From Octopus vulgaris (taxonomy: Eukaryota): 64,000 nt of DNA. The notes under the pieces were generated by a model, which saw nothing but the letters and a program-made list of their open reading frames with translations, had not been told where the DNA came from and ran no database searches. Of this stretch, positions 1 to 64,000 are shown one piece after another (the first letter of the stretch is position 1; the number at the start of each line of letters is the position of its first letter). The DNA lies in assembly GCA_951406725.2 (NCBI GenBank), contig OX597831.1, positions 13,082,001 to 13,146,000 of the forward strand. The letters are read 5' to 3'. The position numbers and the translations under genes were made by a program.

Positions 1-679
1 AACTTTTGTTCACACACAACTGCGGCTTGATTCGGCGCAATATATTTTTGTTATCTTTTTATATGGTAGGTATGTGGTGAGAGCAATGAAAAAAAAAAAA
101 AATGAAAATTCTCGGTAATACGACACCCTGCAGTGGTATACACCGAATGGATAGCCAGTTGAAATCCAATACGTTTCACGTCGTTAATACTGCTTTTCGT
201 TGAGAAGAATCATAAATGTTACTCCGTACTCAGTTTCCATCTGCCATTATGAAGAATGTTTCGACAAAATTAAAGCAACAACAAATAAACTAATGAAATT
301 TATCGCTATTTGCACCGTCTACAACAAAGCTTAAAACAATAATTTGCATATTTGTTCTTATACATTCCAGCAAATTGAAACGAATATACGCTAGTCGCCG
401 TTGTGTGCGTCACAGAAGAACTACTACTCCGTCTGATAACAACCGTGTGTTCATTAGACACTGGAATCGTTGGCGCAAACAATTCTAGAACACCGGTGTT
501 CTTATATGTGCTTCGTCATCAAGTGGACCTTTGTGATAAACAAGATACTGGGTTTGTTTATAATTTCAGCGAACAAGTAGTTTGGGGATCAGTGTTTATA
601 CCTGCCAACCAAAAAAAAATTCTTTATTTTTTTCTGTACAGTGGGATCTGAAATTAACGAATAATATCGTATTTTACAC

Positions 680-1062
680 TTTTACTTGTTTCAGTCATTT
701 GACTGTGGCCATGCTGGAGCACCGCCTTTAGTCGAGCAGATCGACCCCTGGACTTATTCTTTGTAAGCCTAGTACTTATTCTATCGGTCTCTTTTGCCGA
801 ACCGCTAAGTTACGGGGTCGTAAACACACCAGCATCGGTTGTCAAGCGATGTTAAGGGGGGCAGACACAGACACACAAACACACACACACACAAATATAT
901 ATATATATATATATATACGACGGGCTTCTTTCAGTTTCCGTCTGCCAAATCCACTCACAAGGCTTTGGTCGGCCCGAGGCTATAGTAAAAGACACTTGCC
1001 CAAGATGCCCAGCAGTGGGACTGAACCATGCGGTTGGTAGGCAAGCTACTTACCACACAACC
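680..1062 (-). mobile_element. tRNA-derived SINE, family A (internal (TA)n/(TG)n tract), near full length
   Basis: Reverse complement reads TGTGGTAAGTAGCTTG...GGTTCAGTCCCACTG (A/B-box-like head), ...GGAAACTGAAAGAAGCCCGTCG-(TA)n(TG)n-...GACTGAAACAAGTAAAA. The same sequence recurs many times in the window. Confidence 0.85.
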
Positions 1063-2479
1063 AAAGAAAGATAAAGCTACAATCGAAATGCCGAGATTGA
1101 TCTATAATTGTACTTATTTCATGCCATTTTTGTCTTTTAATAACCTCGTCAAAGATGTGATGGTTACAGTTTTCACGTAATGCACACACAAACTTACGTT
1201 CACTCACGCACACACACACACACACATGCCGGAATATATCGGAGAAGGGTGTAAATATCGGTGGAAACCCACGAAGGTAGTGACACTCTTTTGTCAGACT
1301 TGTAGTCAGAAATGCAGTCTATAAGTAACTGGCCATCCTGAAATCTGAAAGAACAAAGACGAAAACTCTTCTCCAGAGATTACAATATAAAGAAAATAAA
1401 TTTAAAGAAAACACATACAACGCTAACCGCAAGCGGGTCATTTATGTAGAAAGAGCTGCCAGTAACATTAGCATAAATTACAGCAATTCTAATCTATTGA
1501 ATATAATATTTTACTGCCGTTCATCAAGTAACATTGCTTTCTTTTACTTCTGCAAGGAAAGTAAGTATTCGCTAGAATCTGCTACATATCCGATTCTTTT
1601 CACTCCCAACATAATTTGTATTAAGTACTTCAACTTGATTAACTATCAGAAGGCTATCTTTTTCCCTCTTCAAATCTCTTCTGCATATCCATTTCCAGTT
1701 CACATTTGTCTTTAGCTTATTTGCTTCTGTTCATGAAATGGCATATTGCCAGATCCTCTCTTTTCTAAACGTTCTTTGATTTTCTGCCTTCTTCTAAATG
1801 TTCGTCTTGTAGCTATCCGTGTTGGCAGTCAGGCAGCGCTTAGAAATATAAAGAAAAAAAATGAAAGAAAGAAAGAAGTCCATTATTTCTAAATCTAAGT
1901 CTCTCTCCTCCTTTCTTTTATGCATCGCTGTGTTCATTCATGCCTCTTTGTCTAATTATACGAGATTACCAGAAAAATTTATTTTTGTCACGCTTGAATA
2001 GCGGTAGATCGGGAAAATCATTAGAGCGTCGGACAAAATGCCTCAGTTTCACTGGCAAAAAAAAATAAGATCAATACATCGGACAGAATGCATTGTAGCA
2101 TTTCATCCCACATTTTACACCCTAGTTCATAACATGTGGGGGTCGACCTGCTTTTCAGTTTATCGGGTTGATAGAATAAAGTACCGTTGAAGTACAAGGA
2201 TGAATGTTATCGGCTAATCCATTCCCTTAAATCTTCCTATTTTACAAACAGACTCAACTATTGACGCAACCACAAATGTTGAGTTTAAATCGAAGAACAA
2301 ATAGTTAAGTTGACCTTGTCGGGGCTGAACTTGGTACCTAAAATTACGCAGTTGAATAATGCAAAGTGCATTCTTCGCCGCTCAACCCATTTTGATAATA
2401 CTCCGCCCCAAAATATACAGCAAAAATCAAGCACTGCACACTCTAGTGCTGGCTTCAGATTTTGGATCAAAGTTAGTAA

Positions 2480-2685
2480 TTTGTGAGGAGCGGGTAATTC
2501 GATTACATCGATCCCATTGCCTACCTTATCGACCCCAAAAGGATGAAAGGCAAAGACGAACGTGGCAGAATGTAGAGAGGAACAAAATATCGCTAAGCAT
2601 TTTGCCCGACCAACCAAAGACTCTGTCAACTCACCGCCTTGCCGCTTACTCTAATATCGATTTCAAATTTTGGCACAATGCCAGC

Positions 2686-2742
<57 letters not shown>

Positions 2743-3165
2743 AGCTGAGGAGATAAGTCGATTACATTGACCCCAGTGTTCAACTGGTACCTATTTTATC
2801 GACTCCGAAAGGATGAAAGACAAAGACGACCTCGGCGGAATTCGAAATGAGAACGTAAAGAGAGAGGAAATGCTTGCCAGCATTTCGTCCAGTGTGCTAA
2901 CGATTCCGCCAGCTCGCAGCCTCGCCGCTCAATCTAATATTAATTTCCATGGTTATCACAAGAGAACAACATTTTGGTGAGGAAGATACAGCCGATTCAA
3001 TCCCCCCCACCCCCTGTTATTCGACTGACATTTATCTCATCAATTTAAGAGAATTAAAAGGCAATGTCGACCTCAGTGTCATTGGAAATTAAAACATAAA
3101 AATATATCACTAAATACTACAAAGCTATTAAAATTAGGCGTTCTACCGATTCTGCCAAACCATTG
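2480..3165 (-). mobile_element. Three head-to-tail copies of tRNA-derived SINE family B (Meta-domain-like core)
   Basis: Copies at about 2480-2645, 2660-2925 and 2945-3165 share (minus strand) GGC..GAG.TG.C.GAATCGTTAG...GAGGTCG.CTTTG.CTTTCATCCTTTCGG.GTCGATAAAATAGGTACC. The third copy is degenerate. Confidence 0.75.
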
Positions 3166-3491
3166 CATTTCCACTTCACAAACGGAAACTCAAGTCGACA
3201 AACACCGAAACTGATATTCCAAATATTTAATATCTCAGTCTTTGAATTTCCTAAAGAAAGTGTGAAACGGTACGGAGATGAGTGTAGCTTAACACCTGAT
3301 AAGCAAGATCCCTCTGTCAGACATATTTCCTATTTAACTTATATGAAGCGAAGGCGCTGACAGCTACTGAAATATTATCGTTTAGCATTTTAATAAGCGA
3401 GTAGCTTGTTAAAAGTTGAAAGTTAGCAACGTGTGGGCAGCGTTTTTAATTGTTGCAAATATATTTATTTATAGTGTCTCATTATAGCCTC

Positions 3492-3494
3492 ATT

Positions 3495-3544
<50 letters not shown>

Positions 3545-3657
3545 TACTGTTACTATAATAATAATAATAATAATTATTATTATTATTATGATCATCTTCA
3601 TCATCATGTTAAACTCTTAATGCAAATGTTCACCCTCTCAATTTTCTCAGCATACAC

Positions 3658-3731
<74 letters not shown>

Positions 3732-3853
3732 CACACACACACGTCACTTTAGCGCCCGTTAGTATAGTAATATTTTTTACAATTATATTTCAAATATAAA
3801 TTAAACAATATGGTATTATTAGTACGCTGGCCATTGATGAATCATTAATTAAT

Positions 3854-3916
<63 letters not shown>

Positions 3917-3935
3917 TATACATATATATATATAT
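3492..3935. repeat. Microsatellite cluster (CAT)n, (TAA)n, (CA)n, (TA)n
   Basis: Directly visible perfect runs. Confidence 0.95.
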
Positions 3936-4403
3936 CTTCGTGTGTGTGTTTGTGTGGAAGCTGTATTTATATGTATAGGGATATATATGTATATATATAT
4001 GTGTGTGTTTCTGTCTGTCTCTCTCTATATGTATACATATACGAGTGAGTGAACGAACGAAAGGAATAGACACTCGAAAGGAATATCGATGGAGTTCTAT
4101 TTATTGAGTAAAGAGTTGACTTAGTTCCCCATGTTACTTAAAGTTTCGAAGAGAAGCAAAGAAAAAAGAAAGAAGGTGAAAGGACCAGATTCTCGGGCAA
4201 AGTCTCCATATGTTCGAGGAATAGGTAGTGCTTGTTCATGTCCACAAGACTTTAAGTAAAATGAGGGGCTAAGTCAACTTGTTATTCAATATGTACGTAT
4301 GTATGTATATATGTATGGGTACGTATGTATATGTATATATGTATATGTATATATATATGTATGTATATGTATATATGTATATATGTATATGTATATATAT
4401 ATG

Positions 4404-4440
<37 letters not shown>

Positions 4441-4529
4441 GTATATGTATGTGTGTTTATGTGTGTGTGTAGAAGGTAGAAAAGTAACAGATGAGTTTAA
4501 ATGTATAAAGAAAATATGACAAGTACATT

Positions 4530-4566
4530 TTAGTACCGGTTTCCGCCTTTTAGACTTTTCAACTAA
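4530..4566 (-). ncRNA. Hammerhead-like motif, U3-A8 core variant
   Basis: Minus strand: UUAG UUGAAAA GUCU-AAA-AGGC G GAAA CCGG UA CUAA. Stem I UUAG/CUAA, palindromic ACCGGU stem III, GUA triplet, one extra G before GAAA. Confidence 0.5.
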
Positions 4567-4676
4567 GAGTATTTTAATCTGGGAACTATGCACCATCATC
4601 TGGCGTAGACTGTTTTTAGTTTGACTAATATATTGTTCTTGATACATATCAGATTTTCCGAAGGTTTCCGAAGCAC

Positions 4677-5152
4677 ATACCCAAAAGAAACCGGAATTTT
4701 GCAATATCATTTTATTCACTAAGTTTTACATGTTCACATTTCCATCCCTTTCACGGTATTCTCCATTTGAAGCAATGCATCGGTTCAGACGAATTTTCCA
4801 CTGTTGGAAACTGCTGGAACTCTTGCGAAGTGATGCCTTTTAACGCCTATGCAAATCGGTAGCATCAGCTTTCCTCACCAGTGATAACCTTGCTAAAAAG
4901 GTCCGGATAAACTTCCAACTGTTCTTTCAGTTCACAACATGCATTCATCCGTGATTGCTTTTGATCTTCCTTGAGCACGTGAGGCATAAATTTTGCTGCA
5001 AGTCTTTTCATTCGCAGTTCCTCGCTCATTTGTTGCTGGAGCTTCAAGATACACCAGTCATAACAAGTCCGTCGTTTGTTCAGTGACGGTCCTCCACGAT
5101 CAGTTTTATAAATTTTCGTGTTTTATTCGTTCGGTAGGTTGACAGTCGCCCT
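4677..5152 (-). mobile_element. Internally deleted mariner transposase remnant
   Basis: ORF 4865-5047 AAKFMPHVLKEDQKQSRMNAC...KVITGEES matches mariner ARWVPHxL...QK..R...IVTGDE. It is followed almost directly by the frameshifted C-terminal ...QQWKIRLNRCIASNGEY, so most of the catalytic domain is missing. Confidence 0.85.
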
Positions 5153-5158
5153 CAACAT

Positions 5159-5412
5159 GGGGAGAAAGTGTGAGAGAGAGTGTGTGTGTGTGTGTTTGTG
5201 CGTGTGTGTATGTGTGCCTGTGTATCTAAAAGGAGTGTCAATGGAAAAGAGAAAGAAAGAAAGAAGGAAGAGAGAAAGAAGAAATACATTTTTTCTTCTT
5301 CCCCTCTTCCTTCTTTCTTTCCTTCACTTGTCCATTGACACTCCTTTCAGATACACAGGCACACACACACACACACACACAAACACACACACTCTCTCTC
5401 ACCTTTTCCCCA
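5159..5412. repeat. Fold-back inverted repeat, ~125-bp arms
   Basis: GCCTGTGTATCTAAAAGGAGTGTCAATGGA (~5217) pairs with TCCATTGACACTCCTTTCAGATACACAGGC (~5331). The flanking (TG)n/(CA)n and purine/pyrimidine tracts also mirror each other. Confidence 0.9.
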
Positions 5413-5502
5413 TTCCTCACCCTCGTTTACTATACAATATCTCTCTCCACCCCTACACACTCAACAATACTATAACAAGAGACCAATCCCCTCAAAAAAT
5501 TC

Positions 5503-5542
5503 AAGTCTGAAGAATCTACTAGAGTAGATGCAAGCGCTATTT
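5503..5542 (+). ncRNA. Degenerate hammerhead motif
   Basis: AAGU CUGAAGA AUCUAC-UAGA-GUAGAU GCAA GCGC UA UUU. Perfect 6-bp stem II and palindromic AGCGCU, but GAAA is changed to GCAA and stem I is weak. AATAAA lies downstream. Confidence 0.5.
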
Positions 5543-5623
5543 ATGATTTATAAAAACATGTGACATATTAATAAAAATCTGTAAATGTACAATCATCCAG
5601 ATTTCTGAGTATCTAATTTTTTC

Positions 5624-5682
<59 letters not shown>

Positions 5683-5684
5683 TT

Positions 5685-5830
5685 GGCTGTGTGGTAAGTA
5701 GCTTGCTTACCAACAACATGGTTCCGGATTAAGTCCCACTACGTGGTACCTTTGGCAAGTGTCTTCTACACGGGCCGACCAAAGTCTTGTGAGTGGATTT
5801 GGTAGATGGAAAATGGAAGAAGCCCGTCTT
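5685..5830 (+). mobile_element. SINE family A, 5' half
   Basis: GGCTGTGTGGTAAGTAGCTTGC...GAAGCCCGTC followed by (TA)n(TG)n. Confidence 0.8.
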
Positions 5831-5835
5831 ATATA

Positions 5836-5919
<84 letters not shown>

Positions 5920-6880
5920 TGTGTGTGCGTGTGTGTGAGTGTGTGTGTGTGTGTATGTAGGGATGTACATATATAAGTGTATATGCATGCTTGAACATAT
6001 GTACGTACGCACGTATGAATATATGAAAAAATCTTCCATCTTTGTTGTGATTATAAGAAATACTTGAATTAGATAGACAGAAGTAAATGGAGATTTGTTT
6101 TAAGTCGTGAGGATGTCGCACGGAAGCTGATTGTGGGGAAAATTTTGGATGAGAAATATTTTGAGATATTTCTATTCGTTCTCTTTCAGGAAATCTACAT
6201 TTTCAGAGCCAAAGCCCGGCTGTGCGTAGACACTTGGAAGTTAAAAACATTCGGTTTAAAGTACACCATATCTTATTACGCGTAACCTATAAGTAATTCT
6301 GTAATGATGTCTTCTCTCTAAATCCCATGAGACCATGACGTTGAGTTTCGTAGGAATCTGATAGTCCTTTATATGAATAGCTTCTTAGCCAATAATAGAT
6401 TGTTTGTGTCTAACCTTTAAACTAATAATACACTGTAAGTTTAAAACGTTTTAATAAAGGAAACCCCTGTAACTCTGTTCACCAAAAAATACATTGTTTC
6501 TATCAATTAAAGAAATATTATCCTTTAAGTTAAAGATTTATGAAGCTATCACTCTTTCATGATCGTTGGCTTCACACTGGAGAAACAGTGAGACTGTCGT
6601 AGGACATAAAATGTGATATACAACTGTCTGCCGGTTCTCTATGGGTATGTTGAGGGCCTGTCGTTTAACTTTCCTTCTGGCTAATTCTGTTATTTTATAC
6701 AAAGTAAACACTGTGGATATGTATTCTTACCTAAGAAAATACTAAAAACTCCAACGGAGAGTTTCATAAGAGAGTCTAGTCATGTGTTTATAAGATTATA
6801 AAATAGAAGTAGATTTTCTGGGAAATATTTTGAAAAAAGTGCCCTCGGTAAGAGTGTATATATGTGCATATATATATACA

Positions 6881-6912
<32 letters not shown>

Positions 6913-6914
6913 CA

Positions 6915-6945
<31 letters not shown>

Positions 6946-6975
6946 GTGATATATATATATATATATATATATACA

Positions 6976-7043
<68 letters not shown>

Positions 7044-7045
7044 CA

Positions 7046-7093
<48 letters not shown>

Positions 7094-7159
7094 TGTACAC
7101 ACGTACACGTACGTGTGTGTATGCATGTGTATGTATGTATGTGAATATACGAGTACTTA

Positions 7160-9930
7160 TTCTGCTGCCAATTGGCGTAGACGCTGGCCAGCAGGTGCCC
7201 GAACAAGTCTGGTATACTTTTGTAAAATTCATAAGGCAGACCAACGAGACCCGGCGACTTCTCCCCATGGCATTCGCCCAGTACCTCGATCACTTCCTCG
7301 GCTGTGATTGGCCCTTCACAGCTCTCCGCCTCTTGTGCCGAGAGACGCGCGCCACCAGAAAGGAAGTCCCTAAGGTCCTCACCATGATCCAGCGCTCTAC
7401 CTCTTCCAAACAACTCGGCGAAGTGCTTGTGAAGCACCTCACACATCTCGTCCTGTCCGTCGACCGAACACCCATTGTCATCAACGAGAGACCTAATTGT
7501 GGCATTATTGCCACGCTGGGTTTCTACCGTACAGGCCCATCCGGCAATATTAATTCCCCCACGGCCCAATGCGCGCACTTTAGCCCGAATTCTGCACCCC
7601 TCATATTTGGCTTTGAGGTGACGGTCCAAGGCCGTTCTCGCTGCCAAAATGGGAGATGCAGAACCCAATCTCAATGCCTCCACTAGGTCCTTAACTAGCT
7701 GCCCTTCTATTCTGGCCTTTTCTTGTCTTAGCTGATGGCTCTCTTGAGGGCGAACCACCATCGGTTATTAACAACCACGCCGGTTAACGCCCTCTGTACT
7801 AATTTCTTAATCCGTCTTCAGTATGCCTCGCAATTCAAAATAGACTTGTTTAGCTTCCAGTAGCCGGATCCTCTCTTAACTGTACTATCTAAGTCCAGTC
7901 TACACTTAACCATTCTACGGTCAATGTAAGCTACTTGGACAAGCTGTGAACAGCTAAAACTAGGCTTATCTCTAGTTCGAATCACTATCCTATCTAAGTA
8001 AGACTTAAACCTTCTGTCGTCGATAATCCAGGTCCACTCTGGGATGCTCAGATGGTTAAGTCTGTAGCGATGCGCTAGCTGAAAACGCTTGAGCAGATCT
8101 AGGAGACGTGAGTTCACTTTCCTATAGATCGAACCTACACTATCTATGCGTGCGTCAACAATAGCCTCCTAACACCACTAATGTCTTCGACGTCACGAGA
8201 AAGTTCTCTAGGCGCCGATAAAAATCAGTTTGAAGTCCTCAAGCACAAGGTGCATAGATTCCGATCAACCTGAAGGCCTTACTTCTGTATGTCACATCAA
8301 GGACGACCAGCCCACCTTTAGGGGTCTACATAGACTGTACTTGTCCGTAGAGCCAAGTCTTTCTGGACCAGTACTACTACATCCCCTCTCCCTCTGGTCT
8401 GGCAAGGAGACATGGTTTTCTCATAGTCATTCAGGAGGGGCGAGATGGCTTGAGACTGTCAAGCTTGGTCTCTGTAGCAGCCATCACATGCATATCATGT
8501 GATCTGAGGTCGTCGAGGAAACAAGCTTGCTTCCACTTCGAGCTCAGACAACGCACATTCAAACACCCAAGATTAAGTGTAGCCAAAACAAGGAAAAAAT
8601 ACAAGGGTTCTACTTACCCTTCACAGGTGATGTTGGGGCTGACCTCACTACACATGAAGCAGCCCTTTCCTCCTTCAAATATCCTGGAAGGTCCGAGATA
8701 CTCCTGATGGTCTTTGGATGCCTGTCCTTCAGTTGCCCGTAAAACCCTTCCCCTATCCAGGCACATCTTTCTCTTAAGTCCTTGTGCTCTTCAAACAGCC
8801 TGGTGCTGTGGTGATCTTTTACAATGTCCACAATGTATTTGTCTCTGGTGTCATATTTTACCAGGTTTTTCTGTTCGTTATCTTTCGTTTTTTTTCCTTT
8901 TTTTTCCTTGTGAGACAATGGGACAGGTTCGTTTCTTTTTTTTTTGTGGTGTGGTGCATCCTTTTTCGTTTTCTTTTGTGAGAGGTATGGATCGAGAAGG
9001 TGTGTGTGTTCGTTTCCGAACTGCTGTGAACTCCCCCTCAACTACTTCCATTGTGTCGTCCGGGGAGTTACATGTTCTGGTGTCACTTTAGAGGAGTGGG
9101 TGTTTTTGACGTTGTCGGGACTCGTGTATGCATGGTCTGGGGTTTTTAGGTGTCGTGTTTGGGGGCGGGCACCACAGGTGGGGGAGTGAGAATTTTTGTT
9201 TCTTTGGGAGCTAATGCATGTGCGGGTTTGGGGTCTTTTTTTGTAATTGAGGAGCCTGCTGTCTGCGCCAATTTTCATTTCCATTGTTCACAGTCTATAC
9301 GGATGTGGCCTGTTTTGCCACATTCGTAACACGTTGACATTTTGCCCTTTCCTTTGGTAGTTCGACGTTTTCAGTAGCCACCGCAGTAACTGCTGAAAAT
9401 TTCTTAACTGACTCTTCCAGTGAATTTTTCTCTGAAATTATTTCGACCGACATATTCGTTCGAAATATATTTATACACAATTTAATCCCAGAAAACGGGA
9501 AACCTATAACTTTTAACGTTTTTTTTCCTCTCAACGAGAACAACAGTTCAAATCCCACCCCCGCTGGGGGGGCGAGACGTAACAACAAAGCCTACAACGT
9601 TCGAAATTAAAATTTTCACACAATAATAAAAATACGGTATTCCCAAAAAACAGGAAACCTATAATATGTTTTTTTTCCTCACAACGAGGACAACAGTTCA
9701 AATCTCACCCCCGCTAGGGGCGGGGTGCCACAATAAAGCCTACAACGGCTAAAATAAAATTTTTCACACAATAATAAATTGCTTATCCCAAAAAACAGGA
9801 AACCTATAATATTTTTTTCCTCTTAATGAAGATAACAGTTCAAATCCCACCCACGCTGGGGTGGGGGCATGACAATAAAGCCTATAACGGCTTTAACAAG
9901 TTCAATATTTCAACAATTCACAACTGCAAA
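7160..9930 (-). mobile_element. Decayed L1/Tx1-clade LINE: 5' repeats, ORF1, APE endonuclease and start of RT; 3' part missing
   Basis: Minus-strand peptides: LGCLNVRCL...HVMAATETKL (~8590-8455), FRLIGIYAP (~8270), SYLDRI...GSGYWKLNKSIL (7818-8117), GPITAEEV...[14 protein letters not shown]...ANWQQN (7160-7761). Lys-rich ORF1 pieces at 8610-9453. Multiple frameshifts and stops. Confidence 0.9.
9487..9930. repeat. Three tandem ~145-155-bp monomers upstream of LINE ORF1
   Basis: GGAAACCTATAA recurs at 9498, 9653 and 9798, each followed by CAGTTCAAATC.CACCC.CGCT.GGG...AAAGCCTA.AACG. Confidence 0.9.
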
Positions 9931-10145
9931 AATGGCTTTACACAAACAAATACTTTCTCCCGTCACCGGGAAAAAACACAAAATTTTCAAAGTTTCACAG
10001 TTCGAAAATGTTCAACAATAAACAGTCAACAATCCCAACAGAAAAATTATCCAACGTTCAACAAAACGTTTGACTCATCGCCAAAAGAAACACATCTAAC
10101 CACGAGACAGGTAAGTAAGCTACATACCACACAGTCACAGGTATA

Positions 10146-10495
10146 CTAGCTGGTGTAACCGGTAATTCCCGGGGTGTAAAGATGTTCTATTGAAACGCCT
10201 TATTACTCTGATATAAGAAAGTAATTTCGTTATAACTGCCACAAAAGGTGTATTTTCCATCACGAAAAAGCACAAACAACTGTTAACTAGAGGAGGGAGA
10301 TATTGTTGGAGGTTGTCAAGTCTCGTGACATTGCATAATTTTGGGGAATCGAAGTTTCTTAAAAGCATAACTGGATTTCCAACCTTTAGATGCAATTCAT
10401 GCGGTGTTAGACCTGAAGGTGCAAGGCTATTGAGAAATTCAACTGGGTAATGAACAGTGTCATTGGTGTGGAGTACACTCGTATAATATGCCAAG
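10146..10495 (-). mobile_element. Helitron remnant with PIF1-type helicase fragment and 3' terminus
   Basis: YPVEFLNSLAPSGLTPHELHLKVGNPVMLLRNFDSPKLCNVTRL (~10315-10450) is the Helitron helicase motif. Minus-strand end CCGG-GAATTA-CCGG hairpin then TTACACCAG-CTAG|T at 10146. Confidence 0.85.
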
Positions 10496-10535
10496 GAAAA
10501 TATATTCAGAATGACAGAAACGGAAATGCATGTTG

Positions 10536-10980
10536 GGATCTTTTCGGTTTGACCGGAAGTTTTAAAAAATAATTTCCACGTAACTAAACACTTTTAAACT
10601 TCGTATACTGGTAGAATGTGTTTATAAAACATCTTTTTCTCTTGGCTTTATTGAGAAAATTCTGTAGTTTGTAAGATATTTGTTGTTTTTTTTCTTAAAT
10701 TTCTGCAATTTAAACCAATCAATTACGTCTATTGAGGTAAAAAACATTCTGTGCCATATGAATATGTCCCTCGTTTAAGAAACAGATTGGATTTATTTAC
10801 ATTTCGGAAGAAAAAAAAGATACCCTTCCCCCCACCCCTAACCCTAACCGTAACTAACCGTAACTAACCCTAACCCTAAAGCAGATTGAAATGCAATAGA
10901 TCGATACTAGGGTCATAATTATGGGTGACAATTTCATATGACACCGCTAGAAAAAACTGCCGTTCAAACCGCAAAGATCC
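10536..10980. mobile_element. MITE (445 bp), ~28-bp TIRs, 8-bp TSD; Merlin-like
   Basis: Left GGATCTTTTCGGTTTGACCGGAAGTTTT, right AAAACTGCCGTTCAAACCGCAAAGATCC. TSD GCATGTTG at 10528-10535 and 10981-10988. The superfamily call rests only on the GG termini and 8-bp TSD. Confidence 0.9.
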
Positions 10981-11374
10981 GCATGTTGAAACGAAAATGA
11001 AATGGCACATTCTTACGTGGCTCCCCGTTCACACCACTGTCTTTACTTGTGTGCGCGTTTGTTTGTTTATTTGTATGTGTGTGGGTATTTCTGTGTGTGT
11101 GTGTGTATGAGTGCGTGTGTGTGTGCATTGGTACGTATGTGTGAGTTGACAAAGGACATAGAGTGGCACTCACTGCATTTGACAGCTGTAGTTTATATTT
11201 TTGACAACATATTGACTCAGCTCTCGATGACGTAAAGATTCGTGGACGTGTAGGCCGGAACCATCTCATCAGATCCCATGGAAAGACTGACGTGGCAGAG
11301 AGCTCAGTCAAACTGTTATTATATACATATTATAATATAATACACACTCACGAACTCACAGACAAACACACACA

Positions 11375-11412
<38 letters not shown>

Positions 11413-11538
11413 AACAATCACACACACAAATGTATGTATATGTAAATATATGCATATATATATATATATATGAGTATATATAAGCGTGTATATATATATA
11501 TATCAGCATATATGCATGTATATGTGATAATATCTACC

Positions 11539-11587
<49 letters not shown>

Positions 11588-11679
11588 CTGTGTGTGTATA
11601 CATATATATATATATGCACATGTGTTTGTATATATATATATGTGTATGTATATATATATTTGTATAAAAATATATGTAT

Positions 11680-11709
11680 ATATCTCTATCTACCTACCTG
11701 TCTGTCTGT

Positions 11710-11808
<99 letters not shown>

Positions 11809-11839
11809 ATCTATCAATCTCTCTCAATCTATCTGTCTG

Positions 11840-11895
<56 letters not shown>

Positions 11896-11908
11896 ATCTA
11901 TCTATCTC

Positions 11909-11973
<65 letters not shown>

Positions 11974-12030
11974 TTGTCTTTCTGTCTGTCTGTCTGTCTG
12001 TCTGTTTATCTATCTATCTGCCTATCTGCA
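11680..12030. repeat. (TATC)n/(TGTC)n tetranucleotide array within a larger microsatellite block (~11360-12800)
   Basis: Directly visible. Confidence 0.95.
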
Positions 12031-12521
12031 TATGAGATGAGATTTGTTTATGCTAAATTCACTACTAAATTATTAGTAGCAGAATGGAGGCTGTGAATGT
12101 CTGAACCAAATATGAAGGGGGGGGGGGGGTAAATCTACTTAGCGAAGGATTTAGCAACACATAAACAAAACGTACGGAATAAATTGAATAGTATTTAATG
12201 AGGGATATGCAAATAACGTAAGAGACGGAAGCCATAGAAGAAGACAGCCATAAATGGAGCGCATTTGATAAATGAGAGCAGTAAATCTTATAAAAAAAGT
12301 GTCATATGAATTATATGCATGCTATCTATGGAACATAAATGTACATAAATACTATATATATATATACACATATGTGTGTGCGTGCGTGTGTGTGTGTGTG
12401 TGTGTGTGCGTGTGTGGGTGTGGGTGTGCGTGTGTGTGTGCGTGTGTGTGTGTTTGTGTGTGTGTGCGTAGTGGGAATATATATTCAGTACCAGGTGTTG
12501 ATATGGCTGCAGCTACACTAC

Positions 12522-12560
<39 letters not shown>

Positions 12561-13164
12561 GGTATACATGTATATACATGCATTCATATATAAATATATA
12601 TATATATATATATAAATATACATATACACACATAAATATATATACATATATATACATATATACACACATATATATATACATACGTATACATATGGGTGAA
12701 GATATATACATATTTACATCCATATGTATATGCATAATACATACATACAGATATATATATATATATATATATATGTATTCATGTATATATTTAATGTGAG
12801 ATAACAGTTTCATTCTTAATAGTTTCACTCTGTATATATTATATAATATTGAAACTATTAAAAGTGAATGTATTATCTCACATTACAATAGAGATGCTAT
12901 TGTTTGACTTTCGGCACGTAATACCGAAACATTCCAAGTGATTACTTCTGTCTCGCATTAGACAAGAAGTCGAAATTGTTTTTGGCTTATGGCATTTCAT
13001 AGACCCTCAGTAGTGTATGTGTAAATTTTGAATGTAATTGGGTGTGCAGGTCTCGAGTTTTAGTGATGCACATATACAGACACACAGTCAGACAGGCAAG
13101 CACACAGACAAACATATAAACATTCTTAGTTTTGCATCTATCGATATAAACGAATATACATAAT

Positions 13165-13243
<79 letters not shown>

Positions 13244-13249
13244 CATAAT

Positions 13250-13290
<41 letters not shown>

Positions 13291-13642
13291 CACACACAAA
13301 TATACAAACATCGACCGCACATAATGAATCTGTTCACTGCGGTTAGCGCTGGAGGACGACTCCTAAAAGCCACAGACTTGTCGTTCGAATCTTCTCCGGT
13401 TCGTTTCAGTTACGTGATGTTGATAAGCCACAATATATGTCGAAATATTGGAATCCATTACTCATGAGTTCGATATGCGGCGAGTTGTCTCGCCTGTGTA
13501 TGAGCGAGTCGTGCTCAGGTGCTACTTCGCAGCCAACCGGCGAACAAGCAAAACACTCGCATTGAACACATGCAGACGATAATGTTTACAACACTAGCGC
13601 TGCTTTTAATTCGATATTAAATATACATACTCACATACATTT

Positions 13643-13688
<46 letters not shown>

Positions 13689-14604
13689 ATACATTTTACA
13701 CACATATATAATATGACAGTGTAAACAAACACGGATATACGTACGCAAGATCGTGTACTTCTACGTTGATGTATGTGAGTTTAGAAATAAATATGTATGT
13801 GCATTTTTACATGTTTTTGCTTATATGTATTCACACACACACACATGCACATGCACACACTTAACTTCAAATTTTGAATTATAATTTCAATCGATTAAAA
13901 CTCATATTTGTCTCACAATTCTAGTCTGCATTTCGATTTATATTTTTCATGCAAAAATATCTCACGAGTAATATTTCCCAAAGCGTTCTGTATGATACCA
14001 TGTATTCCACACCCTCATATAAACATCTTTCCCGATCACGGGATATAACCCCTACGATGTTAAGTCCACCATATCTATTCCACATTTTTCAGCAACATCA
14101 TTGGTCGTACTTGAACTTTTAGACCCCTAAACGGTGGCCATGGAGATGTGAATTTAAGCAGGACTATGCGAATTAGTTAGATACGTGCCGTTCTCAAGTG
14201 GATTATCAGTATAAGAGAAAATGTATTAATGCGAATTCAAAGTTAATTTCCAGTGAGAACATAGCATGATGGTCATTGCTTTTAAGTATTTGTGTTCGAA
14301 GCAGTATTTCTTCCATAGCATGTCTGTACACGTGTTTCATGTAAACGCATAAAATACTCGAAGAATTTTCTTTTCTGCTTGAAGTATATAGTAAAAGTCA
14401 CAGTCACGGATCAGTGGATACAACGAAGGTTTAACGAGCGTGACAGGTTAGCTGCTATTTTCTATGGAAGCTACGGAAACCTCAAAAGGAAGAAAGAGAA
14501 ATCAAGAGAATTTTAAAAAAAAATTAAATTTCGCAAATAAAAAATAATTGTCGTCGCAACTCTCCAACAGTCGCAACAGAGAACAACAACATCGTCAACT
14601 ACAC

Positions 14605-14738
14605 GAAACACCACCAGCACCACCAGCACCACCACCACTACCACCAGCACCATCACCAGCACTGCCACCACTACCACTACCACCACTACCAGCACCAGCA
14701 CCACCACCGCCACCACCGCCACTGCTATCACCACCACC

Positions 14739-14769
<31 letters not shown>

Positions 14770-15440
14770 CTAACACCACCACCACCACTACCACCACCAC
14801 CACCATCACCACCACGACCACTACCACCAGCACCAGCACCACCACCACCAAATCATCATCACTAACACTACCACCACCACCACCACCACCACCAACATCA
14901 TCATCACTACCACCACCACCACACCACCACCACCACCACCACCATCACCACCACGACCACTACCACCAGCACCAGCACCACCACCAGCACCAGCACACTA
15001 ACACCACCACCACCACCACCACCACCACCACCACATCACTAACACCACCACCACCACCACCACCACCACCACCACCACCACGACCACTACCACCAGCACC
15101 AGTACCACCACCAAAATCATCATCACTAACACTACCACCACCACCACCACCACCACCACCACCACCACCACCAGCACCAGCACCAGCACCACCACCACCG
15201 CCACTGCCGCTGTCACCACTTCCACCAACGCCACTACCACCAGCACCACCACCACCACACCACCAGCACCAACAGCACCACCACCACCATCACTACCACC
15301 ACCAGCACCAACAGCACCACCACCACCACCACCACTACCAGCACCACCACAACCGCCGCCACCGCCGCCACCACCACTTCCACCAACACAACTACCACTA
15401 CCACCACCACCACCACCACCAACAACGACAATAACGACAA
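14605..15440. repeat. ~830-bp degenerate (ACC)n trinucleotide array
   Basis: ACC/AGC/ACT/ATC variants with internal block duplications (e.g. ACCACCACGACCACTACCACCAGCACCAG three times). Source of the poly-V/poly-P ORFs. Confidence 0.95.
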
Positions 15441-15888
15441 CCGCAGCCTTTCAAACGACACCAACAAACATGGCAGCAACAGCATCGCCACTTAACAAGA
15501 TTAACATAGAAAGCAGCTACCGCAAAAACAAACACAAACAACAAAATGTAAAGAAAAAAAAACAAACAACAACAACAACAACAACAACATAAAAAATCAA
15601 CAGAAAGCAACAACAACGACACAGCAACATCTAAAATAAAGTAAACAACAGTCAGAGCTAAAAGTCCAACATGGCGGTACCATTTCAACTTCAATGCAGA
15701 AAAAAGTTCAGCCAAACATGAATAATTAATTGTATCTGCTTTGAGTGAAATTTAACTCGTAAACAACAATGTGGTTCGTGATCTTACTGATGCAGCTGTC
15801 AACAACTTAATGAAAACCTATTCCATCTTGCGTTTTATGTAAAAGATCATTGTCCTTGATGCTATTGATGCTGTTGTCGTTGCTGTTG

Positions 15889-16251
15889 AGCGTAGCGGTC
15901 TTCGTCCCATTAGTGGGAGAAGTCCGAAACGTGGTCCTTTGCTATTCGTAAGACCCGCAGAAGAGAAAGCAGGTCGACCCCCAACACCGAGAGAGTATCG
16001 ACGGATGGATGAATGCGCATTCAGTATCAGGGGTTGCGTAGGAAGTCGGGGAGAAGAAACAGAAAGAAAGAGTGAGAGAAAGTTGGAGCGAAAAAGGGAA
16101 AACCGGGGTCTCGACCACCCCCTGTCGGAGCCTCGTGGAGCTTTAGGTGTTTTTGCTCAATAAACACACACAACGCCCGGTCTGGGAATCGAAAACGCGA
16201 TCCTCCGACCGCGAGTCCGCTGCCCTAACCATTGGGCCATTGCGCCTCCAC
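15889..16251 (-). mobile_element. tRNA-derived SINE family C, full length with 9-bp TSD
   Basis: Head GTGGAGGCGCAATGGCCCAATGGTTAGGGCAGCGGACTCGCGG...TTTTCGATTCCC (A/B boxes). TSD TTGCTGTTG at 15880-15888 and 16252-16260. Confidence 0.9.
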
Positions 16252-17274
16252 TTGCTGTTGTCGTTCTGGTCGTGGTTTTAGCACATGACGACGATGGTCC
16301 CTCCCGTCGAAGACGATGTAGAAGCGCTCAGTTTTTGCCGAACGATCTTTGCAAATGATTGATCTTGTGATCAAATTTTCGTGTCGCACATTCGGTCAGT
16401 CCCTCCATCAAATCGACGTTGCCTGAACAGTTGCATGGTGTCCCACGCGTCAGGTGTCGAAGCGAATGCAGAGCAACATGAGATGAAGTGTCTAGGAATT
16501 GAAATCACTGATTGATATACACACACGCACACGCCCTCACTGATTGATATACACACACGCACACACACATGTATGTATATTTGACCAAATGCGTTTCTCT
16601 TGTAACAATACCGTTTTTATTCTGAATTCGTGCATCGATAACAGACATGGACAACCATTTTTGAGAAGCAGGCTGCATGAGACCTAACTCGTCATCAGAT
16701 TAACTGTACTTCTAAAAATATATAAATAAATAAAACAAAGAATAAAATAAATAAAATAAAATAACCAAAGTGAGTTTACTTTAGGTGTGCCATCCAGAAA
16801 CTCTTGCAAGCCACAATTCTCTCATGACTGAGCTTGAACATTACCGACACAAATGCATCCGTCCTTTTCTATGACAGTCGAGTGATTTCATGGAAATTTG
16901 GCTCCTATTTCTAGCAAGCCTGCGACCACATTGCGGCTTCTCCTCTCCTCTCCTCTTCCAAATGCTCTCATCTCTTAGCATCTATATTGCATACTTATTT
17001 TTGATTAATTGCGGTGAAGATTGAACAGGTGTTAATAACGCTTTAAAGCATTCTGAAACTGGATTCGTACAATACCCATTGATAGGTTTGAAAAGGAACC
17101 CGGTTATTCATTCAAGCCTTTTAAATCTGGTGGATGGAGGTTCCTGAGGGAAGTTAATACCTGTTAGCGATGAGTTTGAACTTCTGAAGACAAAATAATG
17201 TAGGTAAGTAATTATACGACTGGAATGTGTGTGAGAATTAGTGTATGAGTGCTTGCATATATATATATATATGC

Positions 17275-17361
<87 letters not shown>

Positions 17362-18047
17362 TAAAGGGTATGAGAGATATTGGAGTCAAGAAGACCCAAA
17401 GGTGTCAGATAATGCCGAGTAAGTGCTTGGACAGACTATAGTTAAGCACCAGGTTCGATAATGATACGAACGAGGAGTCCAATGTAGGTCGTGTATTAGC
17501 ATGTATGTATTTAATTAACAGAATGAGATAAAACATCCTAGGCAGGGATGTCTTATATATCCCTTCATCAGAGATGGTGTGAGAAAATGTTTAAGTAAAA
17601 GTTATTATAGAGAAGATATGACATACAGAGTGAAGTGGAGGAATGAAAACAGACGTGAGATACGTAAGGATATTGTATCTGCAGTTCCATTATTTAAGCA
17701 GAATGGTGTATATGTTTCCTGTCGTGTCAGTTCATGGACATGAGTTAAAATAATAAAATAAGAACAGCAATAAATGAGTGAAGAAAAAAGAAATATATAA
17801 CCCGTGTGTTTATTTCACAGAAAAAAAAGAAAAGAAAATATGACCATCCCGAAATACAATATCTGTTGCAACACACAATTTCACATCAAGAATCTTGCGA
17901 AACGGATTGATAAAAGTCTAGTGTCTACGTTTTTTGATGTCCAGTGCCCATATATGCATTCATATATGTAGGTATGTACATATATGTATGTATAAATACA
18001 TATATTTATATATTATCTCTCTCTATATGTGTGTGTGTATATATATA

Positions 18048-18093
<46 letters not shown>

Positions 18094-18124
18094 TACATAA
18101 ACATATACATATATCTAAATCTGT

Positions 18125-18170
<46 letters not shown>

Positions 18171-19789
18171 GTATATATATATATGCATATATATATGTGT
18201 ATATATATGTATGTATATATGTATGTATGTATATATGTATGTATATATATATATTCATGTATGTATATATGTTTGTATATATGTATATATTTATATATAT
18301 GTAGGTACACATGTATGTATGTATGTATGTATGTAAGTATATATATATGCAGCATGAATATTTCTTTAATCATATTTTTCCCTTTGTGATTTACCTTATC
18401 TGTATGTTTAAAGTGACGCTGTCCCGTTCAAAACTTACTCAATTTCATATGTGGCTGCTATTTCTTTCAGAGTAAGGGTCAACGTAGAAGCCTCCCTGTT
18501 GGCACGTATGTGAGGTCAATCAAGTGAGCAAGGCAAATCACACCAGATAGCTTACAGTAGTGTTCAATAATCTTATGATTCATTCCGATCACGGTCCACA
18601 GTAATGACAGACCACTTGATTCTTATTTCTCTCCAATTATACAACGTAGTTTTTCTTTTATATACAACGTAGTTTTAATGTCTTTCGAACAGAACATAGT
18701 TTTTTTGCTTTCACATATAACGTAGATTTTTTTTGTATTTTGTTTCTTAACTTTTGCAATAAATTAGAAGCAGTAATGAAATCCAAACCGAGCGAAACGA
18801 ACGATCAGCATGAATAAATGAATAAATACATAAAAAAAGGGTAACTAAATACAAGATAAATAAACAAATGCAAACACAAGAAGCAGTATTTTAGAAAAAA
18901 GACCTTGGGAGTATGTTGTTCATAAAATATCTGAAATTATCTCAAATATTTACTGAACATCAAGCCATCTTTTAGAGATAAATTGCATCGTTAATAGAAC
19001 ATTAGATGAGATGAGATAGTTGGGAAAAATTATCAAAAATTCTAGCCCATTCTCTCTCTGTCTCTTACAATCGCACACACATATAAGAATACTATGAAAG
19101 TCATACAGACACACATATACACGCACATACATATGCACAAACATACACTTCCATATACGTACGCATACACAGACACATTTACAAATACACACATAAATAA
19201 ATACTTTATCTCTCACATATCTTTTATCTCACTCACGCACACATCTTCTTTCAGCTTTCTGTTTATGGACACACATATGCATGCACAGACACACAAATGC
19301 AATATAAAAGACACATGCACACCTACACACACATGCATATACACACACATAATAAATGTACACACAAACGTTTTGTCCCCCCCCCCATCACTTATACATA
19401 TTTCTATCACACGCATACTCACACAAATACACAGACACAGACACGCCCATTCTTCCTCATATACCATATAAGTGTACATACACACGTGTACACACACATG
19501 TGTGCATGCAAATATTTATGTACACACAAATATAAGTGTAGACATAAACACACACATATGGTCAAAAGCACTTTTATGAAGACACCCCTTCAGTCATTAT
19601 GTACAAGATACGTTGAACTACACACATACACACCTGCAATATGTACCACACTTAAAAAAGAAACGAAACAGAGCGATTTGTTCGACCGAACCCTCCAAAG
19701 CAGAGCTCCAGCATGACAGTAACACTGATATCTCATTTTAACAGATATATTTACCACAATTACATGAAAATGACTTGAAATACTAAAGA

Positions 19790-20280
19790 GTAAATTTAAT
19801 TTTTTAAAAAAAGCGTCATTTGGCTTCAAGCACGGCTTCCAGACGACTTTGGAATTTCCTGTAACTCTTCTGGACGGTCTTCTTGTTGGTGAATGCTGCC
19901 ATAATCCTTGCCTTCAGTTCATCTTTGGTGTTACAAGGAGTTTTTTTTGGTCTCTCGTTCAACTGCACCCCACATATAATAATTAAGGGTTTGAAATCTG
20001 GGGAGTTAGGTGGCCAGATGTTAGGGGTAATGTGGTTGCAGAAATTGTCCTGTGGCATGGTGAAGAGTCCTGTTGCTAGACATATGGTCTTCCAGCAGCT
20101 ACCCTCTTGACTCAGGGCTGCGCTACCTTCTCCATGAACTTGATGTAGACCTCTGTGTTGGGTGTGAATCCGTGTCGGAAGATGAATGGAGGTATAATGT
20201 GGTCATCACTAGCGATCACTCCAAACACCATCATGATGACGGGATGTTTGATTTTTATCACCCTCGGTACCTGTCCTCAG
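19790..20280 (-). mobile_element. Tc1/mariner transposase remnant (maT/DD37D-like)
   Basis: NIWPPNSPDFKPL...CNTKDELKARI...FQSRLEAVLEAK (19816-20058) and upstream MVFGVIASDDHIIPPFIF. Confidence 0.8.
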
Positions 20281-20428
20281 ATTGCAATGTCCTACAGATG
20301 CAATCCGTCACTGGAACTGTAAAAATCTGTAAAACCTTCCAGAAGTTTGTCATTTGAATATATATGAGCATGTCTAGATATGTAACTATGTGCACGAGAA
20401 CACATACATGAAACATACAAAACTGCAC

Positions 20429-20459
<31 letters not shown>

Positions 20460-20653
20460 CATACATACATACATACATACATACATACATACGTACATAC
20501 ATACATATAAATATACATCATATTCGCATACATTTATAAATATATATATATATATATATATGCATATATACATACATTCACATATATATATACATGTATG
20601 CATACATACGTTCATGCATAAATACACAGACACACACACACATACACACACAC

Positions 20654-20684
<31 letters not shown>

Positions 20685-22638
20685 CATATAATATATATGT
20701 ACGTATACACATGTGTGCATACATACGTACATTTTAGATGGAGAAGCCAGTCACGCTGAGAGAAGACCGTGACACTTTAACAAAAATAGTTTCCTCACGG
20801 AAACTATAAAATTAATTTCGTATATTTTTTCGATTCCCAACGATTTTCACAAATCTAAACCTACTGTTTTTGCTAACAAAAATTTTTGGCGTAATCTAAA
20901 ATAAAAATAAAAGAAAAGAATTAAATAAAGAATGTTCCATATGGCTTGTTTAGCATCCGCATGGCTTTCAATGCATACCGAGAAGATGGCAGCCAAACAC
21001 ATCGTCTGATAATATTTTTTTTATGAGCTTTCCGTCAATCTCGAATCGAGCACGATTTTGCTTGAATATTTTCATTGAATATTAGCTGAATGCCAGAAAT
21101 TCATAAATGTTGCACACCTTGAATGAATGTTCCTTGAAAAAAAAAATATAAACAAACAAAAACAAAATAATGCAAAAACGAAATGGAAAGCTTTTAATGA
21201 TTATCGCGAGTCAGCTTTAGCTCTCACCTGTTGAAATAAACCACAGCATTGTTTATGACAAAAAGCAAACAGAATGAACGATGGCTGCGTTTTGCCAGTT
21301 TATCTTTGTTTCTGTATGTGTTTTATTCACTTCAGAGTAGACATTTTTTAAAGGTGTACTCTTACTGAATAAATAATTCACTGACGAGAGTAATTAAAAC
21401 CGCGCATAATGCACAGGAAGAACAATAATGAAATTGCCTCTCCTTCTCTCTTTCTCTATATATCTCTTCTTTGCTCTCTCTTTCTCTCTTTCTCACTCGT
21501 TCATGTTTCTCATTTTCCGCGCGGCCTGTTCAACAATTGCGATGCAGCCATTGTTATGCTCTCAGGCTACTTTTTGCCGTCAATGTAGGTTTTTATGAGC
21601 GTATTAAATAATATACTTGATACTGGCCATGCAATGTAATGAAGGTGATGATAGAATTGTTAGTAGGTGTCGCCACAAAGAGCAGCTGACTTTCTTCTTC
21701 GACGAGAAAACAAATAAACAACGAGAATACAAAGCATCATTAATCAAATAATATCCGTTCGTTTTTTTATTCTACTTTTATTCTATTATTCGTTTACTAA
21801 TTTGGTTGTGTAAGTAATTCCACAGTGGCCATGCTGGAATGTCGCCTTAAAGGGATTTTGTCAGTCATATCGTTCCCAGGTATTTATTTTCAAGTCTGGT
21901 ATTTATCGTTCTCTATTTGGCGAATCGCTATTGTTATGCCGAACAGAAACAAGGAGCACCGTTTTTCAAACGTTGACAGCATGAAGGTAAACTCGTAAAT
22001 ATGTTCACACATTTACTTATCCGCATATATATATATATATATATATATCTATCTATATATATATATATATATAACTCACACTTACACTCTTACACACAGT
22101 ACACACACAAACTTATGGAACTAAGGACCATTCACATACCTATATGCATACATCAGTACCAGGTAAACGCACGGAAATTCCTACATACATAACTGACTTT
22201 CGCACAATTTCTGTCTACCTATTCCACTCAGAACCCATGGGATAACCTGCTCGTATAGCAAAAGATACGCATATGGTTCTAAGCTGAGCAAGGAAACGCA
22301 AAACCTTGTAGTAATGAAGAAAATTTCTTAACGGTATCACTTCAACGCTAAGTTCTCTTTGCCCTAGTAAGGATCATTGGGTCTCGACCATCTCGCTTCC
22401 CTGAAAACTGCTGATTTTGCGACAAGGTATCGATCTGGGATAATCATTAGCGGCACTTCGTCTATGCCTTCTGAATACAAATTATACCGAGGTCAACTTT
22501 GTCGTTCATCCTTTCGGAGTCGATGAAATAAGAGACAGTTGATCCCTAGATTTGGCGTAATTCACTAGCCCCTCCCACCCATACTGTAGGCCTTGTGACT
22601 ATTACTATAAGATTATTACGATTGTTATTAATGTTATT

Positions 22639-22950
22639 GTGGAGGCACAATGGCCCAGTGGTTAGGGCAGCGGACTCGCGGTCGGAGGATCGCTGTTTCG
22701 ATTCCCAGACCGGGCGTTGTGAGTGTTTATTGAGCTAAAACACCAAAAGCTCCACGAGGCTCCGGCAGGGGGTGGTGGCGACCCCTGTTCTACTCATTCG
22801 CCCCAACTTTCTCTCACTCTTTCTTCCTGTTTCTTGAGTAACGCTGCAACGGACTGGCGTCCCGTTCAGCTGGGGGCAACACATTCGCCATAGAAACCGG
22901 GAACCTGGGCCCATGAGCCTGGCTAGGCTTGAAAAGGGCGCATAAGTAAA
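22639..22950 (+). mobile_element. SINE family C head with V-domain-like 3' part
   Basis: Same head as 15889-16251, then GGACTGGCGTCCCGTTCAG and a different tail. Degenerate family B copies flank it (~22480-22600, ~22995-23200). Confidence 0.85.
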
Positions 22951-24899
22951 AAGAATAGTGTTTCTGAAACCAATATGGCGCAATATTTAAGCGTTTGAAT
23001 TGGCAGAGAATCGTAAGACTGTTTGACAAAATGAGTTGCTATAGTTTTACGCGTCTACGTTTTGAGTTCAAAAGTCGCTTAAGTGACTTTCACTTTTCCT
23101 CCACAGTGGATAAAATGAAGTACCAGTCATGCCTTGGGGGCAATATAATCTACTTTTCCTTTCCGGTCAAAATTGTGGCGTGTGTCGACTTTAAAAGTAA
23201 TTCTTTCTGGATGTTTGTTATTGGCAATATTTATAGCATAATTATAAAAACGATTAAAGCGATTAAATTAAGACTGTCTTGTCATCTGCATACACAAGAT
23301 TAATACAGTCTACTAATTTGTCTCGGAAGACAGGAGGATTATTGATGCATGCCGTCGTTTTCAGACGGAATAACGATGGAAAAGCTGTGTTCTCAGATTA
23401 GCGTTAATTATTTTTTTTAAGTTTCAAAGGAAAACAAGACGTTATTCGCCGTATCTTTCAACAAGATATTCTTTTGTTTTTCAAGTCTAGACGAAATTCA
23501 TCAAACGGAATGTAACTAAATTAGTATTGATTATGCCATTAGTGTACGGTGTCTCCATCTACACAAACAGGTTGGTCAAACATTTATACAATACAAAGCA
23601 GTTATTTTAGTTTTGAATAATGTTTACATGTTTATTTATTAACATTTCAAGATCCAAACTCTTGTATAATTAACCAATTTATGACATTTTCTTTCACGCT
23701 GTTAATGATTTATTTTCGTAATTTCATTATCAATTATAGAACGAAAACTTAGATTTTATTTGTTTTTAATGTTGTGATTAGTCATATATTTTTCGTTGAC
23801 AATTCACTGTATTTGGTAGGTTGAGTGTGAAGGCAAGAACGACCACACAAATATTGATTGAGTTTTCAAATATTTTATTAAACTGCATCGTTTATAATTA
23901 AACGTATATATATATTTGATTTAATTGAACAGCGTTCATGAAGCAATGAACGTAATATGACTTTTCTGTGATAGAACAATTCTAGATGATATAGGAAAAT
24001 AGTTCATAGCTTTTTCAAGACGAAATATATAGATAGATTTCAAATTACTGCGTATAAGTAATGTGGGTTATCTGCTTATGACTTTAAGATTGTTGTCTTT
24101 TGAGGAATAGGAAATAAACATGTTAAATAAGACTAAGACAAAGAGAGTTAAAAACCAACCTGTTAAGCAAAGTGACAAAATCATCCACACGGTTAAACGG
24201 CTCCGGTCTGAGATTGGATTTGACAGGTTTTTATAACTGTTATGTTAGCCACGTTTTCAAGAACATTCAGCAAAGCAGTTTGGTGAGAAAACGCGATCAA
24301 TTCCTTTGAAGTTCGTTGCATCAACCATAATAAGTCAGCTAGTACTGATTGGTCGAGCAGTATTCACGTTGGTGTTAATGCATTTGACGGCTACATTTTT
24401 TCCTTCCATTGATATTTAGTAGGTCATGGTTCCGGACTGGAAAAAATCTGAAAATTGCGGATCGAGATACAGCAGCAACCTGGCTGCAGATTCATAAACT
24501 CAGTTCTATGTGGAATATTTTCTGATCTTCATATCCAGGCTCCCGATGTCTAACTCAGTGTTGCAGCTGATAATGCTGTTGTTGTTATTGTAAAATGAAA
24601 ATTAAAAGTTTACGAATTAACGAGTTAAGAAATACACTTCTATAATATCTGACTATATCCGCTAATATCTGACTATTAATTACCATATTTTACTTATAAT
24701 GTTGCTGTTTGTTAGTTAGAAGTTAACTCCGACACAACAATTCAATGAAAAAAAGAATCCAAGACACGGATAGTCATTCATTTCACCAACTTTGCTAAGT
24801 TTCTCGGGGTTAAATTAAAAATATTTTTGATCTAATTATACTCTTAAAATTTTCGGGTTATGTTAACGTCGTTGTTGTTATTAAGATTCGTTTCAGAGC

Positions 24900-25041
24900 T
24901 GTTTCATCTACAGAACCACTTGAAAAGGAAGGTGAGAATGGAGAGGCAGGTTTTGTCTTGTGAGAGTTTCAAAAAATGGTGGGTGAATGTAGCAAAGATG
25001 GTGCGTGCGAGTGTCGAAACCGCTTAGAGCATGATCCTGTA

Positions 25042-25090
<49 letters not shown>

Positions 25091-25345
25091 TGTTTATTCC
25101 CTCCCTGCCTGAGGCTACCGTGGTCTTTTCCGTAGGATTTTCTTTCCACGGATAAACCTAATCTTAATTTTTACATTTTTAGAACACTTCTGTGATACAC
25201 GATCAGTATTGATGGTTTTTTTTCCCGATCCCTTTTACTTTTTTCTCATTTTTCCCCTTTTATTTCATTTTCGAAAAGAAAAGCTTTACATTTGTATTAG
25301 TCCCCCCTGTGTTCAGCCCTGTGTAGCCAATAAAGAAATTTATCT
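24900..25345 (+). mobile_element. 3' end of an L1/Tx1-type LINE ending in (TATC)n
   Basis: HLKRKVRMERQVLSCESFKKWWVNVAKMVRASVETA* resembles a Tx1 ORF2 C-terminus, then a 3' UTR ending CAGCCCTGTGTAGCCAATAAAGAAA and (TATC)n. Confidence 0.6.
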
Positions 25346-25367
25346 ATCTATCTATCCTCTATCTTTT

Positions 25368-25450
<83 letters not shown>

Positions 25451-25833
25451 GTCTGCTTGACTGTCTGTCTGTCCTTAGATACGTAGAAATTTTTACAACA
25501 ACGGATCAAAGGACATTCGCGAGCCATAGGCTCATGAAATTGGTTTTCCCTGGAGTCTGTGGCGCATATATTCCGCACCCACCCACGACAGAACAGCGGT
25601 CCATTGTTGCCAACTAACTGGACTGCCGCAGCGTGAAATAAACTATTTTACTTCAGGACACAAGGCATCGCTTGCACCTGGGATCGAAACCATAAAATAA
25701 CAATCATGAGTGCAAACACCCCAAGCACTAAATAACCCACTCCTACATGTATGTGTGTGTTTGTACATATATATATATATATAATGTAAGTCTATAGAAA
25801 TTTATATATAAAAACAAACCTATAAAAGTATAT

Positions 25834-26190
25834 CAGGAGTGGCTGTGTGGTAATTAGCTTGCTTAGAACCACATGGTTCCGGGTTCAGTCCCACTGCGTG
25901 GCACCTTCGGCAAGTGTCTTCTACTATAGCCTCGGGCCGATCAAAGCCTTGTGAGTGGACTTGGTAGATGGAAGCTGAAAGAAGCCCGTCGTATATATGT
26001 ATATGTATATATATGTGTGTGTGCGTTTGTGTTTATGTGTTGGTGTGGTTACGTCCCCGTCACTTAGCGGTTCGGCAAAAGAGACCGGTAGAATAAGTAC
26101 TAGACTTAAGTTCTGGGGTCGATTTGCTCGACTAAAGGCGGCGGTGCTCCAGCATGGCCACAGTCAAATGACTGAAACAATAAAAGAGTA
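25834..26190 (+). mobile_element. SINE family A, near full length
   Basis: Matches the reverse complement of 680-1062. Confidence 0.85.
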
Positions 26191-26750
26191 TATAATAATG
26201 AGTGCGTGTGCGTGTATGAGTATGCGCACGCCCACATAAAAAATCCTGCACCGACTTTAATAATATCATCTGCGTGAGGTTTGTCACGTGACTTGCAAAC
26301 TATTAACGGATCGATAGAATATATTTTAAAAGAGAAATGACAAACGAAATGGTAAATCCGTGACTTTCAGAACTGTGTCAATCGATTAGTTGATTCTATC
26401 GCAAAATAGTAAATCAAACGATTCTATAAATGAACGCTGATCAGTTAACTTCTGTTGCTATTTTGAGACCGTGTATCCATTTCTGCATGTATGTATGCAT
26501 TCATACACCCATACATACATGCATACATACATACATAGTTACATATATACATACATGCGTACACACAAATATGTATATATACATATGCATATATATATAT
26601 ATGCATGTAGATGCATATATATATATATATATGGGTATATACTTGCATGAATATAAAGATGTTTCCAAAATTAAACGTTAATACATGTCTGTCTGTCTGT
26701 CTTTTTGTATGTATGTATAAATAAATACATGTATCTATTATCTATATCTG

Positions 26751-26811
<61 letters not shown>

Positions 26812-26908
26812 ATGTGTGTGTGCGTTTGCGCGCGCGTGTGTGTCTGTATATATATATATATGAATGTTTGTATATATATTTATATATGTATATATATATA
26901 TACATACT

Positions 26909-26955
<47 letters not shown>

Positions 26956-27023
26956 ATATATATACATACACACACGCACACGCATACATACCTAATACAT
27001 ACATACATACGCAGATATATATA

Positions 27024-27096
<73 letters not shown>

Positions 27097-27324
27097 CTCT
27101 TGTGTGCAGGTGCGTTCTGTTAGCCTGTGGCTGCATTCGCATGTGTTCAAGTGTGCGTGGAATTGTAAACTGTTATGGATGTACGTTTTTGTAAATTTTT
27201 TATGACATTTCGCTTGTTTATTGATTGATATGGAAAATTGATATTGTTAACTCTAGCAGACTGTTTGTCAGACACTGTTCTCTGTTTTCGCTCGTTAAAA
27301 AGCGAATATATATAGGTTTGTATC

Positions 27325-27371
<47 letters not shown>

Positions 27372-27467
27372 TTATATATTCATATACACTTCCTTACGTA
27401 CATATATATGTAAATGCATATACGTGCACATATATGATTACATATATCTATAAATACTCACTGCATA

Positions 27468-27530
<63 letters not shown>

Positions 27531-27655
27531 GTATGTGTATACATATATACAAACATAAACGTGTATGAATATATATAAGTATATATATAACTATATGCAC
27601 CTCGCCCACACATATTCACACATACACACACGCTGTCGCACATATGCTTGTAAAC

Positions 27656-27694
<39 letters not shown>

Positions 27695-27807
27695 CATATA
27701 TATATATATGAACATACACATATGTATATATATATTATAAACAGAATGGTTAGAATCTGATTTTTCAAAATTTCTGTGAAACAGTAGTATTCTTCACACA
27801 CACACAA

Positions 27808-27838
<31 letters not shown>

Positions 27839-27888
27839 CATGCATAGATATGTTGCTTTACACATACTCATCCACCTACGTATATGTA

Positions 27889-27934
<46 letters not shown>

Positions 27935-28501
27935 ATTCGCACGCAGAAATTACACACACAGACATACAGACACATACTGACACATACACAATACAAGATG
28001 AAACAGCCTTGAATAAGTGTAAAGTGATATTCATCTCGTTCGAGTGCACTTGGACGCGACAATGCTTTTCACCGCAGAATATTCTCTACAGAAAATTGCT
28101 CTAAATATGAGAGAAACCACACCAGAGGCTATGAATGATGTCAGTGGATCGCACAACACAAAACCTGTCATATTCAGATCATGTTGTGCTTTCATACATG
28201 TTCAGGAAGAGAACGTTCTCCCGGCATTATCCCCCCCCACCAAGCTGGATGTCTATGCACATCCGTGTGCATTCGAACGTATTGAATATGAATATGAATA
28301 TATTTATATACACACACACACAAACATATATGTGTACATATATGTCAACACACACACATGCACATTGAAATATATATATGCTTTTATATATGCATATATA
28401 TAAATATGTATACATATATATATTAAAGATATATATATATATATCATATATATATATATATATATATATAAACACATGTGTGTGTGTATAAATATGTATA
28501 C

Positions 28502-28532
<31 letters not shown>

Positions 28533-28705
28533 GACCTGCGTGCACGCACAAATCCACACATACACACACATACCTCCTCTTGCATTCTCCTGTCTTAGAA
28601 AGAAATTTTCTTCACCCATTCCCTTCCGGTCATTTCAATATGCGACCGCGTGTGTATCGTTGGCGATTTTCTTTCTCCGTCTTCCATTCTTTGGTCTTTT
28701 TCTGT

Positions 28706-28740
28706 ATTTCTGATGAAGAGCTCTGCTCGAAACGTGAAAT
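28706..28740 (+). ncRNA. Minimal type I hammerhead motif with non-canonical GUG triplet, in a ~270-bp repeat (28590-28850)
   Basis: AUUU CUGAUGA A GAGC-UCU-GCUC GAAA CG UG AAAU. Confidence 0.65.
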
Positions 28741-29627
28741 CCTCTTTCTTTTCTTTCCTTTCCTGAGCATCTAATAACACAGCGGTTGTTCCACGTTCTC
28801 GCATTGTTGTTTTTTCTGGCTTGTTCATGTTTGGATTGACCATATATAAATATATGCGAAGGGTGTCTTTCAATTATCGTCCACTAGACCCAGGTATATC
28901 GCTTTTGTAGTGCAAAACGTCTGCCCAAACTGCTGCTTAGTGGGACTGAACCTAAAACCAAACGACTGGGAAGTAAGCTCATTTCCCACTCGCCAGCAAC
29001 ATTGGGATTTTTACAAACGGCATCCTGAATTAGCCATGCAATAATACAATATTTGAGAATGGTATAATGTACCAGAAGGAAGCAGCTGGTTCCAATTTTC
29101 CGTAACGAATGTTATACAATTGTAGTTGTTCACCGATGTTTTGTTTAAGTTATTGGTATCCACATTTAGTTTTCTGTTTACAGTCTTAAGGTTGAATAAG
29201 TCTGGTAGTTCCAAATCTCTTCATTCTGCCAAATCCCAACAAAGCAACCAAATAAACAAAACACACACACAAAAATAAAAAAACAAAGCAAACAAATGCA
29301 AGATTACTTCTCCATAATTGTTCGAGTAACAGGAAAGAAAATATAAAAATGTTACAGAATGCCACAAAGAATATATTTATAAATCTTATTACGTTGGGAT
29401 ATGATAAGTCTTTGTACATTGACCTTAGATGAAGCTGGGGGAGGATTGATGATATTACATAAAAGAGAAAGAGATGTCTAGTCTCATTCTCCAAAGAATA
29501 AACCAAAAATACAACTAACAACATGGAGGCGGTCATCACGTACGAAATCATTAAGAAGAAACATAGAGCGACAGCTATGTTAACGATAGGCTATTATTTA
29601 CTCGACGCAATATACGATAGCTTGCAA

Positions 29628-29674
<47 letters not shown>

Positions 29675-31229
29675 CCGTATTTGAGGATCAACTTAGTGTA
29701 AAAATATCTCGAAACAAAGAGATACTAATTAAAGCATTCTGTAGTTTTATTTGGTTAAATGAAAGGCAGTCTGTGAATTATAGTATTTATCGCGTTCATT
29801 AAGCATGATAAAAAAATGTTGTTTTGGTTCAACTTAGCAAAACAGTGACGGCTAAATTACTCTTAGTTGTCGGCTGTTTCCAACGACATTGTATTTGAAG
29901 AAAATTTATCACGTCGCTCTCATGATAAATAATCAAATAACGAAAGGATCTTTTATTTACAATAACAAGACTATCAACGGCAAACTGATTGCTTGCGTGA
30001 AGTCGTACTCTCAGAATGTCTCCATCTACATGCAATTTTAAACTTACAACGACTAATTATGCTTATGAAAAACCTGGATGGCATTAAACGAGTTATTCAC
30101 TGGAATGAGGCGTAGAAGACTCAAATGCGCAGAGGTTGGTTATATGATAGCGTGAATAAAAAACGATATTAAAATGACATTCTTCTTCTTCTTCTTCTTA
30201 CTAGTTTTTTGCTCAAGAACACAATGCATCGCCCGGTCTGGAAATCGAACCCATGGTTTAATGATGAAGAGAGCAATACTCCTAACCATAAGGCCACGTG
30301 CTTTTCACAATGGAGAAAATAAGCCAACTGAATAAATAATAAAGTAAACATGGCTTCTTATTTAAGCATAATGCAAGTAAATTTGAGGGGAGGAGCGAGT
30401 ATTCGCTACCATCGACCTTAGTACTTGAGTGAAGGATAAAAGGTAAAGTTGGCCACAGCTGGCGTCGAAACACATACTGCTGCGCATTTCCCCAATGCTC
30501 CAAATCTTCCACCCTTTCTTCCCGACAATGACATACACAATCAGATATCTTCGTGAAGTTGTTGATTGATTATATCGACCACAGTACTTCACTGGTTCTT
30601 TGTTTTATCGAATTTGGAAGGACGAAAGAGAGAGAGAGAGAAACTATCTCGGAGGGATTTCAACCCAGAATGTGAGGAACAGGAAGAAAGACCGCAAGAC
30701 ATTATGTCCATCACTATTAAAAATATATCCACAATAATGGAAGCCTGGCTCCCTGTTTAACCTTTTAAATGTCCTTTGTATCACATGTCATACACAAATC
30801 ATAATACCTTGCTGTCTATGCTTCATGTATGATACACATTTCCAGTTTTTTTAATCCTCCAGAGTAAATTGGGACTTACGAGAGAAAGGTTTTATTTTAC
30901 TCAGAACATATGAAACAAAAAGTCTGAAAACAATTAAGGATGGTTAGAAAAAACTGATGCAAACTGTTCGGACAGGTAAACGGCTAACTAGTAGTGGACA
31001 TACCAAAGCTGTGGAGACCGATAGCGACTGGAAATACATTTGGAATTAACAAAATCCGAAACTCCAGGTTGAAGTGCAGAAGTAGTATAAATGATACTGT
31101 TGTAAAAATATTTAATAATTTACTACTACGTTAAGATCGATATACAACAGTAATTGCCAATACAAAAACAACAGCGACTAGCCTGGAAGGGATCACTGAC
31201 ATGCTAAAAATAGAAGCTTGGTGGGAGCG

Positions 31230-31640
31230 TGGTGTTATAAGCCAGTACTTGTAGACTACATTTTTAGGTTCACAGTGGCCTCCAAGAGGGCATCGTTGAG
31301 AAACCTGACAATTGCAAGTTTTCTTACCTGCTCCGTAGTTGGAGTTTACTGTTAGGGAGATTGCATTCCATTGGTTCATTCTCTCTATATATATGTGTGT
31401 GTGTGTGTGTGTGTATACAAACATGGGTGTGCAGGCGCGCACACTCACACACAATGTAAAACTTTTCTATGAGATTGACTATAGGGAATGCAAAACAACG
31501 TGAGAGCACTTTCGTAATGATAGGCAGCAAAGATTTTGAGAGAACTCCACTCCTCACGGTATTTATACTTAATTCTTTCTGAGGCCGGGTCGTCAGTCAA
31601 AGGCGAGTACAACCTAACAGCAAGTACCATGTTTCCGTTA
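31230..31640 (-). mobile_element. Penelope-like element remnant (start of GIY-YIG endonuclease)
   Basis: CNCQVSQRCPLGGHCEPKNVVYK in ORF 31131-31454 matches the PLE CNC-x5-CPL-x3-C-x3-NVVYK motif. Interrupted by a microsatellite. Confidence 0.8.
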
Positions 31641-32660
31641 ATTACTTTAAGTGCCTATGCAGACACGGATAAACATTGAAACCCTCTTCGCCGTGACGGC
31701 ATTTGACGCAGCAGGGCATTGAAAATGCGATAGGTGCAAGGGAAAAGGGGGAAAAGGGCTATATCAGCATTTGGCTGCGACGGACTTTCAGTCGAATCAA
31801 CTGGAGCAGCATGAAATGATGTGCCTTGCTCAAGGACACAGCTTACAGTCCAGTACAGGAATTGAACCGACGATATTAGAAACGTTGGCTCAATATCATA
31901 TGTACTAGTCTGCGCGCTCATCTGGAAAGGCCATCTGTAGGTCACTCATCTGGAAAGTAACATCTTGAAAGGAATAAAATGCATTTTGAGAAGCGGAGTG
32001 AATGCATGTAAAGTGAAACTATTTATGGATCAAACAAGACGTTATTGGAAAATGCATGGAACGAAAAAACGAAAAAAAAAAAAAAAAGAATGGTATAGAT
32101 TGATTACCGAAAGAAGTATTTGACAGCATATGTATGTCATGGGAGTTGGAAATGTTGTAAATATACAAAACAACTTCAATACAGTGACAGTGTATCAAGC
32201 ACGGCATGTCAAAATCGAAAATATCAATCAACAAATATCATTAAAATAAGTTCATAAAAAAGAAAAAAAACCAGCCCCATTTCCATAAGAAGAGCAATTC
32301 TTCAGATTCTTTAATTTCCATTTGTTATTCTGTATATTTCTGACACAAGGTATAACTCTGTAGAATGAAATCAACAATATAGGTGCAGGGGTGGTAAGAA
32401 GCTTGCTTCCCAGTCACCTAGTTTCGGGTTCAGTCCCACTACGTGGCACCTTGGGAAAGTATCTTTTGGTATAGCGTCGGGGCGACCAATGCCTTGTGAA
32501 CGGATTCATTAGATAGAAACTGAAAGAATTCCATCGTATATATATATATATATATATATAATTGATAATATCAAAGGGTAATCAGAAATATTAGAAATTT
32601 CCATTACCAGTGGCCTAGCGTGTAAAAATAAAGTCAATAGACTATAGATTATTCATATAA

Positions 32661-32973
32661 ATACAGTGTACATTTAAACACATAAGAGGCATCCATTATA
32701 GGACTCCCTGCACGTTAGAGAGAACAGTTAAATTCCAAACTATTATTAAGGATAAAATTTCGTAGGGAATGAAAAATAAAAACATTCGCCTAGCAAATTA
32801 TTTTATTTGCTAAAAAAAAATCTGAAACGATTGGTCCAGGAGTTAGATGGTAAATGTTTTTATTTTTCATTCCCTTCGAAATTTTATCCCTAATAATAGG
32901 TTTGGAATTTAATTGTTCTCTCTAGTGTGCAAGGAGTACTATGATTGATGCTTCTTATGTGTTTAAATGTACA

Positions 32974-32979
<6 letters not shown>
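32661..32979. repeat. Fold-back inverted repeat, ~130-bp arms, between (TA)n tracts
   Basis: ATACAGTGTACATTTAAACACATAAGA...GGGAATGAAAAATAAAAACATT pairs with AATGTTTTTATTTTTCATTCCC...TCTTATGTGTTTAAATGTACACTGTAT. A related sequence lies at ~56655-56815. Confidence 0.9.
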
Positions 32980-33059
<80 letters not shown>

Positions 33060-33199
33060 ACATGTGTTTGTGTATGTGTGTGTTTGTGTGTGTATGTATG
33101 TGTGTCTCACCACCACCTCTTGACACTCGGTGTTTATATGCTTATGTTCTTGTAACCTAGCAGTTCGATTAAGAAAAAATCAAACAGAATTGATATCTC

Positions 33200-33277
33200 T
33201 CTTTCCGAACTGCTAAGTTATGAGGACATGAACACATCAACACCGGTTGTCAAGCGGTGGAGGTGAGGACAAACACT

Positions 33278-33328
<51 letters not shown>

Positions 33329-33508
33329 ACACACATATATAGATATATGACAGGCATCTTCTAGTTTTCGTCTACCAAATCCACCCACAAGGTTTTGGTC
33401 AGACGAAGGCTATAAGCAGAAAATACTTGCCTTAGGTGCCATGAAGTGGGACTGAACCTAGAACCATGTGGTTGGGAAGCAAGCTTCTTACCACACAATC
33501 ACACCTGC
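33200..33508 (-). mobile_element. SINE family A, degenerate
   Basis: GAACTGCTAAGTTA...TCTACCAAATCCAC...GGGACTGAACC...CTTACCACAC. Other partial A copies lie at ~32380, 37940, 45252, 50610, 51350, 53350 and 55055. Confidence 0.75.
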
Positions 33509-34513
33509 ATTTCATTCCGTTTCGTGATCTACGAGATCCTTCGGTCCATGGAAAATATTGTCTTGTATGAGACCAGTCTGTGCTGCAAGAACATATGGTT
33601 ATTACCGTTATGGAGGATTTATCCTCTAACTCTAACATGTCTTTAATTAAAATAATTCAGGCCTATTTTGGAAATGAATTGCAACAAAATTTTACTCTTG
33701 TCAAAGACATATGTACTGTTGAAAATAAAATCGTACATTTAAATAAAATTGCGGTAGGTTCATTCAAAACTCAATATTTGCAAATAGGTGACTTTGCCTT
33801 TCCTTATCTAGAATGAGTAAAGGTTTGAATATACTCAAATCATAATAAAGAAGAAGAAAGACAAAAACAAGATGGCTATGTGGAAGGAAGTTTTAAAGTA
33901 GGAATAGTTTAAGCTTATATTTACTATTGCCGTCAATAACAGACATGCAGGCATTGAAGATCGTTGGAAACGCGCGGTTGAGCGGTTTCTGTTACAATTA
34001 TGTAGACATAAGTCAACCTGAATTAGTCACTTTGATCATATATTTGCATAGAAGAACAGGAACAGCATCAGCAACACTAATAATTACAACAACAACAGCT
34101 ACAACAACAGTAAGAACAACGGCAAACCAACCATGTTATGAAGACTTATCTATCGAGTATAATAATTAGAAGCGGCGAAGAAACGAACAAACAATCTTAA
34201 TCAGTCAGTTTTTCTATTTCTGACACGCTGTTCTAGAAACGTCTTTCGTTTAATGTAACGCCACTAAAATCGCTGAAGCGTAAACACCATCTTTAAGCTG
34301 CGCCACTGATTGAATACATTACATTACACGGATGAACCTTTGCATGAAACACTTTAGAGAAATCACACATTCATGTATATGGATAGTCATACACACGCAT
34401 ACTCATCTATACATGCACACATATTGTGTGTTGTATATATACGTACATATGCAGGCATATATACGTATACATGTACAAGTGCATTTATACATATACATAT
34501 ATACATACACGCA

Positions 34514-34550
<37 letters not shown>

Positions 34551-34948
34551 GCATTGTTGATAGACATTTTTTTAACAGCTGCTATCACCTTCATTTTATT
34601 TTTCCAATGACATTCTGACACATTTATGATGAAGTATTAAATGAGAATTTTTAGTGATTTTGATTCATTTTCAAGAATTATCTATTGACAGGTTTATTCT
34701 ATTAGCGACACTCACAACTCTTCGACAGCCTTTAAAGCCTATTTTCGTCTGGTTCTGTTATTACGAGGCAAGTTTGTCTTCTTATTACTGTCTTATATTG
34801 ATTTTAATTTTCAGGTTAAACTCCAATTTAAAAAATATTTTCTGAAGTCTATTTTTGAAGTTTCTATTAGACATTACGAAACAATAAAGAATTTAAAAAC
34901 GCTTGCGCAATGAAGTGGATTTCAACTTTGTTCAGTTTCGCAAAAGTT

Positions 34949-35017
34949 TACTACTACTACAGTTACTACTACTACAGTTACTACTACTACTACTACTACA
35001 GTTACTACTACTACAGT

Positions 35018-35050
<33 letters not shown>

Positions 35051-35068
35051 AGTTACTACTACTACAGT

Positions 35069-35104
<36 letters not shown>

Positions 35105-35124
35105 AGTTACTACTACTACTACAG

Positions 35125-35164
<40 letters not shown>

Positions 35165-35178
35165 AGTTACTACTACTA

Positions 35179-35216
<38 letters not shown>

Positions 35217-35256
35217 ACTACTACTACTACTACTACTACTACTGCTGCTGCAGCTG

Positions 35257-35320
<64 letters not shown>
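34949..35320. repeat. (TAC)n array with CAG/TGC interruptions
   Basis: Directly visible; source of the poly-L/Y/V ORFs. Confidence 0.95.
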
Positions 35321-36097
35321 CGAAGAATTAGCGGTGCCGAAGAAATGTAAACTGTATTAATATGTAATGTATTCATCAGCAGAGACATGCGGTGCTTTTC
35401 TTCCGTTGAATGTAACCGAATTTACCAATTGAAGCAATAAAAACCAGAAAAAGAAACCACAAACAGCAGCAACAACAACAAAAATAAAAAAGAGAAGTAA
35501 AAAAAAGAGACAAAAAGAAACGAAAAAAAGAAATCCCCTGAGCCTGACATGCGTTTAGACGAAAATGTTTCCCTTATACCTTTAAATACAGAAATACGAT
35601 AGAATAGAAAAAGCAAGATGCCGGAGCTACTAAATTCTGCAAAGCGAATTCCTGTCTAGTTTTAGACGTAGATTTCTCTTATGCAAAATGGAGTCATAGA
35701 TCAACGAGTTTCCGTTCAGTGTCTGTTTTTGAAATGTTACTTCCGGTTGTTTTTTAAACGAATCTCTATGACGCAGCACTGTCTAATGTTTCTATTGTTA
35801 CGTAGTTTTCCGTATACGATAAAAAAAAAACAACAAAAAAAAGCCAAAATAGATAAGTTTGTGTTTAAGCATCAGTAGTAGTAGTAGTAGTAGTTGTGGT
35901 GTTGGTGGTGTTGGTAAAAGCAATTGTAGTGTCTCTTCAGCAAAGCATTCATTAACACTGTATAGACTGTAGATTGAATCCTATATTTAAATAGAAAGTT
36001 CCACTGACATATGAAGCATGCATTTAAATAGATTACCAAAAAAACCGATTCAAACTTAACGCACTTATGTAGACATAAATACTAAACGATACAAGCA

Positions 36098-36570
36098 CTT
36101 TCTTTCTTTCTTCCTTCTTTTCTTTCTCTCTTTCACTCTTTCTTTCACCCTTTTTTCTTTCACCCTTTTTTCTTTCACCCTTTCTTTCACACTTTCTTTC
36201 TTTCACTCTTTCTTTCTTCCTTCTTTTCTTTCTTTCACTCTTTCTCTCTTTCATTCTTTCTTTCACTCTTTCTTTCACACTTTCTTTCTTTCACTCTTTA
36301 ATTCACTCTTTCTTTCACCCTTTTTTCTTTCACCCTTTCTTTCACACTTTCTTTCTTTCACTCTTTCTTTCTTCCTTCTTTTCTTTCTTTCACTCTTTCT
36401 CTCTTTCATTCTTTCTTTCACTCTTTCTTTCACACTTTCTTTCTCTGTCTCTCTTTCTTTCTTTCTTTCATTCTTTCTTTCTTTCATTCATTCTTTCTTT
36501 CATTCTTTCTTTGTTTCTTTCGTTCTGTTTTTCTTTCTTTCTTTTTTCTTTCTTTCTCTCTCTCTCTCCG
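36098..36570. repeat. Polypyrimidine tract with ~155-bp internal tandem duplication
   Basis: CACACTTTCTTTCTTTCACTCTTTCTTTCTTCC block at 36188 and 36343. Confidence 0.85.
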
Positions 36571-36708
36571 TTTCACTCTTACATACACTTATAAACGTAT
36601 ATACACGTGCAGGTGCCTTCGTATCCAACGCAACGTGGCACCGACCTAACTCACATTTACATATAAGTACTTTTAACACACACACACACAGAAACACACA
36701 CCCACACA

Positions 36709-36746
<38 letters not shown>

Positions 36747-36869
36747 TTCACACACAGACACGCACACAGATGCGCGCGCGCTAACACACACTAATATATA
36801 GACAGAGATGAATAAAGACAGAAAGTTTGTCTGTGTGTCAACGGGTGAAAGTGAGAAATTAAAATAATG

Positions 36870-37045
36870 ATTTCAAATTTTGGCACAAGGCTAGCAATTT
36901 CAGGGGAGGGGGGAAGTCGATTACGCCGGTCTTGGTACTCAACTGGTACCTGTTCTATCGACCCCGAAATGGTGAAAGGCAAAGTCCACCTCGGTGAAAT
37001 TTGAACTCAGAACATGAAGACAGAAAAGATACCGCTAAGTATTTT
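36870..37045 (-). mobile_element. SINE family B
   Basis: TTTCAAATTTTGGCACAAGG...TATCGACCCCGAAA..GAAAGGCAAAGTC.ACCTCGG...TTTGAACTCAGAAC. Other B copies lie at ~30400-30730, 47770-47980, 49730-49915, 50832-51032 and 55165-55400. Confidence 0.8.
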
Positions 37046-37577
37046 TCTTGACGAAAAGGATTTTTAAATTAAATATTAAAACTTGTTATTTATAGTTTTA
37101 TTTGTTTCAAGATACACCGTCCCAAAAATGATTTATTTCACGTTCTCACGAAGTTTATAAGTACTTATGACGTCATATCAAGGCATCGACCAGAAGATGG
37201 CAAGTTATACATTGGCAGTCGTAATAAGCTGTGCCTCGTTTTAGCTTTCGAATGATGCTACCTCACTGGCTTGGCGAGCAGGCCAGCATTCGCGCTTGGA
37301 GATGCACGGCTCACTCGATCGACCATCGTTTTTTCAGAAGCATGAAACTGACAAAAGCTCGAATCTAAATCCCGTATATATATTAAACGATATTTATCTT
37401 AAAGCATCAGTAGTAGTAGTAGTAGTAGTAGTAGTAGTTGTTGTTGTTGTTGTGGTGGTGGTGGTAGTGGTGGTGGTGGTTGTGGTGGTGGTAGAAGCAA
37501 CTGTTGTGTTACTTGAGCAACGCATTCATTAACACCGTGTAGACTTACCTTTTGTTGATCCCACCAATAACGGAACA

Positions 37578-37611
<34 letters not shown>

Positions 37612-37867
37612 AGTGGGGGGTAGGTAGATTCAAAAGTGTTTTCATCAATCTGTAGGAGGAGATATCTGCAAATAAGTAATCAGTTTTTAGATTGCTTGCC
37701 TTCGTCGACAAGACATCCACCTCTCCTGTGAAACAAATTAATCATTTCGTTGAACAGTTTTGCTCTGGCATTGACAGTTGATTCATTAAACCGTTGAATC
37801 CAAGACGTACTGAGAGATTGTCAGGTAGACTATCTGGCTTGTGACATTGACATACATACATATTTAC

Positions 37868-37920
<53 letters not shown>

Positions 37921-38142
37921 TATGTGTGCAATTTTGTGCCTGTGTGCGTTTCTCCATCATCGCATGAGAACTGGTATTGGCTTATGTATCTCCCCGTAAC
38001 CTAGCGGTTTTGGAAATAGACCGATAGAATAAGTACTGGGCTTAAAAATAAATCCTGGGATCGAATTATTCGACATAAACATTCCAAAGTAGTGCTCCAG
38101 CATGATCGCAATCAAATGACTGAAACAAGTAAAAGAATAAAA

Positions 38143-38213
<71 letters not shown>

Positions 38214-38217
<4 letters not shown>

Positions 38218-38370
38218 CGTATATTTGCCATTTGAATATGGCTAACCCCTAACGGTGGATGCTACTGTAGTTTGTAGCCCCAGGAAGACGAGGTGTCTTC
38301 CTGGGGCTACAAACTACAGTAGCATCCACCCTTAGGGGTTAGCCATATTCAAATGGCAAATATACGTCAC
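38214..38370. repeat. Near-perfect 157-bp palindrome (76-bp arms, 5-nt loop)
   Basis: GTGACGTATATTTGCC...CCCCAGGAAGAC GAGGT GTCTTCCTGGGG...GGCAAATATACGTCAC; one mismatch seen. Confidence 0.95.
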
Positions 38371-38413
38371 GATGTGTTACCGCTACTGTTTATAACTCGT
38401 TTTGAGATTTATC

Positions 38414-38469
<56 letters not shown>

Positions 38470-38487
38470 GATATATGTATATATGAA

Positions 38488-38737
38488 GAGTAAAATCTGT
38501 TTTGTCAACGTAAATTGCCAGTCCTGATTAGGACGATGTTACTACCTTTTTTAACCGCAGGAAAACATTTTTTCCAGTTGGCTACCGACGCACAACTGTG
38601 TCGTTATACCTCGAACAAGGGAACTAATATCGCCACTCAGCCTTAAACAAGCTGGAAAGGATGTTGGGGCTAAAAAAAGGTAGTAACATCGTCCTAATCA
38701 GGACTGGCGATTTACGTTGGCAAAATAGATTTTACTC
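38488..38737. repeat. Inverted repeat, ~65-90-bp arms
   Basis: GAGTAAAATCT...CCAGTCCTGATTAGGACGATGTTACTACCTTTTTT pairs with AAAAAAGGTAGTAACATCGTCCTAATCAGGACTGG...AGATTTTACTC. Confidence 0.9.
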
Positions 38738-38801
38738 CGTAGCACTGTTACTACTTACTTCTCGTTCAGACATTTAAAATGATATACATACATACATACA
38801 T

Positions 38802-38852
<51 letters not shown>

Positions 38853-39049
38853 GGGGTTTCTATGATTGTCTATAGAGGAATATATTATTCAAAGAAATTC
38901 CAACTCTGTTTTTTTATGTTTTATCTATATTCTTTATAATATTAATGTAGAATATAGAATATATAGTACAAATAATATATATATAGTAAAATGAAATAAA
39001 GTATTGATTGTCTTATTGAATAGATGAAATACTGAATATAAAATATTAA

Positions 39050-39091
39050 GGGACTAGTATACTTTCATGCGTTATAGCAGGCTTCAAGGTC

Positions 39092-39093
<2 letters not shown>
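39050..39093 (-). ncRNA. Degenerate hammerhead motif
   Basis: Minus strand: GGGAC CUUGAAGC C UGC-UAUAAC-GCA U GAAA GUAUAC UA GUCCC. 5-bp stem I and palindromic stem III, damaged 5' core. Confidence 0.55.
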
Positions 39094-39125
<32 letters not shown>

Positions 39126-39290
39126 TATTTTTTTAATTTTTTATTTATTCTTCTATCTAATTTAACACTGACTCCTTGACCACTCCCCCAAGTATGATAT
39201 TTTGCGCTATGCCTACCCCCAAAAAGTCCCCCACCAACACCCCTTTAAACCTGCCTAAATGTATAAATGCCAATACAATTCTTGTTAACT

Positions 39291-39341
39291 AGCTTCCTGA
39301 AGATTTCTCTTGAATGAAACAGTTCTAGTCCTGTAGAAGCT
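39291..39341 (+). ncRNA. Type I hammerhead ribozyme motif upstream of Penelope ORF remnant
   Basis: AGCUUC CUGAAGA U UUC-UCUU-GAA U GAAA CAG-UUCUAGUC-CUG UA GAAGCU. 6-bp stem I, intact CUGANGA/GAAA, GUA triplet, AATAAA about 10 nt downstream. Confidence 0.8.
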
Positions 39342-39424
39342 CCTTCTATATAATAAATTAATTTTACTCTGCTATGTATTGAGTACCTTATTTACAGTGG
39401 TTAACCCCGAATCAACCCGGGACC

Positions 39425-39481
<57 letters not shown>

Positions 39482-39519
39482 AAACAAACAAAAGAAGAAA
39501 AAAATATATAGGACTAAAC

Positions 39520-41100
39520 ATTACGCTGGGAAAGGATTATATTAGAGTAAATTTGCTTGACGCCTTCTTCTGTCTTGATGCTGGATTATTTGAACAATTT
39601 CATAAGCCAAATGATCCTATTAAGTGCATAAATGTAACATCCAGCCATCCACCCACGACTGGGGATTAGTTATGAATACTTCAACAAGAATTTGTAGATT
39701 ATTCGCTAATAAGAAAATTTTGGAACCTCGTACAGCTTATAATGCTGATGTAGGTAGGAGTGAAAATTCAATATATGCAAGAAGCAGGCATACACAACAC
39801 TGTCAATTTGTCCAGTAATAAAATACATTGTACACCATCTCAAAGTTACTGTTCGTGAACTTACTAAGATCGAGAACACAGGCCAGGAAGAATTTGGTTG
39901 AACTACCAACCAAAAGTCATAGACACACACGACACTATAACCCGACTGCTCATTACACAGTAAATTGTTCCAATCCTGTACAGCACACTAGATCAAATAA
40001 GCCAAATAACAGATACAGGAATTATGATGTCCCCTGCTTCAACCCAATTTTCGGTTCGCATTTTTCAAACAAGATCGAGATCGATGGAAAATATTTTGCC
40101 ATTGTGGACAACTGTTTTCCAAAATCTGATACCATACCATTTTTAATCGGCGCACCGTGAAGGTATCCTACTCTGGCTCTACTAATTTAGAGCAGCTTAT
40201 GCACCGCATGAACAACAGTAAAATGCGACAGCAGTTCAATGGCCCACCTATTAGATATAGCAAAGATACGCATCTAAATACGAACGAAGGAGATGTAAAC
40301 AACAAATACGGCCAAATTGTTATAGTAGAAATGATTATGATAGCTAACTCGGTAACAACGTCGGAAAAAGAAGTCAGATCTGCAATATCTACAAATAAGT
40401 ATAATAAATGCTCATGCAGAGAGAAATCAAAATACCTATTGATGAACCTCTGTATGAGTTCAAATCTTTATATATAAAAGTGAAGTTGTGTGTCTGTCTC
40501 CTACGATTTAGATTCCTAACTACTCCCACATTTTGCGGTGCAGTTTAACCAAAACCGGGTATCTTATAGTCGTGATTCATATCGAGCCCTTCTGGGTATT
40601 AGCGCGCGTCTACGATGAGTCTACGATTAAAAAAAAAATTACCATCATTTTTTTTTCCATTTTTAATGCATGTTTTTGCTATTTATTGGCTATAACTCTC
40701 TAAAAATGCTTATATAGTTATTTCCCTTACAAACCCGAGCAACGCCGGGCGATACTGCTAATCTTGTATATAAATATACCGTGCACACAAGCGAGAGAGA
40801 GCCGTGTGTTTACATTGTACAAACGGCTGATTCGTTTAAGAATCATTATCGTATCTTCAAGAGGATCAATAAGAGACGTTCAACATCTTTGGCTGATCTT
40901 CTGTGGCGACTGAAAGTTTTAGAAATGGTCCGGGACCAACAGGACATTTCCACTAACAACCGTCACCTGATTTCGTCTAGTTGACCTAAACTGAAGCGAT
41001 TCCGATATTTTCTTATGGAAACTCCATACTAGCCATGAAAGGATAAAAGAAAAAAGAAAATGGTGACTACAAAGACGATTAGTAAATTGGTCAGCTGCAA
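39520..41100 (+). mobile_element. Decayed Penelope-like retroelement (RT thumb, linker, GIY-YIG)
   Basis: VNLLDAFFCL...FHKPNDPIKCINVTSSHPP; PCFNPIFG...GKYFAIVDNCFPK; KVSYS; KCSCREKSKYLLMNLCMSSN|LVYK. All are colinear with PLE ORF motifs, with frameshifts. Confidence 0.85.
40465..40761 (+). mobile_element. Non-autonomous Helitron (297 bp) inserted in the Penelope endonuclease
   Basis: 5' TC(TTTATATATAAAAG), 3' hairpin CCCGAGCAACGCCGGG (40734-40749) then CTAA. Inserted A|T with no TSD; removing it restores TCA AAT CTT GTA TAT AAA (SNLVYK). Confidence 0.9.
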
Positions 41101-41417
41101 CGTTTAATAAACGAAGTCAATAAACTAATGAGGCTGTCATAATCAGGTTTCAGTATTCAAGGAAATAGCGCCAACAGAACGATTAACCAGACTGAAAACA
41201 AATTGGCGGCTGGAAATCTATACAATATACAAATATATATTATTAATTAATTTGTCATTAAGTTACACATCGACAGCCACTCACATGTCTGTCTGATAGA
41301 TGTCTCTTTCACTCGCAGATCTCTGTGTGCGAGTATGTGTGTGTGTGTGCACGCATGTGTATGCGTGCGTGCGTACTTGAGTTTGTGCATGCATACATAT
41401 ATGCATGTATACATACA

Positions 41418-41547
<130 letters not shown>

Positions 41548-41644
41548 TATATACATAATAATTGAGATTCAGATGAATTAGGTACTTAGGTTGAAGCACC
41601 AAAAATTAGTGCGGTATTATCCGTACAGCTCAAAGTATGGTGAA

Positions 41645-42110
41645 TAAAATCAAAATAAGCAACAGGATATCAAGAACTGATGCAGTACGACCGTTTCAAG
41701 CGGCTCCATTTATTTGAACAATGCAATCGCTACATTAATTTAAATGCAGCTGCACAAATAAATAAATAGAATTTTAATCAGTCTGACACATTAATATAAT
41801 TTTGCTCAAATACTCCAAAAGAGCAAGAAGATAGAAAAAATTCCTGTTGTCGCTATTGTAGCTAAGAATATATTACTATGCGTAGCTACAATAGCAACAA
41901 CATGGATTTTTTGCTAGCTTCTTGCTCTGTTAGAGTATTTGAGCAAAATTATATTAGTGTGCCCGACTGACTAAAATTCTACTTATTTATGCAGCTGAGG
42001 ATAGTCCTGCATTTAAACTGATGTAATGAGTTCATTTTTCAATTAAATGAAGCCGGTTGAAACGGTTGTACTGCATCACTTCTTGCTATCCTGTTGCTTA
42101 TTTTGATTAT
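41645..42110. repeat. Large fold-back inverted repeat (~220-bp arms) containing a hammerhead in the right arm
   Basis: AATCAAAATAAGCAACAGGATA...GCTATTGTAGCTA pairs with TAGCTACAATAGC...TATCCTGTTGCTTATTTTGATT; loop ~41866-41882. Confidence 0.9.
41989..42076 (+). ncRNA. Type I hammerhead motif with long stem II (base of stem II damaged)
   Basis: AUGCAG CUGAGGA [57-nt arm with CAUUUAA..UGA/UCA.UUAAAUG pairing] GAAA C-GGUU-G UA CUGCAU. Confidence 0.7.
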
Positions 42111-42199
42111 GTATATATATATGCTTATACTTTTGTATGTATGCATTTATGCATATACGTATGCATAAATGGCCTCACACGACATCGAATGGCAAGAGA

Positions 42200-42390
42200 C
42201 ATAGGTGTAGACCAAGAATGAGATAGTTTGATTATATCCAGCGTCTCAGTTGGTCACAATTGGGAATCCAGGCGGAAAGTGTAATGCTGGTTGCTTCTTG
42301 CCCCTGAGATGCCCCTCGGAGAAAGTGCCTGGTGGCTCTACCCCAGCTGCCATCCCAGGATTAGTTGACAGAGAAGATGGATGAATGGAT
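42200..42390 (+). mobile_element. RTE-clade LINE 3' terminal fragment
   Basis: DYIQRLSWSQLGIQAE resembles the RTE/Expander C-terminal DYISxLAWERLGIPxE and ends in a GATGGATGAATGGA tail. Confidence 0.55.
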
Positions 42391-42687
42391 ATAGATATAT
42401 ATACGAGGGCTGACCACTAAGTGGACATCCATATTCTAGGAGTCGACCCCCCCTATGGTCTTACTACTAAGAAATGAAAAGATACAAAATATACAGATTA
42501 ATCACAAACCAGTTTCGTTGTTGGTATTAATCAAATTAATATTCAAATTTTCACCCTTATTATTTTAAATATAAATATATATTAATAAAAATGGTAAAAC
42601 AACAAAAGAATGACAGAGACGTCGATATTATGTAAATAGAGGAATTTATCTACAAATGTAATATGTGACAATTATTCGGTAGCCATA

Positions 42688-42746
42688 ATAAAACTCCGAG
42701 TTTTGGATGCCGATGTGGAAATCCACGCCGCCATCTCTTCAGTTAT
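42688..42746 (-). ncRNA. Hammerhead motif with G12>A change
   Basis: Minus strand: AUAA CUGAAGA GAUG-GCGGC-GUGG-AUUU-CCAC-AUCGG-CAUC C AAAA CUC-G-GAG UU UUAU. Confidence 0.65.
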
Positions 42747-42869
42747 CCGGCCATCGGATATATATATATATATACATAGGGAGAGTTTACGAAAAAAACA
42801 AAGGACGAAGACAGGTGGTGTACAAAACAAACAGATGTATTAGTATAGCGCTCAGGAATAGAAAAAGTA

Positions 42870-42903
42870 TTTTACGTTTCGAGCCTACGCTCTTCTACAG
42901 AAA
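42870..42903 (-). ncRNA. Minimal hammerhead variant (A6>U), same architecture as 28706
   Basis: Minus strand: UUU CUGUAGA A GAGC-GUAG-GCUC GAAA CG UA AAA, in a repeat at ~42778-42962. A decayed plus-strand copy lies at ~44943-44976. Confidence 0.6.
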
Positions 42904-42961
42904 GGGACACAGAAAAAAACAAGGAGAGAAAAGAATATGTGTAGTGGCTAACGATCTAACA

Positions 42962-43067
<106 letters not shown>

Positions 43068-43248
43068 CATAAATGAGGGCAAAGGAAAAAAATTCTAATT
43101 TCCTTTTTTTCCTTTTTTTCCCCCTTTGCCCTCATTTATGAATTGTTTATAAATTTAACCGTTAAAGGTATTTTTTAATATGCTGGCCATTGATAAAATT
43201 TTTTTCGAGAAAATATTTTTTTTTCGAAAAGAATTTTATCCTCACATT

Positions 43249-43298
<50 letters not shown>

Positions 43299-43396
43299 GA
43301 TAAGAATATCCGTTTTTATTATCGCTGACCAGCACACTATGCTCATAGGGTACATGTAATAACAGAATGAGCACGTTTCCCCATTTTCTGCTTATT

Positions 43397-43455
<59 letters not shown>

Positions 43456-43508
43456 TATGGGATTACATGGATGAGCAGTTAATAATATATATATCTATGT
43501 ATGTATGC

Positions 43509-43545
<37 letters not shown>

Positions 43546-44022
43546 TGTCTGTGTGAGTAAACATTGCATTAAGCTTATTGAATATATTCCAGGCTTGGGT
43601 TATGGCAGTGTTTGCGCGCACGTATTTGTGGGAGTGTTTGTTCATATGGCTAGATATATTTTGAAGTCTGGATTTGTCTATGAATATGTAATGGAAAAAT
43701 TATTCTATATTAGAAACGTAATAAAAATTGTGTTAGAAATGTAGCTGTTGAGCAGAGTTAATTCACGAAACATAATTAAAGAACAAAGTAAATATATTTG
43801 CTCAGATAGTTGTTATTGCAAGTTGTTCTGAAGAATCTCTTGAAGTGGACAGAATAACGCTAGTCTTATAAGTCTCAGACAAATACATACACGTGTTCTA
43901 ATACATAAACATACATACACACACGCATACATACATGCAAGTTTGCATACATATACATCTGTATACATAAATATATGCAGATATATATCAATATTTATCT
44001 ATCTATCCATGTATCCAACTAT

Positions 44023-44058
<36 letters not shown>

Positions 44059-44091
44059 ATACATACATACGTACACACATACATACATATA

Positions 44092-44131
<40 letters not shown>

Positions 44132-44138
44132 TAGATAT

Positions 44139-44234
<96 letters not shown>

Positions 44235-44544
44235 GCAGACAGACAGATAGATAGATAGATATATTTCATGTATAGATGCCGCCATTAAAACAAAAATCAT
44301 CTGTTATCTTACTTGTCGATTAATAATACTAAAGCAAGGAGATGATCTGTCAGAATGGTTGGCACACTGGACACAATTCTTTGTGACAAATATCTCTGGA
44401 TCACTCATTATTTATATTCATATGTGTATATATCTGTGCTTCAAATCCAAATTACCCTTCAGCTTTACTTTCGCGCGCGCACACACACACATTCATATAT
44501 TTGTCAACCAATTTATCTCACGCCCTCTTTCGATAAATATATAT

Positions 44545-44606
<62 letters not shown>

Positions 44607-44638
44607 TCATACATATAAACACATATATATATATCTTC

Positions 44639-44678
<40 letters not shown>

Positions 44679-44858
44679 AGATGAAATATACAGTAAAACA
44701 AAAGACGGAGACAGGTGTATAAACAATAAGCAGGTGTATTAGTTTGAGGCTCAGAAATCATGGGACATGAAATAAGTTTCTTATAACACAGCCACAACCA
44801 CGCCTGCGCCTCCGAATGTACGACTCGAAGATGGTATTTTAAATATATATAGACATAC

Positions 44859-44896
<38 letters not shown>

Positions 44897-45414
44897 CTAT
44901 CTATATCTATCTCTATTTTTGAACTTTTTTGCTTTGTGTTCCTTCCTGTTAACGAGCGTAGGATCAAAACGTCAAAGACTTTCTCATCTTCCTGAGCGTC
45001 AAGCCGGCCCTTAGGAGCCAGGCATGTCACTTGAAGGGACAAACAAATTACTTTAATGTATCAACTTTGTGTATTCGCAGATTAGCTGTGTTTTGGCCTG
45101 GTGGAGGGAAAATACTCTCTCAAATCTTAAGAGACTATTTTCCACCTCGCCAAAACGCAGCGAAGACGTGACTTATATGTGGTTGATTATTACTAAGTGC
45201 AAACGAATCTTTGATATATATTTATATTTTCTATTCATACATTCACACACAGAGGTGCAAGAATGACTCTGTGGTAAGAAACTTGCTTCCTAACCACATG
45301 GTCCCGGGTTCAGTCTCATTGCGCGGCACCTTGGGAAAGTGCCTTCTACTATAGCCTCGGGCCGACCAAATCCTTGTGAATGAATTTGGTATACGGAAAC
45401 TGAAAGATGCCCGT

Positions 45415-45527
<113 letters not shown>

Positions 45528-45528
45528 A

Positions 45529-45583
<55 letters not shown>

Positions 45584-45595
45584 ACAGTAATAACA

Positions 45596-46340
45596 GGTTA
45601 CCTACGGAAGCGCGTTTTTGCCTATGTGGTTTGTCTTCAAGTGCTTTGGTTTTTCTGGGAACTCCCTTTAAAGTAGAAAGAATAGCTAGGATTTTGACTA
45701 AAACTTCGGTGAAGCTACTCGTTGCTGAACCCTAATTATATAGTATTACTTAAACTTACCATTAAATGGTCTTTTTTCATGCCGAATTCTACTTGGTGAA
45801 ATGACTAATTACTTATTAATTAATTAATTTCACCCTTTGTTATTATTGATAATGGTATTTTTCTCCCAGAAAAAAAACTGTAGCATCTTACTTTGGCAAC
45901 ACGCTGGAGGGCGATGGAGGATGACTTACTGTCATTCATTTTTTGAATTTGGCGGCACTAACACGGAATACGACCTCTCTGATACCGTTAGGTTAAGTGA
46001 TGTTTTGCAGTGCCCTCAAATTTAAGATACAATTATTAATAATTGGGATACAATTATTTATGATTGTGGAATCCTACGCTGAAGAGTCGAAAATAGTCGG
46101 GTAAGGTATGATTATTTATTATTTATGCTTTATACTGGCTTAATTCCGAAACGCGCGTCCGTAGGTAACCTAATATAGAATGATTTTCGTCATTTTTCCC
46201 CTTTTGCCTACGTGGTTTGTTTTCAAGTGCTTTGGTTTTTCTGGGAACTCCCTTTAAAGTAGAAAGAATAGCTAGGATTTTGACTGCTATTTCTAAAACT
46301 TCGGTGTGTGGTGAAGCTAATCGTTGCTGAACCCTAATTA
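45596..46340 (+). mobile_element. PLE-type pseudo-LTR element with partial direct and inverted terminal duplications
   Basis: 45617-45741 is repeated directly at 46202-46341. 45596-45618 is the reverse complement of the hammerhead 3' end (46149-46170). Flanked by (TA)n on both sides. Confidence 0.75.
46073..46165 (+). ncRNA. Type I hammerhead ribozyme with intact core and extended stem II
   Basis: CCUACG CUGAAGA G...[AGUCGG/CUGGCU, UAAGGUAUGA/UUAUGCUUUA]...C GAAA C-GCGC-G UC CGUAGG. 6-bp stem I, GUC triplet (predicted cut after 46159), palindromic ACGCGCGU. Confidence 0.9.
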
Positions 46341-46460
<120 letters not shown>

Positions 46461-46501
46461 TGTGTGTGTATGTATATATATACATATATATATATATATA
46501 C

Positions 46502-46896
46502 GGCGCAGGAGTAGATGCGTGGTAAGGAGCTTGCTTCCTAATCACATGGTTCCGGAATCAGCTCCACTATGTGGCACCTTGGACCAACCAAAGGCTTGTG
46601 AGTAGATTTGGTAGACGGAAACTGAAAGAAGCCCGTCGCATTTATATATATATATATATATGTGTGTGTGTATATATGCATATGTATGTATGTACGTGTG
46701 TCTGTGTTTGTCTCCCACCGTCGCTTGACAACCGATGTTGGTGTTTACATTCCTGTAACTTAACGGCTCGGCAAAAGCGACCGATAGAATAAGTACTAGG
46801 CTTACAAAGAGTAAGTCCTCTGGTCGATTTACTCGACTAAAGGCAGTGCTCCAGCATGGCCGCAGTCAAATGACTGAAACAAGTAAAAGAGTAAAA
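46502..46896 (+). mobile_element. SINE family A, near full length
   Basis: Matches 25834-26190 and the reverse complement of 680-1062. Confidence 0.85.
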
Positions 46897-47465
46897 CTGT
46901 ACACAAAGCATTTCTCTAACATCACGTCAGTGGCGTGGGTCGAAAACAAATAACAAAAACCACAAAAAAAAACCTGAAACAATATATGTATACATACAAT
47001 TATAAGGCTATCTACTGTTTGATGAATATATGTGTATTTACTGTAAGCAGCATCTATATGTGTAAGCGTAATGTTTATATAGACACGTAGCTTTTTAAAT
47101 ATAAATCTGGTAACATCTCTCAGTGTATCAATGACACTAATGATCGATATAATAAATAGAGCCATTTACACGTTGGTCTGGTTACCTTGGAGCAGTTTAC
47201 TGTAAACCATCTCAGCAGGATATGAATGAAGCGATTTCCTGGTTGCTGATGGTTGTTCTTATTTGATCGACTGATTGATTGGTAAAATACTCACCTGACA
47301 CATTATCTCTCGCTCTCTCTTTCTTACACTTTCTCTATATATACACACATATGTATTTATACATACGTATATATGTATTCATATTTATATCTATCCATTT
47401 ATACACATGCACACACTCATATCTATCTATTCATACACACCCGCACACTCATATCTACCCGTCTG

Positions 47466-47522
<57 letters not shown>

Positions 47523-47556
47523 ATAACTATCTGTTTACATATAGGTGTGAGTTTGT

Positions 47557-47625
<69 letters not shown>

Positions 47626-47715
47626 AGTGCACACACTTATCGTACCTGAATAGGTTAGACAAATCCGAGGTGTTATCAATAGTTGGGATGGGTGAAGTAG
47701 AACTTACTGCGACAA

Positions 47716-47770
<55 letters not shown>

Positions 47771-48399
47771 TCTTTTCTATTATAGGCAGAAGGCCTGAAA
47801 TTTGGGGGAGGGGATAGTCGTTTACATCGACCGCAGTACTCACCCGGTACATAATTTATCGTCCCCGAAACTATGAAAGGTTAAGTCGACCTCGATGGAA
47901 TGTGAACTCAGAACGTAGCGACGAGCGAAATACCGCTAAGTATTTAGCCCAGTATGCTAACAATTCTGCCAGCCCACCACCGAGCATTTTGTTCGTCGCT
48001 CTGGACACTTTCCCAAGGGACTGACTCCAAACCCCATAAAGGGACAGTCATGCCTCTGCCCATATTTCTATGAATTATTCGGGCGTTTTATGAAATTATA
48101 AATACATAATCCTTAAATTTTAAAAACGAAAATCGGTAAAAACAAACAGTATTTGTTAATATCAAATTTTGTTGTATGATGAAAACTGAGAAAAAAGTAT
48201 TTAAGACAATATTTAACAATATAGTAAAATAGCTTATATCTAATTTTTGAAAATTCTATTTTAACCCTTTCAGGCTCCGAGTGCTATGTATCGGGTGTGA
48301 TTCCATTTCACTATACATCTTGAAAACGCAAAAGCTGGTGGCCCCATCGTTTTGCATTTTGAACTTTATTCTTTAACTTTATGTGGAACATAATGTGTC

Positions 48400-48810
48400 A
48401 TCAGTTGATCTTCATCTGTTTCGATTTTTGGCAATGAATTGTAGTTGTTCTCAGGTCTAGTCACCTGCCTGCGCTTCAAGTTCAGTAGACATCCAGGTTC
48501 CTTTTGGTTGTCACAATGGATCACCTTTGATTTATCCATCGAGGGATTTGCTTTGTAATGTTGAAAACAGGTCTCCGTAGGGTGTGTCCAATCAGGTTTC
48601 GGTTTTGTAGGGTGTCTCCCCAAACAACCCCATTTCCTCCTCTTGATATGGGTTTTGATAGGGTGGTGGTTCACTTATTCCCGCAAAGCTTTGTGAGTCT
48701 GTCTTGTCATTTCACTCGAAAGATGTTTTGGAGATATCTGTTCACAAACGTTTTGTGCTTGTCCATTGACAACTTTGTGACTCAATATATTTCATAGTAT
48801 GTTTCTGCGC
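48400..48810 (-). mobile_element. RTE-like LINE C-terminal remnant
   Basis: IKRRKWGCLGRH resembles RTE IxxRxWxWIGH; heavily decayed. Confidence 0.5.
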
Positions 48811-49180
48811 ACAGCAGAAATATTTTTACCTTTGTATCACAAATCCTGAGTTTTGAGTCTGGCGAGGAAGTTCTAGGATGTCCAGACTTAACACCTTGAA
48901 GGCAGTTATAGATTTGTTTACAGATTGCAGGTAGGGTGAAGCATCGTAATTTGCCGCTATAAACACAAAACCATGTCGCCAGTCGCTTCTGTGTCTTTCA
49001 GGGTTATAGTTAAAACGAAAACGCACCCGTTGAAGCCTACGTGCGATAACAAAATGTTAAAATGACTTAATAAGTTACTTGTAGTTTAAATGTGACTGTG
49101 TTTCAGATATTGCTTACTAATAAAAAATAATTAGAAATAAACTTACTAATTTTGCTTTTCTAAAGAACAATGTCTATAAA

Positions 49181-49466
49181 GTGGAGGCACATGGCCTAGT
49201 AGTTAAAGAAGCGGACTCGCGGTGGAGGGACCGCGGGTTCGAATCTCAGACAGGGCGATGTGTGTGTTTATGAGCGAAATACCTAAGCACCACGCTGCTC
49301 CGGCAGAAGGTAATGGCGAACCTCTGCTGACTCTTTTCGCCACAACTTTCATTCTCTTTCCTGCATCTTGCAGCTCACCTGCGACGGAGCGGCGTCCCGT
49401 TCAGGTGGGGAACCTATACGCCAAGGAAACCAGCCCTATGAACCAGGCATGGCTGTAGAAGGAACA
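49181..49466 (+). mobile_element. SINE family C relative with V-like tail and 15-bp TSD
   Basis: Head GTGGAGGCACATGGCCTAGTAGTTAAAGAAGCGGACTCGCGG..GGTTCGAATC. TSD AACAATGTCTA(T/C)AAA at 49166-49180 and 49467-49481. Confidence 0.85.
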
Positions 49467-51209
49467 AACAATGTCTACAAAATTTAGATACGAACCTAGA
49501 TTTTGATGTGGTATGTAGAATAGTGCCTGTTAGTTTTCACTCACAAAGACAATTTCAATAATTTGAGCGAGTTATAAATAGAATTAAATAGAATGTGTAT
49601 ATATTTTAAAACAACGTTGTAATATATATACACGTTGGCTTCAATCAATAAAATGTATGCAAGCACAATAGCTTTTTGCGATTGAAAACTATATTGTAGT
49701 ATTGAAAGCAGTAGTCTTGTTAAATTATAGAGGGGAACTAGCAGAATCAATACAGCGTTGCTGTTATCCTACTGACTCTTTATGTACCGAGTTCAAATCC
49801 CACCGGGGCCAATTTGATATTTTTTCTTTCGATAAAATAAAATACCAGCGAAGTGCTACGCCCTATTTTATCGATCCCCCCCTCACCTTAAGACTGTTAG
49901 TTTTATGTTACAATTAGAAAGCATCGTTAAATTGTAGAAGTGAGCTGGAAGAATCGTTACAACATCGTAAAAATCCAGTTCAAATCCAGCTGTTGAGGTT
50001 CAATTCCCTTCTTCTTCTTCTTCTTCTTCTTTGCCAAGAATTCACAACGACCTCGAACCCACAAGTGTAAACAAGAGAGACACAGAGACAGGCAGAAACA
50101 AGGAAAATGCCCCTTGTATTCGACTACTATGCAAATATTCTTATGCCTATCGAGTTTTACTTTGTTTTTCTTCAGCCCAGTATCAATAAAATTCAGTACC
50201 AAATCAAAAATTGCGTTTTTGAAGCTGAATTAGAAGCTATTAAAACGCTGCCATTATCAACTCTCTCATTCACCACTCCGGGTACGATAAACCAAATGAC
50301 CACTCAGTTACTACGACCAATATATAAAACTGCTGTTTTTTTTATTGTCTAAATTAGAAGCATTTATTATTACTGTTATTAATAGGGCGGCGTAGATCAA
50401 ATTTCGCCGCAACTGACTTTACCTTTAATCATTTCGTGGTCGAAAAAGTATCAGTTGGACGCTGGTGTTGATACATACCACATCAGCTTCCCAGAAATTG
50501 CTGGTAACGTGTCAAACTTTGAAACCATTATTATAAAGTGCGGTGGGTAGCGGGAGAAGACACACTTTTATTCTGTCTGTCTCTCTGTCTCTCTCTCACA
50601 CGCACATGTACACGGGCTTCTTTCAGTTTCCATCTACCAAATCCACTCACAAGGCTTTGGTCTGCCTGAGGCTATAGTAGAAGCCACTTGTCAAAGGTGC
50701 CAGCGGTAGGACAGAACACAGAACTATGTGCTTCGGAAGCAAGCTTCTTACAACGTGTGTACATCCATGTGTGTTTGTGTGTGAGTTTAATATCTATTGC
50801 CCTCGCTACCTTATATTATAGTATATACCTATTTCTTTACTACCCACAAGGGGCTAAACACAGACGGGGCGAACAAGGGCAGACACACGAATTAAGTCGA
50901 CTATATCGACCCCAGTGCGTAACTGGTACTTATTTAATCGACCCCGAAAGGATAAAAGGCACAGTCGACCTCGGCAGAATTTGAACTGAGAACGTAACGG
51001 CAGACGAAATACCGCTAAGCATTTCGCCCGGCACCATTGACCATTTCCTTAATGGTCTGTCGTTCTTATATCATATAATAGTGTGCTGTAGATCATTGGC
51101 CATTCCGCTCAATAATGAAATTCATTTTGTTTTAAAATATGAAGAGTCACCATCGCATTTCTGTCACTTCAAATATAAAAATAAATAAATAACTAAATAA
51201 ATAAATGAA

Positions 51210-51252
<43 letters not shown>

Positions 51253-51596
51253 AAAAGAATTTGAAAAATATTTTGAAAAATTATTGTGAAATACGAGAAA
51301 ATATTAATTAGAAATTCCTTTGAGTAATGATTGATTTTCTTGGAATATTTTATCTTTTATCGCTTGTTTCAGTCATTAGACTGCGACGATGCTGGGGCAT
51401 TGTATTGAACAACATTAGGCGAATGAATCGACCCTAGTACTTACTTTTTCGTAAAACTTGGTACTTATTCTATGGGTGTCTATTTTGCCGAACCGCTAGT
51501 GTTACGTGGACGTAAACACACCAACACCACTTTTAAAGCGGTGGTCAGAGAGAAACACACACACACATTCACACACATATATAGACATACATATAT

Positions 51597-51902
51597 GTGA
51601 AGGTGCAAGGCTTAGTGGTTAGGGTGTTGCACTCACGATTGTGAGTTCGTGGGTTCGATTCCCAGACCGGGCGTTGCGTTGTGTTCTTGAGCAAAGCACT
51701 TTATTTCACGTTGCTCTGCGATCATTTCGTCATCTGATATCTGGCACCCAGTTGCACCTGTACAGGTAATGTCGTTTTGATGGAGGGAGTGTTGTTTATG
51801 TCTGCACAAACATTTGATCACTATAAACGAATCATCTGTGTGGTTGCTCGGTAAGAAATCGCTCAACTCTCATACGTCGTCTGACGACGGGAGAGTCCGT
51901 GA
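51597..51902 (+). mobile_element. tRNA-derived SINE with CORE-like central domain
   Basis: GGCTTAGTGGTTAGGG...GGGTTCGATTCCC then GTGTTCTTGAGCAAAGCACTTTATTTCACGTTGCTC. Confidence 0.7.
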
Positions 51903-51957
<55 letters not shown>

Positions 51958-51961
<4 letters not shown>

Positions 51962-52122
51962 TAGAAAAAACACATTTTATCAATTCAATAATGAAAAGTT
52001 AAATTATTCCATTTAGAAAAATTACATCTTATAGAAAGATTACATATAAGATATATTTAATCTTAAATGGTATAATTTAATTTTTCATTATTGAATTGAT
52101 AAAGGGTGTGTTTTTTGTATTT
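51958..52122. repeat. AT-rich fold-back inverted repeat, ~75-bp arms
   Basis: TTTATCAATTCAATAATGAAAA.TTAAATTAT.CCATTTA pairs with TAAATGG.ATAATTTAA.TTTTCATTATTGAATTGATAAA. Confidence 0.85.
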
Positions 52123-52338
52123 TGTGAAATTTGATTTAGCATTTCTAAATTGAATTTTTCCCTGTAAGTTTGGAATAATATTCCCTCATATTATATATAT
52201 ATTATTCAAAGAGATTCCAACTTTGTCTCATTTTCACGTTATATTTCAATCTTACAATAATATAATATAATATAATATAATATAATATAATATAATATAA
52301 TATAATGAAATGATAGAATATTAAATGTCCATTCAGAT

Positions 52339-52383
52339 TGAACAAGTACTTTCATGCATTAAACTATACAATCTTCAGGTTCA
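52339..52383 (-). ncRNA. Type I hammerhead motif, intact core
   Basis: Minus strand: UGAAC CUGAAGA U UGUAU-AGUUUA-AUGCA U GAAA GUAC UU GUUCA. Palindromic AGUACU, CUU triplet. The host repeat shares ATTATTCAAAGA.ATTCCAACT with 38884. Confidence 0.8.
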
Positions 52384-52808
52384 TGTAGTAGTGATGTCAG
52401 TTATGTTTTACAATTTACAACTATAGTGAGACGACTAAACTGTGTGCCTTAAATACATTTGTTTAGGGTTCAAAATGTTAATTTTTGAAAACTGTATTCT
52501 GACCAATCAGTGTGTGATTTTACTGAATTACTTAAGTTGATTAGTGTTTGGTTTAGGCGTCACGGTTTGTTGAACATGTCACTAGACCTGTATTTTGACC
52601 ATGGCTAAAGCAGTAATTGTTGGACCATTTTAGAAATGGTGTAAACAATATTTTCCTGGGATTTTTACATTTCAATTATCCTCACCATCATCATTATAAT
52701 CTCTTTTATTATTGTTGTTGTTGTTGTTATAAGTAGGAGTGGCTGTGATAATAGAACTTTAAACTACAAATAAGATAATTTTTACTACTTTTCTCTTGAC
52801 TTAGCTAT

Positions 52809-53327
<519 letters not shown>

Positions 53328-54188
53328 ACACACACATATATATATATAATGGGTCACTTTCAGTTTCGGTTTACCAAATCCATTCACAGGGTTTTGGTCA
53401 GCCCGAGGCGTAAGTAGCTTCTTACCACACAGAAGCAAGCTTCTTACGACACAGCCATACTTGGTTCTCTTACTCTTTACATTTTTGTCATTTATTTCCT
53501 TCTTATTGTATTTTGCATATTTTAATTCACTTCCTATTTCCATATGTTATTCTATGTCTAACGTTGTCATGTATCCTGATATATTATGCCTTTTTTCTAT
53601 CAATATATTTGAACTTTGTGTTTTTTCATACTCTTACTTTCATATTGTATATTTTAAATTATCTTCTCTTCTTGTGTGTTTTTTGTTTGTGGACCAACCT
53701 ACGTTGTCGTATATTCTCTTTCAATGTTCGCTCTTATTGTATATTTTAAATTATCGTGTTTGATGTTTCTGTATCTTTTACACTAGTTTCGTAGTTGCCT
53801 GCGCTTCTTTCTCGTGTGTCGTGTCTTCGTGTATACTTTTAAGCAAGCGTGTGTTCTTTTGAAGAATGCACAGCAAGAATTATCTCGGTTCAATGCAACG
53901 AACACGAGATTAAAATATGTTTCGTGAGAAGAATATGTAAAGATAAATAAATTTTTTTATATGGATTCTCCGTCAGTTTCGACGATGACGATTCGGCTGT
54001 ATAAGGGAATTTGTTTTCGTTAAATAAACACTTAAGTGGTTGAGTATTCCACAGATATGCATTCTTAATGTAATTCTCAGGCTAAGTTGCCGCGTGACGC
54101 AAAGTGACAGGCACAATGCAGAAACAGAGAGAGAGAGGGGGAAAGACAGAGGGAGAGAGAGAGGAGAGGAAGAAAGAGAAGGAAAGAA

Positions 54189-54235
<47 letters not shown>

Positions 54236-54429
54236 AATACCTCTTTCACATTTTTTTCTCTCTCTGGTTCGTGCCTGTAATTTAAAGTATTCTTGACAAG
54301 TATTATTATTATTATTAACGTTTTTGTTTTAGCTCCCAGGTCAAAACTAATCAAGGGTACCTAGGTACAGAAGACTGGCCATAATTTATCTTTATTTTGA
54401 GGTATAGGCTTACGATGACTATAGTATAG

Positions 54430-54483
<54 letters not shown>

Positions 54484-54524
54484 CTTATATATATATGTAT
54501 GTATATATATATATAATATGTATG

Positions 54525-54606
<82 letters not shown>

Positions 54607-54628
54607 CACATACACACACACACACACA

Positions 54629-54675
<47 letters not shown>

Positions 54676-54982
54676 CATACTGCCGGTTAACGTGTTTCTT
54701 CTTAAGTCGGTTTAAGATGGCGGCTGATCACCACGGTGCTTATGTTGTACCCGAGCTAACAAAAAGTTGCTCGGTTCTGGTAACTTTTCTCTCTCGGCAA
54801 ATCTGAGACTCCTGTTCCAGACTGCATATTTTTCGTGGAGTGAGTCAGAGTATTAATAATGACAAAGAGAACGCAGACTTTTCACATACATAAATTTTTT
54901 TAACAGCTAAAGATGCTGTAAAAAGTAACTGTCAAATAATATTATGGATGCGAAAAATCTTCGTTCATCATCATCATTAATA

Positions 54983-55049
<67 letters not shown>

Positions 55050-56113
55050 CGTATAGGCGCAGGCATGGTTGTGTGGTAAGTAGCTTGCTTATCAGCCACA
55101 TGGTTCCGGATTCATTCCCAGTGCGTGGAACCTTAGGCAAGTGTACTAATTTGAACTCTTCTAATTTGAACTCAGAACGTAGCGACAGACGAAATACCGC
55201 TAAGCATTTCGCCCGGCGTGCTAATGTTTCTTATTTCTTTATTCCCCACAAGGGGCTAAAAATAGAGGGGACAAACAAGGATAGACAAACGGATTAAGTC
55301 GATTACGTCGACCTCGGCGGAATTTGAACTCAGAACGTAACAGCAGACGGAATACCGCTATGCACTCCGTCCGGCGTGCTAACGTTTCTGCCAGTTCGAC
55401 TCCTTCGATCATTTAAATAATGTAAACGCAATGAACATATAGGTGTAATAGCTATGCAAGTTATTTGACCTGAGACAGCATGTTAAAAATACACGACTGT
55501 AGCGTGGAAATCACATAATAGCCGTTCGAAAACAAAAAAGGCAGCTGACGTCACATTAACATTTGTTATATAAGATAAATATTAGCCAGAAATTCAGATG
55601 TCAGTGGACGCCTGCCACCGATGAAGCGCAGTGCACTGAAATTACGTGATTTGTGTGTGCTGTGAGGACATCTTAAAGCGAAAACCATAATATTGGTCAT
55701 TCTAATAAGAAATCCACGATATGTAAGACACAAAGAGTGTCATACGGTAGAAATATTGCATCTGCCGCCAACATCAGTTTTTTATAAGCCAGCTGACTAC
55801 TTGCAACGTCAATGACTTAAAAATCATTAGTATTCTATGTATCGCTGGCAAAGATTTGGCTGTTATTTCAAGCAGAAAACACGATTACTCAAAGACACTT
55901 GCGTTCTGTAGTATCAATGGTCTCTGATCCGTAAATGCTTGTTTCGTTCATCTTTCTTTCATTCTTTCTTTCTTCGTTTCTTTGTTTCTTTCTTTTATTT
56001 TACCTTCTGTCTATCATCCTCGCTTCAGCACACATACGCACAGACATAATGTATACAAATATTTTTACCGTATAAGAACAGATATATAAAATAAACTTGT
56101 ATACATATTTACA

Positions 56114-56255
<142 letters not shown>

Positions 56256-56600
56256 CACACATTTTCACCTATATACCATTCTGCTCAACTACTTTACGGA
56301 ACTGTGCTAGTTGATGCTGTGTTAATTCTTTATCGAACTCAGCTGCTTGACGGCCTCTGGCAGTCGTTTCAGATGCTTCCCAGGTAGGTATTCGTTATTT
56401 TCCGCACTGACACGTTCAACTCGTGCTTTCTGTCTACAGACGTAGCGAACTCCTTCATTTTTTAAATCTTTTTGTTAAGTCGACGATTGCTTTCCTAGCG
56501 CGTGCGCAATTGACTCACGGAAGTAACGATGCTCGCAGGCAAGTTATTGATAGCATCTAATGAATTTCTATATAACATGTTATCTTTGAAAGCATTCGGT

Positions 56601-56648
<48 letters not shown>

Positions 56649-56809
56649 AATATATATACTATTCATATAAAATACATTGTACGTTTATGTGTTTAAATGT
56701 ACACTGTATTTTATATGAATAATATATAGTCTGTTGACTAGTTTTTCTTCTCGCTAGATCACTGGCAGCAAAGAATTTTTCAAAATTCTTTTGCTACCCT
56801 AAGATTTAT

Positions 56810-56859
<50 letters not shown>

Positions 56860-57149
56860 AGTAGTTGAATGAATTATCTTATTAAGGATAATTCGAAAGA
56901 TAACCGATACCTGGGTAGCAAATTCACATCAGAAAGAACACGGTTGAAGTTACGTCCCTAGGGCATAGACTACGTGCTTTCGTGCGGAAATTTGTCTGTT
57001 TATTTTAAATAGATCCTTCTAGATTCTTCTACATTCAACCACTCTGACGTCACTCCTTATAAACAGACACTCATTTTCGCCATGAGCTCCTTGAGAGCAG
57101 TCAGCTAAAAGCTTTTTGGGCATTTTGATGTCGACATAAGTTCCTTGCC

Positions 57150-57230
57150 TTTCTTGATGAGAAATCTGCATAATGTACTCCTTATTCCTTCGGAATTAGG
57201 AATATGCAGCCTTCGAAACATATGTCGAAA
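57150..57230 (+). ncRNA. Type I hammerhead motif (C3>U) with extended stem II
   Basis: UUUC UUGAUGA GAA-au-CUGCAUA..UCCU-u-AUUCC-UUC-GGAAU-u-AGGA-a-UAUGCAG-cc-UUC GAAA CAUAUG UC GAAA. Palindromic ACAUAUGU, GUC triplet, overlapping AATAAA. Confidence 0.8.
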
Positions 57231-57277
57231 ATAAAGGATATTTGTTAACAAGTCGTTCAACTCCATTCTTTCATAAA

Positions 57278-57315
<38 letters not shown>

Positions 57316-57405
57316 CATCAAACTATTACACCTGCTTGTTGTTTATACACCTGTCTTCGTCTTTTGCTTTTCTATAAACTTCAACTATATATATATATAT
57401 ATATA

Positions 57406-58409
57406 TCTTTATATATATAAAACTGAGAATGTGTGTCTGTCTGTCTGTGTGTTTCCCTAAAACTGGAGAACTACACAACCAATTTCATTCAAATTTTACA
57501 CATGCCTTACTTAGGGTCCATGTAGTTTCATGGGCAAAAACAATGTTCAACTTCCTGCCTAGAGCGAGCCCATAGCAATATCATTTCTTCTCCACTATTT
57601 CAGTATTACGTGTTAAAAATGAAACAAAAATATTTCTTTATTTTATGTCAGATGCTTTCACTTTAACAATAAAAATAATAATAACAATCGAATTATATGT
57701 AGTAAGTAATAATTAAAATCAAACTAAAGTATAAGTAAAAATAGCAATTGGTATAAAATTGCATCAATGATTTGAACTTGAATAAGTGGTTTCACATGAA
57801 TGGGAATAAATTAAAAACAAAATTAGCGTGCAGATATGGAATAGTTCATATGGATAATAAAAAATTAAATTAAAGAAAAGACTATTGTCTATAAAGTATA
57901 CAATGTAGAGAAAAAAGATTTGAACACCTGAAGGAAAGCACCATCGAAAAGTGTCTTGGTGCGACTATGAAAGATATCTAACCAGAGGCGGTAAATTCGC
58001 TACAATAGAAGCAAGGTTCGAGTCAACGGAGCGTGCAAGGGAGTACTCGACTCGCACTTGCAAAGTGGAAATATTTTATTTTTACCTTTATATCTGGGAC
58101 GTAGGACGTCCCGGATAAAAATTAAAAATGTCCCTCCCCCCAGAAGTTGAGGTAGGCTGGATTGTAGCCACACTTCTATTCAAGAGGGAGGACAAGATCC
58201 AATTGATCGAAATTGCAAGAGACTGGCTTACAATTCCAGTCTGTTATATATTTTGAGTATTGTTATCACTAGCGATATCAAGATATAACTTTGTATTTTA
58301 TGTGTAGATGTATATATATAGATGTACATGTAACATGTACACATATATATATACACATATATACATGCACTAGCACTACAACCCGGCAACGATGGGTCTT
58401 TAATGCTAG
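57406..58409 (+). mobile_element. Non-autonomous Helitron (~1.0 kb) inserted in (AT)n
   Basis: 5' A|TCTTTATATATATAAAACTGAG..GTGTGTCTGTC like 40465; 3' hairpin ACCCG-GCAACGA-TGGGT (58381-58397) then CTAG|T. Confidence 0.85.
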
Positions 58410-58662
58410 TATATATATATCGCCAAAGGATATTTGGATCTACCTGTGATGCACGAGGATTTACCTTGGATGTGTCTTCTACTTACATTTACTGGTGTCT
58501 CATTTTGAATATTGTTAAGCAAATTCTTTTAATAATACTCGGTGCTTTATTGATATTTGACAGGATATTTTAATCCCCTTTGTCTTCTAAGTATAAACGC
58601 ACACACACACACACACACACACCACACACACATATATACGTATATATATATGTATGTGTGCG

Positions 58663-58697
<35 letters not shown>

Positions 58698-58865
58698 ACG
58701 TATGAGTGTATGTATGTATACCAAAAAACAATGCCTCTAGAGCAGTGGCCCAGCAACAAAATTTGCTAAGGGAGTGCAAACCCAGGTCCTAATTTTTTAA
58801 ATGAAAAATGTGGATTTTTCCAATGTTAACATTAAAACAAATGCAAGTACAATAATTTTTATTAT

Positions 58866-59330
58866 TATGAGGGTCGGCTGAAATGTTCATAATCTGAGCA
58901 AGACACTCTCAATGGAATGTGACCAAATAAAGTTCATTTTCTAACATAGTTCCTCTTACTGTCCACACACTTCCATTAGTAGTTGCAGTGCTTGGGTCAC
59001 ACTGGTGAAGAAGCTTTTTCTGTTGATCAAAATGGTCATCAACAACAGATAAGATGTTCTCATCATAGGGATACTGGTGCTCAGCTGAGTGTTTTTCTAT
59101 GTTGGGAAACATATGCTAACCAGAAGGAACCAAATCACTAACATAGGGAACATAATCAGCCACTTACATACAGCAGCCATTGAAACCAAGGACTTGTGTG
59201 CTGAAGCATTGTCCTAATGAAACATCAGTTTTTCTGGGTGTTTGGTCTTCATTGACTTTCATAACTGCCTTATGAAGTTGGTATTGAAATTTTCCATTGA
59301 TGGTGTGATCATTTTGAAGATATCCAATAA
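58866..59330 (-). mobile_element. Old mariner remnant (3' end and TIR)
   Basis: TA-TGAGGGTCGGCTGAAA terminus; minus-strand WKCVDSKRNYVRK resembles the mariner C-terminal KCVxxxGDYVEK. Confidence 0.6.
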
Positions 59331-60329
59331 ACACAATATTTTTTGCCTTAATGCATAGTATATATAATAATGTGAAGTATATTTTGCATATTAAAATGTT
59401 TAATTTTGGAAATGTATCAAGCAGAGCTAAAATAAGCAGTAAAAATACAAATTGCAAGTATTTCAAAATGTGGGACACTACATGACAAAACTAACAAAAA
59501 AGAAAAGGAAGAAAATAGTGGTGTTTGTGTTACAAAGGTACAATGAGAAGGCTCAGGAGAAGGATAGAGAGATGGGGTAGAGGGAAGGAACTTAGAAGGA
59601 AAAAAGAATGAAAAGTGAAAAGATAAATTGGGCATCTGAAATGAGTACGAGGCAGGAAATTAGCCCCTGTGCCGGTGGCATGTAAAAACAGCACCCACTA
59701 CAGTCTCAGAGTGGTTGGCGTTAGGAAGGGCATCCAGCTGTAGAAACACTGCCAAATCAGACTGGAGCCTGGTGCAGCCTCCTGGCTTACCATGCACCAG
59801 TCGAACCATTCAACCTAGCATGGAAAATAGACATGGAAAATAGACATTAAACGATGATGTCTTACCTATGCACTGGTCAAGTAGAAAAACGATGAGTGAC
59901 AAAAAATTGGATTGTCTTTTGGTACAAAGTGAAGAAAGAGAGTAGAGAAGGTTAGAGAAGAGCAAGTAGGAAGAAAGAGAGAGTGCGGAGAAAGAAGGGA
60001 ATAAAGATAGACAGTAGGTAGTTGACAGAGATGGACAGAGGAAGAAATGGAAGACAGTGAAGAGAGAAAAGCAGCAGATAGGTAGAGAGGTAGATAGAGG
60101 GGAAAGGAGAGGGACAGAGAAATAGATAGAAAAGAGAGACAGTCTTGCACCAAATATTGAACACTGCGTAGGGTACCACTGAGTGGGAACAGAAGTGAGT
60201 GTGTGACATTACACTGACTAACAGACCTAAGCTACTGCACATAAAGTCAACAAACACACATATATAATGATAAAGGAAATTGTTGTATACAGTGCTCAGG
60301 TGCACTACAACTAAAAAGAAAAAAATGGC

Positions 60330-61113
60330 CATCAGGTGTACTGTTGGCGGATTTCAGGACACATGGAAGTTTTGAAGGATGTAGTGTCTTGACAGCTAAC
60401 AACTGATGCTTCTGCAATTCTGAGCATGAAAATTTGTTTCCGAAAGTCATGGCTGCTGTGTTGTTTTTGATTTTATAAGCATGTCCGTGAGTGTGTGTCA
60501 TATGGAATTAAAAAAAAGGTACCAAGGTTGTTGTTGGAAATATGGTGGATAATCTTGTGGGAGTCAATCAAGTCAGTTGCCAGACGTCTGGGCTTCAATG
60601 TATCCATACCCAGAAATGCAAGACGTTCAGAGTGTGGTAGATGTCTGACGGTGGGTATTTGCTTTGTTGCACATTCCTGAACAGTTTCCAGGAGATTTAT
60701 ATGCTGAGAAAGAGAGAGGTTCCAGACTGGCGATGCAAATTCCAAGTGTGGACATACTATTGTTGTATTCAATTTTAAATAGATAACTGAAGAGTGGCTG
60801 ACAAAGGTCTGACTGAGTGATACTAGCACAACCTCAGCCTTTTTGACAACCTTAGATATGTGGTTTGTCCCAGGCAGATTGTTGTTACAATAATACGCAG
60901 AACATGTCCACCAGAAAATTTCTTGAGATTGGTGTTGCTGAGAGATTATTTAAAAGCTGGATTTTTCCTCCCAAAATGCATGGTGACAGAATTGTCTACA
61001 GATAGCTTGAGATGTTAGCCAGAGGTCCACTGCTGCAGTGTATCCAGATACGATTGCAAGATCGTATATGTTCTTTTTAATTCATGGTACAGCTTGGTAT
61101 CATCTGCATATTT
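60330..61113 (-). mobile_element. CR1-clade LINE 3' fragment (RT C-terminal half)
   Basis: KYADDTKLYH (YADD at 61099-61110), LDTLQQW, IVCPHLEFASPVWN...LETVQECATKQIP...ERLAFLGMDTLKPRRLATDLI. Confidence 0.9.
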
Positions 61114-61117
61114 CAAA

Positions 61118-64000
61118 ACTAAACTTTCAAGGAAGTTTTCGACGAAACATCCAGAAAGTAAAAAAAATCCTCGGAACTTCTAGTAAGTTTGAGGCCAAAC
61201 TTCCCGGAAGTTCCAGGAATTGGAAAATCCCTGGAACTTCCAAGGAAGTTTTCGACGAAACTTCCCGAAAGTTGAAAGAGCATCGGAACTTCCCAGGAAG
61301 ATTTCGACAAAACTTCCCGAAAGTTGATAAAACCTCGGGAATTCCCAGTAAGTTTTCCAAGAAACTTCCCGAAAGTTGGAACTTCCCAGGAAATTTTCGA
61401 CGAAATTTCTCTGATTATGGAAAATTCTCGGAACATCCGAGGAAGTTTCCGACCAAACTCCCTAGAGGTTTTTAAATCATATGAAACTCCCAGGAAGTTT
61501 CGACGAAACTTCCAGGAAGTTAGAAAGTCCTCGGAACTTCCCTGGAAGTTTTCGACGAAACTTCAATGCAGTTAGAAAATCTCGGAAATTTACCCATGAA
61601 ATTGCAAAGAAGCTGCCCATCAATTTTTCGACGAAACTTAGAAAATCCTCGGAAATTTGCAGGAAATTTTCGACGAAACTTCCAGGAAGTTACAAAATCC
61701 GAGGAAGTTTGAGACCAAACGTCCCGGAAGTTAGAAAACCCTCGGAATTGCCTAGGAAGATTCGACGAAACTTCCAGGAAGTTAGAAAATCCTCGGAACT
61801 TCTTAGTACATTTTCGACGAAACTTCTAGGAAGTTGGAAAATCCTCGGAACTTCACAGGAAGTATCCGACGAAACTTCCAGGAAGTTAGAAAGTCCTCGG
61901 AACTTCCCTGGACGTTTTCGACGAAACTTGCAGGTAGTCAGAAAATCTCGGAACTGCCCATGAAAATTTCGACCAAACTTCCCGAAAGTTAGAAAACCCT
62001 CGGAAATTTGCAGGAAGTTTTCGACGAAACTTCCAGGAAGTTAGAAAATCCTCGGAACTTCCCAGTACATTTTCGACGAAACTTCTAGTAAGTCGGAAAA
62101 TCCTCGGAAATTCCCTGGAAGTTTTCGACGAAACTTCCAGGTAATTAGAAAATCTCGGAACCGCCCATGAAATTTTCGACCAAACTTCCGGAAAGTTAGA
62201 AAATCATGGAAAATTTGCATGAAGTATTCGAGGAAACTCCCAGGAAGTTAGAAAATCCTCGTAACTTCCCAGTACATTTTCGACGAAACTTCTAGGAAGT
62301 TGGAAAATTCTCGGAACTTCACAGGAAGTTTTCGACGAAACTTCAATGCAGTTAGAAAATCTCGGAACTGCCCTGGAAGTTTTCGACGAAACTTGCAGGT
62401 AATCAGAAAATCTCGGAACTGCCCATGAAAATTTCGACCAAACTTCCTGAAAGTTAGAAAACCCTCGGAAATTTGCAGGAAGTTTTCGACGAAACTTCCA
62501 GGAAGTTAGAAAATCCTCGGAACTTCCCAGTACATTTTCGACGAAACTTCTAGTAAGTCGGGAAATCCTCGGAAATTCCCTGGAAGTTTTCGATGAAACT
62601 TCCAGGTAGTTAGAAAATCTCGGAACCGCCCATGAAATTTTCGACCAAACTTCCCGAAAGTTAGAAAATCATGGAAAATGTGCATGAAGTATTCGAGGAA
62701 ACTTCCAGGAGTTAGAAAATCCTCGTAATTTCCTAGTACATTTTCGACGAAACTTCTAGGAAGTTGGAAAATCCTCGGAACTTCACAGGAAGTATTCGAC
62801 GAAACTTCCAGGAAGTTAGAAAATCTAGGAACTGCCATGGAAGTTTTCGACGAAACTTGCAGGTAGTCAGAAAATCTCGGAACTGTCCATGAAATTTTCG
62901 ACAAAACTTCCCGAAAGTTAGAAAACCCTCGGAAATTTGCAGGAAGTTTTCGACGAAACTTCCAGGAAGTTAGAAAATCCTCGGAACTTTCCATTACATT
63001 TTCGACGAAACTTCTAGTAAGTCGGAAAATTCTCGGAAATTCCCTGGAAGTTTCCGACGAACCTTCCGCCCATGAAATTTTGGACCAAACTTCCCGAAAG
63101 TTAGAAAATCATGGAAAATTTGCATGAAGTATTCGACGATTCTTCCAAGAAGTTAGAAAATCCTCGGAACTTCCCAGTATATTTCGACGAAACTTCTAGG
63201 AAGTTGGAAAATCCTCGGAACTGCCCTGGAAGTTTTCGATGAAACTTCCAGGTAGTTAGAAAATCTCGGAACCGCCCATGAAATTTTCGACCAAACTTCC
63301 CGAAAGTTAGAAAATCATGGAAAATGTGCATGAAGTATTCGAGGAAACTTCCAGGAAGTTAGAAAATCCTCGTAATTTCCTAGTACATTTTCGACGAAAC
63401 TTCTAGTAAGTTGGAAAATCCTCGGAACTTCACAGGAAGTATTCGACGAAACTTCCAGGAAGTTAGAAAATCTAGGAACTGCCATGGAAGTTTTCGACGA
63501 AACTTGCAGGTAGTCAGAAAATCTCGGAACTGTCCATGAAATTTTCGACAAAACTTCCCGAAAGTTAGAAAACCCTCGGAAATTTGCAGGAAGTTTTCGA
63601 CGAAACTTCCAGGAAGTTAGAAAATCCTCGGAACTTTCCATTACATTTTCGACGAAACTTCTAGTAAGTCGGAAAATTCTCGGAAATTCCCTGGAAGTTT
63701 CCGACGAACCTTCCGCCCATGAAATTTTCGACCAAACTTCCCGAAAGTTAGAAAATCATGGAAAATTTGCATGAAGTATTCGACGAATCTTCCAAGAAGT
63801 TAGAAAATCCTCGGAACTTCCCAGTATATTTCGACGAAACTTCTAGGAAGTTGGAAAATCCTCGGAACTGAACAGGAAGTATTCGACGAAACTTCCAGGA
63901 AGTTAGAAAGTCCTCGGAACTTCCCTGGAAGTTTTCGACGAAACTTGCAGGTAGTTAGAAAATCTCGGAACTGCCCATGAAATTTTCGACCAAACTTCCC
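61118..64000. repeat. Satellite DNA, ~52-bp monomer, with higher-order repeats; runs off the window end
   Basis: Consensus TTCGACGAAACTTCCAGGAAGTTAGAAAATCCTCGGAACTTCCCAGGAAGTT. CGAC/CGAG anchors at 62022, 62074, 62126, 62177, 62229 and 62281. Diagnostic variants repeat at 647-bp spacing. Confidence 0.97.

Follow-up and report, generated by a model that had tools for sequence, protein, structure and literature searches.

A copy of a multi-copy hammerhead repeat in Octopus vulgaris, probably a retrozyme-type passenger of Penelope-like machinery

Within the 64,000 nucleotides of Octopus vulgaris DNA analyzed here (the window), a hammerhead ribozyme motif lies in a short non-coding unit between the two copies of a direct repeat. 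This raises the question of what kind of element carries the motif, how that element came to be inserted at this site and what the ribozyme might do for it. The question is of wider interest, because what hammerheads do for Penelope-like elements is regarded as open in the portions of PMC8557442 and PMC11167929 that we consulted, and the idea that animal retrozymes ride on Penelope-like elements has so far rested on their co-occurrence and on the similarity of pseudo-LTRs.

A type I hammerhead motif

The motif is encoded on the forward strand at positions 46073-46165. Its stem I is formed by six Watson-Crick pairs (46073-46078 with 46160-46165), and the two halves of the core, CUGAAGA at 46079-46085 and GAAA at 46148-46151, are separated by 62 nt (46086-46147). 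Stem/loop III is the palindrome ACGCGCGU at 46151-46158, and the GUC triplet occupies 46157-46159, with the cut predicted after C46159. The sequence criteria of a type I hammerhead, namely, a CUGAnGA plus GAAA core, an NUH triplet, three stems and an open stem I, are all present. The Rfam Hammerhead_1 model (RF00163) aligned with 46073-46165 over model positions 1-45, its entire length, with 24.7 bits and an E value of 0.00034; core and stem III agree with the consensus letter for letter save at the variable position, and the 6-bp stem I is shared. The score is below the gathering score of 34, because the long stem II places 60 nt where the model has 12. A sequence-only reading of this DNA had proposed the canonical core, the GUC triplet, the 6-bp stem I and a palindromic sequence, and both the sequence and the Rfam alignment bear these out. 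By its sequence, 46073-46165 is a type I hammerhead motif, for which self-cleavage is predicted. A gathering-level Rfam scan of the whole window returned zero families at threshold, and the snoRNA and miRNA matches were weak or driven by microsatellite.

As a control for chance, a relaxed hammerhead descriptor was run on the window and on 100 dinucleotide shuffles. Motifs with a 6-bp stem I occurred twice in the window and in 1 of the 100 shuffles, and none of the shuffles combined such a stem with a palindromic stem III. A pattern scan of metagenomes for core plus stem III yielded 121 matches at 120 loci; we attribute these to chance, since none has a stem I of at least 5 pairs. Two matches on viral contigs were likewise discarded as relatives, their similarity being confined to the 18- to 19-nt motif, and the scan of prokaryote genomes gave 0 matches.

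Structure of the element and its family

The host of the motif is a non-coding unit of about 602 nt with 35% GC, of which the locus holds about 1.2 copies plus a 23-nt inversion at the 5' end; it is present once in the window. The left flank is a (TA)n/(TG)n microsatellite (45418-45583), the likely insertion target, in which no target-site duplication is discernible. It is followed by 11 nt with no match in the element (45584-45594) and by the inverted piece (45595-45617, reverse strand), which is the reverse complement of 46149-46171 (22/23 identical). The source of this piece is the 3' half of the ribozyme, across the predicted cut site, and the piece overlaps by 2 nt with a pseudo-LTR-like partial copy of the repeat (45616-45742, 127 nt). 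The remainder of the element reads on the forward strand, as does this partial copy, and comprises a segment located downstream of the repeat in tandem copies (45743-45862), an internal non-coding segment with predicted hairpins (45863-46072), the ribozyme and the 3' copy of the repeat (46202-46344, 143 nt), with which the element ends and continues into the (TA)n/(TG)n microsatellite of the right flank (46345-46500). The internal segment contains a 34-codon ATG frame (45921-46025) and a 21-nt tandem duplication (46026-46066), and about 330 nt of unique sequence separate the 5' copy from the ribozyme. SINE-like repeat copies, which are abundant across the window, flank the element on both sides (45254-45416 and from 46502 onward), and the insertion lies in the microsatellite downstream of the left one.

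The two copies of the repeat differ by three substitutions and by 9- and 7-nt gaps, both deletions in the 5' copy. The proposed repetition of the last ~130 bp at the 5' end, preceded by an inverted piece of the ribozyme 3' end, was hence found as described. The spacing of ~585 bp given for it was corrected: the repeats lie 586 nt apart at their starts and 602 nt at their ends, and since relatives carry both segments missing from the 5' copy (loose ends 46296/46297), the unit measures about 602 nt.

Neither the frames nor protein searches revealed coding homology across the element, and an open reading frame for reverse transcriptase (RT) plus GIY-YIG endonuclease is absent; in agreement with the initial view that coding capacity is lacking, no homologue was found for the frames of the element. 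The frame at 45921-46025 was considered as a remnant of a Penelope open reading frame and is at best a doubtful candidate; it had no match among longer proteins. The 10 phmmer matches to it were multi-stretch matches to unrelated repeat proteins; 3 of the 10 were scanned in Pfam, and none was an RT or GIY-YIG protein. Relatives mostly have a stop at 45994, and the third-position bias of the frame is insignificant (6/11, P 0.12; 7/12 counting 45995). A splice-donor-like string occurs at the 3' end of stem I (46163-46170) and an acceptor-like string in the next unit (45858-45869), an arrangement that recalls the 5' untranslated region intron of Penelope. The corresponding intron, from 46166 to position 45869 of the next unit, was dismissed, as no such joint is among those listed, where coverage in presumed RNA runs is thin.

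The stretch is partly present in 20 of 24 listed public sequencing runs from four organisms, with at most 0.41 of its sampled words in any one. One unit (45743-46342) was aligned against the contigs of four runs whose type was guessed, X2 and X3 being presumed DNA runs and X12 and X15 presumed RNA runs. The listed carriers include no RNA run, X12 and X15 being RNA by guess and their contigs coming without end or strand information. In the two presumed DNA runs, which derive from two organisms, 1123 and 1446 contigs matched, and 845 and 1077, respectively, were less than 95% alike. Contigs with 6 to 17 differences overlap one another (45823-45970, 45940-46022, 45983-46097, 46057-46246 and the junction 46342 to 45743), and this head-to-tail joint was found in X3 and X12. 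On this sequence evidence, the element is a member of a large, dispersed, multi-copy family. Loci with two complete ribozymes in tandem were not seen among the listed contigs, none of which spans a unit. The window locus has one complete hammerhead, and the preprint 10.64898/2026.07.22.740005 reserves "active" for loci with at least two in tandem.

The summed depth, which is not a copy number, climbs to 46283-46342 and 45763-45842 and then drops about 10- to 100-fold by 45863. The drop is sharp at about 45850-45862, and (TA)n makes up the loose ends at 45843 and 45852. We read depth and loose ends together as the trace of 5'-truncated copies with two 3' ends, at about 46344 and at about 45850 of the next unit, about 110 nt apart; in many relatives, 45743-45862 appears to be a 3' extension that ends at about 45845-45860 in (TA)n, at the second of these ends. 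Truncation of copies at the cut site is not supported, as the depth step in this region is between 46139 and 46154, upstream of the cut. Another inversion joint, 46068/46161, occurs in both presumed DNA runs; one of its arms lies one base from the cut site, and it represents a single event.

Long stem II and a predicted blocking arm

Stem II is extended by a 17-bp helix at 46095-46140 (46095-46111 with 46123-46140, forward strand), which was predicted with a pair probability of about 0.97 and includes 6 G-U pairs. Its base is weak in the window copy, with a single G-C pair followed by a 2-nt bulge that is absent in a minority of relatives. By eye, a 3x3 internal loop lies about 4 bp out on the stem, and the terminal loop is distant from the core. 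Two of the six G-U pairs (46110 and 46138) are A-U in most relatives. The description of stem II as unusually long and G-U-rich thus stands for the length of 62 nt and only in part for the G-U richness. All three of the listed stem II variants in relatives preserve pairing, two of them by converting G-U to A-U. RNA editing was rejected as the origin of the G-U pairs, as G>A is not in excess over the other transitions (11/11/11/7 in X2).

The depth step between 46139 and 46154 implies that the alignment of the majority sibling starts at the base of stem II. This sibling probably has a different stem II, and to judge from the contigs, the 62-nt form is established only for the subfamily of the window copy. 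A relative in run X12 aligns with 45928-46025 and with 46124-46281, and between these two blocks it has 56 unlike letters where the unit has 98; it is possibly a sibling with a different, and possibly shorter, ribozyme 5' part. Long stem II loops have a precedent, because two spike-moss elements carry loops of about 30-35 nt (PMC8557442, in the part of the supplement consulted). Literature searches for long-stem or cephalopod hammerheads turned up no description of the family, and the portions of main text consulted of two octopus repeat papers (PMC13282606 and PMC8967140) make no mention of ribozymes.

Downstream of the ribozyme, a predicted blocking arm was located at 46204-46223 (forward strand). 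Its first part (46204-46212) is complementary to the 3' arm of stem I and pairs with 46160-46168 (probability 0.91), and its second part (46215-46223) is complementary to, and pairs with, 46148-46156 (probability about 0.6). When transcripts growing from 45950 were folded, the probability of stem I was 0.96-0.97 up to 46206, 0.88 at 46210 and 0 from 46213, and it was 0.06 in the circle. By this equilibrium prediction, the downstream helix would close off the ribozyme once about 45 nt more had been transcribed. The listed variants at 46210 and 46155 keep the pairs of the arm.

Further data point to selection on RNA structure. The circular unit folds with a z score of -6.6 on the forward strand versus -2.7 on the reverse strand, with 66% of its positions paired; the 16 of 18 microsatellite-free control stretches that were tested gave z scores from +1.7 to -4.5. 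The 34 variants considered disrupt 7 predicted pairs versus 13.4 expected (P 0.003), a test in which the variants are non-independent and which drew on the 40 rows shown of 92, less six rare or second-allele rows. In stem III, for which an 8-bp intermolecular helix is predicted in the dimer (self-duplex -13.3 kcal/mol), the two commonest substitutions fall at 46154 and 46155. Their depths are close to each other (33696 and 33417 of 44040 in X2; 18660 and 17465 of 26102 in X3), and jointly they preserve an 8-nt palindrome. Such paired changes fit the expectation for a dimer-acting ribozyme, their linkage being derived from a pooled table and not from single molecules. Palindromic stem III and action as a dimer are described in the consulted parts of PMC4209133, PMC3088659 and PMC6765202.

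Origin of the insertion

The locus carries the marks of a Penelope-like insertion: a pseudo-LTR partial tandem, an inverted truncated 5' copy, and a microsatellite target with no clear target-site duplication. A truncated upstream copy, an inverted 5' copy, a tail and a bias for (TA)n make up the pattern described for Penelope-like elements (PMC8557442 and PMC8969392, in part), and Hydra-clade elements have a hammerhead near the 3' end and a (TA)n target (PMC8557442, part of the supplement). Like the pseudo-LTR hammerheads of these elements (PMC4209133 and PMC8557442, as far as consulted), ours is of type I, has a weak palindromic stem III, lies near the 3' end and is found with a partial tandem, an inverted 5' copy, apparent alternative 3' ends and a (TA)n target. 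In contrast to Penelope-like elements, it has no RT or GIY-YIG frame; its stem I of 6 bp and its Rfam-consensus stem III differ from the minimal form, its stem II is far above the 7-8 bp described, and its 3' extension of about 110 nt compares with an optional tail of 30-40 nt in the same partly consulted sources. No autonomous partner element was identified. A comparison by eye with two published octopus families showed no resemblance of the element to the 3' ends of octopus Naiads, nor does it look like the Hydra-clade hammerhead sequence. The idea that the "half core" noted for octopus Naiads is a long-stem-II type I motif is not supported, as its halves, again by eye, are in the opposite order.

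The element shares with metazoan non-LTR retrozymes, in so far as these are covered by the consulted parts of PMC7229834 and 10.64898/2026.07.22.740005, a non-coding unit, a GC content under 45-50%, a type I hammerhead, a head-to-tail arrangement, a highly paired predicted RNA and a proposed Penelope-like mobilizer. Its 602-nt unit is within the 51-972 range of the preprint, in which, as far as consulted, 1 of 9 dimers cleaved and non-LTR retrozymes are argued to derive from Penelope-like pseudo-LTRs; circles were shown in coral, mussel and axolotl (PMC7229834, in part). It differs in exceeding the 170-400 nt described for invertebrate units, in a stem II of 62 nt versus about 14 in the portions consulted, and in the single complete ribozyme of the window copy. 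Blocking of the ribozyme in the circle is predicted for the element, and among animals, some mussel retrozymes are the only ones for which the consulted part of PMC7229834 reports it. Plant LTR retrozymes and hammerhead viroids also have a complementary stretch predicted to block the ribozyme in the finished RNA (PMC7229834, in part), but their type III hammerheads, LTRs and PBS/PPT are absent from the element. The class of the element is thus already known, and what sets it apart is the long stem II together with the predicted block.

Three other origins were weighed. The stretch could be no more than the pseudo-LTR at the 3' end of an autonomous Penelope-like element that was 5'-truncated on insertion, with no separate non-coding family. 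Such truncation is typical of these insertions (10.64898/2026.07.22.740005 and PMC8969392, in the parts consulted), the depth peaks at the 3' end, a number of loose ends depart from the unit beyond 45852 and ahead of 46147, and the donor-like 46164 and acceptor-like 45858-45869 lie ahead of the short frame. However, the upstream sequence reaches repeat and tail after about 330 nt with no RT/endonuclease remnant, 45823-45970 and the sequence beyond it are spanned by contigs from other copies, and the short frame has no homologue, a stop in most relatives and an insignificant bias; we consider this origin unlikely. Spread of a hammerhead SINE or satellite by a LINE or by DNA-level duplication, with the direct repeat as a later local duplication, appears quite improbable: although LINE fragments and SINE-like repeats abound in the window and LINEs also produce 5' inversions, the B box, tRNA match and poly(A) tail are all absent from the element, and the recurrent head-to-tail junction and the two apparent 3' ends correspond to the Penelope-like pattern. 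Hammerhead SINEs as such are known from schistosomes (PMC6765202, in part). We give hardly any credence to the view that the host has domesticated the ribozyme for processing a transcript at this locus. The core is intact and relatives occur in contigs of presumed RNA runs, 42% of them continuing into unlike sequence in X12, but the family has many dispersed copies, among which this locus has private deletions, no run carries half of its sampled words and no host gene was recognized nearby (12 frames scanned).

Our preferred explanation, to which we assign a probability of about 0.75, is that the locus is a copy of a multi-copy, 602-nt hammerhead repeat that behaves as a retrozyme-type passenger RNA and was inserted in (TA)n by a Penelope-like RT/endonuclease. 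Tandem source loci would be transcribed on the forward strand, and two ribozymes would associate through their palindromic stem III and cleave the RNA after GUC. Stem I would form only until about 45 nt more had been transcribed, after which 46204-46223 would sequester the 3' half of the ribozyme. At a nick in (TA)n, reverse transcription would begin from one of two internal starts (about 46344 or about 45850), and synthesis would span 1.2 units before a template switch gave rise to the inverted piece, for which a second priming would also fit. In an anole Penelope-like element, RT similarly starts at two internal sites, giving two 3' ends; its main substrate is uncut RNA, and its ribozyme requires protein (PMC11167929, in the part consulted).

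The template would be an uncut multimer, a re-ligated circle or an RNA bridged by a template jump, because the direct part reads past the cut site and over more than one unit. We give uncut RNA roughly an even chance, RNA that was cut and circularized a slightly lower one, and a bridging jump a small one. Had the template been a linear monomer released by cutting, its end would lie 185 nt from the 46344 start; the inverted piece also spans the uncut site. The earlier suggestion of a unit-length, possibly circularly permuted RNA intermediate survives in that a longer-than-unit RNA template is supported; a circle is possible but not implied, because the junction exists in DNA, at the locus and in a presumed DNA run, and uncut tandem transcripts explain it equally well. 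The window copy would not release a monomer, because it has only one complete ribozyme, and it is probably a dead-end insertion. In this family, a non-coding unit bears insertion marks of the Penelope type, and it could serve as a compact construct for dimer-cutting tests with and without the predicted blocking arm.

A second hammerhead-like motif, unrelated to 46073-46165 in sequence, lies about 4 kb away at 41989-42076 (forward strand). It has a 6-bp stem I, a 57-nt stem II region, a GUA triplet and a wobble palindrome, and it sits in a 461-nt fold-back with 83% identity between the arms and (TA)n on either side (41556-42110); in the inverted arm, the hammerhead core has been partly lost. 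The motif is probably decayed, because Rfam reported nothing at 41989-42076 and the stem II does not fold as one clean helix. The fold-back as a whole probably stems from a separate and older insertion of the Penelope type. That two unrelated elements inserted in (TA)n bear long-stem motifs within 4 kb suggests, in a sample of two motifs, that a long stem II may be a trait of the lineage. Both motifs escape the Rfam threshold and the 7- to 17-nt spacer descriptors of Penelope surveys; standard searches would miss such motifs, and hammerhead counts in such genomes may be low. A joint reading, which we advance tentatively and hold to be somewhat doubtful, is that hammerheads with a stem II of 55-65 nt are recurrent and overlooked in the lineage and that the conserved downstream arm of the family serves as a transcription-timed off switch. 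If true, the arm would confine cutting to nascent dimers and leave circles and multimers intact for reverse transcription, and the role of Penelope-associated hammerheads would become directly testable.

The window is AT-rich and microsatellite-rich, with many short interspersed repeats and LINE-like fragments. By eye, 6796-8168 and 60473-60949 (both on the reverse strand) are LINE reverse transcriptase/endonuclease-like remnants, two of which were scanned with no Pfam match. A fragment of a Pif1 helicase 2B domain (Pfam PF21530, E 6e-14), likely a Helitron remnant, is found at 10135-10593 (reverse strand), and a large diverged tandem array occupies 61121-64000 and runs past the end of the window.
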